Shown here: piece by piece, positions 1 through 64,000 of the stretch
How positions within the stretch are numbered: position 1 is the first letter of the stretch
Layout of the letters: each line of letters opens with the position of its first letter
Origin: Phaeosaccion multiseriatum
Lineage: Eukaryota; Protista; Ochrophyta, other classes
Assembly: GCA_965112735.1 (NCBI GenBank)
Contig: OZ218956.1
Coordinates: 3,720,001 to 3,784,000, forward strand
Length of the DNA: 64,000 nucleotides
Reading direction: 5' to 3'
Program-made: the position numbers and the translations under genes
Notes under the pieces: generated by a model
Seen by the model: only the letters and a program-made list of their open reading frames with translations
Told to the model about the DNA's origin: nothing
Databases searched by the model: none

Positions 1-992
1 CTTGCCCACTCTGTCGTCGAAGGCTAGCGTCGCCGCCAACTGTTGCTGTTGCGTCGCCGGATGCGAAGACGAGGAGGGCCCCGGTGGCGCTGTGCTGCCT
101 CCTTGGGTTCCTCCTTGGGCTCCTCCTTGGCCTTGGTTTCCAGAGCCTGCATCTGGTGTCATCTTCCTTCTGGTGCTCGTGTTGGTGCTTCCTAAGACGG
201 CTTTGTTGAGCTTGTCGTTGAAGCGGGTCATGCGCATGCGTGCGTTGTAGAGCTTTACGGCCGCGGCGTGGGCTGTTGCTTCGTCTGCGCCGTCCGAGGC
301 GTTCAAGCGGTGCTGCTGCTCCTCCATCCTCCGTCGCATGTTACTATAAGGCGATGACATCACCCTCATCAGCGCTGATTGACCCTTCTCCGCATCACTC
401 GCTGTGAAGTCCGCTGCTACCGCTGATGCCACCCTCCCTCCCTCCTTTCCTCCGTCACTTGTCCTCTTCCTCCCTCGAGCCTTGACCCTTACTCCTGCCA
501 CGAGCTTGGCGGCGGCCTTTGTAACTGCGGTGATCTCCTTGTCGTGCAGGATGTGTTTGGTCGTGAAGCTGCGCGTGGTGTGGTGGTGCGGCATCTCCTT
601 CTTCGCACCCTCGGTACCTCCTCCTGCCTTGCCGCTCTTCCCTTTACCTGCAGTACCTCCTCCTCCTCCTCCTCCTCCACCACCACCACCACTACCTCCT
701 CCTACAGAAACCCCTGCTGCTCCTACTGATGGTGACCCTCCTGCGTGATCCACGTTCCCCTTCCCCCTCCCGTGCCTCACCTCCTCCGACTCCTCCTCGA
801 GGACGTACAGCTTGGCGTTCTTCTCCGCGTGGGACTCGATGGCCGCAGTGGCAACATCCACGAGGCTGTGGCCCCATCGCATTCTCTGCAAGAGGTTCTG
901 CTGCTCACGCACGTGCTTCATGACTTCACTGCGATGCGAACCTCTGATGCTGCGAAACACGGGGGACGGCTTCTTCGTCCCTTTCATCACGA

Positions 993-1028
<36 letters not shown>

Positions 1029-1149
1029 GATGGTGACGACTGGCCCCGCTCCCTTCTTCAGATTCATGGGTGGACTTGGCACCGCTAGCAGTACTGTTAC
1101 TCGCGGGGCCTTCGTGCCCCCTCGCGTTTGGTGCAGACTCTGGAGACAT
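1..1149 (-). CDS. Hypothetical protein, 5' part (runs off the window start)
   Basis: Manual translation: ATG at 1149 (MSPESAPNARGHEGP...) is open for 383 codons to position 1 with no stop, so it is absent from the ORF track. Low complexity (poly-Q, poly-G) with helical stretches such as AVKLYNARMRMTRFNDKLNKAVL. Confidence 0.55.
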
Positions 1150-1413
1150 TGGCGATTTGTTGCAACAGGCCTTCCCTTCGGTATGGAGAGAAATGTGTCT
1201 ACCACGGCATGCTACTGGAGGGAAATCCGTCTACCACGCCACGCTACAGAAGCCCATCCTCCTGTGCCCGGCTGTCCTATGTTGCTCTAAATTATGTTCT
1301 CAAAATCCCGTTACAGAAAAAATGCGGAAAATTTGCGCTTCAGCTCTCTACGAAGAAAAACGCTGCGGCGGTACTGTAGCTTTAAAAATAGCTCAATAGC
1401 GCATCAGGGGTCA

Positions 1414-1503
1414 ATTTGGAGCCCATATACTCTGTGCCACCGTCGATGCACCTTAGACATTTGGAGCCCATATACTCTGTGCCACCGTCGATGCACCTTA
1501 GAC
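1414..1503. repeat. Perfect 45-bp tandem duplication
   Basis: ATTTGGAGCCCATATACTCTGTGCCACCGTCGATGCACCTTAGAC occurs twice back to back (1414-1458, 1459-1503). Confidence 0.9.
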
Positions 1504-1769
1504 AGCGGGAGGATGCCGATCAAGCCCATACACCTCTATGCCGATACACCTTCAGATCCCTGTCGGCGAGAAGGGAAAGGGAGGGCAACCTCCCATCCCA
1601 TGTGTGTCCCCTCTGTCCGCCTTCGGAGCACTACAGCCCGCCACTCACCGCAGACCACAGACCAAAGGTCACCAGACCACCAGGCCAGACAGGCCCAGGC
1701 CAGACAGGCAGTCGACGGCACTCCAGGTGGGGCCGACCCCCCCCGCAGTACAGGCAGTACCGACGACAC

Positions 1770-3220
1770 TCAGCGTGTCAAGGCGCAGGGTTCGTTCATC
1801 TTCATGAAGCTGACGTAGCGGCTGAAGCTTCCGTAGCCAGGCTCCGTGCCCCTCACCCGATTGAAGAACTTGGCAGCGGCCTTGCGATGCACTTCCGCCG
1901 AGCGAGCGTCGCCATCATCACCATCACCACCACCATCGCCATCCTGCTGCTGCCTCTGCTCAGCTTGAATACCCTGCCGCTCACTAGGCTGCCATCCCCT
2001 GCTCGTCCCTGAGTTAATGGAGGTGGAGCTCGTTGACTTACTGCTAGGGGCTCCTCCTCCTCCTGCTGACTTACTGCTGCGATGGCCGTGCCGGTGTCTC
2101 AGGAAATGGGCTCGCTGCTCTGCACGGCAGGTGGTCAGGCTCGCGCGGAACGGGTCTGAGATGGGGGTATATGGTGTGTGTGTGGGGTATGCACGATCAG
2201 ACGTAGGGTACGATGAGGCGGGGTCAGAATGCTGGGTTGCGAAAGGGAGAGAGAGAGACAGAAAGAGAGAGAGAGAGAGAGGAGAGAGAGGGTCTGGTCT
2301 CCCACTGCATCACGCAAAGAAACCAGCAAACTAACTTTTCCCCTCGGCCCCACCGCCCTTACCCCCTCGGGTGTATGTTGTAAGTCAATGAACCATGGAC
2401 TGCCCTATGCATACACACATACACACACATACCACACACACACATACATACATACATACATACATACATACATACATACATACATACATACATACATACA
2501 TACATACATACATACATACATACATACATACATACATACATACATACATACATACATACATACATACATACATACATACAGACAGACATACATACATACA
2601 TACATACAGACAGACAGGCATACATACATACATACATACATACATATACATACATACATACATACATACATACATACATACATACATACATACATACATA
2701 CATACATACATACATACATACATACATACATACATACATACATACATACATACATACATACATACATACATACATACATACATACATACATACATACATA
2801 CATACATACATACATACATACATACTCCTGCCCCACTGCCGGGCCTCACCTGTCTCCGCTGGGTCCGGTCTGTTGGCCACCTCGCCCTTGTTATACCTGA
2901 AGCGCGCGTACTGCTCCGTGGGGACGGTGGCCTCCCCCCTGTGGCGGTGTAGAGTGGACGTCATGTTGATGCTGCCCGTGCCGCAGTGAAGCTTCAGCTC
3001 CTTGTCCAGCAGTTGCCGCTTCACCGCCTCGAAAGAGTCCTGGTGGGTGGGTGGGTGGGGGGGAGGGAGGGAGAGAGGGTGACGCTCCCTCCGGTTGCAT
3101 CCTACTAGCTAGTACCTAGTACTAATTAACTACCTAACCCCACTGGGGCAGTGGGCAGCGATTGACACACAGCGCAAGTAGCCTCTTGTTCCTCTGTCGG
3201 ACGCCCCGTCCTTTCAAAAA

Positions 3221-3270
<50 letters not shown>

Positions 3271-4447
3271 TTTGGTCCAAAATCGCGTAGATTCGGTTGT
3301 GGTCCATCCCCGGCCCTCCCCACTGCGGGTCGAAGGCCGCCATGCAGTCTCTGTTCCTCTCAATGAACGACTTGATGAACTCGCCCTTCTGGCCCTCGGC
3401 GAGCGGCCAGAAGGGGTTGGGAGGCGAGGAGGCTGTCGCACCGCCGCCGCCGCTGCCGCTGCTGCTGCTGCTGGTGCGGCTGCCGCTGCTGCGAGAGGAA
3501 GAGCCTCCATCTTCAAGTCCAAAGAAAGTTCCGCTACCGCTCCGACTACTTGTCCTGCTACTGCCCCCGCCGCCTCCTCCTTCCCTCCCACCACTGGTCA
3601 TGCCCACGCTCGAACGACTGCTTCGGTCCCCAGCATGAGCGGTAGCGGGACGGGCGCGGCCTCTACCCTCGTGTCTTATGCATCTCGTTACACTTCCCCC
3701 GTTGTTCGATGTAGCTACACTCCCCCTCTTGTTCATGGCCGCTTGCCTCGGCTGCTCGGTGACCGCCTCGTTTCTCTTGCCCCCTCCGGTTCTTCTTCTC
3801 CTTCTCCTCCTCTCCCCTCCCTCCCCTCCTTCTACAGCCGCCTCTGGAGGTGGAAGAGCACCGCTACTTGTACCAGTTTGCACAAATAGTCTCTCCCGAA
3901 TCATGCTGTCTCGCCCCTTCGACGCCTCCGCCCCCGCGCGAGCGGAAAACATATCGAAGCGCTCCTCTCCTCCCCCCCATGCTGGGCGTGGCGTAGACCC
4001 CTCCTGCTGCCCCTTCTCGAGCGCCCCTCCTGACGCCGCTGATGCCGAGAAAGGCCTGTCGATGCCAACCTCCCCCCCACGCTGGCTGGCCCTTGCGCTT
4101 GCACGAGAGCCGCCGTCCTGCTGTCCATGTGCTTTGGCATGGCTCTGTGGGCGACTCATGGTCTTGCCGAAGAGCGGCTTGGGGGGCTCCATGGCTTCCT
4201 TCGGCATGTTCGTTAGTCCACTGCCCGGAGCCTTGCGAAACCTCGCTCTGTGTGCCGATCGGGCCGAATCCGAGGGAGTGAAGAGCTGCGCACGCCGCAC
4301 TGATATGGTCGGGCAAGTTTCTCCTGCTGTGGGGAAGGGCCCCAATTGGTTGAGGGTGGTGCTCACATGGTTAAGTATCTCTCCCCCTCCAGACACGACC
4401 AGGTCATCCCGCACTACCGACGCTGGGAGGGGGCGGGAGGCCGCCAT
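1770..4447 (-). CDS. Uncharacterised protein, 3 exons (4447-3269, 3039-2850, 2155-1770); paralogue of 4788-5738
   Basis: GT-AG junctions keep the frame and produce motifs collinear with the neighbouring + strand ORF: PPNPFWPL..EFIKSFIERN, FEAVKRQLLD, SINMTSTL, RPDPAETDPF, RGTEPGYGSFSRYVSF. The start codon is uncertain. Confidence 0.75.
2442..2825. repeat. (TACA)n microsatellite inside an intron
   Basis: Long CATA/TACA array with a few CAGA interruptions. Confidence 0.95.
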
Positions 4448-4787
4448 TGTTGCTCTTGTGTTTGCTTTGTCTCGCTGTTCTGCAGCTTGCTCTGCTGCTG
4501 CATTCGTGTCAAGCTAGGCCTCCACGGTGTCGATGAAGGATTCTCTCAGGGGTTGATGTCTCCATTACTTGTCATGATGCGTGTTGATGTCTTCAATACG
4601 CTCCATACGCTTCAATACGCTTTTTTCCTTTCTCACCACGAATTGCTGCTTTGTCTGCTCAAATCGCGAAACGCCAGGAATACGGGCATTGGTTAGAAAA
4701 AAAAGACCCATTTCTCTCTTTATTATTCATCCCTCCTCTCCTCTTCCTCTTACCTACCTACCCTATCCACCCTCTTCTTAGAGGACT

Positions 4788-5738
4788 ATGCATGGGGATC
4801 GGCGCAGGCGAAGAGGAGATGGGACGGCCAGACAAGACTTGCGGAGAGGCGGTGCAACCCGGGCTTCCATAGCCTCGGCACCGCAACACGACTCAAGCCG
4901 CAAAAGCAGCAGCAGAAGCTGGACGAGCGAAGATAGCCGCACCTACCGATCATCGCGCTGCAGCAGCTCCCCCGCTTCGGTCAGCAGCAGCCGTAATGGT
5001 GGAGAGGAGAGCGCCAGGAATGAACTGCCTCCCAATGAGTACTGGCCACTACAAGGGGGTGCGGGAAGCAGAGAGGCGTTCTTGAAGGCCTTCATCGAGA
5101 GAAACCAGGAGTGGCTGCACCTCTACGACTGCAACCTCCTCGGTCTCAACGCCCAGCAAGCCCTGGCCTACCTCACGGACATGGGGGAGTTCGAGTGCAC
5201 AAAGCGGCACCTCCTGGACAGACAAGCCGACTTTGAGCGGGGCAATGGGAGCCTCAGTATGACTTCCACCCTCGGTAAAGACCGCGGCATGCAGCACAAC
5301 CACCCTTCGGAGGAGTATCAACGCTTTCACAAGGCCCGAGTGGCAAGGGGAGGAGTCTCCGCCCGGCCCAGCCCCTGCGATACGGACCCCTTCCTTCGCG
5401 CTTTCGAGTCCGCGCCTTGTCGATCGTCTTCGTTGCCTTCTTTCTCCTCCCCCCAGACGCCTTTGCGCTCAGGCCAGGTTGGCAGTGCCCGGCAGGGGCG
5501 GAGCGATGGTCACGATGTTTTCTCAGCTGCGAGGTCGATACAGAGAGACAGCAGCAGCACCAACCTAGAGAAGAAGGGGGAGAGGCAGCGGCAGTGGATC
5601 ACCCCAGCAGAGAAGTACTTGGCCTTCGCTGATAAAAAGTCCTTCAACATGCGACGGGGTTGGGAGCCGGACTACGGCGGCTTCAGTCGGTATGTGGCCT
5701 TTCAGCAGGGCATGAAGAACTTGGCGCTGCCGCGGTGA
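4788..5738 (+). CDS. Uncharacterised intronless protein (316 aa), paralogue of 1770-4447
   Basis: Single ORF with PPNEYWPL..EAFLKAFIERN, FECTKRHLLD, SLSMTSTL, RPSPCDTDPF and RGWEPDYGGFSRYVAF matching the divergent gene. Confidence 0.75.
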   Translation: MHGDRRRRRGDGTARQDLRRGGATRASIASAPQHDSSRKSSSRSWTSEDSRTYRSSRCSSSPASVSSSRNGGEESARNELPPNEYWPLQGGAGSREAFLKAFIERNQEWLHLYDCNLLGLNAQQALAYLTDMGEFECTKRHLLDRQADFERGNGSLSMTSTLGKDRGMQHNHPSEEYQRFHKARVARGGVSARPSPCDTDPFLRAFESAPCRSSSLPSFSSPQTPLRSGQVGSARQGRSDGHDVFSAARSIQRDSSSTNLEKKGERQRQWITPAEKYLAFADKKSFNMRRGWEPDYGGFSRYVAFQQGMKNLALPR

Positions 5739-5931
5739 GGAAGGCGTCAAGGCGGGACGGCAAAGGGGGGGTGGGATGAGTAGTCTGAATGACGGGGGAG
5801 AAAGGAGAAGACTGAGACGAACAGTCGGACTGGGGCCGGGAGGAGAGAGGAGAGAGGTTCCGAGCTGGTACTTGAGACAACAAGTCTGAGGCTGAGGTGC
5901 CGTCTGTCAGGCGGTGATAAGCGAATAAGAC

Positions 5932-5997
5932 GCCTGTCTGTGGCCTGTCTGTGGCCTGTCTGTGGCCTGTCTGTGGCCTGTCTGTGGCCTGTCTGTG
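5932..5997. repeat. 11-bp tandem repeat (GCCTGTCTGTG)x6
   Basis: Read directly from the sequence, downstream of the 4788-5738 ORF. Confidence 0.9.
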
Positions 5998-6373
5998 CGC
6001 CCCTTCCTCACGTATGGGAAGCGACCTTGGAGGGGGGGAAGAGTACTTAGTACCCGGGGGGGGTAGGGATGGAGGAGGAGGTAGTAGAGCTGAGGCCAGA
6101 CTGACACATACACACACACATACACGCAGGAGAGAGCCCTACTGCTCTACTCCAGTGAATCACGCATTAGTGCCGTTTTGTGTCGATTCGGCAGAAGGAG
6201 AAGGAGAAGGGCACGGGTTCATTGTTTTACGTCCTTATGTAAAATCCACTGCGAAGACCTGGCCTCACCGAAGAGGGGAGCACTCCAAGAGCAGCCACAG
6301 CCAGGACCATGCCGCTGTTGAATGATGTAACTGCTACTGCTGCTGCTCTGCTGCTACTGCTGCCCCGCTCTTG

Positions 6374-6408
<35 letters not shown>

Positions 6409-6796
6409 ACGCGCTCACCAGTCGAGGGGGAGAGGTGCGAGGGTCCCTCCCCCACGGAAGCTTCACGAGAAGCAGTACGCTCCGAACGCTGGGTCGCTAG
6501 CCCGTGTAGGGTAGCTAGCTAGCAGCTATATATATACATATATATATAGACCAGTGACTGGAGCAGTGACTGGTGTCCACTGTAAGCACGGTACCCACTC
6601 TCTGTGTCCCTCTCTGAGATCATCGGAGGGGTGCCGCCTGAGCTTCGACGCAGCTTTGTTGTCGCTCCCTTGTAGTTTGTTGTGTGGGACCCTCCTGCCA
6701 GCCGTGCCGTGCACGCACATATCCCCTCCCTCTCCTGTCCCGCGCTTCGCTTAGTGGGCCGCTTCGCTGCCTCCTCCTCTCTCGCCAGAAAGCCTT

Positions 6797-6977
6797 CTCC
6801 TCCTCCTCCTCCTCCTCCTCCTCCTCCTCCTCCTCCTCCTCCTCCTCCTCCTCCTCCTCCTCCTCCTCCTCCTCCTCCTCCTCCTCCTCCTCCTCCTCCT
6901 CCTCCTCCTCCTCCTCCTCCTCCTCCTCCTCCTCCTCCTCCTCCTCCTCCTCCTCCTCCTCCTCCTCCTCCTCCTCC
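6797..6977. repeat. (CCT)n trinucleotide tract
   Basis: About 60 uninterrupted CCT units, just 3' of the histidine kinase stop codon. Confidence 0.95.
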
Positions 6978-7070
6978 TTCCCTGCTCATCTCGTGATGCC
7001 CCTCTCTTCTGGCCAATGCCTTCCAGTTGGCTCATGCCCTTCCGGCTGGTGCCCTTCTGGCTCACGCCCT

Positions 7071-7552
7071 TCAGCCCCCCTTGTGGTTGTGGCTGGGTTG
7101 ATTGGCTTTGTTGGACCCCTTGCGGTTGGGCTTGTTGGGCCCCTTGTGGCTGGGCTGATTGGGCTGACTGCTCTGCTGCTTGGGATTGGGGGGCGTGCCG
7201 TCCCCTCCTCGCTTGAGGTCAACGAGATCCACGAGCTGCTTGAAAGAGATGGGCTTCGACGCGAATCCGTCCATGCCAACCTGTGAGTGAGTGAGGAAGT
7301 GAGTGAGTGGGTGGGTGAGTGAGTGAGTGAGTTAGTGATTGAGTGAGTGATTGAGTGAGAGAGTGTGAGTGAGTGAGTGAGTGAGTGAGTGAGTGAGTGA
7401 GTGAGTGAGTGAGTGAGTGAGTGAGTGAGTGGGTGAGTGAGTGAGTGGGTGAGTGAGTGAGCAGGTGGGTGGGTGGGTGGCAAGCACGGAAATGAGGCAA
7501 AAGGAGAAGAGCAGCAAAAGCGGGCCCAAGAACTCATATCCACACTCTCATA

Positions 7553-7584
<32 letters not shown>

Positions 7585-7668
7585 AACACACACACAAACA
7601 CACAAACACACATACACACGCACACACACACATACACACACACACGCACACATACACACACACACACA

Positions 7669-7731
<63 letters not shown>

Positions 7732-10700
7732 ACCTTCCTCGCGAGAGTGTGGTCCCTCTCCGTACTGTTGGCACTGACCGCAAACACCTTCTGCCTGAAG
7801 GGCCGGCTTGACGTCTCCTCCCACTGCCTGAAGCGCCGCACCATCTCATAACCGTCCATGACCGGCATGTTGATGTCTGTAAACACAGCGTCATAGAGCC
7901 TGTCGCGGAGGAGATTCTGCCCGTCCCTGCCGTTACGAGCCGTGTACACCTTAAAGCCGTGCATCTCGAAGGTCCTCTTCTCGAACTTCAACACCGACTC
8001 CTGGTCCTCCACCAGCAGCACCCGTCGGAGGTGTCTGCTGAGGGTTTGGTTCTCGTCCTCCTCCTCGTCCTCTTCGTCCACTTCGTCCTCCTCACCATTA
8101 TCCTCGTCTGTTGCGACACCGGCGTTGGCCTCCCCCTTCCCCTCCTCCTTCCCCCTCTGCCCCTCCACCCCCTCCCCCTCCTTCCCCTCCTCCTGCTTCC
8201 TCAGCCCCTCCTGCTCCTTCCCCTCCTCATACTTCTTCTCTTCCTCCCCATCCTCTTCCTCCTCGTCTTCCTCCTTTATAATGAAGTCCGCCGTTCCCCC
8301 TCTCTCCTTCGCTCCAAGAGAGGACACACGGCCCTCGCTCACACTCCTCGACAACATGACTGGCGGCTTCTCAGCAAGCTCCTCTGCATCTTCCACCCCC
8401 CTCCCCCCCCCTCCCTCCCCTTGTGATCGTGAAGCCAATCCCCTCCTACTCCCGCTACCGATACCGTTGCTGCCGCTTTCATCCCGACTTCCTCCCTGCC
8501 CATCGCCGTCCCCCTCCACAGCCCCTCCCGCCTCCCCCAACTCCTGTAACCGCCGCCCCTCCCCCGCTACGTCATCACCTACTCCCCCCTGCTCTCCTTC
8601 TACTCCTGCTCCTCCGTGCCCACGGGATGATGGCGCGCTCCCTCTCCTCCCTCCTCCCCTGCCCGCAGCTCCTCCTCCCCCTCCCCCTCCTCCCCCTCCT
8701 CCTCCTCCTCCTACTCCCTCTCCCTTCCGCAAGTTCGTACTGCCGCTCCTCGAGCCCACCTTGCCCCCCCCTCCCGACCGCCTGGACCCGCCCGTTCTCC
8801 TCGGCCGATGCGCCGCCTCGGCAGTTTCGGCAGCAGCAGCAGCATCAGCATCAGCCGCCGCCGCTGCCTCCGCTGCCTCCGTCTTCTTGGACGCCTCCAT
8901 CCTCGCTTTCTCCGCCGCTAACTGCTCTCTGTACTCTTGAAGCATCTCCTCCACCTCCTCCAAGCGAGGGTGTCGCGCGTCCACCCAAACTGCGTCAGCA
9001 CCGGAGTTGATTGCCATGTTGAGGTCGGCTTCCATGGTCTGCCCTGTGAACATCACACACACGAACTGACGCTCCACGCCCTCACGCTGACCCGCGGTCG
9101 AGGACTCCCAGTCGCGGAACTGCTGCACCACCTGTGTGTGTTGTGCATACGGCGCGGGGTTCACAGTTGGCGGGTTTTAGAACGAGATGTAGGTTTGAGA
9201 TGATGGTAGGGGGCGACAGAGGCTGAGACTTAGTGAGATGACTGACTGACTGACTGACTAACTGACTGACTGACAGACAGAGGCTCAGACTGAGTGACAT
9301 GACTGACTGACTGACTGACTGCTGACTGACTGACTGACTGACTGACTGACTGACTGACTGACTAACTAACTGACTGACAGACAGAGGCTCAGACTGAGTG
9401 ACATGACTGACTGACTGACTGACTGCTGACTGACTGACTGACTGACTGCTGATTGACTGACTGACTGACTGACTGACTGACTGAATGACTGACTGACTGA
9501 CTGACTGACTGACTCACTGACTGACTGACTGACAGAAGCTCAGACTGAGTGACGTGACTGACAGACTGACTGACTGCCAATGCACGCCTTTGTGTAAGTA
9601 CCGCCAATCTGCTATCTCTGCCTGCCAACCATCAGCTGCCATCCGTCCTTGCCTCCCCTCCCCTCCCCTCCCCTCCCCTCCCAATCTTACCCTTACGCAG
9701 CTCACGATGGAGAGATTGCTGCTCAGCAGCACGGCCCGGTAAGGGGCCGCCTGCCCTTTCATGGCGGCAAGGCCTTGCAGACCGTTATACGCCATGGCCA
9801 CGCGGGAGTGGCCGCCCAACCGCTGAGGATGGCAGCGCAGGGGGGGGGGGTGGGGAGGGGAGGAAATGAAGAGAGTGGCGCAGTGGTTCGTTGGTCAAAG
9901 GGCAAGGAGAAGGAGAAGGAGCTGCATTAGACCTCTTTCAGTCTTTCAGGCAAATCGTACCCCACACCCACCCCACCCTCACTCGCACCCTCATCCTCAC
10001 CCCACCATCCGCTGCCATCCCCAGCCCCGCCCACCTTGTAGGCTTCCTCCTTGGCTCCTTCCCTCCCATCCACCACTAGCACCACCCTCCTATGCTGTGA
10101 CGACAAGTACGCATCGCTGTTGTAGTTGGTGAAGTTGCCCCTGCTTCTGTCCATCCCTTGGCCAGCGGCTGCAAGCATCTGGTCCATCCCGCTCAAGGCC
10201 CCCCCGGGGAAGCTCGGGCCGTGTCCTGACACCTGCAAGTCCATTGCCTCCATGGCACTCTCCAGTACCTGTGGGGCAGTTGGTAATACATCAGTGGGCA
10301 GGTTGCAGGTTGCACAGGTCCATGTCGACGTCACATTCCATACTTGTCCACCTCTACATGCCCAATCTAGAGACCCATATCAGGTGTCGAGTGTCTCTAC
10401 ATCGCAAGATACTTTATGAACGCTCCCCTTGACCCTCACCTGGTCAGGCTGGTAAGGGATGTCGAAGTAAAACACGGCGCCTCCCCCCCGATTGTCGTGC
10501 ACTCCGACCGCCCCCTTCAGAGCCTCGATCTTCTGCTCGGGTCGGCGTGGGTGCGTGCGTGCGTGCGTGCGTGGGTGGGTGGGTGTGGGGTTGCGTACGT
10601 GCGTGGGTGCGTGCGTGGGTGGGTCAGTAGACATATAGTAGACATGTACAGACAACACCCTCCCTTCCTCCCTTCCCTCCCTCCTCCCTTCCTCCCTCCA

Positions 10701-10876
10701 ACCCCCCCACCCTCCACACGCACACACACACATACACACAAACACGCGCGCACACACACACACACACACACGCACACACACACACACACACACACGCACA
10801 CACATACACCCATACACGCGCGCGCACACACACACACACGCTCACACACACACGCACACACACACACACACACACG

Positions 10877-10907
<31 letters not shown>

Positions 10908-13762
10908 CTGCTTGACACTCCACAGGCCCAGCCCCGTCCCTCCTGCGAACTTTTGCAGCTGCGTGAAGGGCTGAAAGAGCTGCTGCTTGAGCTCGTAGGG
11001 GATGCCCACGCCCACATCCCTCACTTCGAAGCGCAGCATGTCAGGGGCGACCATAAAGACGTTACACTCAATGAACCCCGAGTTGGTGAACTTGACGGCG
11101 TTAGAGAGGTAGTTCACCAGGCACTCCCACAGGATCTCGCCATCTGTGATTATGTACTTGGCAATGCTGTTGTGTGTGTAGGAACCGGTGGGAGCGTGAG
11201 AAGAGATGGTGAGGATACAACAGAGGGAGGGTGAGGATGCAATGAGAGAAACTCCACAACGACGAGTCAAAAGAGAGAGGAAGCAGAGCCCCCTACCCTA
11301 CCCTTCCCTTCCCTTCCCCATACGCTGCCATCCCTCACTTTTCATCGATGTGGTAGTGGATGGGCACTGCGTTTGTGCTGTTGAAGCCCGACATGACGTG
11401 TCTGCACTTTGACTCCACGAGGTCTCTGATGTCGGTGCTGCTCAGGCGGGGCAGCAGCTCTTTGCCTGGAGGGGGCAGAGGGGCCACCGGGGGGGTAGGG
11501 AGGGAGGGAGGGAGGGAGGGAGGGATGTAAGTAGGTAAGCAAGTTGGGAGACAGGAAAGTGGGTAGGTAGATAGTAGGTGGGTAGGTAGGTACGTGGGTA
11601 GGTGGGTAGGTAGGCAGGTAGGTAGGTAGGGAGGTAGGTACGTGGGTAGGTGGGTAGGGAGGTAGGCAGATAGGTAGGGAGGGAGGTAAGTAGGTAGGTT
11701 AAGTAGATAGGTACATAACTAGGCACGTACGTAAGTAAGTAGATGCGTAAGTAGGTGGGTAGGTGAGTGGGTAGGTACGTAAGTAGGTAGGCAGGTAGGG
11801 CAAGGCTCTACTGTACTCACCCGTGGTGAACTTGGCAAAGGCGATGGCTTTCTTACGAGTCAGGGTCATGAGCTCAATGGCGCACTCGCAATTGCGCAGG
11901 ATGTCACCGTACTCTTTTGAAATGGGCTTGGCGGCCTGGGGGGGGATGGTAGTGGATGAGGAGGTGGTGGCAGTGGATGGGCAGAGAGAGAAAGACACAC
12001 GAGCAGAGAAGAAGCCGAGACGAGGTGAGGGGGGAGAGGGGGGAGGGGTCATTGGACTGTTGGTGGACACTTGAGCATGAGCAACAAACAAGCCAAAGTC
12101 ACTTACTGCGCCCTCCCCCCGACCCCTCTCCTACCCGTCCTTACCTGCCCATTCCCTTTCTTACACTTGCTACGGTTCGATACTCCAAACTCTTCCTTAT
12201 TCCATACCCTTTCCTTCCCATATTTTTTCCATATTTTTTACCTTGAGATTCTCAATAGCGAGGGCAAAGCTGGCGAGCGGTGTGCCCACATCATGAAGCA
12301 TATGGGCCACATAGTCTCTGTTCTGACGGGCCACCTCTTCCTTCACAAAGTTCACCATGGATTCGTCAGAAGCGGCGGGGTTGCTGCTGCCTCCTCCGTT
12401 GGTGTGGCGCTGAAGGAAGTTCAGGCAGTTCAGCTCCAGACGGGAGTAGCAGCTGTACGCGCCCACGAGAAGGCAGCTGAAGGCCACCAGCGAGAGCGCC
12501 ACAGCGGCTCGGAGGGTTTCCGCCCCCTGGATGGGCTCGGGGACGAGACTCGCCAGCGTGTTGTTGACAAACACCACGCACACCGCCACAAGGAGACAGA
12601 GCACCGTCATGGGGAGGGCCACACCCGTGTGGAGGGCCCCTGGTGGTGTTGGGATCAGGTGTCAAGTGTCAGGTGTCAGGATGGGCGAGGTCAGGGGGGG
12701 GGGGTCCGTGTTAGGTGTCAGGATGGGCGAGGACAGGGGGGCGCGCAGTGTGCGTGGGGGTGAGACTCTTGGGGGGGGGGGACAAAGCTCGGCCTGGACT
12801 GAGCACGAACCGACCGATGGGATGATCTTAGACGTCCTTCCTCAACCCCTCTCCCACGCACGCACGCGCGTACACACACACATACACACACGTACACACG
12901 CCTGCACGTCAGCACACACACGCACGCACGCACGCACGCACCCGCTAAAGGTGTGACGAGCAAAGCTGAGGTGACGATGCCCGCCACAGACATGCCAAGC
13001 CCAAGAACGTGCTCTGCGCGAGAGCACACGACGGCAAGCAGGAGGAGGGCCGCATGCAGCACGGCGTACACCACCGACGCCAGCGCCCACGCATGTTCGT
13101 ATGCCCAGGGCGGTTGGGCCCACCATACCCCAACTTGGAACAGCCCGACACCCAATACGAGGGCCCCGGGAAAGCATGCTTCCCCCTTGCTCACCCCCTC
13201 CTCGTCGCTCTGCTGCAGAGCCCCAGAGACGATGAAGAAAGCCCCAAGGAGGAGGGAGCCGAGGCCCACGAAGAGGAGGCTCTCCATTCGGGTAGGGAAC
13301 ATGTCTTCTTCAAACATGCCTTGAGTCAGGGGTGAGCTATGAGCGTGTGTGTGTGGGTGGGTGGGAGAGGAAGGAAGGAAGGAAGGAAGGAAGGGAGGGA
13401 GGGAGAGAGACACACACAGAGACAGACAGACAGACAGAGAGAGAGAGAGAGAGAAAGGGAAGTGAGTGTGTGACGTTCCCAATTGCGCATCACTCGGTGG
13501 AATGTGGCAACCAGCGTGGAGGGGGGGGGGGTGAGGCCACGGAGAGAAAGGGAGATGATGGGGTAAGGGGGGAGGGCAACAGGGAGTGAGTGCGATATTT
13601 AGAGCTGTGAGAAAGGAGTTCCGAACCCTCACACTTGGGCGGGTCGCTTTGTTCTCTGGATGTTTGTGCCTCGTATTTCTCAGTTCCACCCCCTCCCCCT
13701 TCTTCCTCCATCTCTTGATAACTCCTGTTCTCCTCCTCTCTCCGCCTCTCTGTGGGAGGAGG

Positions 13763-13814
<52 letters not shown>

Positions 13815-14309
13815 TCTTCCTACTCACTTCCAAACCCTAAATGCAAGGCCAATGCATCCTTCATGGTACCCCATTGGATGTCCCATCGGTATGGCATCGA
13901 GCACACATCAAAATCTGAGTCCATCGACCAGCGATCCGCCTGGCAATGACACACTCAGTCCGGCCAGCAAGAAACGTGTGACACACCTGAAGGTCATGGT
14001 CAGTCTGTTGAAATCGGGAGACAGCTTCTGCTGCTGCTGCAGGGGAGCCTCGCCCCCATCCTCCCCGGAACTCGGGTCCATGTGTAGGCCTGCCTCCTCG
14101 TCTCCGTCTCCATCAACTCTCCGACCTGTAAAGTCCTGAGAGTGATGCTGTGGGCCCTGGTGCTCATTGAACTGGTTCATGAGGAGGGGGGACTGCGTCA
14201 TTTGCTGCTGCTCCCGCTGCGGCTGCTCGTGTTGCGGCGACTGCTGCTGCTGCTGCTGCTGCTGCTGATGTTGCTGCTGCTGCCGCCCGTTGGAGCCTCT
14301 GTCACCCAT
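7071..14309 (-). CDS. Membrane-bound hybrid sensor histidine kinase (multi-TM, HisKA, HATPase_c, pseudo-receiver, receiver), about 11 exons
   Basis: Hydrophobic TM exons at 12.4-13.3 kb. H-box [17 protein letters not shown]-box [13 protein letters not shown]1/G2 [25 protein letters not shown], then [12 protein letters not shown]. Canonical receiver [37 protein letters not shown]. Exons are joined by GT-AG introns. Confidence 0.9.
9239..9575. repeat. (GACT)n microsatellite with recurring CAGAGGCTCAGACTGAGTGACAT units, intronic
   Basis: Read directly from the sequence. Confidence 0.9.
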
Positions 14310-14802
14310 CAAATCCAACCTGGTTGAGAGCACTTTCAGATGACTGGCTTTTTCACAACTCGACTTGTTTCTTTCCGCCCGTGAAGGGCCCTCTCGAGTC
14401 GCCCAGACGGAGGCGAGCCGCCCAATCGACACACGGCCCTACTGGGTGCCTGCTTATTTCGTCTCCTTCTTCTTCTCCGTTCCTTTGCTGCGGCTTGTGC
14501 CGCTCCTGGGACGTGTTTCCCTCCCCCTCCTAGGACTCTCCTGAGACTGCCACTTTGGGCCAGCCTCTACCGTTGCAGCTTGTATATAGTCCTCTTCTTG
14601 TGATTAGGTTTCGGCCGCCCTTCTTCACGAATGTTGACGAGAGAGCGCGGAGATTAAAGCTGATCGCTGATGATCTGAGCGGTTAGGCAAGAAAAATCCA
14701 AACTGAAACTTTTTGTCCGCGGGAGGGGGGATTATCGATTATCGCGGAGGGAGGGGTACAGTTGTACTTTTTCTCTTCTGATTCGTGAATTCTCATCCGA
14801 CG

Positions 14803-14890
14803 TGCTATCGCTGCACTGTACTGTAGCCGGCGCCAGCGATCCGCTATCCGCTATCGTCCGGCGCCAGCGATCCGCTGCGCTATCGAGAAT
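14803..14890. mobile_element. Fragment of the repeat family that forms the 53.3-kb TIR element
   Basis: Contains GCCGGCGCCAGC, CGCTATCCGCTATCG and GCGCTATCGAGAAT, all shared with 53311-53752. Confidence 0.6.
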
Positions 14891-15752
14891 TTGGGAGTGG
14901 CCGCAATCAGTAATCAGGTAAGCAGCCAGCCATGTGAAGGGTTTGGTGCCTGCTGTTCTCCTCTTCGCCCTGCGGATGCAGGACAGCGCCGCCCCCAGTA
15001 AGAAGACACCTTGATTGGCGCAGGCCCCCCCCTGTTCCCCTGGGCATGATTGGCGGTACGTCATTGCTGAGCGGCGTCTTGCCCCTTTACCCCCACCACG
15101 CAAGCCTCCTTCCTGACTCCTGACTGCCCGCCCTCCTCGTCCTCGTCCTCGTCCTCGTCCTGGTCGTCCTCCTGCTGCTGATGTTCCTGTCTGTTCCTGC
15201 TCTGCCCACAAGCAATTGAGCAGGAAGGAGTCCGCCGACCCTTCCACACCGCTCGGGGTCAATACCCTCACACACACAACAGCACTTGTTGCATGCATAC
15301 ATGCGGGGGGTAAGGGGTGAGGGGTTCGTGGACTGTTGGGGCGCCAGACGCCGCGCTGTATCACCAATTGCTGCTGCTGCTGGGGTGGTGCCGGTGGTGA
15401 AGTGCGGGTGGACTGACTGGTCCAGCAAACAATCGCAGCAACCGCCGTCGTGGGCCAGCACGAAGGTAGCGAGGCTCGACACCCCCCTTGCAGCCCTCTC
15501 TCTGAAGCCCTGCACAGGGACGTACCCCCTGCACGCCAGACGCCCCTCATTCACTCATTCCCTCATCCTTGATGCCTTGGCCCCTCATTCCGCCATCCTG
15601 CCCGTCGTCCTGACTGCCTTTGGCGAGGGTGTAGACCGAGCCTTACGCCCCTCCGAGGGATACTCGCCCACGGAGGCCCACATAGGCCTACGGAGGCGCA
15701 TCCATCGGAGGCCTACGCATGCCTCCAAGGGCCTCCATAGGATATCGTAGGG

Positions 15753-16350
15753 TCACAGAGGCACGGTGACGCCCTCCAGCACGGCCATGGGGCCTACTTC
15801 CCGAACGGCCTCGGCCTGCCTCTCGTCCTGCACTAACAGCGCCCCGATGAAGCCCAACCCATTCACCTCTACATCCAGCCACGCCTGGCGACTACGGGGC
15901 ACCACCAACAGCCACTCGCGACACAGGAGCACGTTGAAGGCAGGGGCTGAGGCAGGGGCCGAAAAAGCACCTGCTCCTGTATCACCAACTGCTATCCCTG
16001 CTTGGGCCTGCGCCTGTTGGTGCTCCGTAAGGGGGCCCCCATTGGAGAGGTCGAGCGTCGCCAACAAGCGCTCAAACGTGTCGAACAGGAGGTCGTAAAA
16101 TCCCTCCATCTCCTCCTCCCTGGGGGGAATGCCTCCTCCGGCTTGGGCTTGGTTGCTCTGGTCAGGAGCAGGCGGCAGGAGAGCGAGGGCGTGCCGGAAC
16201 CTGAACTCAGGCAAGGTGGTGAATGTGGCCGTGGCGCCTGCCCCGGCCTCCTCAGCCGCTGCCATCTGTGACAGGGCAGCGACTCTCCGGGCAATTGCGT
16301 CCTCCAAGGGCAGGGGCCGCAGGGTAGGGGAAGGGGGGTCGCCCCACTGC

Positions 16351-16383
<33 letters not shown>

Positions 16384-17085
16384 CCGGGTGGTAACGCCGC
16401 CCCTCCTCCTTCCTCGCGGTAGCGCTGATTTTGAGGCAAGTAGGCGGGGTGGTCAACACGACAGAGTAGGGTGGGGGCGGGGACGGCAGTGGATGGAGGA
16501 GGGAGGGAGCGGTTGCTGGCATGTGAGCTGCATTGCCTTGGGTGAGCGAGGCTGGAGAGCGACAAAGAGAGAGAGGGACAGACAGTCTCTGCTCCTCTTC
16601 TTCCTCCTCCTCCTCCTCCTCTTCCTCCTCCTCCTCCTCCTCCTCCTCCTCCTCCTCCTCCTCCTCCTCCTCCTCCTCCTCCTCCTCCTCCTCCTCCTCC
16701 TCCTCTCCCTCCTGCTTCCAACTCACTTGCACCACGTCGAGGGGAATGAGCTGAAGGTGCTTGTGGCGTTGACTGGCCCCTGCCTCCAGACCCGAGTTGA
16801 AGAAGCCGACGGCGGGCAGAGCATCGACGAGCCGCCAGAGCGTGAGCACGTCGACACGAGAGAGGCCCGAGCCCTGCTCTTCGAAGGCGTTGGGGACAAG
16901 CAACACGTGGTCGCGCATAGTGGGGTACTTGTTGAGAAGCAGCGCGTAGTTCGGCGGTATTGAGGCCACCTGTGGTGAGAGGCAGGGCATGCGGTGAACA
17001 TTGGAGAGAGGTACATGGGAGAGAGGGTGTTGAGGGGCGGCGGAGGAACGCCTCTTCTCCTTGGCTCCAAGCCAATCCTCGAGGA

Positions 17086-17119
<34 letters not shown>

Positions 17120-17957
17120 GTACACACACACCCCACACATATGCGTACACACACACCCCACACACATATCCGCACAGCAGATACCCCCCCCCCCCCCCCA
17201 CACACACACACACACACACACTCACACACACACAAACCTGCATCCTATAGTCCCTCTGCTCCACGGCGAAGGGGTCATACGAGGCGGGGTCGGCTGCCGG
17301 GGCGTCCCCGAAGGTGGCCTTGCTCAGCTTGCTCGCCGCGTGGCTCGCGTCAAGAGTGGACACGATGAAGTCCAGACCCTGCCCGCCCCCCTCGGAGACT
17401 TCCCCGCCGGGGTCCTGTGCCCAGGGGGGCTGTGGCGGGGGTTGTGCGTGTACGATCTGCACGGTGGTGGTGATGGGGCGGAGTAGGCCGAGGTCCAGGG
17501 CTGTGTCCCAGGTCCGGCCGACCTTTCCACGCAGCAGCGACAGCTCCTCCTCATCCTCTCCCCCCCGCCACACCCTCGAAGCACCACCGCTGGCCCCGGC
17601 AGGAGCGAGCACCCCCTCGCCTTCCCCTGGACGCTCACTGCCGTCTCCTCTGCTCGCAAATGGAACGAAGACGAGGAGCGCAAGCAGGCCGGCGATGAGC
17701 AGCCGGGCCGGAGTGCTCGACAGCAGTCCGATGTGCTCCGCCTCATCGTCCGACTGCGCTCTCCTTCCTCCTATCGCCACGGGAATGGCTTGCCAGCCTG
17801 CTGCGATGCCCTGTCCTGCTTTCAAGTAAACAGTCTCTTCCCCCATGGGGAAAAGACCCCATCCCACGCCGCCGCCGCTGCTGCTGTCGCTGCTATTTCT
17901 GCTGGAATTGAGTCCCTCCACCCCCTCCACTATCACCTCCCCATCTCTGGAGGCCAT
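15753..17957 (-). CDS. Ap4A phosphorylase / ATP adenylyltransferase (Apa1/Apa2 family) with an N-terminal TM segment; exons 17957-17238, 16969-16727, 16424-15753
   Basis: Motifs DPF, LLLNKYP..DHVLLV, GFFNSG..AGASQRHKHLQLIP (HxHxQ), and C-terminal FNVLLCREWLLVVPRS..VNGLGFIGALLV. Confidence 0.88.
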
Positions 17958-18283
17958 GGTTTCTCCCTTCCTTTCCTTCCCCCCTCCCCCTCCCTCTCTC
18001 TAAAAAAATGCCAGTTGTGAGTGGGCAAAGGGAGAGCACCAACTCGCGAGGACGATTAACGGATTGTCTGTTGCTTTGTTGCTTTATAAATAAACACATA
18101 CACATACACACGACAAGGAGGGGAGCTCCATCTTCGTCAGGGCTTGGTCTTCTCCGCTTTCCTCCCCGTCTGGTCACGGGCGAGGTAGACGCAGCCAGCT
18201 CCCATGACGTCTTAATTTGATGAAGAAATACTGCACAAGCTAGAGACACTAGAAGATCCCGCTCAGGGAGGCAGTCAGGACCC

Positions 18284-21200
18284 ATGGCTCAAGTTGTTGT
18301 CAGCGCAGGTGGCGCCACAGGAACCTCAGGCGCAACAACTCCTGAGGTGGGCAACCACGATGATTCGACCGCCCTCGTCCCTGCAGCGGGACAGGAGCTC
18401 GCTGTGCTGGAGGAGGGTTTCGGGGGGCAGGTGGTGACGCGCACTGGCAAGCTCTTGCCTCCTACCTTCAAGGTACTTGCACGGCAACTGAGGGGCGTCC
18501 CTCGGGGGGGAGTTCTCTATCACCAAGTCCCTCTCTTCGCGCCCCCTTCACCGTGCCGCACACCCTTTCCGCCCTCACCGTCGCCTTCCACCCCAATCAC
18601 AAACTTTCCTAGACACCACACCCCGGGGAGGAGTACGGTGCCATATGCGTACCCACCTACCTACCTACCGACCCGTTTACCTACCTCCCTTCCTTTCTCC
18701 CTCCCTACCTATCCAGCTACCTACCTACCAACCTACCAACCTACCTACCTACCTGCCTGCCTGCCTGCCTGCCCTTCGATTGATAGGCAGACCCTTTGGC
18801 GACATTTCTCAAGGACATTATGCATGTATCATCCTCCCTCCTCCCTGACACGCGCGAACAAACGACCAAACGAACGAACTGAATACGACACTCCAGGTGG
18901 GCAGGATACGCCTAAAGGAAGTGACCACGACGAGCGTGAGGCTGGAGTGGGACGCCCCGGTAACGGACAAGTTCCCGATCTACGGTTACAGAATATCCAT
19001 GACGGAGATCGCCGTCTCGAAAGAGCATCGCGATCACGGTCAGGATGGTCAGGGGGACAAGAAGCCAGCAATCGGGGAGGCATCGGTACCAGCCGACCAG
19101 CAGCGGCAGCAGCGGCAGCAGCAGCAGCTGGTGGTACAGCAGCACAAGGATGGGGTCGAGCAGCGTGGTGTCGGGAGGGCAAAGGGGTTCTACGCGAAGG
19201 AGGCAAACACAGACACCAAGGATACGCACCGAGGTGAGGGGATCGGGGTTGGCGCATGCTGTTGGCGCATGCAGTTGGCGCATGCGGTTGGCATTGGGGT
19301 TGGCCACGCGCCTGCCTGGGGAGGTGTGCAGCTTCTTTGGCAGCGTCAAGGGGCGGCGCTGACGCTCCGAGAAGGCAGCTGACGCCAGTCCCTCAAGAAG
19401 GCAGTGGACGCCGCTTCATTCCAGAAAACTCGGTCACACTCGCCCTCCCGAAACGAATCCTCCCCCTTGCCCATTTCTTACATCATTTCTACCGGCCCTG
19501 CTCTGTCTCCCGCCCCATCCTGGCCCCGTCCTTGCTTTCAATTGAATGCGCTCGTCTGCTATCAACTACCACCATCCACTGCCATCCACCTCCATCCACT
19601 CACTGCAATAAACCCAATCCGAAGTGATCGTGGGCCTGCAGCCCGGAGGCCGGTACCGCTTCCACATTGCGCCCATGTCAGCAGAGAAGATGGTTCTCTC
19701 CGGAGAATCACAGGTGTCGGCGGAGGTGAAGCTCAGGGACAAGTACTACGTCTGCGCCTGGTGAGAAAGGGAGGGAGGGAGGGAGGGAGGGGAGGGTTGG
19801 ACCTTAACCTTCTGTCCATCTACTGCCATCTGCCAGGTTCTTCGAAGAGACGGACGAGGACAAGCAGTGGATGGTGTTCCAGGGGTCGGCGTCAGCGCCG
19901 GAGAACGTTCAGCGCCTGCGCCTCAACGTTGTGCAAGCGGACCCTTCCGCGGAACGGTGCGTATTCTGTTGGGTTCAGGACTGACTTCCGTTCCCATCCG
20001 CTTCCATCTACTGCCATCCACTACCATCTATAAATTTGACGATTTCACTTACGTTCATTGGCTTACTTACGCAGGTGCTGGACCGGTCTGAAGTCGCTGC
20101 GTCTGACGGTGCCTGCGGGCAGTGACGGAGGCGTGTACGTTGATGTACCCGTGAGCGCCGGGAGCGCCTACGATTGCGTAGTGAGGGTGTTCCACACGCA
20201 CGAGCCCCAGGGGACGACCAAGCTCGTGGTTCGTGATGGGGTGGCAGTGGATGGCCGGGGATGGCAGGGGATGGTGGGGCGGGGGATGGGCGATGGCAGT
20301 GGATGGTGGGGGGTAGTGAGCGGAAGGAAGGAAGGAAGGAAGGAAGGAAGGAAGGAAGGAAGGAAGGAAGGAAGGGGGGGTTACACTTGATCACACCCTT
20401 TTCTCACTCTCTCTCTCACTCTGCTCCTCTCTCCCTCCCTCCTTCCGTCTCCCTCAAATGCACCTTCCTCGCACCTCCCTCGCAGGTGTGGGACATGCAG
20501 GGCACAATGGTGACGTCAGACACCATGTCGCACCCCCCTGGAGGGGAGGACGGCCCCGCCCCCTGCCGTGTTGGAGAGTGGGAGGAGCTGCGCTGCTCCA
20601 TCACGCCGTTCCTCAGCGAGAGACTGCGCATCGCCGTACAGGTGAGGGTCATGGAAGGGAGGGAACGAGTGGCTGCTTCGCTATCTCCCTCTCTTTCACT
20701 CTGCCTGCTGCACCCGCCTCTCTCCCTCTCCATCTCTCCCACGTGCTTCTTGCGGTTCGTGAACCTCCTCACTCTCAACTCTCGCAAACCTTTCGGTGCC
20801 CACTCCTACTGAGTGAGTGAGGGAGTGAGTAGGTTATTGAGTATATGAGGGCCTCTCATGTCCTCTCTTCCCCACCCCCACATCCCCCCCTTTCGACTCA
20901 CAGGTTGGCGGCAGCCTATACGATGGCCTGGTGTTCATGGATGCAGTGGAGCTGAGCAAGGGAGGCCTTACCCCCCTGGAGCTCGCCTGCGCCGCTTTTA
21001 AGGAAGACCTCGCCGCCCCTGCCCCAAGCGCACCATCTGCTGCCATCGTTCTGCACGAGGCCTCAGATCTGCGGGCAGCGGACATGATGGGGGCGTCGGA
21101 CCCTTATGTAAGGGTGCTTGTGAATGGACAGGAGACATTCCGGACATCTGTGATTCCCATGAACGTCAACCCTGTATGGAACAGCGAGTTTCGTTTGGAC

Positions 21201-21659
21201 CTGCCTGCGGAGGGGGAGCCCCTGGACGTTAGGCTGGAAGGTGTGTTGGAGGAGGAGGAGGAGGAGGAGGAGGAGGAGGAGGAGGAGGAGGCGGAGGGGG
21301 AGGATACAGAGGAGGAGAAGGAGAAGGAGGAAGAGGAGGAGGGCGACGAGGAGGAGGAGGGGGAGAAGCCATGGCCCGAATGGACTGGGTCGTCTGTGGT
21401 TTCCCCTTGCCATCCGCACGCCCTCCTCCCCCTTCCTTGCCCCTCCCCTCCCCGCCCCTTCCTCCCCCTTCTACTCTCATGCCTACTCGTTTCTCATGGC
21501 TTCCTTCTCGAACGGACTCCCCCTCCTTTAACAAACCGAAAATTGCCCCCCCCCCCTCACCACCTCTCGCCCCTTTTCCCCGCTCTTCTCCCTCTCTCTT
21601 ACCAACCCAACTACACGACACGTCCACGCACACACACACACTCACACTCACACTCACTA

Positions 21660-21690
<31 letters not shown>

Positions 21691-22250
21691 AACACACACA
21701 CACACACACACACACTCACACACACGCCCACATACACACACACGCCCACATACACACACACACACACACTCACACACTCACTCACTCACTCACACGCCCA
21801 CATACACACCGCGCACGTACACATACACACGCACACACACAAACGAACCCTAGTGCGAGACTATGACGTGGGCAACCCCCTCGGGGAGCTGCTGGGAGAG
21901 GTGCTAATGGAGCGGTCCTTGCTGGTGGGCGCCCCTGTGCACCCCCTCTCCATGCCCCTCTTGGAGCCCGACAACAGAGACATGCTACACGTGGAGGGCA
22001 CAGGTGAGGGGGGGGACAGGGAGGAGGGCCACCCTTGCTTTGTTGCCTTACGTGGGCGCACGTGGGCTTACGATTGGGGCTGTTTGTATTGGTCAACCTT
22101 ACTACATGTTACCTTCCCTCTCTCTCACTGGCATCAACTGACATGCACTCCTATCCACTGCAATCCACTGTCATCGAATGTCATCCACTACCCGCCTGCC
22201 TGCCTGCCTGCCTGTCTGCCTGCCTGCCTTTCTGCCTGCCTGCCTGCATG

Positions 22251-22346
<96 letters not shown>

Positions 22347-23969
22347 CATGCCTGCCTGCCTGCCTGCCTGCGTGCCTGCCTGCCTGCGTGCCTGTCTGCC
22401 TGTCTGTCTGCCTACCTGCCTGTCTGTCTGCCTACCTGCCTGACTGCCTGCCTGCCTGTCTGCCTGCCTGCCTACCTGCCTGTCTGACTGCCTGCTCCCT
22501 CTCTTCGCTAGCCCCTGACACTTGTAACTGACCCAACCCCCCCACACACACGCACACACACGCACACACACACAGAGGTGGGCCCCCTCGTTGAAGGACA
22601 GGGGCGGCTCAGCGTCAGCGTACGCAGTCACCGCCCGAGGGACGACACGTGTCAGTGGGGGAAGCACGTGCTCACACTGAGCGAGGGTAAGCGGCACCGG
22701 CACAGTGAAGGAGGGGGAGGAGGAGAAAAAGGAGGAGGAATGGGAGGAGAAGGAGGGGGGGCGGGAGGAGGAGGAGGAGGAGGAGGAGGAGGAGGAGGAG
22801 GAGGAGGAGGAGGAGGAGGAGGAGGAGGAGGAGGAGGAGGAGGAGGAGGAGGAGGAGGAGGAGGAGGAGGAGGAGGAGGAGGAGGAGGAGGAGGAGGAGG
22901 AGGAGGAGGAGGAGGAGGAGGAGGAGGAGGAGGAGGAGGAGGAGGAGGAGGAGGAGGAGGAGGAGGAGGAGGAGGAGGAGGAGGAGGAGGAGGAGGAGGA
23001 GGAGGAGGAGGAGGAGGAGGAGGAGGAGGAGGAGGAGAGGGAGACGAAGGGGGAGGAGGAGAAAAAGGAGGAGGAGAAGAAGTAGGAGGGGGAGGTGAAG
23101 GGGGAGGAGGGGGAGGAGAAGATGACACGCAGCAGAAGGGAGGCGCTGCTGACGAGAGAAGTGCTCTGCACGCACTGAGAGAGGCTGCCACCGACAGACC
23201 TCGTAAGCTTGAAGAGCTGATTGACACCAAGCGGAGGGTGAGTGGATGCAGCGGATGGCACTGGATGGGGGAGGGGAGGGGAGGGGAGGGGAGACGTTGG
23301 CTTGTTGGGTGGCGCCCCGCCCCTCACAGTCTGATGCACGGCTTTTCATACCGTTTCGACGGTTTCAAATCCATCCCAATCACCAGTCGCACACCCCACT
23401 GCCCATCCACCACCCTCCATGTCATTCATTGACATACAGCTCCTGCTGGCCGCCGCCGGAGAGGAGTGCGCGCTGCAGCTGCTGAGAGAAGCAACCCGAG
23501 GGGGCAAAGGGAAAGTCCCCGGGGGGCGATATGACGACGCCCTCGCCGCGCTCACAGGCCTGGCCACCTTCCCCCGGCAGCTTACGGACACCAAGAGCGG
23601 CTTTGCCGTCCTCAGAGCCACGCAGACCTTCCTCCTCCGCAAGTCGCCTGCGGGTGTGGTGACGTTATGCTTACGGAGGAGCGTTGGGGAGTCGGAGCCG
23701 CTGCTGGCGCTGCTTGCGGGGCTCTATCGGGGGCAGCAGGCGGTGTTGCTGGAGCACTTGGAGAGCGTTCCGGGACTGTTCCATGAGATTGCGGTGCACG
23801 TGGAGGGCAGCAAGGCGGCGCAGGACCTCATGAGGGAGATCAGTGCGGGGGTCAAGCCCTTCTCTCCGGGAGTGTTCGAGCTGTTCAGAGCGCACCGCTT
23901 TGACATGTAAGTGTTCATGCGGGTGGGGTAGGTGGGAGGGGAGTGGCACACACGTATGCACACACGCAT

Positions 23970-24004
<35 letters not shown>

Positions 24005-24767
24005 CGCCCCACGCGCACACGTGCCCACGTACCCACACTCACTCACTCACGTACTCACTCACTCACTCACTCACTCACTCCCACCCACCAACTCACACAC
24101 ACCCCACAGCCCCCTCCTGCGCGGTGTGTGGCGAGCGGACGTGTTGGCGCAAGTCAAGTCGATGGCAGACCAACAGGAGGCCGTGGAGGCCGTCGCCAAG
24201 GCAGATAGCGCCAACTCGCTCATCTTGAGGCGGATACGCAAGCTTCTGGTGTGCCTGTTGCTCTCTCTGTACCCGGGCGCCATGTTCTTCCTCGGGCTAA
24301 CCTTCATGGCCAGGGGCAGCCTGTGCGACGCGCCGCTGGCAGGGCTCATGCTCTCAGATGGCTTTGTGCTGCTGTTGGTGCTCTGGGGGAGCGCCTTCTT
24401 CAGCGAGTTCGCCGCCTTGTGCTGCAGCAGGGCCACTTTCCTCTTCTTCCCCGTCATGGGTGTGTTGCTACTGCTGCACCTCCTCCTGGGCAGCTTCTTC
24501 TTCTACTCCTACGTCACAAGGGATCTCCCCAGCGGCGAGGGGGGAGCCCTATCAGGTGGGGACTGCGATGCGGATGTGGAGGAGGCAGCTCTGGCGCTCG
24601 TTGTGGTGGGGTGGCTTGTGCATGGGGTGCCGCCGCTGCTGTGGCTGAGGCTGAAGTACGCCAAGTGGAGCGGGAGGGGAGTTGTTCCAACGGAGGGGGG
24701 GCGAGGGGGGGTGGTGGCGGTGGCGGAAGGGGAGAGGGGGTCGCGCAGGAAAGGACCAGGAGGATAA
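18284..24767 (+). CDS. Multi-exon membrane protein: FN3, beta-sandwich (CBM-like), C2, helical region, 4-TM C-terminus
   Basis: FN3: EVTTTSVRLEWDAP..PIYGYRIS..IVGLQPGGRYRFHI. C2: LHEASDLRAADMMGASDPYVRV..RTSVIPMNVNPVWNSEF..VRDYD..ELLGEV. The final exon has four hydrophobic helices and two loop Cys. Linking all exons into one gene is inferred. Confidence 0.65.
22192..22495. repeat. (CTGC)n microsatellite, intronic
   Basis: Read directly from the sequence. Confidence 0.95.
22764..23036. repeat. (GGA)n tract, about 90 units
   Basis: Read directly from the sequence; lies within the FN3-C2 gene. Confidence 0.95.
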
Positions 24768-25494
24768 GCAAGAGCAAGTACCACAAGAAGAGAACCCGGA
24801 AACAGAGTATAGACTAGCAGCTGTCTCTCAGCTATTACGACAAGCAATATATCCTATAGTTGTTCGTCCTTCATTCTTGTTTCAGTTTCACTTTCACTAC
24901 AGTAAGAGCTGGAGTCCTTTTCCTTAACTGGAGAGCGTGTTGACCAAGTTGTGTTAACTGGGGGTTAACAGAAACGGCTCAACTGGAGTGAGTGTGATAG
25001 AAAGGGCTGCGTGATACACTGGAGCTGTCTTTGTATTTGGAGTGAGTAGCACAGTATTGTACAGCTGTAGAGTGCATGCAAAGACTAAAGACTAGAGCAT
25101 CCGGCCAAAGGTCAGGCTCATGGTCTTACCCTCAGCCTGTTCACTTGGAGGTGTTCGTTTGTGCTGTGGCGATGGTGTCGTGTCTTGGTCCTTCGCTCTG
25201 ACTTCGCTCTGACTGGTCGTTTGCTCCACTTGCTTCCTGCCATAACTGAGGAGGGAGGTGGGGGGGCTAACTCCTCAGGGCCCTCTCCCCTCAAGGGCAG
25301 GAAGGAGGACATGAATCAAAACTCTCCATGCCCTCCAAAACGAACGAAAGAACGAACGAACGCACATCCCACAACTTGCACCATGACTGCTGCGCCTTGC
25401 GAAGCGAGACACGAGTGCACACACGAGTGCCTGGAGTACACATGGGATGCCGAGCGCACCCAACTTCCTGCCGAGCGTCATATCATCATCATCA

Positions 25495-25526
<32 letters not shown>

Positions 25527-25900
25527 ATCATCATCCTCACCTCCTCCTCATCATCACCATCATCATCATCATCATCGTCGTCGTCGTCGTTGTCGTCATC
25601 ATCATCCTTACCTTCTCCTCATCATCACCTTTATCATCATCATCATCATCATCATCACCCTCCTCCTCATTCTCCTCCACCTCCTCCTCCTCATGGTCAC
25701 CATCATCATCACTGTTTCGCGAGCCCCTAGCTTGGCTGCATCTCTCTATTGAGCGCACATGAAGACAAAGCATGCCTGCGGTCTCTTCCTTCCTTCCTTC
25801 CTTCCTTCCTTCCTTCCATTTGTACTACCTCGTCCTTGAGGAAGCGTGCAAATCCCAACAAAGTGCTCCCCAAGGACTCACTCCTGAGCTCTCCTGAGCC

Positions 25901-28565
25901 TCAATCCTTTAGTTTTTGTCTGCAGTTGGAGTGTCCGATCTCCGCCTCCCTCCTCATAGCCGGGCTGATGTCCCTCTCCGTCAGGCTCTCTGCCGGCCCA
26001 CACGCCATCGCCCGTTCGAAGTAAGTCCTCGCCGGCCGGATCCTCCCGCACGCGAAGGCCGCCAGACCAGCGTAGTAGTTATTCCGGAGAGAAGTAGGGC
26101 GCGCCTTGAGAGCCTTCTCGAACCGTTCCAGCGCGGTACGGGGGTTGCGCAGGGGCCAAGGGGCGGCCTTTTTTTTCAAGTACCAATACCGTATCAATGT
26201 CGATGTCAATATCAATGTCGAGGAAGAGTCGGGCACCGTGAGATAAAAAGAAAAGTCAGTCAGCAACCGAGGACAAAGAGAGATAGGAAAGGGGCAGCTT
26301 AGTTTAGTCACTTCTCGAGGCAAGTTGCGAACTGTGTCCATTTAAGTTCTCTCATTCAAGCACGCACGCACGCACACTAGCCAACAAGCTCCTGCCTCCC
26401 TCCCTCCCTCCTCTCCTCCCCCCCTCCCTCCCCTCCCCTCCCCTCCCCTCTGCCCCATCCCCACCCCTCCTCCCCCTCCCCCCCGTTCCCTCCGCCCACC
26501 CCCCCACCCAACCACCCCCCCACCCCACCACCCCACCAAACACTTACCAAGTAATAGGCCCCCGAGAAGATCCACGGCACGCCCCCGTCTTGTGTCTCGT
26601 ACTTGCCTGTGAGCACCTTGACAGCGCTCTTGTACGTGTTGGTGTCGCCCGACATGACGGCAGCCACGATGCCTTTGGAGCTCAGTTGGTACATCAGGGC
26701 CTCCGTGTACAGCTGAGGACAAAGGCAGGGAGGGACAGAGCAGTCATATGGGCAGGGGCAGAGCGGTCATATGGGCAGAGGGGCAGAGCAGTCATATGGG
26801 CAGGGACAGAGCGGTCATATGGGCAGGGGCAGAGCAGTCATATGGGCAGCGACAGAGCAGTGATACGGGCAGGGGCAGAGCGGTCATATGGGCAGCGACA
26901 GAGCGGTCATATGGGCAGGGACAGAGCAGTCATATGGGCAGGGGCAGAGCAGGGATACGGGCAGGGGCAGGAGCAGAGAGGACGGAGCTGTGAGCTTTGA
27001 GCTGTGACCTGCAGCCTCTGATCTGCCTATGAGATCCATCACGTGAGCTAACAGGAAGCTCTAATAAACACCTCCATCACCTGAGCTAGGAAGCTCTAAT
27101 AAACACCTCCAGCCTCTGATCTGCCTGTGAGCTTTGAGCTACGACATACCTGCTGGAGGGCCCCGTCCTTGCTCGTGCCCTCGCTGCCGAAGCCTCTCTT
27201 GCGAGCGATGTCGGTGGCCATTTTCATGATGGGTGGGGCACCGCTCTTCCACCGGGCCTTGTTGCCATCCGAGTCGCTCAGGCCTGAGAACAGCAGCGTG
27301 TTACCCTCTGTCTCGATGCGCACCTGAGGGGTGCAGGGGTGCCGCGGGAGAGGGGGGTGGGAGGGGAGGGGAGGGGAGCGGGTAGAGTATGATCGGGGCG
27401 GGGGGGCAGACGGACTTGAGTGACTGCTTCGTTCGTCGGAGGGAGAAGACGGCTTTCAAAGACACAAAAAGCAGAGTCTGTGAGCATGCATGCATCTAAC
27501 CCCACAGCTCTACGCCTCTACCCTCCCCCGCTCTTCCCCTTCCCCTCCTTCTTCTCCCCCTCCCTCCCCTCTCCACCCTCTGCTCTGCTGCCCCACCTTG
27601 GCGAGGAGCGCCTCAGCGGTAGCGGTGAGTGTGTCTGCATCCTTGTCCGGCAGGGGTTGCAGCAGCGCCAGGGCGGCATCCACAGCCTCCAAGTCCCCCT
27701 CCCCTCTGCCTTCGAGAAGGGCCCTCGCCGCCGCCAACGGTGAGGCGCTGTCACTACTAATGCTGCTGTTGTCACTGCTGCTGTCACTGATGCTGTCGTC
27801 GGTACTAGTGGGGGCTGCTACAGTTTCAGCGGCAGCAGCAGCGGCAGCTGCAATATCACCAGCCGCCGCAAGAGCATCAGCCGCAAGAGCGTCAACACCA
27901 ATACCTTCACCCTCAACAACAGACTTGGCAGCAACAGCTGCTCCCGCTACTCCAGCTGCAATAGCATCAGCTGTGTCTGCGTCAAAACCCTGACACAGTG
28001 AAGTAGAAGCGAGTAAGTTAGTTATAGAGAGTCAGTCGACAGCAGGCGATTCACCACTCCGGCCTGTTGTAGCAAAATGGGGGCATTTTGTCCCAGTCAG
28101 CCCATATCGTTGACTAACCTGGTTGGCTGCGTTCAGCCCCCACTCAAACGGCTCATCGTGCATTTCCTTGGTGAAAGTTGCCTTCAGAGGATTTCCCTGT
28201 GGCACACGACATCGGGCAAATGAGTTTTTGCCGTCACAGAGCAGAGCCCCGAGTACTGACTAAGACGACTTTCACGAGAGCCAGGAAGAGGGAGGGGCGT
28301 ACTCACTCACCATCTCCTCCTCAAGGAAGAACTTCTTCCAAGCCTTGAACGAAGGTGTCGTCTCCCCATCCCCTCCGTCTCCAGCCGCTGACCTCAGGAC
28401 GATTCCACATTCACAACCCTCATGTTTCTGCGTTTGCAGCCGCTGCTGCCGCCCTTTTGATGCCTTCGCCGAACCCACCGCGGGCCCAACAGCCGTACCA
28501 GCAGGGCAAAACGCGGCTCCTGGAACCGGGGCGAATGCCAGCAGTACGATGCCCACACTCTTCAT
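25901..28565 (-). CDS. Putative plastid-targeted TPR-like helical protein, about 5 exons
   Basis: N-terminus MKSVGIVLLAFAPVPGAAF is a signal peptide plus AF motif. Spliced C-terminal part reads GGVPWIFSGAYYL|AAPWPLRNPRTALERFEKALKARPTSLRNNYYAGLAAF..ARTYFERAM, a TPR-like pattern. Confidence 0.7.
26730..26975. repeat. About 23-bp minisatellite (GGCAGGGGCAGAGCRGTCATATG), about 10 degenerate copies, intronic
   Basis: Read directly from the sequence. Confidence 0.9.
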
Positions 28566-29125
28566 CGTTTTGTTTTGATTTCCTTTTTCTCTGACTCCCG
28601 GCCGGGTCTCAGTCGAAGTACACAAGTATGTCAGCGAAATCGACTTCTAACACCATCAACGTGTACAAGAGGGAAGACCGCACGCACCGAGCAGCACCGC
28701 GCCTCTGAGTACGTGTGATGTGATGCAGGTGAAAGTGTTATTCAGTTCGCCTGCCTTTGACTTTCCCGCCTCTCACGAATCTGGCCTATAACCTATCTGT
28801 TTTTAAAAGCATGCCAACTGCTGGGCACGCGCTCCACTCTGGAAGTCTTGCTCTTCGGTCTCTATCCTGATCTGTGATACAATAAAACTGTCTAGCACTA
28901 CGAAGTATTCGCTGTTCAACCCTCCTACCTTCTACTTGTATGTTTACACTGCACCGAAGCACTTCTCTACTAACCTAATGACTTACTCTCTATCCCCAAC
29001 CACTTAAAACTACTTACTTACTGATACGCATCCTTTCCTCCAACACCCCCTACTGTCCCTTCCTGTCTACAAATTATCATACAACAATCCAAACACATTC
29101 CTTCCGGATCTACGGCTCTGTTACC

Positions 29126-32100
29126 TCACGGCCCCAGGCCCAGCAGGGCGGCCAGAGCATCTTTGTGCTCCAACCAACTCTGCAGCACCAGCCACGCTAG
29201 AGCGATGAACGCCACTCTGCCGATGTTGAGCTCCGCGCCCCTGACGCCCATCTGCCGGGGCCCTGACGTGCCCCTCCCCCCCGCGGAAGGATGAGCACCA
29301 GCCCCTGCCCCCTCACTGACGGCGCTGAACAAGCTCCCCTCCTCTCTCCGCTGCCGAGCCCCGACCAAAGCCAAATACACGAGCTCAAGCAGCGTCGCCG
29401 ACAGCACCAGCTGGAACGCACCAGAGACGTTGACATGGGCCAACGCGTCTACCAGGCCCGTGGATACCGCCGCTGCGGGAGAGGCACTGGGCACGACGGG
29501 CAGCAAGGCCTCCACGTACGCCCCGGGGTCCTCCCCGAGGGGGGCAGACCCTCGGCTCGAACTCGCGCCTATCGCGAGCCCTACCACCTCCGCGGCCAGC
29601 CAGCAGAGCAGCCCCACCACGGCGAGGCGAGAGTGCTTCAGCTCCGTCTCTCGGTACCAGATGCGCTCGGACGCTGAAGCAGCGGCCGTTGCTGGTGCCG
29701 CTCCGCTGGCGTGCCTGGGGTCAGGACTGCTGCTCCTCATCCTGCTGCCACTGCGTGTGGTGCTGACAAGCGCTTCCATGTCTTCCTCCACTCCCTCGTC
29801 CTCTTGCCCTCGCTCCCCCTGCTGCTCCACCAGGTTCCAGGGCCACGCAGCTGCAACTGGCGACGCATGCACCCCCACTAGCTGCACGTGCACATTGCCC
29901 AATGAGTTCATACCCATCCTGCCGGCCTCCCCCTCGTCCTCCGCCTCCTCTGCCTCCCCCTCCTCCATCTCCACCACCTCCACCACCACGACCTCCTCCT
30001 CCTCGTCGTCGTCCATGAACATCAACATCTCCTCCTCCTCCACCTCCTCCTCCTCCTCCTCCTGCTGCTGCTGCTCCTCCTTCATCTGCAGCCGCTGCGG
30101 CTCGACGTGGGGCCTGAGCTTCTGCTGCTCCAGCACACCCATTGAGGGGGCTGCCGCTCCTACCGCGAAGGAGGCACTGTCCACGCCGTTACAAGCACCA
30201 TCACCGGTGCCGCCACTACCCACGTCCGTGTACGGCTGCGTGAGGATGCTCACCACGTCTCCGTTCTTTAGTGGGTGGTTGAGACCCACAATGCGGGAGT
30301 TGACCTTGGCGCTGGCCACGCGGCTGAGCACAGGCCGCCCCCGCCCACCCTTCCTCGCGGCCTCCTCCTGCAACATCTCCAACGCGGCGTCTTTGACCGT
30401 ACACGCGGACTGGGGAAGGTCGAGAATCACACCTGCGGAGGTGAACACAAAGCGCCGCCCTAGCACGGAGGCCTCCAGAGACTCGCGGATGGTGCGCGTG
30501 TAGGAGTAGTCTCTGTCTCTGTCTCTGGGCGGCAAGTGCCCAGTTGCTAGTTCCTTCCGCCGCTCCCCGTACTCCTCCTGTGGCCTCGCCCCCCCGCCCT
30601 CCCCCTGCTGCTGGTGCTGTTGGTGCTGCTGGTGCTGCTGGTGCTGTTGGTGGTCCGCGTCAACCTCCTTCTGCACGTCTCTCAGCCAGGGCAGCTCCGT
30701 GTACATGCCGCCGCCCCCTGCCCTCGCCCCTGCCCTCGCCCCCTCCCGCGCAGGCACTCCTCCGGCTGCGCCTCGCTCCACCCAGGACGGGGTGCGGGCC
30801 TGCCTGCCCGCTGCCGCCACCGTAGAGCCACTACCACTACCAGCTCCTGCTCCAACCCCCAAGTCGGGATCGCAGGCATTGGCCACCCCTGTGGACGAGA
30901 TGCGGTCCATCCTGCCCGTGCGTATCTGCACCTCCACCGGATGCCCATTGAGGGACACAGCAGTGTGTAGGCACGTGTATCCGTTGCTCTTGGGGAAGGA
31001 GATGTAGTCCTTCACCCGCGGGGGTGAAATTGGCTTAAGCAGCGCGTGAGCCTTCTCCATGATGCGGTAGCAAAGATCTCTCTCGGTCATGCTCTGCTTC
31101 AGACTGGCCAGGGCGGCTCCCCTGTCAAGGAGTTCTTGTGACTCCATCTCCTCTGAGCCTGCTGCCGCGAGTGTGCGCATGCCCATCGCTTGGTCGCCTT
31201 TCCCAGAGCTCCCCTCCCCCTCCCCCTCCCCCTCCTCCCCTTCGGAGGCGTCAGGCACATCAAAGACAACTCGAAAGGACACGACGTCGTACACTTCGAA
31301 GATTTTGTTTTGGTTCCTCTTCAGAGCGCGCCACACGCCGTACAGGGGTTTGATGTGCGTCTCCACCCGCAGACTCGTCACCCATTGTTGTTGTTGCTGC
31401 TGCTGCTGCTCCGCTAAGAAACCTGCTTCCTCTGCCCCCACCTCCCCTTCCCGCTCAAGTGCCTCTTCCTCAGGGCCGCCCTCCCCTTCCCCTCCCACGG
31501 CACCAGCAAGAGCAGCGGCAGTTGGGGACGGTGCACAGAACGCCGCACGCAACTCGCTCTGCACCCACGCCCTCGTATCCTCTAACACGGCCGAGTTGTG
31601 CTGAGTCATCTCCTCCCTCCTGCTGAGCAGCATGCGGGTGCGTGCGTGCTCCGCCGGGTGCAGCACCTCAAAGCACAGGTCCTCAAGCTCTGTCTTGATG
31701 TTCCACAGCCCGAGGCGGTGCGCGAGAGGCACGAACACGTCCATGGTCTCTCTGGCGATGCTCTGCTGCTTGGCCGGGGGCATTGCCCACAAGGTGCGCA
31801 TGTTGTGCATCCGGTCCGCCAGCTTGACCACCAGCACTCGCCAGTCCTGACTCATGGCGATGAGCATGTGCCGCAGATTCACCACCTGCTTGCTCTCGTC
31901 GGGCAGCGGAATGCGCGCTTTGATGCGTGCGCGGACCTCCTGCTCCGCCTCATCCAAGCCGTCCTGCCCGTTCACGTCCTCGAGACTGAGGTCTATGTCG
32001 CTGGCCGGGCCGTAGATGGCCTCGTCCTGGGCCAGTTTGCTGATCTTGCCAGGAATCTTGGACACTTTGGTCTCGCCCTCCACGATGCGACGCACGGTGG

Positions 32101-33482
32101 TGCCAAACTGAAGGGGAGAGGACACACACATGTACGGCAATCAATCAGCCCCAGGCCACAGGTGGGTGGAGTGGAGAGAGAAAAAAGGGGAAGCTCTACA
32201 GCTCTACGGCTTCGACAAGAGGGGCACTTTTCTCCGACCCCACATGCACGCACACACGCGCCAAGGTTGGCCACCACCACTGCCCCGCCAGTCACCACAC
32301 ACGTGCCCCCCCCCCTCCACGTCCTGGACTCCCCTTCAACCCATCCGCCCACCCCCCTCGCTCCACACACTCTCCAATACCCTGCACACCTGCCCATCCA
32401 CCTCTTCTCGTTAACACCACCCCCTCCTCATTGTAACGCACCTGCCCCTCCACGTCCTCAAACTGAAGCTTTGTGTCCTCGACCGTGTCATGCAGCAGCC
32501 CCGCCACAACGCAGTTACAGTCCATGCCCAGGTCCGCCAGGATGGCCCCCACCGCCACGGGGTGTACGATGAAACTCTCCCCAGAGCGGCGCTTCTGGCC
32601 GCTGTGGGCATGAAACGCCACCTGCAATGCGATGTCCACGCGGTACCTCTCTTCGGCCAGCATGTGCGCGACGTGCGGCTGCAGATACGCGGTGAGGTCT
32701 TCAAGCTCCTGCACGTCTGCGGGGGTCTTGCACCAGCCGAAGGTGGCCGCCAGCGTGGTGAAACCACGCCCCAAGTGTTCTCGCTGCTGCTCTGTGGTGA
32801 GCTCGCTGGGCTCCCACAAGCGTTTCATAGCGCTCACTTGCTCGGACGGTGGCGTTGTGAGCTGGTCCAGCCACTTGCGGATGCCCAGCCCGTCGCCCTC
32901 TTCCTTCTCCTTGCCCTTATTCCACTTCTGGGCGCTGCCCTTGTTATCCGGCCCACCTCCTCCCCCCCTCTTACCTCCACTCCACCCCAACAGCTCCCCA
33001 AACAAGTCGTGCGAAGCGTCTCCGGTACCGCTCACCATCTGCAGAGGCCCCCGCGCTCTCCGCAAGAGCGGTAAATACCTATTTGTAGCTCTTCGCAGCA
33101 TGGGCGACGGAAAATCATCGCTGGTTCTTCTGCCTCTGCTGATACCTTCTCTTGTGCTGCTGCTCCTGCACCCACCCGGCCCCAGAGAGAATGCCGTCGT
33201 CGACGTCGTGGCAGCACTGGCTAAGGAGAGGGCTGTGAGGCAGTAAGAGGACGCGCTCGCCCCTCTTCTCCTCTTGCGCATCACCCGCCCCGTGTGCGCC
33301 GGTTGACAGACCGGCGCAAAGCTCAACCTCGCCGCTCCTGCACGCGGCATCCCACTGCCACCGCTGCGCCTGCTACCACGACTCGCGCCCCAGGCCAATG
33401 TGACCCCCCCTTCATCTTCTCCCCCCCCTGCTGCCCCTGCTTGCCCTTCTGCTCCTCTCTTCGCCCTCGTCGGTGTACTCAT
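29126..33482 (-). CDS. RSH: RelA/SpoT homologue (HD hydrolase, degenerate synthetase, TGS) with a C-terminal light-harvesting-complex (chlorophyll-binding) domain; exons 33482 (or 33281)-32442 and 32107-29126
   Basis: HD: HSGQKRRSGESFIVHP..AGLLHDTVEDT, VKLADRMHNMRTL. Synthetase: YDVVSFRVV, KDYISFPKSNGYTCLHT, VEVQIRT. TGS: FVFT..ILDLP..TVKDAA..AKVNSRIV..LKNGDVVSIL. LHC: WYRETELKHSRLAVVG and AELNIGRVAFIA..LQ. Signal-like YCLTALSLASAATTSTTAF follows Met 33281. Confidence 0.92.
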
Positions 33483-33912
33483 TTGATGTTTAGTGCGCCA
33501 GATTTCGACGGGGCAAAACCTTTTCCACAGTTTAGCCGCACGGCCGCCGACCTGCCCACCCGCTTGTCTCTATCAGCCTCCGGTTAGGGGCTACAGCGTC
33601 TGCTGCATCCTTAGCAGCTGCTGCAGCAGCTTCGTTGCCTTTTACCCCCCCCCCCCTCTTTTCGTTTCCCTCCTTTCTCCTTTCCCGGCCCTCTTGTCTC
33701 TTTTCTTTCTCCTTTAATCCATCCTCCTTCAAGCTCAGATATGCCACTGCAGAAGTCCTACGTCTTCTCTTTCCGCACACTCTCTCTTCTCCTCCTCTTG
33801 TGCTTTCCTCCGCTGGGGTTGTTTATCCTCCTTTCTCTAAACATGGCTTTTTTTCACCAACGTGGTTTCGCACCACGTCCCGTGGATACACCCCCACCCC
33901 CCCCCTCTCCCG

Positions 33913-35747
33913 ATGGCCTTCCTCCGTCCCTCTCTGTCCTTCTCCCTTTTGTCTCAGCGCCCTTGCTCTGCATCCAGTTCCCCGCGTTGCATAGAACGGG
34001 GAAGTAGAGGAGGTGACGACGCACGAGAACAGGGAAGGCCTTGGGAAGGACAGCCGGCGCGAAGGAAGGGGGGAGAGAGGCAAAGAGAAGACTTGGCGTC
34101 AGTTCCGAAATGGAATGAGAAGGGTGAGCCGCAGAACCAGCCGCAGAGGCAGCCGCAGCAGCAGCAAGAGGTAACGTCCATCCCTCACGGAGGCTCATCG
34201 GCAGGCAGAGGCCACCAAGGCGGCGAGCTTGGCGAGCTACTGCCGCGGCGGGGCTTTACGCGGTCGCGTGACGAGAGGCCCAACTCTGCAATGTGCGTAT
34301 CTTGCGCCAGCATGGCGAGTGAAGGGCCTTTCAAGGATAAGATGGGCTTCGAAGACGACCCCATGTGGCAGCGGATTCGTAAGGAGGCCCTGCAGATGGC
34401 GGGCGAGGAACCAGGTGCGATAGGGAGATGAAGAGATTAGAGTGGCCAATCACCCGACCTTTGCCCCATCCTTCCCCAGAGCCGGCCGGAAGGCCGTGCA
34501 AGCACGTGCACCGTGTCCTATGTGGCGAGGAGTCACACAATATTTTGTGGAGAGAAGCCAAGACTTTGCACTGACTGGCTCGTCTCCACCATTGCCCAAA
34601 ACGCCCATTGCACTGCCCAACACGCCCCCCCCCCCCCCGCGCAGGCCTGGCGCGCTACTACGGCAACACCATCCTGCAGTACGGCAGCCTGGAGTGCACG
34701 TTGGTTCACCACCTGAGCAACAAGCTTGGCAACGCAGACCCAGACGCCAACACGTGGTACTCGCTGCTGGAAGGCATCATGAAGACGCACCACTCCGAGC
34801 TCGGGGAGTGCATTCGAGCGGACTTAGAGGCCATCATGGCGAGAGATCCTGCGTGTGAAGGGGCCGCACATGCGCTTCTGAACTTCAAGGTGGGGCAGGA
34901 AGGAGGGAAGGAGGAACAAGGGCGGTCTGTTCACTCTCTACCTGCCTCTCGGTCAGCCTCATCGCGCCCCGGCCTTGTGTCTGACCCCGTCCCTTCTCTC
35001 TCCTCTTTCCCTCCCTCTCTCTGCAGGGCTTCCTGGGTCTGCAATCGTCGCGCATCTCGCACCTGCTGTGGTTGGACGGGCGGAGAGCGCTTGCCCTGGC
35101 ACTGCAGAGCCGAGTCAGCGAGGTGTTCGGCATGGACATTCACCCCGCGTGCCGCATCGGAAGGGTGAGAGAAGAGGGATGGTTGGATACATGAATGGCT
35201 TGCCGTATCACCGGAGACGGATGAGAGGTGGGAGGGGGGTGGATGGATGAACCAACGAACGAAGGAAGGAAGAACGGAAGGGTCCTCCCTCCCGCTCCCC
35301 CCTCCCCGCCCTCGGACCACGAAGCTCAAGCGCTGAAACTGAAACTTCGGACCGTACCGTACCCCCCCCCCCCCCCCCCCCCCTTGCATGCCGCAGGGAG
35401 TGATGCTTGACCACGGCACGGGCATTGTGTTCGGAGAGACGGCCATAGTGGGGGATAACTGCACCATCTTGCACGGAGTCACACTCGGGGGCACGGGCAA
35501 GGACAGAGGAGACAGACACCCCAAGGTGGGCAGCGGCGTGCTCATGGGGGCAGGGGCCATGGTGCTGGGCAACATCACCATTGGGGACGGGTGCAAAATC
35601 GCGGCCGGCAGTGTGGTGCTTAAGCCGCTTCCGGCGCACAGCACGGCTGCGGGGGTGCCGGCGAAGGTGGTGGGCGTCTCCATGGAGGAGAACCCGGGCA
35701 AACATGTGGATCAGAGCCTGCGGAATGTCGTCTACTCCAGCAAGTGA
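33913..35747 (+). CDS. SAT: Serine O-acetyltransferase (CysE/SAT), 4 exons, possibly a fifth exon extending to 36134
   Basis: MWQRIRKEA..EP, ADLEAIMARDPAC, FKGFLGLQ, FGMDIHPACRIG, LDHGTGIVFGETA, VTLGGTGKDRGDRHPKVG, hexapeptide repeats and AAGVPAKVVG. The start codon is uncertain. Confidence 0.93.
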
Positions 35748-37009
35748 GTGTACAGAGGCGGCAAGGGGCGGGGATTGTCGAGAGGGGAGCGCGGAGGGGG
35801 TATCTTGTGTCTCTCTTGAGTGGGCTCGTCAGGAGGGAAGGCTTGGGTAAGGTGGATAGATAGTGGGTGGTCCGGTCCTTCCCAACATGTGTAACCGTCT
35901 CTTGTGTCTTGTGTGTTGCTTGTCCTCTCGTTGTACAATGTGTGGTGGTGGCTGTGTCGCAGGGGGCGGCAAGACCAAGAACAAACGAGTTGGAAGCAAA
36001 CTCCATCGGGGCAGCGGCTGATGTCGGAGAGGGCGCAGAGGGGAGGGGGAGTAGACGGCCGACAACAAGCTGTTGCAGGAGGCGCGAGCGGCGGGGGGAG
36101 AAGACGTGCCCTGCATCTCAAGAGCCGATTATAACTTCTAAGCCACGCAGAGGAGGAGGGGGGCTTGCGGAGACGAGTTTGCTGAAAGAGGGGATCCTCT
36201 TTCCCTTGCATGTAGATAAATAAAAGCTCATAGATAGACCATTTTCCAGTACTGAATGGCCTTGTTGTAGTACACGCTCAGCCCCAGTCTGGCCCTTCCT
36301 TTCCCACGGTCTTAACAAGAAGCTCCACTCCCAGAGCCTGCTGGGGTCGGCCGTGCTGTGTGCCGGGCGCTGTGCGGGCACCCCATTGCCGTAGCATGGC
36401 GCAGGATGGAACAATGTAACGTAAAAAGGAGGGGCGATGTTTAGTTCCAAAGACGGGATGGCTTCATTACAAAGACGGGACGGTTTCATTAGAAAGACCG
36501 GCGTGGTGAGTTCTCATAAGGAAAAAAAAGGGGGGGGGGGGGGGATCCGGCGGCGGTTGACCTGACACCTCATTCGCGACGTCAATAGCCCCGGTCTGTG
36601 CCTAGACCGAGGCAGGTGGCTGCCAGGCAGGTGGCTGCCCGGCAGAGAAGGGGGATATCCTTGGCTTCACGCTCTTTTATCTTTCCTTTTTCTCTCTCTC
36701 TCCTCCTTCTATGGGCCTTCATCGCTCAATGACGCATACCAGGTCAAGAAAAACGAGGAGGAGGTTGAAGGCTCCAGCAGACTCTCCCCTCTTATCGGCC
36801 CACGTTTGTCTCTCCCCTCTCTGCCTCTCCGTCAAACGTCCATCTGTGCGTGCAAAGACATTTTTGCTGTGAACAAGCAATGGAAACAGATATCGGAAAC
36901 AAGTACGTGGCTGAAGAAAAATTTCAGCTCGTTTGACGCCCGTACCCTGTCCAACTGCCCGGCAAGAAAGAAACACCCAGAGCACGACGATAAAGAAAGG
37001 ACAGGCTGG

Positions 37010-39047
37010 ATGTCAAAGACAGGGAGGGCTCCGAGCTCGAGAAGGAGGTATAGGGCAACTTGGGGCGTGTTTGCAGCGCTCTCCTGGTGCTCCAACAGCG
37101 AGGCGTTTCTGGCCTTCGCTCCCTCCCTCCCTTCCTCCGGAGGGATGGCGAGGAGGCGGCACCCCTCCCCTCTGCACGCCGCAACCTTGCCGCAAGCAGA
37201 TGAGAAGAAGCAGCTGCAGGTTAGAGGTGGGGCCTCTGCCTCCGTCACTCCTGTTCCGAGCGATGTCGCCTCTGCCCCTGCCTCTGCAGCAGCAGCGGCG
37301 GTCACGCAGGGGCGGCTTCTGCTGGGTTCGACGGCTCTTCTCTATGGTAAGTGGTGGGGCAAGGCTGGTGGAGAGCAGGCCATGCTTGGGGCGAGCTGGA
37401 CGGCCCCTTACGTTGCGTGTGAGGGGAGCTCGAAGGAGAAGCGTGAAGGTTTGGGGGGGGGGAGTTGGAATTTTAAACCTCCCGCAGCTTTCTTTTCGTT
37501 TGCTCTCCGTCGAGGCAGCACCTAGGGCCGCGCAGTAACACGCGGGTTTTCCCTTTCCCCTCCCTACTCCTTCCCCCGCCCATCTGCACAGGCACTTACA
37601 ACATTGCTCTGAAGCTTCTGTACGGTATGGAGGGCTCGCCGGCGCCTTCGATGCTTTCTTTCGTGCGGGCGGGCTTCTCCGTAGCGTACTTTGCTTACGC
37701 CTTTTATCAACAGCAGCAGCAGCAGCAGCAGCAGGAGCAGCAGCAGCAGCAGCGACGGCAGGAGAAGGCAAGCAGTAGCGCGGAGGGGGCTGTCTCGGCC
37801 TCGGACGAAGAGCTGCAGCAAGGCACGTCTAGGGCGATGCTCGTGATGGCGGCCGAGCTGGCGCTGTGGAACTTCGGAGCCGTTGCATGTAAGTGCGTGA
37901 TGCAAGGAGCCACATAACAGCAGCTGCGCAGTCGATGAAGACCCCTCCCTCTGTCCCTCTTACTCTCTTCTCCTCCCCCCACACACTCTGTGCCCATCTG
38001 TCTCCCCCTCCCCCTGAGCAGGTCTCAACGCCGGCCTCCTTTACACCTCGGCTGCTCGCGCTGCATTCCTCGCCCAAACGTCTGTGGTCATCACGCCGCT
38101 GCTTTGCCTGGCCCGCAGAGCGCCCATCAGCAAGTGCGTACACACCTCCCCCTCTCTGCCGAGTCCCTCCTCCCCTGTCCTCTTAGCCTTGGAGCAATAC
38201 TCAAGCCCACACCCCCCCCTATTGCCCCATACTCCTTTTTGACTCTCTCCAGGTACGCCTTGGTCGGGGCGGCCTTTGTCATGTCCGGCCTCGCCCTGCT
38301 CAGCGCTCCGCCGGACGCGGTCTTGAGTCTGCCCCAAGGGTTCATGGAGCCAGGAGGCTCCGGTGGTGTCGTCGGCGGTGTCATAACGTCGTGCATGACG
38401 GCGCTGTCGGGGCTAAGCAAGGGCGACACCATCTTGCTGGGGGGTGCTCTGTCTTGGACGTGCTACATCACACGCCTAGACATGTTCGCAGGCCGGCCGG
38501 GGGCAGAGGTGAGGGCGAGGGGTGAGGGAAGGGTGGGAGGGGGGGGGGAGCTGCGGGTGAAAGGGTGAGGGGTGAGGGGAGGGGGGGCGGAAGAGTGAAG
38601 TAGTCGTGCACTCGGGCTGTGTTGCATGTGGCGGCGGGGAGAGGAGGAGAAGTCGGTGCGTTGCCATACGATGGCCCCTTTGCCTGTGCCTCTGCCTCCT
38701 TGCTGCCCTGACACCATGTACCGGTTTGTCATGTTTGTGTCGGTGTGTCATATTCCGCAGCACACGGAGCTTCTGCAGGGGTGGAAGAACTTGTTTATCT
38801 TTGGCTTATACGGCTTGTGGCTGGGCAGCGACGTTCTTCAGTACCTCCTCTCGGGCGCCATCACGGCGTCTAGCGACGTCATGGGTGAGTGACTCCGTGA
38901 CGACTTTTATTAGTGGGAAGGAGTAGGAGTGGGGGGCTGCAGCATCAAGAGGAGCGAGGCGAGCACCTCCTTCGCGCACAAGACGACTCGGAGTCCCTGG
39001 GAAAGCGTCTCCCCATCTCTCTGACCCTCGCCTCATCTCCATTCGTA

Positions 39048-39105
<58 letters not shown>

Positions 39106-39379
39106 ACGCCCCACAGGCCTCCTCTGGTCGGGCTGGAGCAATCCGCTGGCCTGGGCCCTCATTATCTTCTCTGGCGTGGTGCCCGGGGCCATCGCCGACG
39201 TGCTTCAAGCGCGAGGACAGCTCAAGGTCTCTTCCCCCGCCGAGGCGAACGTCATCCTGTCGCTGGAGCCCCTGTTCACTGCGCTATTCGCCGCGGTGCT
39301 GCTGCACGAGTATCTGCCTCTGTCCGGCTGCTATGGGGCGGCGCTCGTATTCATGGGGGCCGTCGTGTCCTGCTTGTAA
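37010..39379 (+). CDS. EamA/DMT-superfamily transporter, probably plastid-targeted, multi-exon
   Basis: Signal-like N-terminus ending SNSEAFLAFAP. TM exons include GRLLLGSTALLYG, YTSAARAAFL..SVVITPLL, GDTILLGGALSW, and LQARGQLKVSSPAEANVILSLEPLFTALFAAVLLHE. Confidence 0.85.
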
Positions 39380-39403
39380 AAAGCAGCCTTGCGCCTGGGG
39401 GAG

Positions 39404-39539
39404 AATACAGCTGCTACGGAGGTAAATACAGCTACTACGGAGGTAAATACAGCCCCTTCAGCTGCTACGGAGGTAAATACTACGGAGGAAACTACAGCTG
39501 CTACGGAGGTAAATACTACGGAGGAAACTACAGCTGCTA
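39404..39539. repeat. Compound tandem repeat (CAGCTGCTACGGAGGTAAATAC-type units) 3' of the EamA stop
   Basis: CTACGGAGG(T/A)AA recurs six times with variable spacers. Confidence 0.85.
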
Positions 39540-39874
39540 GAGACGAGTCCAAGCACTGTTCCTGTGCTGTGGGCGTGCTTGGGCCGAGGGGGCAGCATTG
39601 GCATTGCTCCCAGCATGAGATGTTGAGATTGTAGAAAATGTTAATATGAGGTTGAGGGGGGGGGGTTATTTAGGGAGGGAGGGACGGGAGGAAGGTATCA
39701 TTTTATATAAATATAATATTTATCTGCTTCGATCTCTTAATAAACCCATCCATTAGACTAATGTTCTGTGGACGCGCCTTCTGCGACCACACTGTGATGA
39801 CGTGGCCTGCACTTGCACACAAGTTGCAGCAGATCATGCCACGCTTATCTTCCCCCCTCGGGGACTAGGAGCAC

Positions 39875-40149
39875 AACTAGTGTCGCCCACCCGCGAGAAT
39901 TCTCTGGCTCCTGGCTTCTGGGCCGTAGCTAGCCCCCTCCCTGCTTCGGGCTTCTGGCCGCAGGCCAGCGCTGGCTTCTCGGCTTTCGGCCGTAGGCCGC
40001 CTCTGGCTTCTGGCTTGTCACTCTTTCCCGCTGGTGACTGGCTTCTGCTGGTCGCAGCCCAGCCTCTGGCTTCTCGGCTTTCGGCCGCAGGCCGCCTCTG
40101 CCTTCTGCTTATCGGGGGCCAGAGAACCCTCGCGGGGGGCCTACTAGTG
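39875..40149. mobile_element. Possible degenerate non-autonomous TIR element
   Basis: Imperfect inverted ends (ACTAGT..GCCC.CCCGCGAG..TTCTCTGGC versus its reverse complement at 40115-40148) enclosing repeated CTGGCTTCT units and a duplicated ~35-mer. Confidence 0.4.
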
Positions 40150-40688
40150 CTCACAACCAGATTAACAGACCAGAATAGGACATTCAACATCCAATCTCTC
40201 CGCAAGCCACATCTATCATGGACTCGAGGTAAGGTTGCACTATCGAGTGTCGCCCCTGGGGCTGTTCTTCGCCACGGCCACTTGCGTCTCACGAGCCCCA
40301 AGCTCCCCATTGCTGCACGCTGCCTGTCAATTAACCGCTAACGCTTCTTATTTCCCCAGTCTTTGCCAGTCTTGTACGGCTGCTGACTGACACACCACTT
40401 CTACTCTCCTCTCCTTCGCGCCATCTACACGCGCAAAAATGTGACGTAGCGGACTGAGAGATCGAAAGAAGAAAGGAAGAGAAGGAGGGAGGAATTTTTT
40501 ACTTTTAGGCACGCGGATGGCACCCGAAATGGAGGCCCACTCCACACAGGGAGGTCGCTGCTTGTCACATGTCGCCGCGGCCTTTAGCAGTAGGAGCAAG
40601 AGCTTCGTCTTAGAATGGGGCTCCCAAGGTTGCGGACTTTCAGGGTGTCAGCCACGCAAGGAGGAAGGAACAGCAGCCTTGCGATAGG

Positions 40689-43600
40689 ATGAGACGGTCT
40701 CAAGAGAAGAAGAGAAGATCTCTCATAGCAGTGCTTGCCGCCTTCACGGCCTCCACCAGCAGCGGCAAGACCAGCTGCTGCAGGGCCCTCTCCGTCCCCT
40801 GTTTGTCTGGGGTAGGGACATCTGCAACGAATACGATGAGCCGCTCTCTTGTCCGGGCGAGGGACGTGGGGCGGAGCTTGCACGCCGTTCGCACGGGCAG
40901 TCGCCGCCGAAGACGTCCCTACGACCCTCCGTGGATGTACATGAGCCACCGAGACATCTTCGAAAGCAGCGCGGGACAGAGACCTGCCTTCAGCGGGGAA
41001 GGAGGCTCGAGCAGAAGGGAGAAACACAGCAGCATTGGCGCCAGAAGCAGCACGGCAATGGGGGCAAGCACCAGCAGCGGTAGAAGCAATAGTAGTAGTA
41101 GTAGTAGTAGTACTAGTACTAGTACTAGTACTAGTACTAGTAGTACTAGTAATAGTAGCGGAAAGGGTAGCAGCTTCCGAGGAGTGGCGAGGAGGGCCGG
41201 GGATAGGTGGAGTGCGAGCATCACCACAAAGGGAGAGAAGACTTCCTTGGGTGTGTTCGAATGCGAGGTGGAGGCAGCGAGGGCCTACGACCAGGCCGCC
41301 AGACAACTGCGTGGGCCCCACACGAAGGTCAACTTCCGAGACGGAGAGATGAAGGGGCTACACACGGCGACAGGGCAGGTGGGGGGAACAGGAAGCGGAC
41401 ACGCGGCCCAAGCCCAGGATAGTCAGGAGCTTCCACCGCTAGGCAGCAGCGTTGATGTGTCCACCCCGCCTGTACCCCTGGGATCCCAGCTCACAGAATT
41501 CGACGACGCGGAGGATGTGGACGACTACGAGCGCCACGTGCGGCGGCTCCAGGAGGGGCAGCGAGTGCACCCCTACTGGGCCGAGCAGCTGAGGCGCCTC
41601 CACAAGACTAACGCACGCAATCTCGTACCGCTGCTCTCCGCGGACAACGCGCTGGGTCACCCCGCCAGCGAGAGCCTTGTCTCAAGCAAGAGCCTGTTCA
41701 GCTGGGTGCTGCAGCAGAAGGCCGTGCGGCCCACGTGCGTGTTGCTGGTGCGTGTGGGTGACTTCTACGAGGCTTACGGCGTGGACGCTGTCATGCTCGT
41801 GCACCACGCCAACCTCAACCCCATGGGGGGCAACACGCGGGTGAGGCCAGTAGCTCAGTAGCCCAGTGTCTCAGTGGAACGGGTCAGCGGCTCAGTGGGT
41901 CAGTGGGCCGTCCATCCATCCATCCATCCATCCGACGGTGGGAGTGGTGAACTCTCCTTTTAGAGGCGAGGTCTCTCTCTGTCCTCCTCCCAAGCCCTAA
42001 CCCTAGCGCTAACCGGCAACCAACCAGCCGCCCCCCCCGAGGGGGGTGCTTGGAGGCGACCCTTAGCACAGTCCTCTCCTAACCGTGCCCCCCCCCCCCT
42101 CTCTCTCTCTGCTGCTCTCCCCCTCGCCCACCTGCCCCATCTACAGGCGGGCTGTCGCAAGGACGATATTCAGCAGACGTGCAATTCCCTCACCTCCGCC
42201 GACTTGAGCGTGGCCGTGTTCGAGGAGCAGGACGGGGAGGGCTCTAACAAGGGCCCCACCCTCAAGAACAAGCTCAAAGTCCGCTTCTTCGCTCAGGTGA
42301 GGTGGGGTACACGGCACCCCCCAAGCACAGCAAGCAGAGACCCCCCCAATCTTCTCCAACCTTTCCAGGGCAGGGCAGGCTCGGACTAACTCGTGGGGCC
42401 CTTCTTTGCGGGACTTTTGTGTATAGTGTATAGTGTGGGCAGTAGGCGGCCTTTTGTGCCCCCTCGGGGGTCTCACCGTATCATTCCATGATGCACGCCT
42501 CCATGCGCCTCCCTCCCTCCCTCCCTCCTTCTTTCCTTCCCTTCCCCCTCGCCCCTCTACTGCCGGACAACTAACACTTTCAGGTGGTGTCCCCTGGGGA
42601 CCCAAACTACCGCAACGCGCTCTGCCTGCGCAAGGACAGCGTGGGCTACCAACGGAGCAGGCCCTACGTGGGACTCGCGCAGTTCAACGACGGTTTCATG
42701 CTGGCAGAAGTGTACACTGACGAGCTGCGAGTGGCTGTGAGTGAGAGGCTCACGAGGGAGGCGCTGGCGGCGGCGATGGACCGCATCGGGGCGGTGGAAC
42801 CACTCTTCGTGCAGGGGGTCAGGCCATCGCACTTCAAGGGGGCGAGCTTCCAGGTGGGTCACGGGTGACGTGTGCTAAGGTGCATGAGGGTGGGGTATGG
42901 TGCAGCCAAGGCAGGCTCCGAGGGAGGGAGCGGTAGGTAGGTAGGTAGGTAGGTAGGTAGGTAGGTAGGTAGCCTCAGGGAAGGAGGAGGGAGGGTCAGA
43001 GCGTACTCCGCTCATGCTCCCTCGCACCTCCTCTCCTCCACCTCCCCTGCCCTCCCACAGCACCACGAGGCCAAGAGTATGGGCAGCAGCAGCTCCAGCT
43101 ACAGCGCGCAGGCCTTTCCCGGTGCCGTGGTGCAGCAGGTGTCTCTGCTCCTCGGCCTGCCCGACGAGCAGAGCCGGCGCTTCACCCTGGTGCCCACGCT
43201 CGCCGGCGTGGATAGCCCCCGGCCGCTCTACACCAACACAGCGAAGGAGATTGGACTCTTGTGCAGTGCCCACGTGCCAGGGCTGGTGGAGCACCTCCTG
43301 CCCGCCAACGCCCCTGCCTACTCGCGCCGCTTCCTCACAGAGACGCTAGTGGTGCCCCCTCCCTACCGTGTGGCCGACGAGATGCAGCGGCTGCTTGTGG
43401 GCCTGCTGCAGCTGAGGGAGGTGGGATTGCCTCCCATGTGTGTCATCCCTCTCGGCAAGGTGGTGGGCCTCCTGACGGCGAGGCAGGCCAACGTGCCCCT
43501 GTTTAGAGAGCTTCATCAGTCGCTCGGGGCGCTGCTCGTAATGCTCGGAGACCCACCGTCAAAGGAAGAGGGTGAAGGGGAAGGAGGTCGAGGTACACCC

Positions 43601-45964
43601 CGGCGTGGAAACCCCTACTCGGCGCTGGTGCCGCCCCTGCTGGAGCTGGCCAAGCACCGCACGGGCATGCCCATGAGCGAGGCCCGCCTCAGAGAACGCG
43701 CTCTCGCCGTCATGGGGCACATCGAGCAAGTAGTGGTGGTCGGCTCCTCCGACGGCCCCAAGGGGGTCTCTACCTCCTCCTCTACCTCCTCCTCTACCTC
43801 CTCTACCTCCTCCTCTACCTCCTCCTCTACCTCCTCCTCTACCTCCTTCTCAGGCTCAGACTCGGGCTCTCCTGGAGCAGGCTCTGCGCAGACCGCGGCC
43901 ATTCGGGCGGTGTTGGAGGGCTTCCAGGCAGCCAACGAGGCTGTCTTCCGAGGGCAAGTGCACAGAGCGCATCCAAGGCTGAAGGGCGCCTTCGAGCAGC
44001 TGGACCAAAAGGCGGACGAGTTGGTGCTACAGGTGGCGCAGGACTTTGGCGGCTGTGACTTTGGCCGAGACTTGCGCCACGACCTCCGGAGCAACGTTAT
44101 CAGCCTCGCCAGACGGCCCCCCGCCGGAGTGGCCGAGGCGGACAAGGGAACTACGCGTGTTGGTTCTCCTGAGCCAGCAGAGACCACGTTTGTGCACCCT
44201 GTTGACTACAAGAATAAGGTGCTGCGGACGCGCTGGACCACTCCGGGTGTGCAGACCGCTCTTAGCGCTTACCTGCAGGCCGTGGCGGGGGTGGAGGGGG
44301 CGGTGCTACTGGAGCTGCAGGGGCTGAGTAAGTTGCTGACCGAGGATATGCCCACCATCACTCTGACGTCACACTGGGCCGTGGTGGCGCACACCGCGGA
44401 GGCTCACGCAAGGCACTGCCACGCCAAGGGGTGGTGCGTGCCCACGCTACCGCCCTACCGCCGCCAAACCCCGCATCAGAACGAGGAGGGAGGGGAGGAA
44501 GGAGAGGAGGAGGAGGAGGAGGAGGAGGGAGGAGCGAGTCAGCTGCAGCTAAGGGCCCTGCAGCCGTACTGGATGCGCAGGGGCGAGGCGGTGCGGACAG
44601 ACGTGCGGCTGGGCCGGGAGGTGTTTCTGCTCACGGCCCCCAACATGGGAGGCAAGAGTACCCTCATGCGCTCGACAATGGCCGCCGCCCTGCTCGCCAA
44701 CGCAGGCCTACTCTGCCCCGCCGAAGAGGTATGTGTGTGTGTAGGGGGTGGGCAAGGTGTGTGCTTGTGTGTGTGGATGATGTGTGTGGGCTCTCTTGGC
44801 ACATACAAGAGAGGAAAGGACACACACACGCTCTTGACTCGTCGTCGACCCCCCTACCCTCTCTTCCTTCCCTTCTAACGCCCTCCCTCTTCCCCTACCC
44901 CTACCCAGGCGACGGTTCCTCGCTACGACTCCTTCTTCCTGCGCACCTCCGGCTACGACGACCCCGCGGAGGGCAAGAGCGCCTTCGCCATGGAGATGCA
45001 CGACGTCAAAGTGCTCTTCAGAGACGCCACAAACCGCTCTCTGGCCATGCTGGACGAGCTCTGCAGGGGCACCTCTACAAGGGATGGTGTACCCATTGCA
45101 GGGGCCGTGCTGGAGCGGCTGGCCGCCACGCCTGTGAGTTGCGTATTTGCCACGCATCTTCACGAGTTGTTCGACATGCCTCTCCAGTGGCACAACATTC
45201 GATTCATGCGCATGCGGGAAGAAGCAGCAGGTGGTGATACAGCAGCGAGGGGTAAGGCGGAGGGGGGTTACCGCTACACGTACCGCCTAGAGGAGGGCCG
45301 CTGCGAGGACTCGCACGCCCTGCTCACGGCAAGCAGGTACGAGGTGCCCGCTGACGTCATTGAAAGGGCCCAAGCGCTCAAGCCGCAGTTTCAGGCCGCC
45401 TTCGGAGAGGGCTTCAGCAGCAGCCAAGAGGAACACAAGTATGCAGCGCATGGAAAAGGCCGGGGCGGCACGGCAAGAGAGAAGAGATTGCCCCCCTCGG
45501 GCATGCTGGGGACAGCGGTGCCGGTGTCTGTGTCTGCCCGCAGCTTGGCAGACGCTCGGCAACTGCTCGCCGAGACGACGGGGAGAGGGGTCGGCGACGT
45601 TGTGGTCGTGGCCCCGCGCTTCTCCTTACCTGTGGCGCTTTCTTCTCCGCCCTCCGCCAGCCATATGGAAAGCAGCAGCAGCAGCAGCACCAGCACCAGC
45701 AACAGCAACAGCACCAGCACCAGCTATCTCTACGTGCTGAGACACACGGTGCAGGGCTGGGTGTACGTGGGCGAGAGCGACTGCATGGCCCAGCGGCTGC
45801 AGCAGCACCGGCGGAACTACGGCGCCGAGGGGCTCGAGACGCTGGTGCTGGCGGTGGGTGACAAGAGCACGGCCCGCAAGCTTGAGACCGAGGCCATTCG
45901 CGCCTTCAAGAGAGGAGGCTTCGCGCTCATCGCAGAGGGGGACGGGGGGCGCAGGCTGGACTGA
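40689..45964 (+). CDS. MSH1: Organellar MSH1-type MutS (mismatch-binding, ATPase, GIY-YIG) with an N-terminal AP2 domain; exons 40689-41840, 42147-42296, 42584-42853, 43061-44728, 44909-45964
   Basis: AP2: FRGV..RWSASI..LGVFECEVEAARAYDQAARQLRG..VNF. MutS-I: VLLVRVGDFYEAYGVDAVMLVHHANLNPMG. Walker A TAPNMGGKST, GKSAFAMEM, Walker B LDELCRGT, FATHLHEL. GIY-YIG: YLYVL..WVYVGESD..QRLQQHR..RKLETEAI. Confidence 0.92.
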
Positions 45965-47123
45965 CACTCGCACATTGGGTTGTGCGAGGCTTGTTCCTTC
46001 GTTTACAAAGGGTGTTTTGCGACTCTCGCTCTCGCCACCCACATTAGTGGAGTGGTGCACACAGGAGGAGCCTCCCTCCGTCACCTCCTCACCCACTCAG
46101 TGACTCAATAGACTTCGCCTGGGGAGTATTGTAGCCCCACAGGGGAGTAGTCCCACAGGGGAGTCGAAGATATGCGGAAGTATATGGGGCCAGGAGGACA
46201 TGTGAAATGGGAGGGGGGTTTTGAGCAAGGCGTATAAGACAGAGGAGGGCTCTCGGGAACACGGTATATATATATTTATATATTAGAGGAGGGCTCTCAG
46301 GAACACGGGATGGTTGGGTGCTCGGCAAGTACAGAAGGAACGGATAGGAGGGAGGAGGGAGGGTCATATGGAGGCAGCGATGCCAAACAAAAAAGAAAAC
46401 ATCAACATCTTGGGCGTTTTCCAGTAGACCGGCTACGGAAAGAGGGCTGAGCAAGTGTACTCACAGCAGGCTGAGCAAAGAGTGTGAAGGGGGGGGGGAA
46501 AGAGGGAAGAGAGGAGGGCGGAAGGGGACAAGATTTCGGTGCCCATATACTTCCATCACATAGCTGGCCCGCTGGCCTGGACCGCCACACAAATTGATTC
46601 CTTTCTCCCTCCTCGACTCTCAAGACAAGGTAGGCGAGAAGGGAGAGGATGGCGATGAGGGAAAGGACAGGAGGGTACAGAGGGGAGCGGGGGGAGGAAG
46701 CGAAAAGGATGGAAGGTCGGGCGGGCAAAAAAAACCCCGAAGAAGGGGCCCTCTGAACAAAACAAAGGTCCTCCTGAAATAAGAGGGCACCAGTGTTCGA
46801 GGGAGCACGAGTGGAAGAGGAGCACGAGCTGCATAGGACCGGAGGGCAGCGAATTGACCAACGTGGTTTTTGGTTCCTTGGGTGCTGAGGTCTTTACCCT
46901 TCCGCACCCTTGTCTCACCCTTCACTCGAGCTGTTGCTGCTCGCCACTCCCATCGACACTCCATTTCTCACACCCTGTGTCTTCTCATGTACCTTCCACA
47001 CTCCCAACGTTGCTATATATGTGTATATATCTTTACCCCCCTCCTCCTTATCCAACCCCACAGTCCCAGCTGCTCGAACTGGGAGCAGGGGAGCAGCCAG
47101 CTCAGCGCGAAAAGCAGTTTAGG

Positions 47124-50651
<3,528 letters not shown>

Positions 50652-51164
50652 GCAGCTTAGCAGCTTAGCTTTAGTTAACAATTGGGAGGGCCCGCAGCGG
50701 GCGGCGGGGCAGCCAGGGCAGTTTAGTGTAGGAGAGGACGTGGAGGAGAGGAGGAGAGAGGAGTGAGCCAATGAGCCAATCAGATTGGGTGGAGCACATC
50801 TCCGGGCCATGAGTGATGAGTGGTCACGTATTACTTGCACCGCACTTCCACCACCGCACACCACATAAAGTACTTCAAGTAGGTTTGAAAGTAGGGGGGG
50901 AGGGAGGAAGCAATTTATTTTCAATTTTGTATTTTCGGGCGCAGAAAAAGCAAAAAAATGGCAGTAGATGGTACTGTAGAGGAGGCTGGCAACACGATCA
51001 CAGCGACGTTAAATCCAAAAAAAAAAGGGACAACCAGTCTCTTGCGCTTCAGCTCTGCGTTCATAGCAGGGAACTGAAGGGGGGGGGGGGCTCAGTGCAG
51101 CACACACACAGCCCCGTGGTTGAAGAAGAGCGCGGTTTTTTAAGGAGAAAGAGAACAGGGAAAC

Positions 51165-52226
51165 ATGGGTAAATCGGCTTCCAGTGGTGGAAGGCACGCC
51201 GCATTGCGTCCCGCACGCGCCAGGGGCAGCCCGAACGGGCAGTCGAAAGCCTCCGCTACTGCTGCTGCTGCTGCGTCCCGTGAGGGCTTCCTCGAGGCCC
51301 TCAAAGGCTTGTTGGAAGACAAAGAGATGCACAAGATTATTCGTTTTGAGGGAGGTGAGTTGTTTTTGGGTTGTGTGTCTAGTATACTCTTACATTGCCT
51401 CCCTTCCACAAAGCACGTTTTCAAACAAACGCTCACGACGTCTCTGGTTACTCTGTCTTCCCCTCTCGTATGAAAATGGAAGGTGTCCTCTCCGTGTTCA
51501 GCAAGGCGCGTGTCCTGGAAGCCCTCAAACCGAGATACAATTGGTGAGAACAAACAGCAGCATGGAGTCAGCACTTGCACTGCCGTTCTGTTGGAACAGG
51601 ACAGGCGGCATCCTACTGTCTCGATGTTCCTGTCCTTCTTCCTCTCTTCCAACAATTACTCATCTCCTCTCTTCCAACAACGAAAACGAGTTGATCAGGC
51701 AGGGCGGGACGCACAGGAGGGGATATATCACCTCACCTTAGCTCCGCCATAGCTTCTGCCCCCTCCTCACACCCACTTAAGGTCTCACATTTGTCCCCTT
51801 GCATCGCCCTTTCGCTGCCCGTCATCTCGCTTCTCGCCTTGCCTCAGCTACGGCAGCTTTGCGCGCCAGCTCAACTACTATCACTTCAAGCTTCACAAGC
51901 AGACTAAAACAGGGCCTGACGAGGCTACATACAGCCTCGGCATGGAGGTCGGCGTACGCAAGAAGGGCGCAGACTCTATCACTGTCCTTAACGGCCTTCC
52001 GAGGAAGAAGTCGAGGAAGAAGACCCATCGGTCGGCGGTACCCCATCGCGAGGCTCCCCGTAGGGACCAAGAAGGGCCGGCACGCAGTCCCGATCAGGAG
52101 AATGCACGTGATCCCGTTGCGGATGCGCTCAATCTTCTTTACCTCAAGCACTCGCCCCGAGAGGGCCTTGATCGCGAGGGGGAGGAGGAGGAGGAGCAGA
52201 AGAAGAAGAAGAAGAAAACGAGTTGA
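51165..52226 (+). CDS. HSF-type DNA-binding-domain protein; exons about 51165-51354, 51483-51543, 51848-52226
   Basis: Spliced product reads FLEALKGLLED..HKIIRF..VLEALKPRYN..YGSFARQLNYYHFK, resembling the HSF signature SFxRQLNxYxF. Basic NLS-like runs follow. Confidence 0.75.
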
Positions 52227-53050
52227 CTCAGAGAGGGCACGAGAAGTCAACCGCACCGCCAGCGTGCTTCCGGTCCCTTGTCCTCGAAAGATTGGTGAGG
52301 AAGAGGAGGAGGAGGACGAAGAAGAAGAAGAAGAAGAAAAGTAGACGAAGAGGAAGAGAAGGAAGATTTTTGGGCAATGTGTTAAGAGTGTGTAAGAAGT
52401 AGGAAGGGTGAAAGGTATTGGGGCTTGTCGCAGATCCAAGAGTGGGCCGTTTATAACAGGCCCTACTCTTTCTGCGATTCATTCCACTTGCCCCTTTAAA
52501 TTTTAATTACAAAGAAGGTATGCGTGTTCTTTTCGTACACGGCACGACCTCGTGTTCCGTGTGTGTTTTCTTCTTTCTCGTGTGCGTCCGCCGCGACGCG
52601 ACAAGCAAGCAAAGCAACATGATGTGAAGGCGACGGAGACACTCCTTCCCATAACTGCAGGCCCGCCTTTCTGACGCCGCGTGTGTGCTCACGCGTTAGT
52701 CACTGAGCTGCAGTGGAGTGTCAGCAGCGGGGGAGGCTCAGTCCAAATTGGAAGGAAGCTGGATGGATCGGAAGCTGCAAGCGGATATCGGGGTCGTTTT
52801 GCCTTAACGGCGAGATGGGCTTTTCGCAGAAATCGACGTCAAAATTCGTAGATCTGGGAGCTGACCGGCTGGTGCCGTGCCGACCGGAAGGAAGGAAGGA
52901 AGGCGGAAGCTGCGAAGCTTGTCGTCGACTGTGAGGGGGCCGATTCCACCTCGACACCTCCACCTCCACCCCGGGGTGCGTCCCAGAGCTCCGTCGCAGA
53001 GTGGAGAGGGATGTATCCCAATGCCGAAAGCATCATGTCGCTAGGGGGCT

Positions 53051-53068
53051 CACACACACACACACACA

Positions 53069-53106
<38 letters not shown>

Positions 53107-53190
53107 TCACACACACACACACACACAAACACACAAACACATCACACACACACACACACAAACACATCACACACACACACACAAACACAT

Positions 53191-53259
<69 letters not shown>
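53051..53259. repeat. (CA)n compound microsatellite, intergenic
   Basis: Read directly from the sequence. Confidence 0.95.
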
Positions 53260-53260
<1 letters not shown>

Positions 53261-53310
53261 GGATGGGAGATGGGAGTTGATGGTTACGGATCCTCGGGGA
53301 TCCGATCCAC

Positions 53311-53752
53311 TCGACCCCTGACACGCTATCCGCTAACGCTATCGCCGGCGCCAGCCGGCACGCTATCCGCTATCTCCGGCGCGCTATCCGCTATCGCCGG
53401 CGCAGCCGGCTCGCTATCCGCTATCGCCGGCGCAGCCGGCTCGCTATCCGCTATCGCCGGCGCGCAGCCGGCTCGCTATCCGCTATCGCCGGCGCCAGCC
53501 GGCGCGCTATCCGCTATCGCCAGCGTCAGCTGCTACCGCACCGGGGGGGGGGGGGGGGGGGAGAGCTGACGCCAGCCGGCGCGCTATCCGCTATCGGCCG
53601 GCGCCAGCCGGCACGCTATCCGCTATCGGCCGGCGCCAGCCGGCACGCTATCCGCTATTGGCCGGCGGCCGATAGCGCGCTATCGGGCCCGCCGGGGCGC
53701 GATAGCGCGCTATCGAGAATGTGAGCGATAGCGATAGCGTGTCAGGGGTCGA
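53311..53752. mobile_element. Non-autonomous DNA transposon (MITE/foldback-like), 442 bp, 20-bp perfect TIRs, 6-bp TSD
   Basis: TCGACCCCTGACACGCTATC (53311-53330) and its exact reverse complement (53733-53752), flanked by ATCCAC at 53305-53310 and 53753-53758. The interior is a tandem array of CGCTATCCGCTATCGCCGGCGC(C)AGCCGG. Confidence 0.85.
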
Positions 53753-53855
53753 ATCCACCGGGAGACGACACAAATAAACCAGAGGCTTCCGGAATTGGAG
53801 TTTCAATGAGAGAGTGGCTGTTGCGACTTTTTGACCAGGTGAGCAATCGCATGGG

Positions 53856-55826
53856 ATGGCGCTGCGGCAGGGGATAGACTCGAGTGGAGGAGAGGGCCAG
53901 GAATCCGGGGAGGGGGAGGCCGTTGCCCCTCGGCTGAGCTCCAGAAGCAGCAGTAGCAGCAGCTGCGATGCTTCTCTCCCTCGCGCCGGGGAGCTCGGCA
54001 CTGTCCCCCTGCTGGGCTCCAGGAGCAGCAGTAACAGCAGCTGCGACGCTGGCCTCGCTCCCGCTGGCATTACCGAAGGTAGCGGCTGGAGTCTTGACAA
54101 CGTGCGCTCACGGCCGGAGGGGTGGTGGGAGGAGGAGGTCCCAAAGGCGAGGGGCGGGAGTGAGATCCTCCATAGCCTGAGGCACACCTCATCTTCTTCG
54201 TCCCAGGAGGACGTTGACCGGATGGTGGATCTGTGCATGCGCTTCACACGGGGCGCTTCCGCCGCACAGCTCGCCGCAGTGGAAGTTCTGGCTGCTCACT
54301 ACTATGCCTCTGCTCCCGAGGGCGAGGCACCGCTGACGACCTGCCTAAGCAGCCGCCTGCGACGGGCCAAGGCGAGCCGCTTTAGACACCCTGGCCTGTT
54401 CCTGCGCTACCAGCAGCTCATGGGGGCCACGCGGGTGGTGCGGGCTGCGCAGAATTTTGGCATTAACCCCTTTGAAATGGCGCACCACGTCTCGGTTCAG
54501 CGCCGCCAAATGCAGAAACAGCAGCAGCGGCGGCGGCGGCGGCAAGAGGAGGACCTGCAAGCAGGGAGCTGCTCAGAGGTTGAAGACGACGACGCTGCCT
54601 CTTCGGACCAGTCGGGGAGTGGAGGAGAGCAGCAGCGGGAGCCGGACGGGGCGGAGCTGGGGAGAACGGAGGTGGACGGACTGGACTGCAGCGGCAAGAC
54701 GCGGGGAAGAGGCAGGGCGATGGGGACAAGGAAGCGCCCACGCTCACCGCACTCGGAGGATGAGGGGGTGAAGGCGCACGCAGTAGCGCAACCAGCACGA
54801 GGACCCGCGACGGCAAGAGCAACGGAGCAACGGTTAGGAAAGGGAAAGGAGGCCGATCTGGCACGGGAGAAGGCGCTCCAAGAGCCGGACAAGGACAAGG
54901 ACAAGGACAAGGAGAGAGAGCAGGGGGGGAAGGGACGGGGGAAGGAGGGAATAGAATCGATAGAAGCTCGGATGCATGGCGAAACTCGACCTGTCCCGTT
55001 ATTAAGAGAGGCCCAAGGCGAGCTGGAGGAGGGCACGGAGGGTGAGGAGACCGAGCAGAAGGCTGGGGAGGGGAAGGCAGACGGGAGAGGAGAGCGGGAA
55101 GGCGGAAAGGAAGAGCGGGACACGCCTCGGCAGCCTGGGCCCAACAAGGTGGCGGCGGCGACGGCGGTAACAGCCCGGACAAGCAAGCGAGGGGGTGAGA
55201 GCAGAGGGTCTGACAAAGCCTTCGCCGCGCTTGCATCTCCCACTCGCCCTGCTGCCACGAGCATCGCTAAGCCAGTGAACCAAGCCCAAGCTACAGCAGT
55301 TGGTGATACGGTGCCTGGTGTCGAGCCGACCGAGAGAGCACCGTCCAGCCTCCCACCAACGCCCACGCCACCCCCACTCCTCCACCTACAGCAGCGGCCG
55401 TGTGCGGCGAGAGAGACAGCCGCCGTCGTCACGCCACCAAGGCCGCCTACCTTGGTGGACCCCCGCGTCCAGTTTAAGTTCCAGGACGTGATCAAGGGCA
55501 AGCCCCGCCACAGGATGCTGTACTGCATCGACGAGGTGGAGAGGGGCATGGAGACCGCCCCCGCAGCGGACACTGGCACTCACACTGGCAGGGCGGGAGG
55601 AGGCCGAGGCCGAGGAGGAAGAGGAGGAGCGCTGGTCCCAAGGAAGGGGGTACAGGATGCGCCTGCAGGATCTGCTCTAGCTGGCGAGAGGGTGGACACC
55701 GCGGGCACCGGCAGGAGGAAGGACTGCGTCGGGGGAGGGAAGGGCATCGAGGAGAGGGAGAGGGGCGCAGATGCGGCGGTCTTTCCGCCCATTCGCCGCA
55801 GCCAGCGCCGGAAGCTCTATCAGTAG
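53856..55826 (+). CDS. Hypothetical intronless protein (656 aa), mostly low complexity
   Basis: Long ORF from ATG to stop with one globular-looking segment (VDRMVDLCMRF..NFGINPFEMAHHV). No family recognised. Confidence 0.55.
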   Translation: MALRQGIDSSGGEGQESGEGEAVAPRLSSRSSSSSSCDASLPRAGELGTVPLLGSRSSSNSSCDAGLAPAGITEGSGWSLDNVRSRPEGWWEEEVPKARGGSEILHSLRHTSSSSSQEDVDRMVDLCMRFTRGASAAQLAAVEVLAAHYYASAPEGEAPLTTCLSSRLRRAKASRFRHPGLFLRYQQLMGATRVVRAAQNFGINPFEMAHHVSVQRRQMQKQQQRRRRRQEEDLQAGSCSEVEDDDAASSDQSGSGGEQQREPDGAELGRTEVDGLDCSGKTRGRGRAMGTRKRPRSPHSEDEGVKAHAVAQPARGPATARATEQRLGKGKEADLAREKALQEPDKDKDKDKEREQGGKGRGKEGIESIEARMHGETRPVPLLREAQGELEEGTEGEETEQKAGEGKADGRGEREGGKEERDTPRQPGPNKVAAATAVTARTSKRGGESRGSDKAFAALASPTRPAATSIAKPVNQAQATAVGDTVPGVEPTERAPSSLPPTPTPPPLLHLQQRPCAARETAAVVTPPRPPTLVDPRVQFKFQDVIKGKPRHRMLYCIDEVERGMETAPAADTGTHTGRAGGGRGRGGRGGALVPRKGVQDAPAGSALAGERVDTAGTGRRKDCVGGGKGIEERERGADAAVFPPIRRSQRRKLYQ

Positions 55827-56503
55827 CAGCAGCCGTTGGGCGGTAGATGTGATATCAACATCAGGAGAGGGAGGAGTAGCAGAATGAGCAGGGTAGAGGG
55901 TAGAGGAGAGGAGGAGGGGAGGGAGAGGGGAGGAGAAGGGAGAGCGGCGTGTCATTGGAGTACGATGTGGTGGGGGAGAGGGGAGAAGAGGAGGAGGTCA
56001 CCATGAACCATGATAATGAGGCGACAGAGACCGTAGAGACCATGGTACTGCTGGTCAGGAGAAGAGAGGGAAAAGGGGCGAAAAGGGAAAATGAAAAAAT
56101 AAAAAATTGTCTTTTTACAACCAAAAATCCTCCTCCCGGTGGGCCTTTTAAGCACTTTATCCACCTGCCTTCTCCACCTTTTGCCCCTTGCTGGTGCCAC
56201 GGGATATACGCAGCCCTGGTGTGGAGATCGCTCCCTCCTTCCTCCTCCCTCACTGCTCATTCAATCAATTGTTTCAGCTCTTTTTCTCTTCTCCATTTGC
56301 TCTCGAAGGATCTGTTGGGTTGGAAGGGGGCCGGGGAGGAGAAAGAAGAAAGAGGAGGGAAAAAAGACGAGACGTAATTGAGCGGCAGGGAGAAGTGTGA
56401 TGCTCGGGTGAAGAGGAGAAGAGGTGGTGTTCGTGCCAAGAAGAGCGAGCAGCGTCAAAGGGAAGGGTTCAGAAAGGCGAGGAGCAACGAGAGCTCCCCC
56501 GTT

Positions 56504-57960
56504 ATGGCGGGGATCCCATCCGAGGGGGGCCAGAGGTGGAAGAGGAAGAGCGGCGTAAGAAACAATGTCGGCGAGCTGCAGGCTGTAAAGGAGCAGCTGG
56601 AGGGCATGTGTCTCTCTCTCGATGGCCTAACAGGGGCCACGGCAACCGCAGGGGCAGCGACGGCACCAGCACCAGCAGCAGCAGCGGCACGAGCGGCACC
56701 TGATATGGTCGAAGCAGATGCGATGCTACGCCAGCTCCAAATCGACGTGGCCAGTCGAAGCGGCAAGAGTGGGGTCGAGGTGGGGGCGGCAGGGTTGCGA
56801 GAGGCCATGGAGAGGCTCAACATCCCTGCCGGTGAGGCCCAGGGCATTGATGAGGGCTGGCAGGGGGACGGGGCTGGCAGCGAGGCGAGCGAGGGGGAGA
56901 TTCGGTCAGAGGGAGAGCTCAGCCCGGCGAGAGGCGGACGGATGAATCATCATTATCAGCAACAACAACATCAACAACAACGCAAACACCTCGTGTCTGA
57001 GTCGGAGTCGTCGGAGGAGTCAGATGAGGAGGACTCAGAGGAGGGGGAGGGGGAACAAGAGCATTATGGAGGAGGTGCCCATTCGCGGGAGCACTCCCAG
57101 AGGGAGACGCAGAGGGTTTCTGAGCGGGGGTCTGCGCTGCACGCCTGGCAACTCGTGTCCAGCGGCGGAGAGCGAGTGCCCGTATCAAGCTTTGTATCGC
57201 TCATGACCCACTTGGGACACATGCACCTGCTTGGACAGGCCACCCAATCAGCTGTGGAGCACGGCCTGATGGACGGGCAGTGGGTGTACCAGGAGGAGTT
57301 CTTGAGCTGGTACGATAGTTGGTTCTGGAGCGACCAGGCAGACGGCATCGCCGCCACCGGAGGAGGGGGGGGAGGAGGAGGAGGAAGGGCAGGGGCAGCG
57401 GCGGCGGGAGCGGGAGGAGGAGGAGGAGGAGGAGGAACACGAGGAGGCGCAGCAGCAGCAGCAGGAGGAGGAGGAGGAGGGGGAAGGACGGAGGCCTTTG
57501 AGAGTATGCCTATGGATGAGCTGTACGACGAGGGCGTGTGGGGAAGAGTGGGAGGCGAGGGCGGGGGGGAGAGAGGAGGGAGTGGGCTCTATGATGATGG
57601 GCCCTCTCTTTATAACATTGGCGACGACGACGAAGACGAGGAGGATGAGGGCTTGCGGGAAGACGAGCTTGACAGCCTGGACGATGACAGCGGGGGGGAG
57701 GACACGGACGAGGACAACAGGGAGGAGAGGAGAGGCCGGGGAGGGGGAGGGGGTTCCGTAAAGGGGATGGGCGGAGATGGCATGAAGGGTGCAGGACTTG
57801 AGCAGTTGCAAGAGGAGGAGGAGAGCGAAGAGGAGAGCGAAGAGGAGAGCGAAGAGGAGGACAGTTATGACGACGAAGAGGAGGAGGCGGACGACGGGCG
57901 GGGAGGGGGCAATGCGTCGAGCAAGTTGGACTCGCTCGATTTCGATAGGCTCCACATCAG

Positions 57961-58007
<47 letters not shown>

Positions 58008-58295
58008 GGGGAGGGGGGCAGCAGGCACAGGCAGGGGCACAGGCACGGAATCGGAGTGTGTCAGAGGAGTCGGCCGGGGGAGGGGCCCGGGGCGAAGGGC
58101 GCACGGGGGACGGAGAGGGGGGGGCGTCTCCGAAGAGAGGCAGGAGCACCTCGTCCTCGGGGGACGCCTGGGGGGGAGGAGCACCCGCGAGGGATGATCA
58201 GAGCACCAGTGGAGGGCACGAGAGGAGCGATCGCAATAGCAGCAGCAGCAATAGCAGCGGCAATAGCAGCGGCGGCAGTGGCGGCGGCAGCAGCA

Positions 58296-58337
<42 letters not shown>

Positions 58338-59256
58338 CCGATGGCGTGAACCCCTTCGCCTTCGAAGCGGGCGGGGCAGCGAGCAGCAAGGCAGCAGCAA
58401 GCAGCAGAAAGGGAAGGGCCGCCAAGGGGAGGGACACGTGGCAGCAAAGGCGAAGCGGCGCGGCCTCGCGAGGCAGCCCCAGCCACTCGCAGAAGGAGCG
58501 GAGTGACTCGTTGCGGACTGACTCTTTCGACTCCTTCAGAGAGGGAATACAGGACGACTCGCCCTTCTCCAGCACCGCTCCCGACCGAATGGAGCTCGAC
58601 ATCGAGGGCCCCGGGGGGGACGGAGTGGCCGAGCTGGCGGCCAAGGTGGCAGCGGCAGGCTTCAGCATCGGCTCTGCGGCCCAGGGGGGTAGGGGCAAGA
58701 GCAAGGGCAGGGGGGGCGGCAGGAGCGCCAGACTGGAGCAGCTGCGCAGCGAACACTTCAAGAGCGGGAGTAGCATCGGCAGCGGCAGCAGCAGGAGCAG
58801 CGGCGGCAGCAGTCATATGGGCAGCAACGGTGGCAGCAGCATGGGCAGCGGCAGCAGCGTTTCTATACCGAGTGTGATAAGCACCCCGGGGGGCTTTGGC
58901 CTGGCGGGGGCGGCAGCGGCGGCGCTGGGCAGCGGGGGGCACTTTGAGTTCGGAGGAGGGATCTCGCTGCACGGCTTACAAAGTAACAGCAACAGCAGCA
59001 CAGGGGAGGGCAGCCCCTCTACCCACCGCAGCTTCAGCCAGCCGCTGCCCTCCGCGCCATTCACTCCCAACCTGTCGAGTACCAACGTACCCCCCTTCCA
59101 GCCCCCTCCGGCAGCGGCGGCGGCAGCGGCGACGGCAGCGGCGACAGGGGAGACAGGACCTCCACCGCAGGACGGGGGGGGCAACGTCGGTGCGTTTAGG
59201 TTTAGCATTGGGGAGGGGGGCGGTGCGAGCGCCAGCGGCGGTGGCGCCAGCAGTAG

Positions 59257-59287
<31 letters not shown>

Positions 59288-59435
59288 GCTGCGTGGGTCA
59301 AGAAGTTGGGCAAGGGCAAGGCCTCAATGCTGAGGAGCAAGCTTAGGGGGGGCAGCACCTCTACTTCGGGGGCCAAAACCAAGGCTTCAGCCGCGCAACA
59401 GCAAAAGCAGCAACAAGCGCCCGAGGTGGCGATAC

Positions 59436-59467
<32 letters not shown>

Positions 59468-60288
59468 GCGCCGGCCGCGACAGTGCCCGAGCAGATGCCT
59501 CGGACGCCACAGCAGGACAAGCAGGCACGCAAGGCCGCCGGAGGGAAGGCCGCGGGAGGGGTGTTTGGCTCCCTGTTCGGGATGCACCCCTTTGGAGGGA
59601 GGGGAGCAGCCGGCGGCGAGCCTGGCGCCCCCGGGGGGGAGGCTGTGGGCGCGAGTGCGGCGCAGGAGCTGCGGGAGGAGTGGCAGCGTCAGGTGGAGGA
59701 GAAGGCCCTGCAGGAGGCCCGCCAGAGGTAAGCAAGTCGGGCTTGCGTGCGTGTGTGCGTGTGTGCGTGTGTGCGCGAGTTGCGCTTCGTGTGCGTACAA
59801 GTGCGCCCCATATGCCTCCGCCTGGGGCCCTTCTTTTGCATCTTCTTTCCCTCCTCCCCACCCCATACGCCTGTAATCCCCCTCCTGACTTCGTGCCCCT
59901 TCCCTTCCCTTCCCATACGCCTCTATCTGCAGAGAGGCGGAGCAGCAGCAGCAGCGCCTGACAGAGGCCCTTCGCAAGGCCAAGCTCGACGCGAGCGACG
60001 CGTACCGAGGGCAGCAGTGGCGCCAGGCCGCTCAGCACTACTCAAGCGCGCTCGCCCTTACGCAGCGCCTCAAGGAAGGCTTGGAGGAGCAGCAAAGGGA
60101 GCAGCTCAGTAGGGTTGGGAGCGCTGCCCCTCCCCCCTCCCCCTCCCCGGCAGCGGAGGCGGCGCTTAAGCGCGTGTCTGTGCTGCTGTGGAACAGAGCG
60201 GCGGCGTACATGATGCTGGACATGTTCCGTGCAGCGGCCAGCGATTGCCTCGCCTCAAAGAGGAGCGACGGCACCTTCCTCAAGGTGC

Positions 60289-60351
<63 letters not shown>

Positions 60352-62327
60352 CTGATCTCTCTTGTGTGTGTGTGCACGTGCCTGACGTATGTGTGTGCAT
60401 GGGCATGAGAGGAAGGGGGGTGAAGTCCAATCCGAGGCGTCGGTCGACTCTTGTTTGGGCCTTTGCGTTGTTGAGTGTATTCTTCCCTCCCGTCTGTGAG
60501 AGAGGCTTCCATGCACACTCCACGCCTACTCTCCGTCACCGTTCAGACCGTCGGGTCTTGACGCTCCCCTCTCCTCGCTGCTGCTGCCTCCCCCCCTCCT
60601 CCCCTGGCCTCCTTGGCTGGTGCTGCCCCTTGCTGTCTCACCAACTGCTGCACTTTCAGGTGAACACACGCCTGGGCCGCGCCTACCTCAAGGCGGGCAT
60701 GGACGTGGATGCAGACTCTGCCTTCACCGACACGTTGTGGCAGGCAAGAGAGGCCCTCACACACCCCAACCCTAGCGATCCCAGCGGCGGCGGCAGCAGC
60801 AGGGGCACACACGCGGCGCCCCTCCCGGCAGCCGATGTGCAGCGCGAGCTCAGCTCCATCGCGGCGGAGTGCGAGAGCGGGAAGAAGGACGTGTATCGGG
60901 TCAGGACGGCGGCGGCGCAGGCCAACCAGGCCTTCAATCAGTACAAGCGGGCAGGAGGAGGAGGAGGAGGAAGCTCGCGGGGGAAGACGGACTCGGCCTC
61001 TCAGTCTCTGCTGCTCGAGGTGCTGCGGGAGAGCGAGGCGGTGCTGCGTCTGTCTCCCAACCACGAGGAGGCCCAGCGCCTCAAAGCGCAGGCGCTGCTT
61101 AAGCTCAAGAGGGGTCCAGAGTGCGCGGCCTTTGCGGAGAAGGCGGCGGCGGCACGGACCAAGCTCGAGGCCCTTGACGTGACGCAGTTGCAGAGGAGCA
61201 AGGCGGATGGCCAGGGCGGTAGTAGTAGCAGCAGCAGCAGCAGTAGCAGTAGGGTGGACCTGCCGCCTGCCGAGCTGTGCAGCGGCTACATGCACTCGGC
61301 GGTGGCGGAGTGTTACTGCAAGGCTCTTCGCTACGGAGGGAGGAAGGAGGACGCGAGAGCCTGCCTTGTGACGCTGGTGGACGGGGGCGACTTTGTGTGG
61401 GCGGAGGAGCAGCTCAAGCAGACGAATGATCTGCAGCGCCTCAAGACGGGGGCGGATGCGGCCTTCAGCAAGGGGGCCTTCAGCACGGCGGTGGACCTCT
61501 ACAGTAAGGCACTGAAGGTGGACCCGGAGGACGACGAGACCAACGCAAAGTGCTTCTGCAACAGAGCGGCCGCCTACATGGCACTGCAGAGCTTCCGAAA
61601 GTCCATTCTGGACTGCGGCGACGCCCTCGCCATTGACCCAAAGTACACGAAGGCGCGCCTCAGGAGGGCAAGGTCTCACAGGGCCTTGAAGAACTGGGCT
61701 CTCGCGCAGAGCGATTTCGAGCAAGTCATCAAGGAGGGAGGGGCAGGGGCCACGAGCCAGGCCGACGTGAGGGCGGAGTTGAAACTGTGCAGGGAGCAGC
61801 AGGCCCAGGAGATGGCACAGAAGCGGAGGCAGCACTTCCCCTCCTACTACCCCAACTCGGATGACGATGACATGGACGAGGGGGAGGAAGAGTACCACGG
61901 TTTCGACTCCGACGACGGCGGGGTCATGGGGGACGACTACGACGCCTTCCGCTTCTTCTTCGGGGGGGGCGGGGGGGGCAAGGGGAGCGGCAAAGGGGCG
62001 CGGGCGAGCTCGGCAGGAGGGGCGAGGAGCAGGCCGCAGCCGCAGCAGCACAGGAGCAGCTACACGGCCGGGGCAGGAGGGGGAGGAGGGCGGAGACACA
62101 GCGCGAGCAGGGCGATACCGCCTCACTACGTCACGCTGGGCCTCACGCAGTCTGCCACGCACACCGAGGTCAAGAAGAACTACCGCAAACTGGCACTCCA
62201 ATACCACCCCGACAAGAACAAGGACGTGGGTGCCTCGGAAAAGTTCAAAGGCATCTCGGAGGCCTACGGAGTGCTCAGCGACGCCAAGGCTAGGGCCGAT
62301 TACGATAGGGTCCAGCGGTACCTTTGA
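56504..62327 (+). CDS. TPR-repeat and C-terminal J-domain co-chaperone (DNAJC7/TPR2-like) with a long disordered N-terminus; exons 56504-59727, 59933-60284, 60660-62327
   Basis: TPR: [61 protein letters not shown]-domain: [39 protein letters not shown], with HPD intact. Confidence 0.9.
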
Positions 62328-62739
62328 CCTCTAGCAGGGCTCGCATGACCTCTCTCTAGGGGTACTTGCTGGGCCCGCTTAGGTGAGGTGGTTGGTTGGC
62401 AGCACAGCAGTCGTTCTTCTCGGGTGGGAGGTTACGGCAGGCAGGCAGAGTGGCAGGCCAACAGCAGCCCCAAGGCGCAGCCACAGGGCTCGATATATAT
62501 ATACACATGCTTCTCACTCACACTGGAGCTAAGTGTGCATTAAATATTTTGAATTTGAATGTGTCCTTACCACCCCTTTTGTCACCCCCCAAGACTATGG
62601 TACTCCTAAACAAATACCGCAAGCATCATCATCACATGACTCGTAAGACTGAGTAAGTACCTTCCCTTCCCTTCCCTTCCCTTCCACACTCTCCACCGAC
62701 AAGACCCCAAGTAACTGACTGAAATGAGGTCCCATTAAC

Positions 62740-63999
62740 TTACTGAATGAGGTCCCGCACATTGTGCACGATCCTCCACATGCCCCTTGCCCTTCCTGGG
62801 CTGTTGGCCCCCGCCGAGTGCAGCGCCCCCTTGAGCTCTGACTCGCTCAAGCCGCTACCCTCTGCCTCCACCTCAGGGGCGCAGAGCACCACTCCGTAGG
62901 CCATCGACAGAGGGAAGACAAGCCGCAGCGTCGGAGACAGCCGCACAGCAAGCTTGGCCTCGCCCCCCCCCTCTCCCTGCCCATCTCCGTGCGGCAGCTG
63001 CAACTCCAACGCCAGCGAGTGGCTGTCTGCGATGTCCTCGAGAGAAGCAACGTCGTAAACGAGGTCCCTCGCCTTACCCACGAGCCACCCTGCCGCCTGC
63101 ACCTCCCCAGGGATGTCCGTGGGGGCACGAGTCCGAGATCGACCCTCCTGTCCTTGACCGCTCAGCCCGCTCTGCTGCGCCCCCCCGAGGGCGGAGGCGG
63201 TGACTCCCCCGATGGGCGAGAAGAGGCCCACCTTCTCGCCGAAGAGCAGCGCAGAAAGCTGCGAGGACACCTTCCCCAAAGGGGCCGCCGCCGCCCCTCC
63301 GTTGGCCCCGCCGCTGCTGCTGGAGAAGAAAGAGGAGCTCGCTCCGCCAGCGCCCGCCGTGGGAGCCGCCTTGATCAATCGCGTGTGCCTCGTCACCGTC
63401 ACGCTCGTGTCTGCGCGTCCGCCTCCTCCCCCGTCGGGAGCAACCCCTTGGCCGTCGCCGTCGTCAGTCATCTGAAAGAGCAGCTCCCACACCCTTGTCG
63501 CCGTGTGAGGCATGGGAAAACACACGCCCACCTGGTCCGAGCAGAGCTTAATGGGTGCACCCCACCCATGGAGTCCGATGAGCGCCTCCATGCGTGCCTT
63601 GGCCTCCCACGCCTCCGTCTCGGCCTCCTGCCTGCTCGTCACGGCCTTGGCCAGAGAGTGCCGCAGAGCCTTCTTGGCATCTCGGGCCTTCTTCCTCTCC
63701 ACAAGCTGGGCACGCGCCTCCTCTGCCTCGACGCGCCTTGCCTCTGAGCGCCTGAGATCCTCCTCCAGCTTCCGCACCTCCTCGTCCAACTGCTTTTGCT
63801 CCCTGTCCTCGGCTTCCTCCTCCTCCTTTGCCTTCCGCCTCGCCAGCTCCCTGTTGAGTGCCTTCTCCGCCCTCGCAAGTTCCCCTTCTATTCCTTCAAG
63901 CTCCTCCTCTGCGGTGTCCAACTCCTTCAGTTCCTGCTCCATCTCTTCCTGCAGGTCCGCTAGCGCGTCCTTCAGCCTTTTGAGCGCATTGAGCTCGGT
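62740..63999 (-). CDS. C-terminal part of a coiled-coil protein with a globular tail (possibly KNL1/Spc7-like); runs off the window end
   Basis: Frame is open to the window edge. An E/K/A-rich heptad region is followed by LIGLHGW and an alpha/beta tail. The family guess is weak. Confidence 0.6.
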   Translation of the reverse strand, partial: TELNALKRLKDALADLQEEMEQELKELDTAEEELEGIEGELARAEKALNRELARRKAKEEEEAEDREQKQLDEEVRKLEEDLRRSEARRVEAEEARAQLVERKKARDAKKALRHSLAKAVTSRQEAETEAWEAKARMEALIGLHGWGAPIKLCSDQVGVCFPMPHTATRVWELLFQMTDDGDGQGVAPDGGGGGRADTSVTVTRHTRLIKAAPTAGAGGASSSFFSSSSGGANGGAAAAPLGKVSSQLSALLFGEKVGLFSPIGGVTASALGGAQQSGLSGQGQEGRSRTRAPTDIPGEVQAAGWLVGKARDLVYDVASLEDIADSHSLALELQLPHGDGQGEGGGEAKLAVRLSPTLRLVFPLSMAYGVVLCAPEVEAEGSGLSESELKGALHSAGANSPGRARGMWRIVHNVRDLIQ

Positions 64000-64000
64000 G

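Follow-up and report, generated by a model that had tools for sequence, protein, structure and literature searches.

Plastid transcription and translation, as well as photosynthetic capacity, are held in check by ppGpp. The closest described system to the gene analysed here is RSH1 of Ectocarpus siliculosus (CBN78357.1), which was classed as an RSH1 and listed, in one sentence and unanalysed, with a 'Chlbp' domain (Pfam00504) (Avilan et al., 2019; PMC6881373). In the same study, the synthetase Gly and the neighbouring ATP-binding Arg are markers of synthetase activity, PtRSH4a and PtRSH4b are active in synthesis despite missing the Gly, and RSH1 of the red lineage can be bifunctional, as is PtRSH1, the synthetase of which is intact (Avilan et al., 2019). 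Our gene lies in a window of 64,000 nucleotides of contig OZ218956.1 of Phaeosaccion multiseriatum (positions 3,720,001 to 3,784,000 of the forward strand; all coordinates below are positions within this window), and is an orthologue of the Ectocarpus RSH1 with the Chlorophyll A-B binding domain. A sequence-only reading of this DNA knew of no described RSH-LHC fusion; the listing of the Ectocarpus protein corrects this, and the fusion itself is already known, having been noted once in brown algae and never studied (Avilan et al., 2019). No description of the width of the clade, of the loss of ACT or of the degenerate synthetase motif was found in the searchable literature; what is new here is that the fusion defines a clade and replaces ACT, and that the synthetase motif is degenerate. 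We consider it quite probable that the locus is a nuclear, ochrophyte-type gene for a thylakoid-tethered enzyme of the RSH1 type, mainly a (p)ppGpp hydrolase, in which the ACT module has been replaced by an LHC-family domain.

The gene, on the minus strand like all features given below, has two exons and encodes a protein of about 1,340 aa. Exon 1 (32442-33482) carries the presequence, a conserved N-terminal region (..LGRGFTTLAATFGWC..) and the first half of the HD hydrolase domain; exon 2 (29126-32107) carries the rest of HD, the synthetase fold, TGS, an acidic linker and the LHC-family domain, and ends with the stop codon (29126-29128). The corresponding ORFs have 396 codons (32292-33482) and 1,004 codons (29126-32140), and the intron between the exons (32108-32441) measures 334 nt, is in phase 0 and is of the GT...AG type, with donor GTG and acceptor CAG. 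The intron was accepted because splicing, which gives ...LQFEDVEGQ/FGTTVRRIVEGETKV... across the junction (slash), restores a contiguous HD_4 profile, and because the junction motif EDVEGQ/FGTTVRRIVEGETKV is common to all homologues. Four sequencing runs of the same sample cover the intron and its flanks at even depth and were for this reason read as genomic DNA; their contigs retain the intron and break at low-complexity stretches (29923-30092, 30582-30655 and 31205-31246).

Translation likely starts at Met68 of the upstream ORF (33281), which was preferred because only there are a basic n-region and a hydrophobic stretch N-terminal; M1 and M45 were considered as starts and, by inspection only, neither gives an N-terminal hydrophobic signal core. 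From Met68, the probable signal-peptide part of a bipartite plastid presequence (33189-33281; by inspection) reads MRKRRRG...ALSLASAATTSTTA/F, with the Phe directly after the predicted cleavage site, here marked by the slash; the ..TTSTTAF presequence of the sequence-only reading is indeed present at 33281-33189. Presequences of homologues carry a like motif (ADA/FNF, ASS/FSP, AEG/FMA and ASA/FHT), and the product is probably targeted to the plastid by way of this bipartite presequence.

A search for the same architecture in other algae, which had been proposed with the initial reading, yielded about ten relatives in a single clade. The architecture is found in the best matches, from Chrysoparadoxa (P0001), Scytosiphon (P0002), Phaeothamnion (P0004), Ectocarpus (P0006) and Nemacystus (P0007), and also in a Vaucheria MMETSP transcript labelled 'complete' (P0003), in P0025 and in P0027. 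Another MMETSP transcript, a Logan contig and a Tara Oceans scaffold are among the sources of fusion homologues; P0025 is one ORF on the Tara Oceans scaffold, and P0080, in which a profile of the fusion-LHC family detects the domain, is one uninterrupted ORF on the 2.7-kb Logan contig, while the same profile picks up the beginning of helix 1 where the partial P0005 is cut off. In midpoint-rooted trees of the top matches only, the LHC-bearing RSHs group with 100/100 support from the catalytic columns only, apart from the ACT-bearing red-algal-type RSH1 and the Rel proteins of Deinococcus-Thermus; the best bacterial matches are from Thermus, Meiothermus and Marinithermus. A protein atlas search gave generic RSH clusters only, with scores of 0.82 or less. 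The fusion thus recurs in brown algae, Xanthophyceae, Chrysoparadoxa, Phaeothamnion and uncultured marine eukaryotes. Its spread was read from matches to the RSH part because searches with the LHC region retrieved no fusion proteins: a word-indexed search of long proteins only with the LHC region of the window gave zero matches, a word index being unsuited to a region so divergent or so low in complexity, and the same kind of search with the Vaucheria LHC region returned only the query itself. An exhaustive phmmer search with the LHC domain alone gave four matches, all of them LHC polyproteins and none a fusion protein, which confirms kinship with LHC proteins and was too insensitive to find orthologues.

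The LHC-family domain (29129-29659) consists of three predicted membrane helices and a short C-terminal helix, and matches Chloroa_b-bind (PF00504) with 29.8 bits for the whole ORF and 35.2 bits for the C-terminal 224 aa, against a curated cut-off of 22.3. Helix 1 (29588-29659) carries ExxHxR, reading ELKHSR, helix 2 (29375-29413) a conserved Glu, and helix 3 (29180-29242) ExxIGR...Q, reading ELNIGR; the helices quoted in the sequence-only reading lie within the region that it had given for the domain, and its account of their residues, with both E..R pairs, the helix-1 His, the helix-2 Glu and the helix-3 Gln kept and the helix-3 Asn replaced by Ile, holds as well. A profile of the fusion-LHC family matches solved FCP/LHC chains over the full length (E 1e-17 to 1e-11), and E, H and R of helix 1, E of helix 2 and E, G and R of helix 3 are invariant across the fusion and canonical LHC units. 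The strong peaks of a 19-residue Kyte-Doolittle plot (maxima of 2.36, 1.98 and 1.55) all fall within the three LHC helices; the other, weaker windows that attain the cut-off of 1.2 belong to the loop between helices 1 and 2 or to the HD and TGS domains, which are soluble. Two AF2 models, from 8 and 21 sequences, are of modest confidence (pLDDT 63-65) and place long helices at domain residues 9-47, 91-128 and 147-176. LHC chains make up all the top matches from both Foldseek and VIA, but with weak scores (E of 0.075 or more, TM 0.2-0.4, and Z of 8.9 or less, which is below the VIA bar for helical folds). An origin of the domain from RedCAP was considered and is less favoured, the best solved matches being of the Lhcr type, but by a score margin too small to assign a subfamily; of these, FCPI-7 has been described as orthologous to red-algal LHCR.

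Whether the domain does more than hold the enzyme at the membrane is where the strongest alternative arises, namely that it is merely an anchor, which tethers the protein to the thylakoid, binds no pigment and carries no signal. In its favour, Ile stands in place of the Asn chlorophyll ligand of helix 3 in the window protein, at a position occupied by I, R, V, S, N or Y in different clade members. The conserved Glu-Arg pairs are no proof of pigment binding, since in LHC proteins they also cross-link helices 1 and 3, and the domain changes more quickly, with 33-41% identity between classes where the catalytic part has 51-59%. However, the helix-1 His and the helix-2 Glu, invariant in 21 of 21 aligned sequences, and the helix-3 Gln, kept in most members, serve in solved LHCs to ligate chlorophyll and not as cross-links, and a complete three-helix module has been kept across classes, although a single hydrophobic helix would suffice for anchoring. 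Identity of the LHC domain reaches 85% between two brown algae, and between classes it exceeds that of the linker (24-31%), which indicates that the domain is under constraint. We hold a purely anchoring role to be doubtful. A thylakoid-anchored RSH, possibly pigment-binding, is plausible and fits the invariant LHC-motif residues, and the domain may bind pigment.

On the long ORF, Pfam finds HD_4 (81.6 bits), RelA_SpoT (61.1), TGS (36.5) and Chloroa_b-bind (29.8), so that all four domains expected in one chain, and described earlier as lying in one stop-free frame, are there; the first part of HD_4 is encoded in the upstream ORF. The HD motifs RRSGESFIVHP (32550-32591) and LLHDTVEDT (32472-32498) lie in exon 1, and the second half of the domain (31703-32107; HD_4 at ORF residues 79-146, and alignment to Thermus Rel 6S2T) contains KLADRMHNMRTL (31790-31825). 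RRSGESFIVHP, LLHDTVEDT and ADRMHNMRT can be aligned with Thermus Rel, and their conservation extends to the whole fusion clade, every member of which keeps the hydrolase motifs R-SGE-HP, HDxxED and DRxHN. The RelA_SpoT synthetase fold (30878-31384; 61.1 bits, and alignment to 6S2T) is interrupted by low-complexity inserts, and its GRxK motif (GRPK) is replaced by THIK (within 31328-31372); in the aligned members of the clade the Gly of this motif is lost in all and the Arg in all but P0025. The window protein retains YD..FR, KDYISFPKSNGY..LHT, EVQIRT, D and KDYI..PK.NGY..LHT; in the brown-algal orthologues more synthetase motifs have decayed (NNY, QILT). The earlier description of the enzyme as one that sets ppGpp needs correction, since GRxK is changed to THIK and the Gly is lost in all aligned members, whereas the hydrolase motifs are intact. 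A ppGpp hydrolase of the RSH1 kind is accordingly the more likely reading, rather than a general setter of ppGpp.

Loss of the Gly alone is no proof of an inactive synthetase, since PtRSH4a and PtRSH4b are active without it and other motifs are retained here. The enzyme could then be a bifunctional synthetase-hydrolase like PtRSH1, in which the LHC domain switches between the activities according to light or the state of the antenna, a view to which the retained YD..FR, KDYISFPKSNGY..LHT and EVQIRT, and the bifunctionality open to red-lineage RSH1 (Avilan et al., 2019), lend some support. Both the Gly and the adjoining ATP-binding Arg are replaced here, however (by T and H), and the further decay of motifs in the brown-algal orthologues (NNY, QILT) suggests that synthesis is not a conserved function of the clade; we regard bifunctionality as unlikely, and a mainly hydrolytic enzyme remains the preferred reading.

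The TGS domain (30230-30457; RRFVFTSAGV ... NGDVVSILTQPY; 36.5 bits) was found nearly where it had been expected (about 30457-30240). It is followed by an acidic linker of 190 aa with 36 Glu (29660-30229), identified by composition and including low-complexity DNA at 29923-30092, in which a motif, VHVQLVG..WPWNLV (29828-29893), is conserved in homologues; WP[WL] stands upstream of LHC helix 1 in eight of nine fusion proteins. No Pfam match to an ACT domain was obtained in the window protein at E of 1 or less, and PF13291 (ACT) is in none of the precomputed Pfam lists of the fusion proteins and is present in those of ACT-bearing relatives. The 370 codons between TGS and the stop codon contain no stop in frame, for which the chance from composition is 3e-5; none of 20,000 shuffled sequences was open over this span, the other two frames contain 11 and 6 stops, and GC3 is high in the coding frame throughout the linker and the LHC region. 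Contigs from the runs break within the linker at 29923-30092, so that the Phaeosaccion genome offers no assembly-independent bridge from TGS to LHC. That the fusion is an artefact of gene model or assembly, the RSH and a small LHC-like protein being separated by an unrecognised intron, a polyadenylation site or a mis-join in the linker, is nevertheless highly improbable, for although the linker is unusually long and of low complexity and short-read contigs of the same sample break inside it, the open frame is hardly due to chance, VHVQLV..WPWNLV is placed between TGS and LHC exactly as in homologues, read depth is even across the region, and the architecture recurs in some ten homologues of independent origin, whether genomic, transcriptomic or metagenomic. 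Judged from these sequences, and with several of the relatives coming from transcriptomes, the fusion is not an artefact.

In the enzyme as we picture it, the three-helix LHC-family domain has taken the place of the helical, zinc-finger and ACT/RRM modules that usually follow TGS as the C-terminal regulatory part. After import, this domain would enter the thylakoid membrane oriented as LHC proteins usually are, its N-terminus facing the stroma, and would thereby keep the catalytic portion (HD, synthetase fold and TGS) on the stromal surface of the membrane. Such an enzyme would mainly hydrolyse (p)ppGpp, with synthesis left to other RSH enzymes, and the LHC domain would serve as a tether and as a regulatory input; the likeliest input would be folding or stability that depends on pigment, or else docking among proteins of the antenna and photosystems, such that ppGpp would be removed in step with the state of thylakoid chlorophyll and antenna. 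A ppGpp-degrading enzyme and a module of the chlorophyll-binding family on one polypeptide would offer a concrete way for the status of antenna or pigment to reach stringent signalling. A sharper version, to which we give little credence, is that the LHC domain is a chlorophyll-dependent switch, able to fold and to stay stable only when loaded with pigment or docked among Lhcr-type antennae at a photosystem; if so, the amount or activity of the hydrolase would report the supply of chlorophyll and antenna directly to plastid gene expression, and pigment status would feed directly into the stringent response across a whole ochrophyte branch, in the role otherwise held by the amino-acid-sensing ACT domain. 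Culture is feasible for several host lineages, and methods of transformation exist for some ochrophytes.

Compared with known systems, the window protein is closest to Ectocarpus CBN78357.1, with which it shares the order presequence, HD, synthetase fold, TGS and LHC-family domain, and, as seen with the Ectocarpus sp. counterpart (P0006), the clade, the invariant LHC-motif residues and the linker WPW/WPL. Only about 34% of residues overall are identical with the Ectocarpus orthologue, the figures for the catalytic part and the LHC domain being 59% and 34%; low-complexity inserts make the window protein much longer, and it retains more synthetase motifs and reads ELNIGR in helix 3 where Ectocarpus has ELHNGR. 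Arabidopsis RSH1 and the diatom PtRSH1 are likewise long RSHs of the plastid with intact HD and TGS, and a relationship to Deinococcus-Thermus Rel is probably common to them and the window protein; in Arabidopsis RSH1 the synthetase Gly is substituted, as it is here; the synthetase of PtRSH1 is intact, whereas GRxK is degenerate here, and RSH1 of plants and of the red lineage is soluble and carries ACT after TGS, where the window protein has a membrane LHC domain and no ACT. With LHC/FCP antenna proteins, the domain shares three hydrophobic helices, ExxHxR, the helix-2 Glu, and the ExxxGR and Gln of helix 3, and the Lhcr-type FCPI-7, acpPCI-3 and VCPI-1 of solved PSI supercomplexes give full-length profile matches (E 1e-17 to 1e-15). 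Unlike these antennae, it ends an enzyme of 1,100 aa, lacks the helix-3 Asn and has longer loops, and its Pfam score of about 30-35 bits is low beside the 240-880 of canonical LHC polyproteins; it probably does not serve as a light-harvesting antenna. In the C-terminal CAB/LHC motif of ferrochelatase II of plants and cyanobacteria, and in LIL3, an anchor of enzymes of the chlorophyll pathway, an LHC element tethers or regulates an enzyme at the stromal face and can bind chlorophyll; there, however, the element is a single LHC helix and the attached enzymes belong to tetrapyrrole metabolism, whereas the window protein combines a three-helix module with nucleotide signalling. CRSH, or RSH4 with EF-hands, is likewise a plastid RSH in which the C-terminal regulatory module was exchanged for a sensor domain, but its sensor is soluble and binds Ca2+, its synthetase is joined to a degraded hydrolase, and it belongs to another clade than the window protein.

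The gene under study, on the minus strand from 33482 to 29126, comprises an upstream ORF of 396 codons (33482-32292, minus strand) and a downstream ORF of 1,004 codons (32140-29126, minus strand), which are joined by a phase 0 GT..AG intron at 32441-32108 (minus strand) linking ...LQFEDVEGQ to FGTTVRRIVEGETKV... Splicing at this intron makes the HD domain uninterrupted again, and the product of the spliced gene is 1,340 aa long from the first ATG. In Pfam scans, the first 60 positions of HD_4 were matched in the upstream ORF, while the rest of HD_4 (81.6 bits), RelA_SpoT (61.1 bits), TGS (36.5 bits) and Chloroa_b-bind (29.8 bits) were matched in the downstream ORF; when the last 224 aa were scanned alone, Chloroa_b-bind scored 35.2 bits, the curated Pfam cut-off being 22.3 bits. 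The four domains predicted in the sequence-only reading are thus found in the protein, with the LHC domain above the curated cut-off, and the three helices quoted there, the TGS domain and the ..TTSTTAF presequence each lie where that reading had placed them. The 370 codons from the end of the TGS domain to the stop codon are stop-free (chance by composition, 3e-5); shuffling of this stretch left none of 20,000 sequences open, the strand's two remaining frames hold 11 and 6 stops, and GC3 in the frame of the gene is high across the linker and the LHC region too. Opposite the gene, two plus-strand ORFs were seen, at 29430-30503 (357 aa) and 31598-32572 (324 aa); as such ORFs are expected in coding DNA of 62-69% GC, they are not evidence of genes.

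Four public runs hold this sequence. The intron and its flanks are present in them at even depth, and the runs are therefore DNA. All their short-read contigs break at three low-complexity tracts within the coding sequence (minus strand): a poly-Glu/Asp acidic run at 29923-30092, which falls inside the TGS-LHC linker, a His-Gln repeat at 30582-30655 and a poly-Gln run at 31205-31246. Several in-frame low-complexity inserts are extra in the window gene relative to its homologues, which accounts for a protein of 1,340 aa as against 830-980 aa. In contigs from three of the runs, position 33661 is joined back to 32409 through 17 other letters at full depth, and loose contig ends occur at 33644-33661 and 32409-32427, as at the join; the probable cause is a short motif, pyrimidine-rich or G-rich, common with another locus, or a path in the assembly graph, though a local rearrangement or duplication is also conceivable.

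Because the runs are DNA and their contigs are broken at the low-complexity stretches, the case for the fusion rests on relatives, where the evidence is strong. The top matches to the 1,004-aa downstream ORF, used as the query, carry PF04607, PF13328, PF02824 and PF00504 in the same protein. Fusion homologues were found in Chrysoparadoxa australica, Scytosiphon promiscuus, Phaeothamnion confervicola, Ectocarpus sp. and Nemacystus decipiens, in an MMETSP transcript labelled complete (its cluster includes Vaucheria litorea), in a second MMETSP transcript and in an ENA protein of 1,477 aa. On a Tara Oceans metagenome scaffold, P0025 is encoded by one ORF, and P0080 is one unbroken ORF filling a 2.7-kb Logan contig. 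When the LHC domains of the fusion proteins were made into a profile, it also detected the domain at the C-terminal end of P0080 (E 1e-15) and showed that P0005, a partial Discosporangium protein, is cut off just where LHC helix 1 starts. The architecture, sought in other algae as the sequence-only reading had proposed, thus recurs across genomes, transcriptomes and a metagenome. A helix-1 motif, (W/L)(Y/A)RExE(L/V)(K/Q)H(G/A/S)R, is common to all the fusion proteins found, and a linker motif, VHVQ..WP(W/L), to most of them. In a tree built from catalytic columns only, with which the all-column tree agrees, the LHC-bearing RSHs form a clade with 100/100 support, apart from the ACT-bearing red-algal-type RSH1 and from the Rel of Deinococcus-Thermus. 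The brown-algal members of the clade are joined by about 17 Logan/ENA proteins of 580-765 aa (P0008-P0024) that show HD and RelA_SpoT only; rather than paralogues lacking an LHC domain, these are probably calls cut short on genomic contigs that contain introns. In the ML tree of Avilan et al. (2019; PMC6881373 and its supplement), the Ectocarpus fusion protein is grouped (97.1/1/94) with the RSH1 of Nannochloropsis gaditana, EWM29759.1, which has no Chlbp domain listed. In the sequence from that supplement the synthetase is decayed (EVHVNT), and a divergent LHC domain missed by CDD may lie at the C-terminus.

The three proposed helices account for the strong 19-residue Kyte-Doolittle maxima, 2.36, 1.98 and 1.55, in the last 180 aa; the remaining windows at or above the 1.2 cut-off belong to the loop between helices 1 and 2 and to two soluble domains, HD and TGS. 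A first alignment took in eight fusion domains, and a second 21 sequences with canonical LHC units from polyproteins among them. In both alignments helix 1 has invariant E, H and R, helix 2 an invariant Glu, and helix 3 invariant E, G and R. The helix-3 Gln follows the Glu by 17 residues, the spacing of Glu180 and Gln197 in LHCII; of the eight fusion domains in the first alignment, seven keep this Gln. The helix-3 Asn position, Ile in the window protein, is variable across the clade; the kept E..R pairs, helix-1 His, helix-2 Glu and helix-3 Gln, and the change of Asn to Ile, were as first described. Solved antenna chains were matched by the family profile over nearly their full length, and the best single-domain profile matches were acpPCI-3 (1e-16), FCPI-7 (7e-16), an Emiliania LHC and Nannochloropsis VCPI-1. 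According to a structural paper, FCPI-7 is an orthologue of the red-algal LHCR; the score margin is small and an Lhcr-like affinity is therefore only a lead. Identity in the LHC domain is 85% between Ectocarpus and Nemacystus and 33-41% between classes, and stands at 24-31% in the linker and 51-59% in the catalytic core, figures which indicate that the LHC domain is under purifying selection yet evolving faster than the enzyme. AF2 models gave three long helices and a short C-terminal helix (pLDDT 63-65). In the structural comparison with LHC/FCP proteins the top matches were all LHC chains, but with scores below the tools' decisive level for helical folds, so that the modelled fold is consistent with LHC and not independent proof of it.

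In an alignment with Thermus thermophilus Rel (PDB 6S2T) and homologues, the hydrolase motifs R-SGE-HP, HDxxED and DRxHN are intact in every member of the clade. The window synthetase domain retains the D of YD..FR, the KDYISFPKSNGY..LHT stretch and EVQIRT, and its GRxK position reads THIK; the Gly is replaced clade-wide and the Arg in all members but P0025, and in brown-algal members the synthetase has decayed further (NNY, QILT). The HD domain, synthetase fold and TGS of a long RSH are all present; GRxK, a marker of synthetase activity and not of RSH membership, is not intact. The Gly of this motif is a marker of lost synthetase activity in RSH1-type proteins and the adjacent Arg binds ATP, although an enzyme that lacks just the Gly may still be active (Avilan et al., 2019; PMC6881373). 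Since the hydrolase motifs are intact and the GR of GRxK is replaced, the window protein is, judging from these motifs, probably hydrolase-competent and synthetase-poor. An ACT domain, present in ACT-bearing relatives, was detected neither in the window protein nor in the other fusion proteins, so that the LHC domain takes the place of the regulatory module usually found at the C-terminus.

Met68 is the only start that gives the N-terminus a basic n-region together with a hydrophobic stretch; this ends in ..TTSTTA|F, where homologues show ADA|F, ASS|F, AEG|F and ASA|F. By eye, we take this to be the ochrophyte pattern of signal peptide plus Phe. LHC proteins take up an orientation in the membrane that leaves the N-terminus facing the stroma. 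If the fusion LHC domain inserts like other LHCs, the enzyme part would face the stroma, where ppGpp acts. As regards anatomy, targeting and tethering, we consider a thylakoid-tethered, RSH1-type (p)ppGpp hydrolase to be likely; that it would take regulatory input through the LHC-family domain instead of ACT we propose with less confidence. It is an unlikely extension that, through pigment-dependent folding or docking of this domain, ppGpp would be removed in step with chlorophyll and antenna status. The LHC domain could also be a pure anchor without pigment, a doubtful reading but the best placed of the alternatives. A bifunctional enzyme with the LHC domain as its switch, set beside a replaced GR, seems improbable. 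A gene-model or assembly artefact specific to the window, for all the contig breaks, is very unlikely, as relatives share the architecture, the motifs and the 100/100 clade.

The RSH-LHC fusion is thus real and conserved, and of a kind that is known but unstudied. The sequence-only reading knew of no described RSH-LHC fusion, but one exists: the Ectocarpus case, the counterpart of our P0006, was recorded by Avilan et al. (2019; PMC6881373), whose paper also refers to two CASH RSH4 proteins bearing EF-hands at the N-terminus. In full-text literature on ppGpp or RSH together with chlorophyll a-b binding, light-harvesting or thylakoid anchoring, the fusion was found only in that study and its preprint, and a 2010 survey of Ectocarpus chlorophyll-binding proteins makes no mention of it. 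What appears undescribed is that the fusion defines a clade over several ochrophyte classes and uncultured marine eukaryotes, the loss of ACT in that clade, the invariance of the LHC-motif residues and the degeneracy of the synthetase GR motif. Interest in the fusion is moderate to good, because it gives experiments direct access to a possible coupling of ppGpp signalling to the thylakoid. With about 34% identity to the Ectocarpus fusion protein, the window protein is a new, divergent case of the fusion recorded by Avilan et al.

Follow-up and report, generated by a model that had tools for sequence, protein, structure and literature searches.

The organelle genomes of plants and many algae are protected by MSH1, an enzyme that joins MutS to a nuclease. 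It is the main candidate behind the very low rates of mutation and ectopic recombination in plant organelle genomes. The presence of MSH1 in stramenopiles, and a model of its action that involves mismatches, double-strand breaks and recombination, have been described (10.1101/2020.02.13.947598, PMC12292046). The gene analysed here lies in the window, the whole stretch of 64,000 nucleotides of Phaeosaccion multiseriatum DNA, and its predicted product has the MutS I, MutS V and GIY-YIG domains of a plant-type MSH1 together with an extra AP2 domain at the N-terminus.

The predicted gene occupies positions 40689-45964 of the + strand, with five exons and 1431 codons and a single stop at the end. 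All of its introns are GT-AG and in phase 0, and an in-frame stop lies upstream of the ATG, at 40611. The host of the gene is the nuclear genome of an ochrophyte (stramenopile) alga. Four sequencing runs were found for the species, from one study; introns are present in the reads, so the runs are DNA. Searches were run exon by exon, with exon 4 as two pieces (43061-43783 and 43829-44728). The features of the gene, with the evidence for each, are as follows.

40689-41840, + strand: exon 1, residues 1-384, with the presequence, AP2, linker and start of MutS domain I (ORF; GT donor at 41841; phase 0; GC3).
40689-40745, + strand: signal-peptide-like N-terminus, MRRSQEKKRRSLIAVLAA followed by F, with a putative targeting role (hydropathy; F after an AxA-like site).
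40746-41090, + strand: transit-peptide-like stretch rich in S, T and R (composition; no Pfam family match).
41091-41159, + strand: coding AGT/ACT microsatellite, read as a Ser/Thr run (Tandem Repeats Finder; translation).
41169-41336, + strand: AP2/ERF-type domain (Pfam, phmmer, AlphaFold2, Foldseek).
41337-41567, + strand: non-conserved linker with an acidic patch at its end (alignment with P0032, a metagenomic relative).
41568-41840, + strand: conserved helix region before MutS_I (HPYW...LVPLLSADNALG) and start of MutS domain I (Pfam; alignments).
41757-41771, + strand: GDFYE of MutS domain I (translation).
42147-42296, + strand: exon 2, residues 385-434, MutS domain I continued (AG/GT sites; phase 0).
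42584-42853, + strand: exon 3, residues 435-524 (splice sites; tblastn to the metagenome contigs L002 and L024).
43061-44728, + strand: exon 4, residues 525-1080, core region (Pfam; splice sites; tblastn).
44636-44662, + strand: Walker A, APNMGGKST, within exon 4 (translation).
44909-45964, + strand: exon 5, residues 1081-1431 and stop, with the remainder of the MutS domain V ATPase and the GIY-YIG domain (Pfam MutS_V; PDB MutS).
45725-45961, + strand: GIY-YIG nuclease domain, with YLYVL, VYVGESD, RLQQHRR and KLETEAI (Pfam; alignment).

Judged by sequence and predicted fold, exon 1 encodes a true AP2 domain. Pfam PF00847 matched residues 162-209 of the exon-1 ORF with an E-value of 1.2e-6 and 29.1 bits, below the gathering score of 33.3. 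In phmmer searches against the PDB, the AP2 region matched WRI1 (7wq5, E 3.3e-12) and also ERF096, TEM1 and AtERF1, over a range of E 3.3e-12 to 2.7e-5. An alignment of 60 AP2 domains showed that all of the nearly invariant columns are retained. The AlphaFold2 model (mean pLDDT 82) has strands at 16-19, 23-30 and 33-40 and a helix at 43-58, the three-stranded sheet packed on one helix by which the AP2/ERF fold is recognised. The best Foldseek matches to the model were the AP2 domains of TEM1, AtERF1, WRI1 and ERF96 (probability 1.0, TM 0.67-0.77), with an rmsd of 0.9 over 58 columns for AtERF1; a search of the ESM Atlas gave no usable match. An earlier note on this DNA had described a complete AP2 motif in the same exon and frame as GDFYE, and this was confirmed, since one uninterrupted ORF (40689-41861) contains AP2 and MutS_I in the same frame, and Pfam, phmmer and fold agree.

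The remainder of the protein was assigned to MSH1 domain by domain. Pfam MutS_I matched residues 339-379 in exon 1 alone (E 7.3e-6; 26.6 bits, above the gathering score of 20.6). MutS domain I extends into exons 2-3, where it aligns to relatives, and the junction of exons 1 and 2, NPMGGNTR/AGC, matches their NPMGGKxRAGCP. Pfam MutS_V matched the end of exon 4 and exon 5 (E 1.4e-21), and MutS, MSH2, MSH3 and MSH6 from the PDB matched domain V with E-values down to 3e-17. The Pfam GIY-YIG match, which begins at 45725, had an E-value of 2.5e-4 and 21.7 bits, just below the gathering score of 22.6; in an alignment with ten MSH1 C-termini the pattern Y..YVGE..R..H..E was kept and the E was invariant. 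The ATPase and GIY-YIG domains accordingly lie downstream of AP2 and MutS_I, as the earlier note had read them, and its coordinates were correct to within a few bases. The homologues retrieved were MSH1-like proteins of Chlorella, Prymnesium, diatoms, Chromera, Vitrella and Cyclospora. A search from a Phaeothamnion fragment returned seven matches only and no brown-algal MSH1.

Collinear AP2-MSH1 genes of uncultured algae were found on metagenome contigs, in two further algal lineages, P0032/L002 and L024/L016. P0032 is a protein of 1286 aa that aligns with the window protein in one stretch, from AP2 through MutS_I; on L001/L002 it is encoded by one exon of ~3.8 kb, which runs on to MutS_V and GIY-YIG. 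On L016, L020, L022 and L024, AP2 and the pre-MutS_I region share one ORF and are followed by collinear MSH1 exons. Because the same collinear order occurs in two further lineages, the fusion is no accident of the Phaeosaccion multiseriatum assembly. In the comparison of L024 with L016, for which dS was about 0.5-1.1, the linker had a dN/dS of 0.48 and the presequence one of 0.33, against 0.019 for AP2 and 0.063 for the pre-MutS_I region; in these relatives, purifying selection on the AP2 codons is strong. Homology to MSH1 proteins that have no AP2 begins at residue 250-291 of the window protein, with a tether of about 75-130 residues, a flexible linker, between AP2 and the MSH1 part.

The AP2-MSH1 architecture is rare among MSH1 proteins and not the norm. 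We surveyed 52 MSH1-like proteins from diatoms, haptophytes, alveolates, green algae and metagenomes, and a single N-terminus, that of P0032, had AP2, so the fusion is not the annotated standard that the earlier note had held out as a possibility. The author of that note did not recognise the arrangement from plant MSH1, which agrees with its absence from the other 51 proteins and from the MSH1 literature searched. Among other algae, the first-exon fragments with the greatest similarity to the window all lacked AP2. In a tree of the MSH1 block, the placement of the window protein was unresolved and not beside the pair of P0032 and L024. In the AU test on the MSH1 block, a tree with the AP2-bearing proteins as one clade was not rejected (p = 0.525), and in the AP2 tree a constraint that kept the four MSH1-linked domains together gave a better likelihood than the unconstrained search. 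These data are compatible with a single origin of the fusion, and two independent fusions are possible. The closest AP2 sequences were eukaryotic multi-AP2 proteins of Cymbomonas, Pleodorina and Picozoa, and the domain probably derives from a transcription-factor-type AP2 protein of the host, which has a large family of such proteins.

The N-terminus was called signal-like in the earlier note, and the hydropathy of the window protein, which reaches its maximum of 2.6 over residues 11-20, fits this, as does a motif judged by eye. Residues 20-90 comprise 19 S/T, 13 R/K and 3 D/E. The residues at the presequence site are LAA/F in the window protein, SRS/FAP in P0032 and ALA/L in L024 and L016. 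All of the fusion proteins have a signal-peptide-like start with F or L after an AxA-like site (motifs judged by eye), a combination that fits import into a complex plastid. The presequence may be of the bipartite plastid type, and the protein would be imported into the plastid, perhaps into the mitochondrion too. We infer that the enzyme is organellar and that its added module is DNA-targeting, both as had been proposed in the earlier note.

We favour, with a probability of roughly 0.65, a plastid-targeted nuclease for mismatch and recombination surveillance that has gained an additional module for binding nucleic acid, held on a flexible tether. The chain would run from a bipartite plastid-type presequence through AP2 and the flexible linker to the plant-type MSH1. 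After import, the MutS part would scan organelle DNA for mismatches or for aberrant intermediates of recombination, and GIY-YIG would cut there, leaving a site that could be repaired by homologous recombination, as in the model proposed for plant MSH1. The tethered AP2 domain could serve as an extra anchor on double-stranded DNA, one that raises the residence of the enzyme on nucleoid DNA or biases it to particular sequences.

A stronger version of such bias is doubtful. It would have one early ochrophyte fusion, after which AP2 steers the MutS and GIY-YIG parts to defined places in the plastid genome, for example repeats, origins or hot spots of recombination. Were it true, the protein would be a natural targeted organelle-genome editor and the first AP2 domain shown acting on DNA inside a plastid.

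The residues by which AP2 would hold DNA were considered separately. We take AtERF1 W154, E160, R162 and W172 to be the base-contacting residues of plant ERF domains. In an alignment with ERF096, the window AP2 has other residues at several of these W, E, R and W positions; basic residues are still present on its sheet. Because the ERF-type contacts are replaced, the sequence does not fix the ligand specificity of the domain, even as between DNA and RNA. A reading that takes advantage of this, in which AP2 binds RNA or a protein partner and not DNA and so links MSH1 to transcripts, R-loops or another nucleoid component, appears improbable. RNA-binding organellar AP2 proteins exist (PMC11652630), and two Toxoplasma mitoribosome chains were among the Foldseek matches, but these were weak (E 0.45 and 1.4). 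Plant AP2 domains bound to DNA match far better in both sequence and fold, and the remainder of the protein is a DNA enzyme.

It is similarly unlikely that AP2 confers sequence-specific cutting in the manner of HNH-AP2 homing endonucleases, which would make this MSH1 chiefly a GIY-YIG nuclease directed to defined organelle sequences instead of a general sensor of mismatches. In favour of this, free-standing HNH endonucleases are known to use AP2 for targeting (PMC2248197), homing endonucleases also include the GIY-YIG fold, and AP2 shows the strongest constraint within the N-terminal region in L024 versus L016. However, the F-x-E mismatch motif is intact, as is Walker A, which indicates that the MutS machinery has been kept. 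The nearest relatives of the AP2 domain are eukaryotic and not phage sequences, and the gene, which is nuclear and has introns, is present in single copy and shows no sign of mobility.

We also give little weight to the proposal that the AP2 region lies outside the working protein, the mature enzyme being an ordinary MSH1 made from a downstream start or with an unrecognised intron removed. An in-frame Met at residue 221 immediately follows AP2, so that an isoform without AP2 is possible, and the AP2-free first-exon fragments of other algae fit the same idea. Against this, the AP2 domain is intact at every nearly invariant position of its family, and a targeting-like N-terminus follows Met1 but not Met221. 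GC3 across exon 1 is 0.65-0.88, at the level of coding sequence from the first ATG (40689) on, and the fusion is conserved and selected in relatives, in one lineage inside a single 3.8-kb exon. The GC3 values, the fusion in two lineages and the purifying selection on AP2 make unlikely either a downstream start or an intron that removes the domain. Three further readings were rejected: chance continuation of the ORF, which the collinear conservation and dN/dS speak against; a separate upstream AP2 gene, given the mere 35-75 or so non-conserved residues between AP2 and the start of MSH1 homology; and a giant-virus origin of the metagenome loci, given the introns and presequences present there.

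An MSH1 that keeps an extra module under strong selection in several algal lineages gives a way to study, by comparison, how MSH1 finds and holds DNA. It raises the questions of what the AP2 ligand is, how the domain affects the cut sites of the nuclease and why most lineages do without it. After the mitochondrial AP2 proteins of Myzozoa, it would be the second case of a 'nuclear transcription factor' domain used in an organelle, given the predicted location.

The AP2 domain shares its fold and 38-42% identity with those of plant and algal AP2/ERF transcription factors (AtERF1 1GCC, TEM1 7ET4, WRI1 7WQ5). Unlike those factors, the window protein has a single AP2 domain, a putative organelle-type presequence, a fusion to a repair enzyme and several changed ERF contacts. 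The HNH-AP2 homing endonucleases of phages and cyanobacteria also have AP2 and a nuclease in one chain (PMC2248197). The window protein differs from them in that its nuclease is GIY-YIG (Pfam matched no HNH domain in its exons), a full MutS lies between AP2 and the nuclease, its AP2 is of the eukaryotic type, and its gene is nuclear, has five exons and is non-mobile. The mtAP2-1 to 4 proteins of Toxoplasma and other Myzozoa are a precedent for AP2 working inside an organelle (PMC11652630); they are small ribosomal RNA-binding proteins, whereas the window protein is a repair enzyme, and the likeness shown is one of domain type. With plant-type MSH1 (Arabidopsis CHM/MSH1 and its stramenopile, alveolate, haptophyte and cryptomonad homologues), the window protein has in common the F-x-E domain I, the domain V ATPase, the C-terminal GIY-YIG and, putatively, an N-terminal organelle-type presequence, and it differs in having AP2 between the presequence and MutS domain I.

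The gene model for MSH1 joins five ORF pieces across introns that are all of the canonical GT-AG type and in phase 0; the coding sequence is 4296 nt (1431 codons).

Exons of the MSH1 gene (window coordinates; ORF pieces with GT-AG junctions in phase 0)
40689-41840, + strand, exon 1
42147-42296, + strand, exon 2
42584-42853, + strand, exon 3
43061-44728, + strand, exon 4
44909-45964, + strand, exon 5

The splice junctions restored motifs of the relatives, for example NPMGGNTR/AGC (slash at the junction) in the window versus NPMGGKxRAGCP. Throughout exon 1, starting with the first ATG (40689), GC3 had values typical of coding sequence (0.65-0.88), and an in-frame stop was found just upstream at 40611. 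The only sequencing runs found also contained the introns and are therefore DNA runs. An isoform of this species lacking the AP2 domain is improbable. Two coding trinucleotide microsatellites produced Ser/Thr runs before the AP2 domain (AGT/ACT, 41080-41158) and in exon 4 (TCC/TCT/ACC, about 43770-43850), and perfect tetranucleotide repeats occurred in intron 1, (CCAT)n at about 41910-41935, and intron 3, (GGTA)10 at 42932-42972. Upstream of the gene were a (CA)25 microsatellite (39051-39101) and, ~1.2 kb before the start, 21-bp and 36-bp tandem repeats (39404-39539), which are apparently non-coding and create repetitive ORFs on each strand.

As the earlier note had proposed, the AP2 domain (residues 162-209, E 1.2e-6) and MutS_I (residues 339-379, E 7.3e-6) were located by Pfam in exon 1 and in one frame, followed by MutS_V, spanning the end of exon 4 and exon 5 (E 1.4e-21), and GIY-YIG close to the C-terminus (E 2.5e-4). 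Because AP2 and GIY-YIG scored slightly below their gathering thresholds, both domains were checked by other means. The F-x-E mismatch motif (GDFYE, 41757-41771) and Walker A (APNMGGKST, 44636-44662) are present, exon 5 matched the ATPase domains of solved MutS, MSH2, MSH3 and MSH6, and the C-terminus retained the conserved residues (Y, YVGE, R, H, E) when aligned with the GIY-YIG C-termini of other MSH1-like proteins. Homologues retrieved were MSH1-like proteins of Chlorella, Prymnesium, diatoms, Alexandrium, Chromera, Vitrella, Cyclospora and Phaeothamnion, a spread consistent with published reports on where plant-like MSH1 occurs (10.1101/2020.02.13.947598; PMC12292046). By its sequence, the protein outside AP2 is a plant-type MSH1.

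In a phmmer search against solved structures, the AP2 region matched AP2 domains exclusively (WRI1, E 3.3e-12, then ERF096, TEM1 and AtERF1), and alignment with 59 other AP2 domains showed that every nearly invariant position was kept. An AlphaFold2 model built on this 60-domain alignment (mean pLDDT 82) consisted of three strands and then a helix; its best PDB fold matches were the AP2 domains of TEM1, AtERF1, WRI1 and ERF96, with an rmsd of 0.9 Å over 58 columns to AtERF1. Sequence and model together identify the domain as a genuine AP2. The model also resembled two chains of the Toxoplasma mitoribosome (9hqv_Yn and 9i05_XH), but these fold matches were weak. Alignment with ERF096 showed that several base-contacting residues of plant ERF domains are replaced, so GCC-box specificity would not be expected.

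Homology to AP2-less MSH1 proteins starts at residue 250-291, leaving only about 35-75 non-conserved residues after AP2. When exon 1 was compared with 1.84 billion representative proteins, one, the 1286-residue metagenome protein P0032, aligned unbroken from AP2 to MutS_I. Its gene, found on three metagenome contigs (L001-L003), has an unbroken exon of ~3.8 kb that encodes the presequence, AP2, MutS_I and the core as far as Walker A, and two further exons encode the rest of domain V and GIY-YIG. On L002, contig of a 70%-GC relative, the adjoining region (7400-11700) held protein-kinase fragments and a TATA-box-binding-protein gene, confirming a eukaryotic nuclear contig. A scan of metagenome contigs gave four more loci, three from one species (L020, L022, L024) and one from a related species (L016), each with AP2 and the conserved pre-MutS_I region in one ORF, then collinear MSH1 exons. 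Between L024 and L016, dN/dS was 0.019 for AP2 (dS 0.86), 0.063 for the pre-MutS_I segment, 0.48 for the linker and 0.33 for the presequence. In these relatives the AP2 codons are thus translated in the MSH1 frame, and no other segment of the N-terminal region is as tightly constrained. The sequence case that AP2 belongs to the window's protein is strong, if indirect.

The unfamiliarity of this architecture, remarked on in the earlier note, held up. A Pfam scan of the first 450 residues detected AP2 in 1 of 52 MSH1-like proteins (P0032), so the fusion is not the annotated norm; it was also absent from the window's closest first-exon fragments (51-53% identity), whose presequences are complete, and no paper in the literature searched brought MSH1 or MutS together with AP2 in such a sense. 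This makes the fusion rare and, to the extent of these searches, undescribed. Many diatom-clade MSH1-like proteins (P0162, P0180, P0168, P0169, P0182 and others) are extended by 260-360 residues ahead of MutS domain I, a stretch that gave no Pfam match; long N-terminal additions may therefore be common outside plants.

In the tree built from a 138-column block of the core, P0032 and L024 paired with strong support next to a haptophyte group, and the window fell near Phaeothamnion, its branching not settled. Monophyly of the three proteins with AP2 was not rejected (AU test, p = 0.525), and holding the four MSH1-linked domains together in a tree of 60 AP2 domains gave a higher likelihood than the best of the free search. 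These sequence data are compatible with one ancient fusion followed by losses.

Ochrophyte plastid presequences carry an ASAFAP-type motif. The N-termini of the window protein (AVLAA/FTAS) and P0032 (ALSRS/FAPTS) have a hydrophobic stretch and then F after an AxA-like site, those of L024 and L016 have L (ALA/L), and an S/T/R-rich, acid-poor stretch comes next. This resemblance, judged by eye, suggests that the protein is imported into a complex plastid.

The reading of the locus as an MSH1 with AP2 is confirmed at the sequence level and the interpretation in the earlier note is supported, the binding role of AP2 being a prediction. With its MutS part and its GIY-YIG part both intact, the protein is most simply read by the plant MSH1 model: the MutS part would recognise mismatches or aberrant recombination intermediates, cutting and then recombinational repair would follow, and AP2, on a long flexible linker, would serve as an added nucleic-acid anchor. 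RNA binding by AP2, by analogy with the Toxoplasma AP2 proteins that work inside mitochondria and bind RNA (PMC11652630), seems unlikely. Homing-endonuclease-like site targeting of MSH1 by AP2, which has a precedent (PMC2248197), is similarly doubtful; the closest sequence relatives of the window domain are eukaryotic multi-AP2 proteins (Cymbomonas, Pleodorina, Picozoa and many unnamed) rather than the phage HNH-AP2 proteins.
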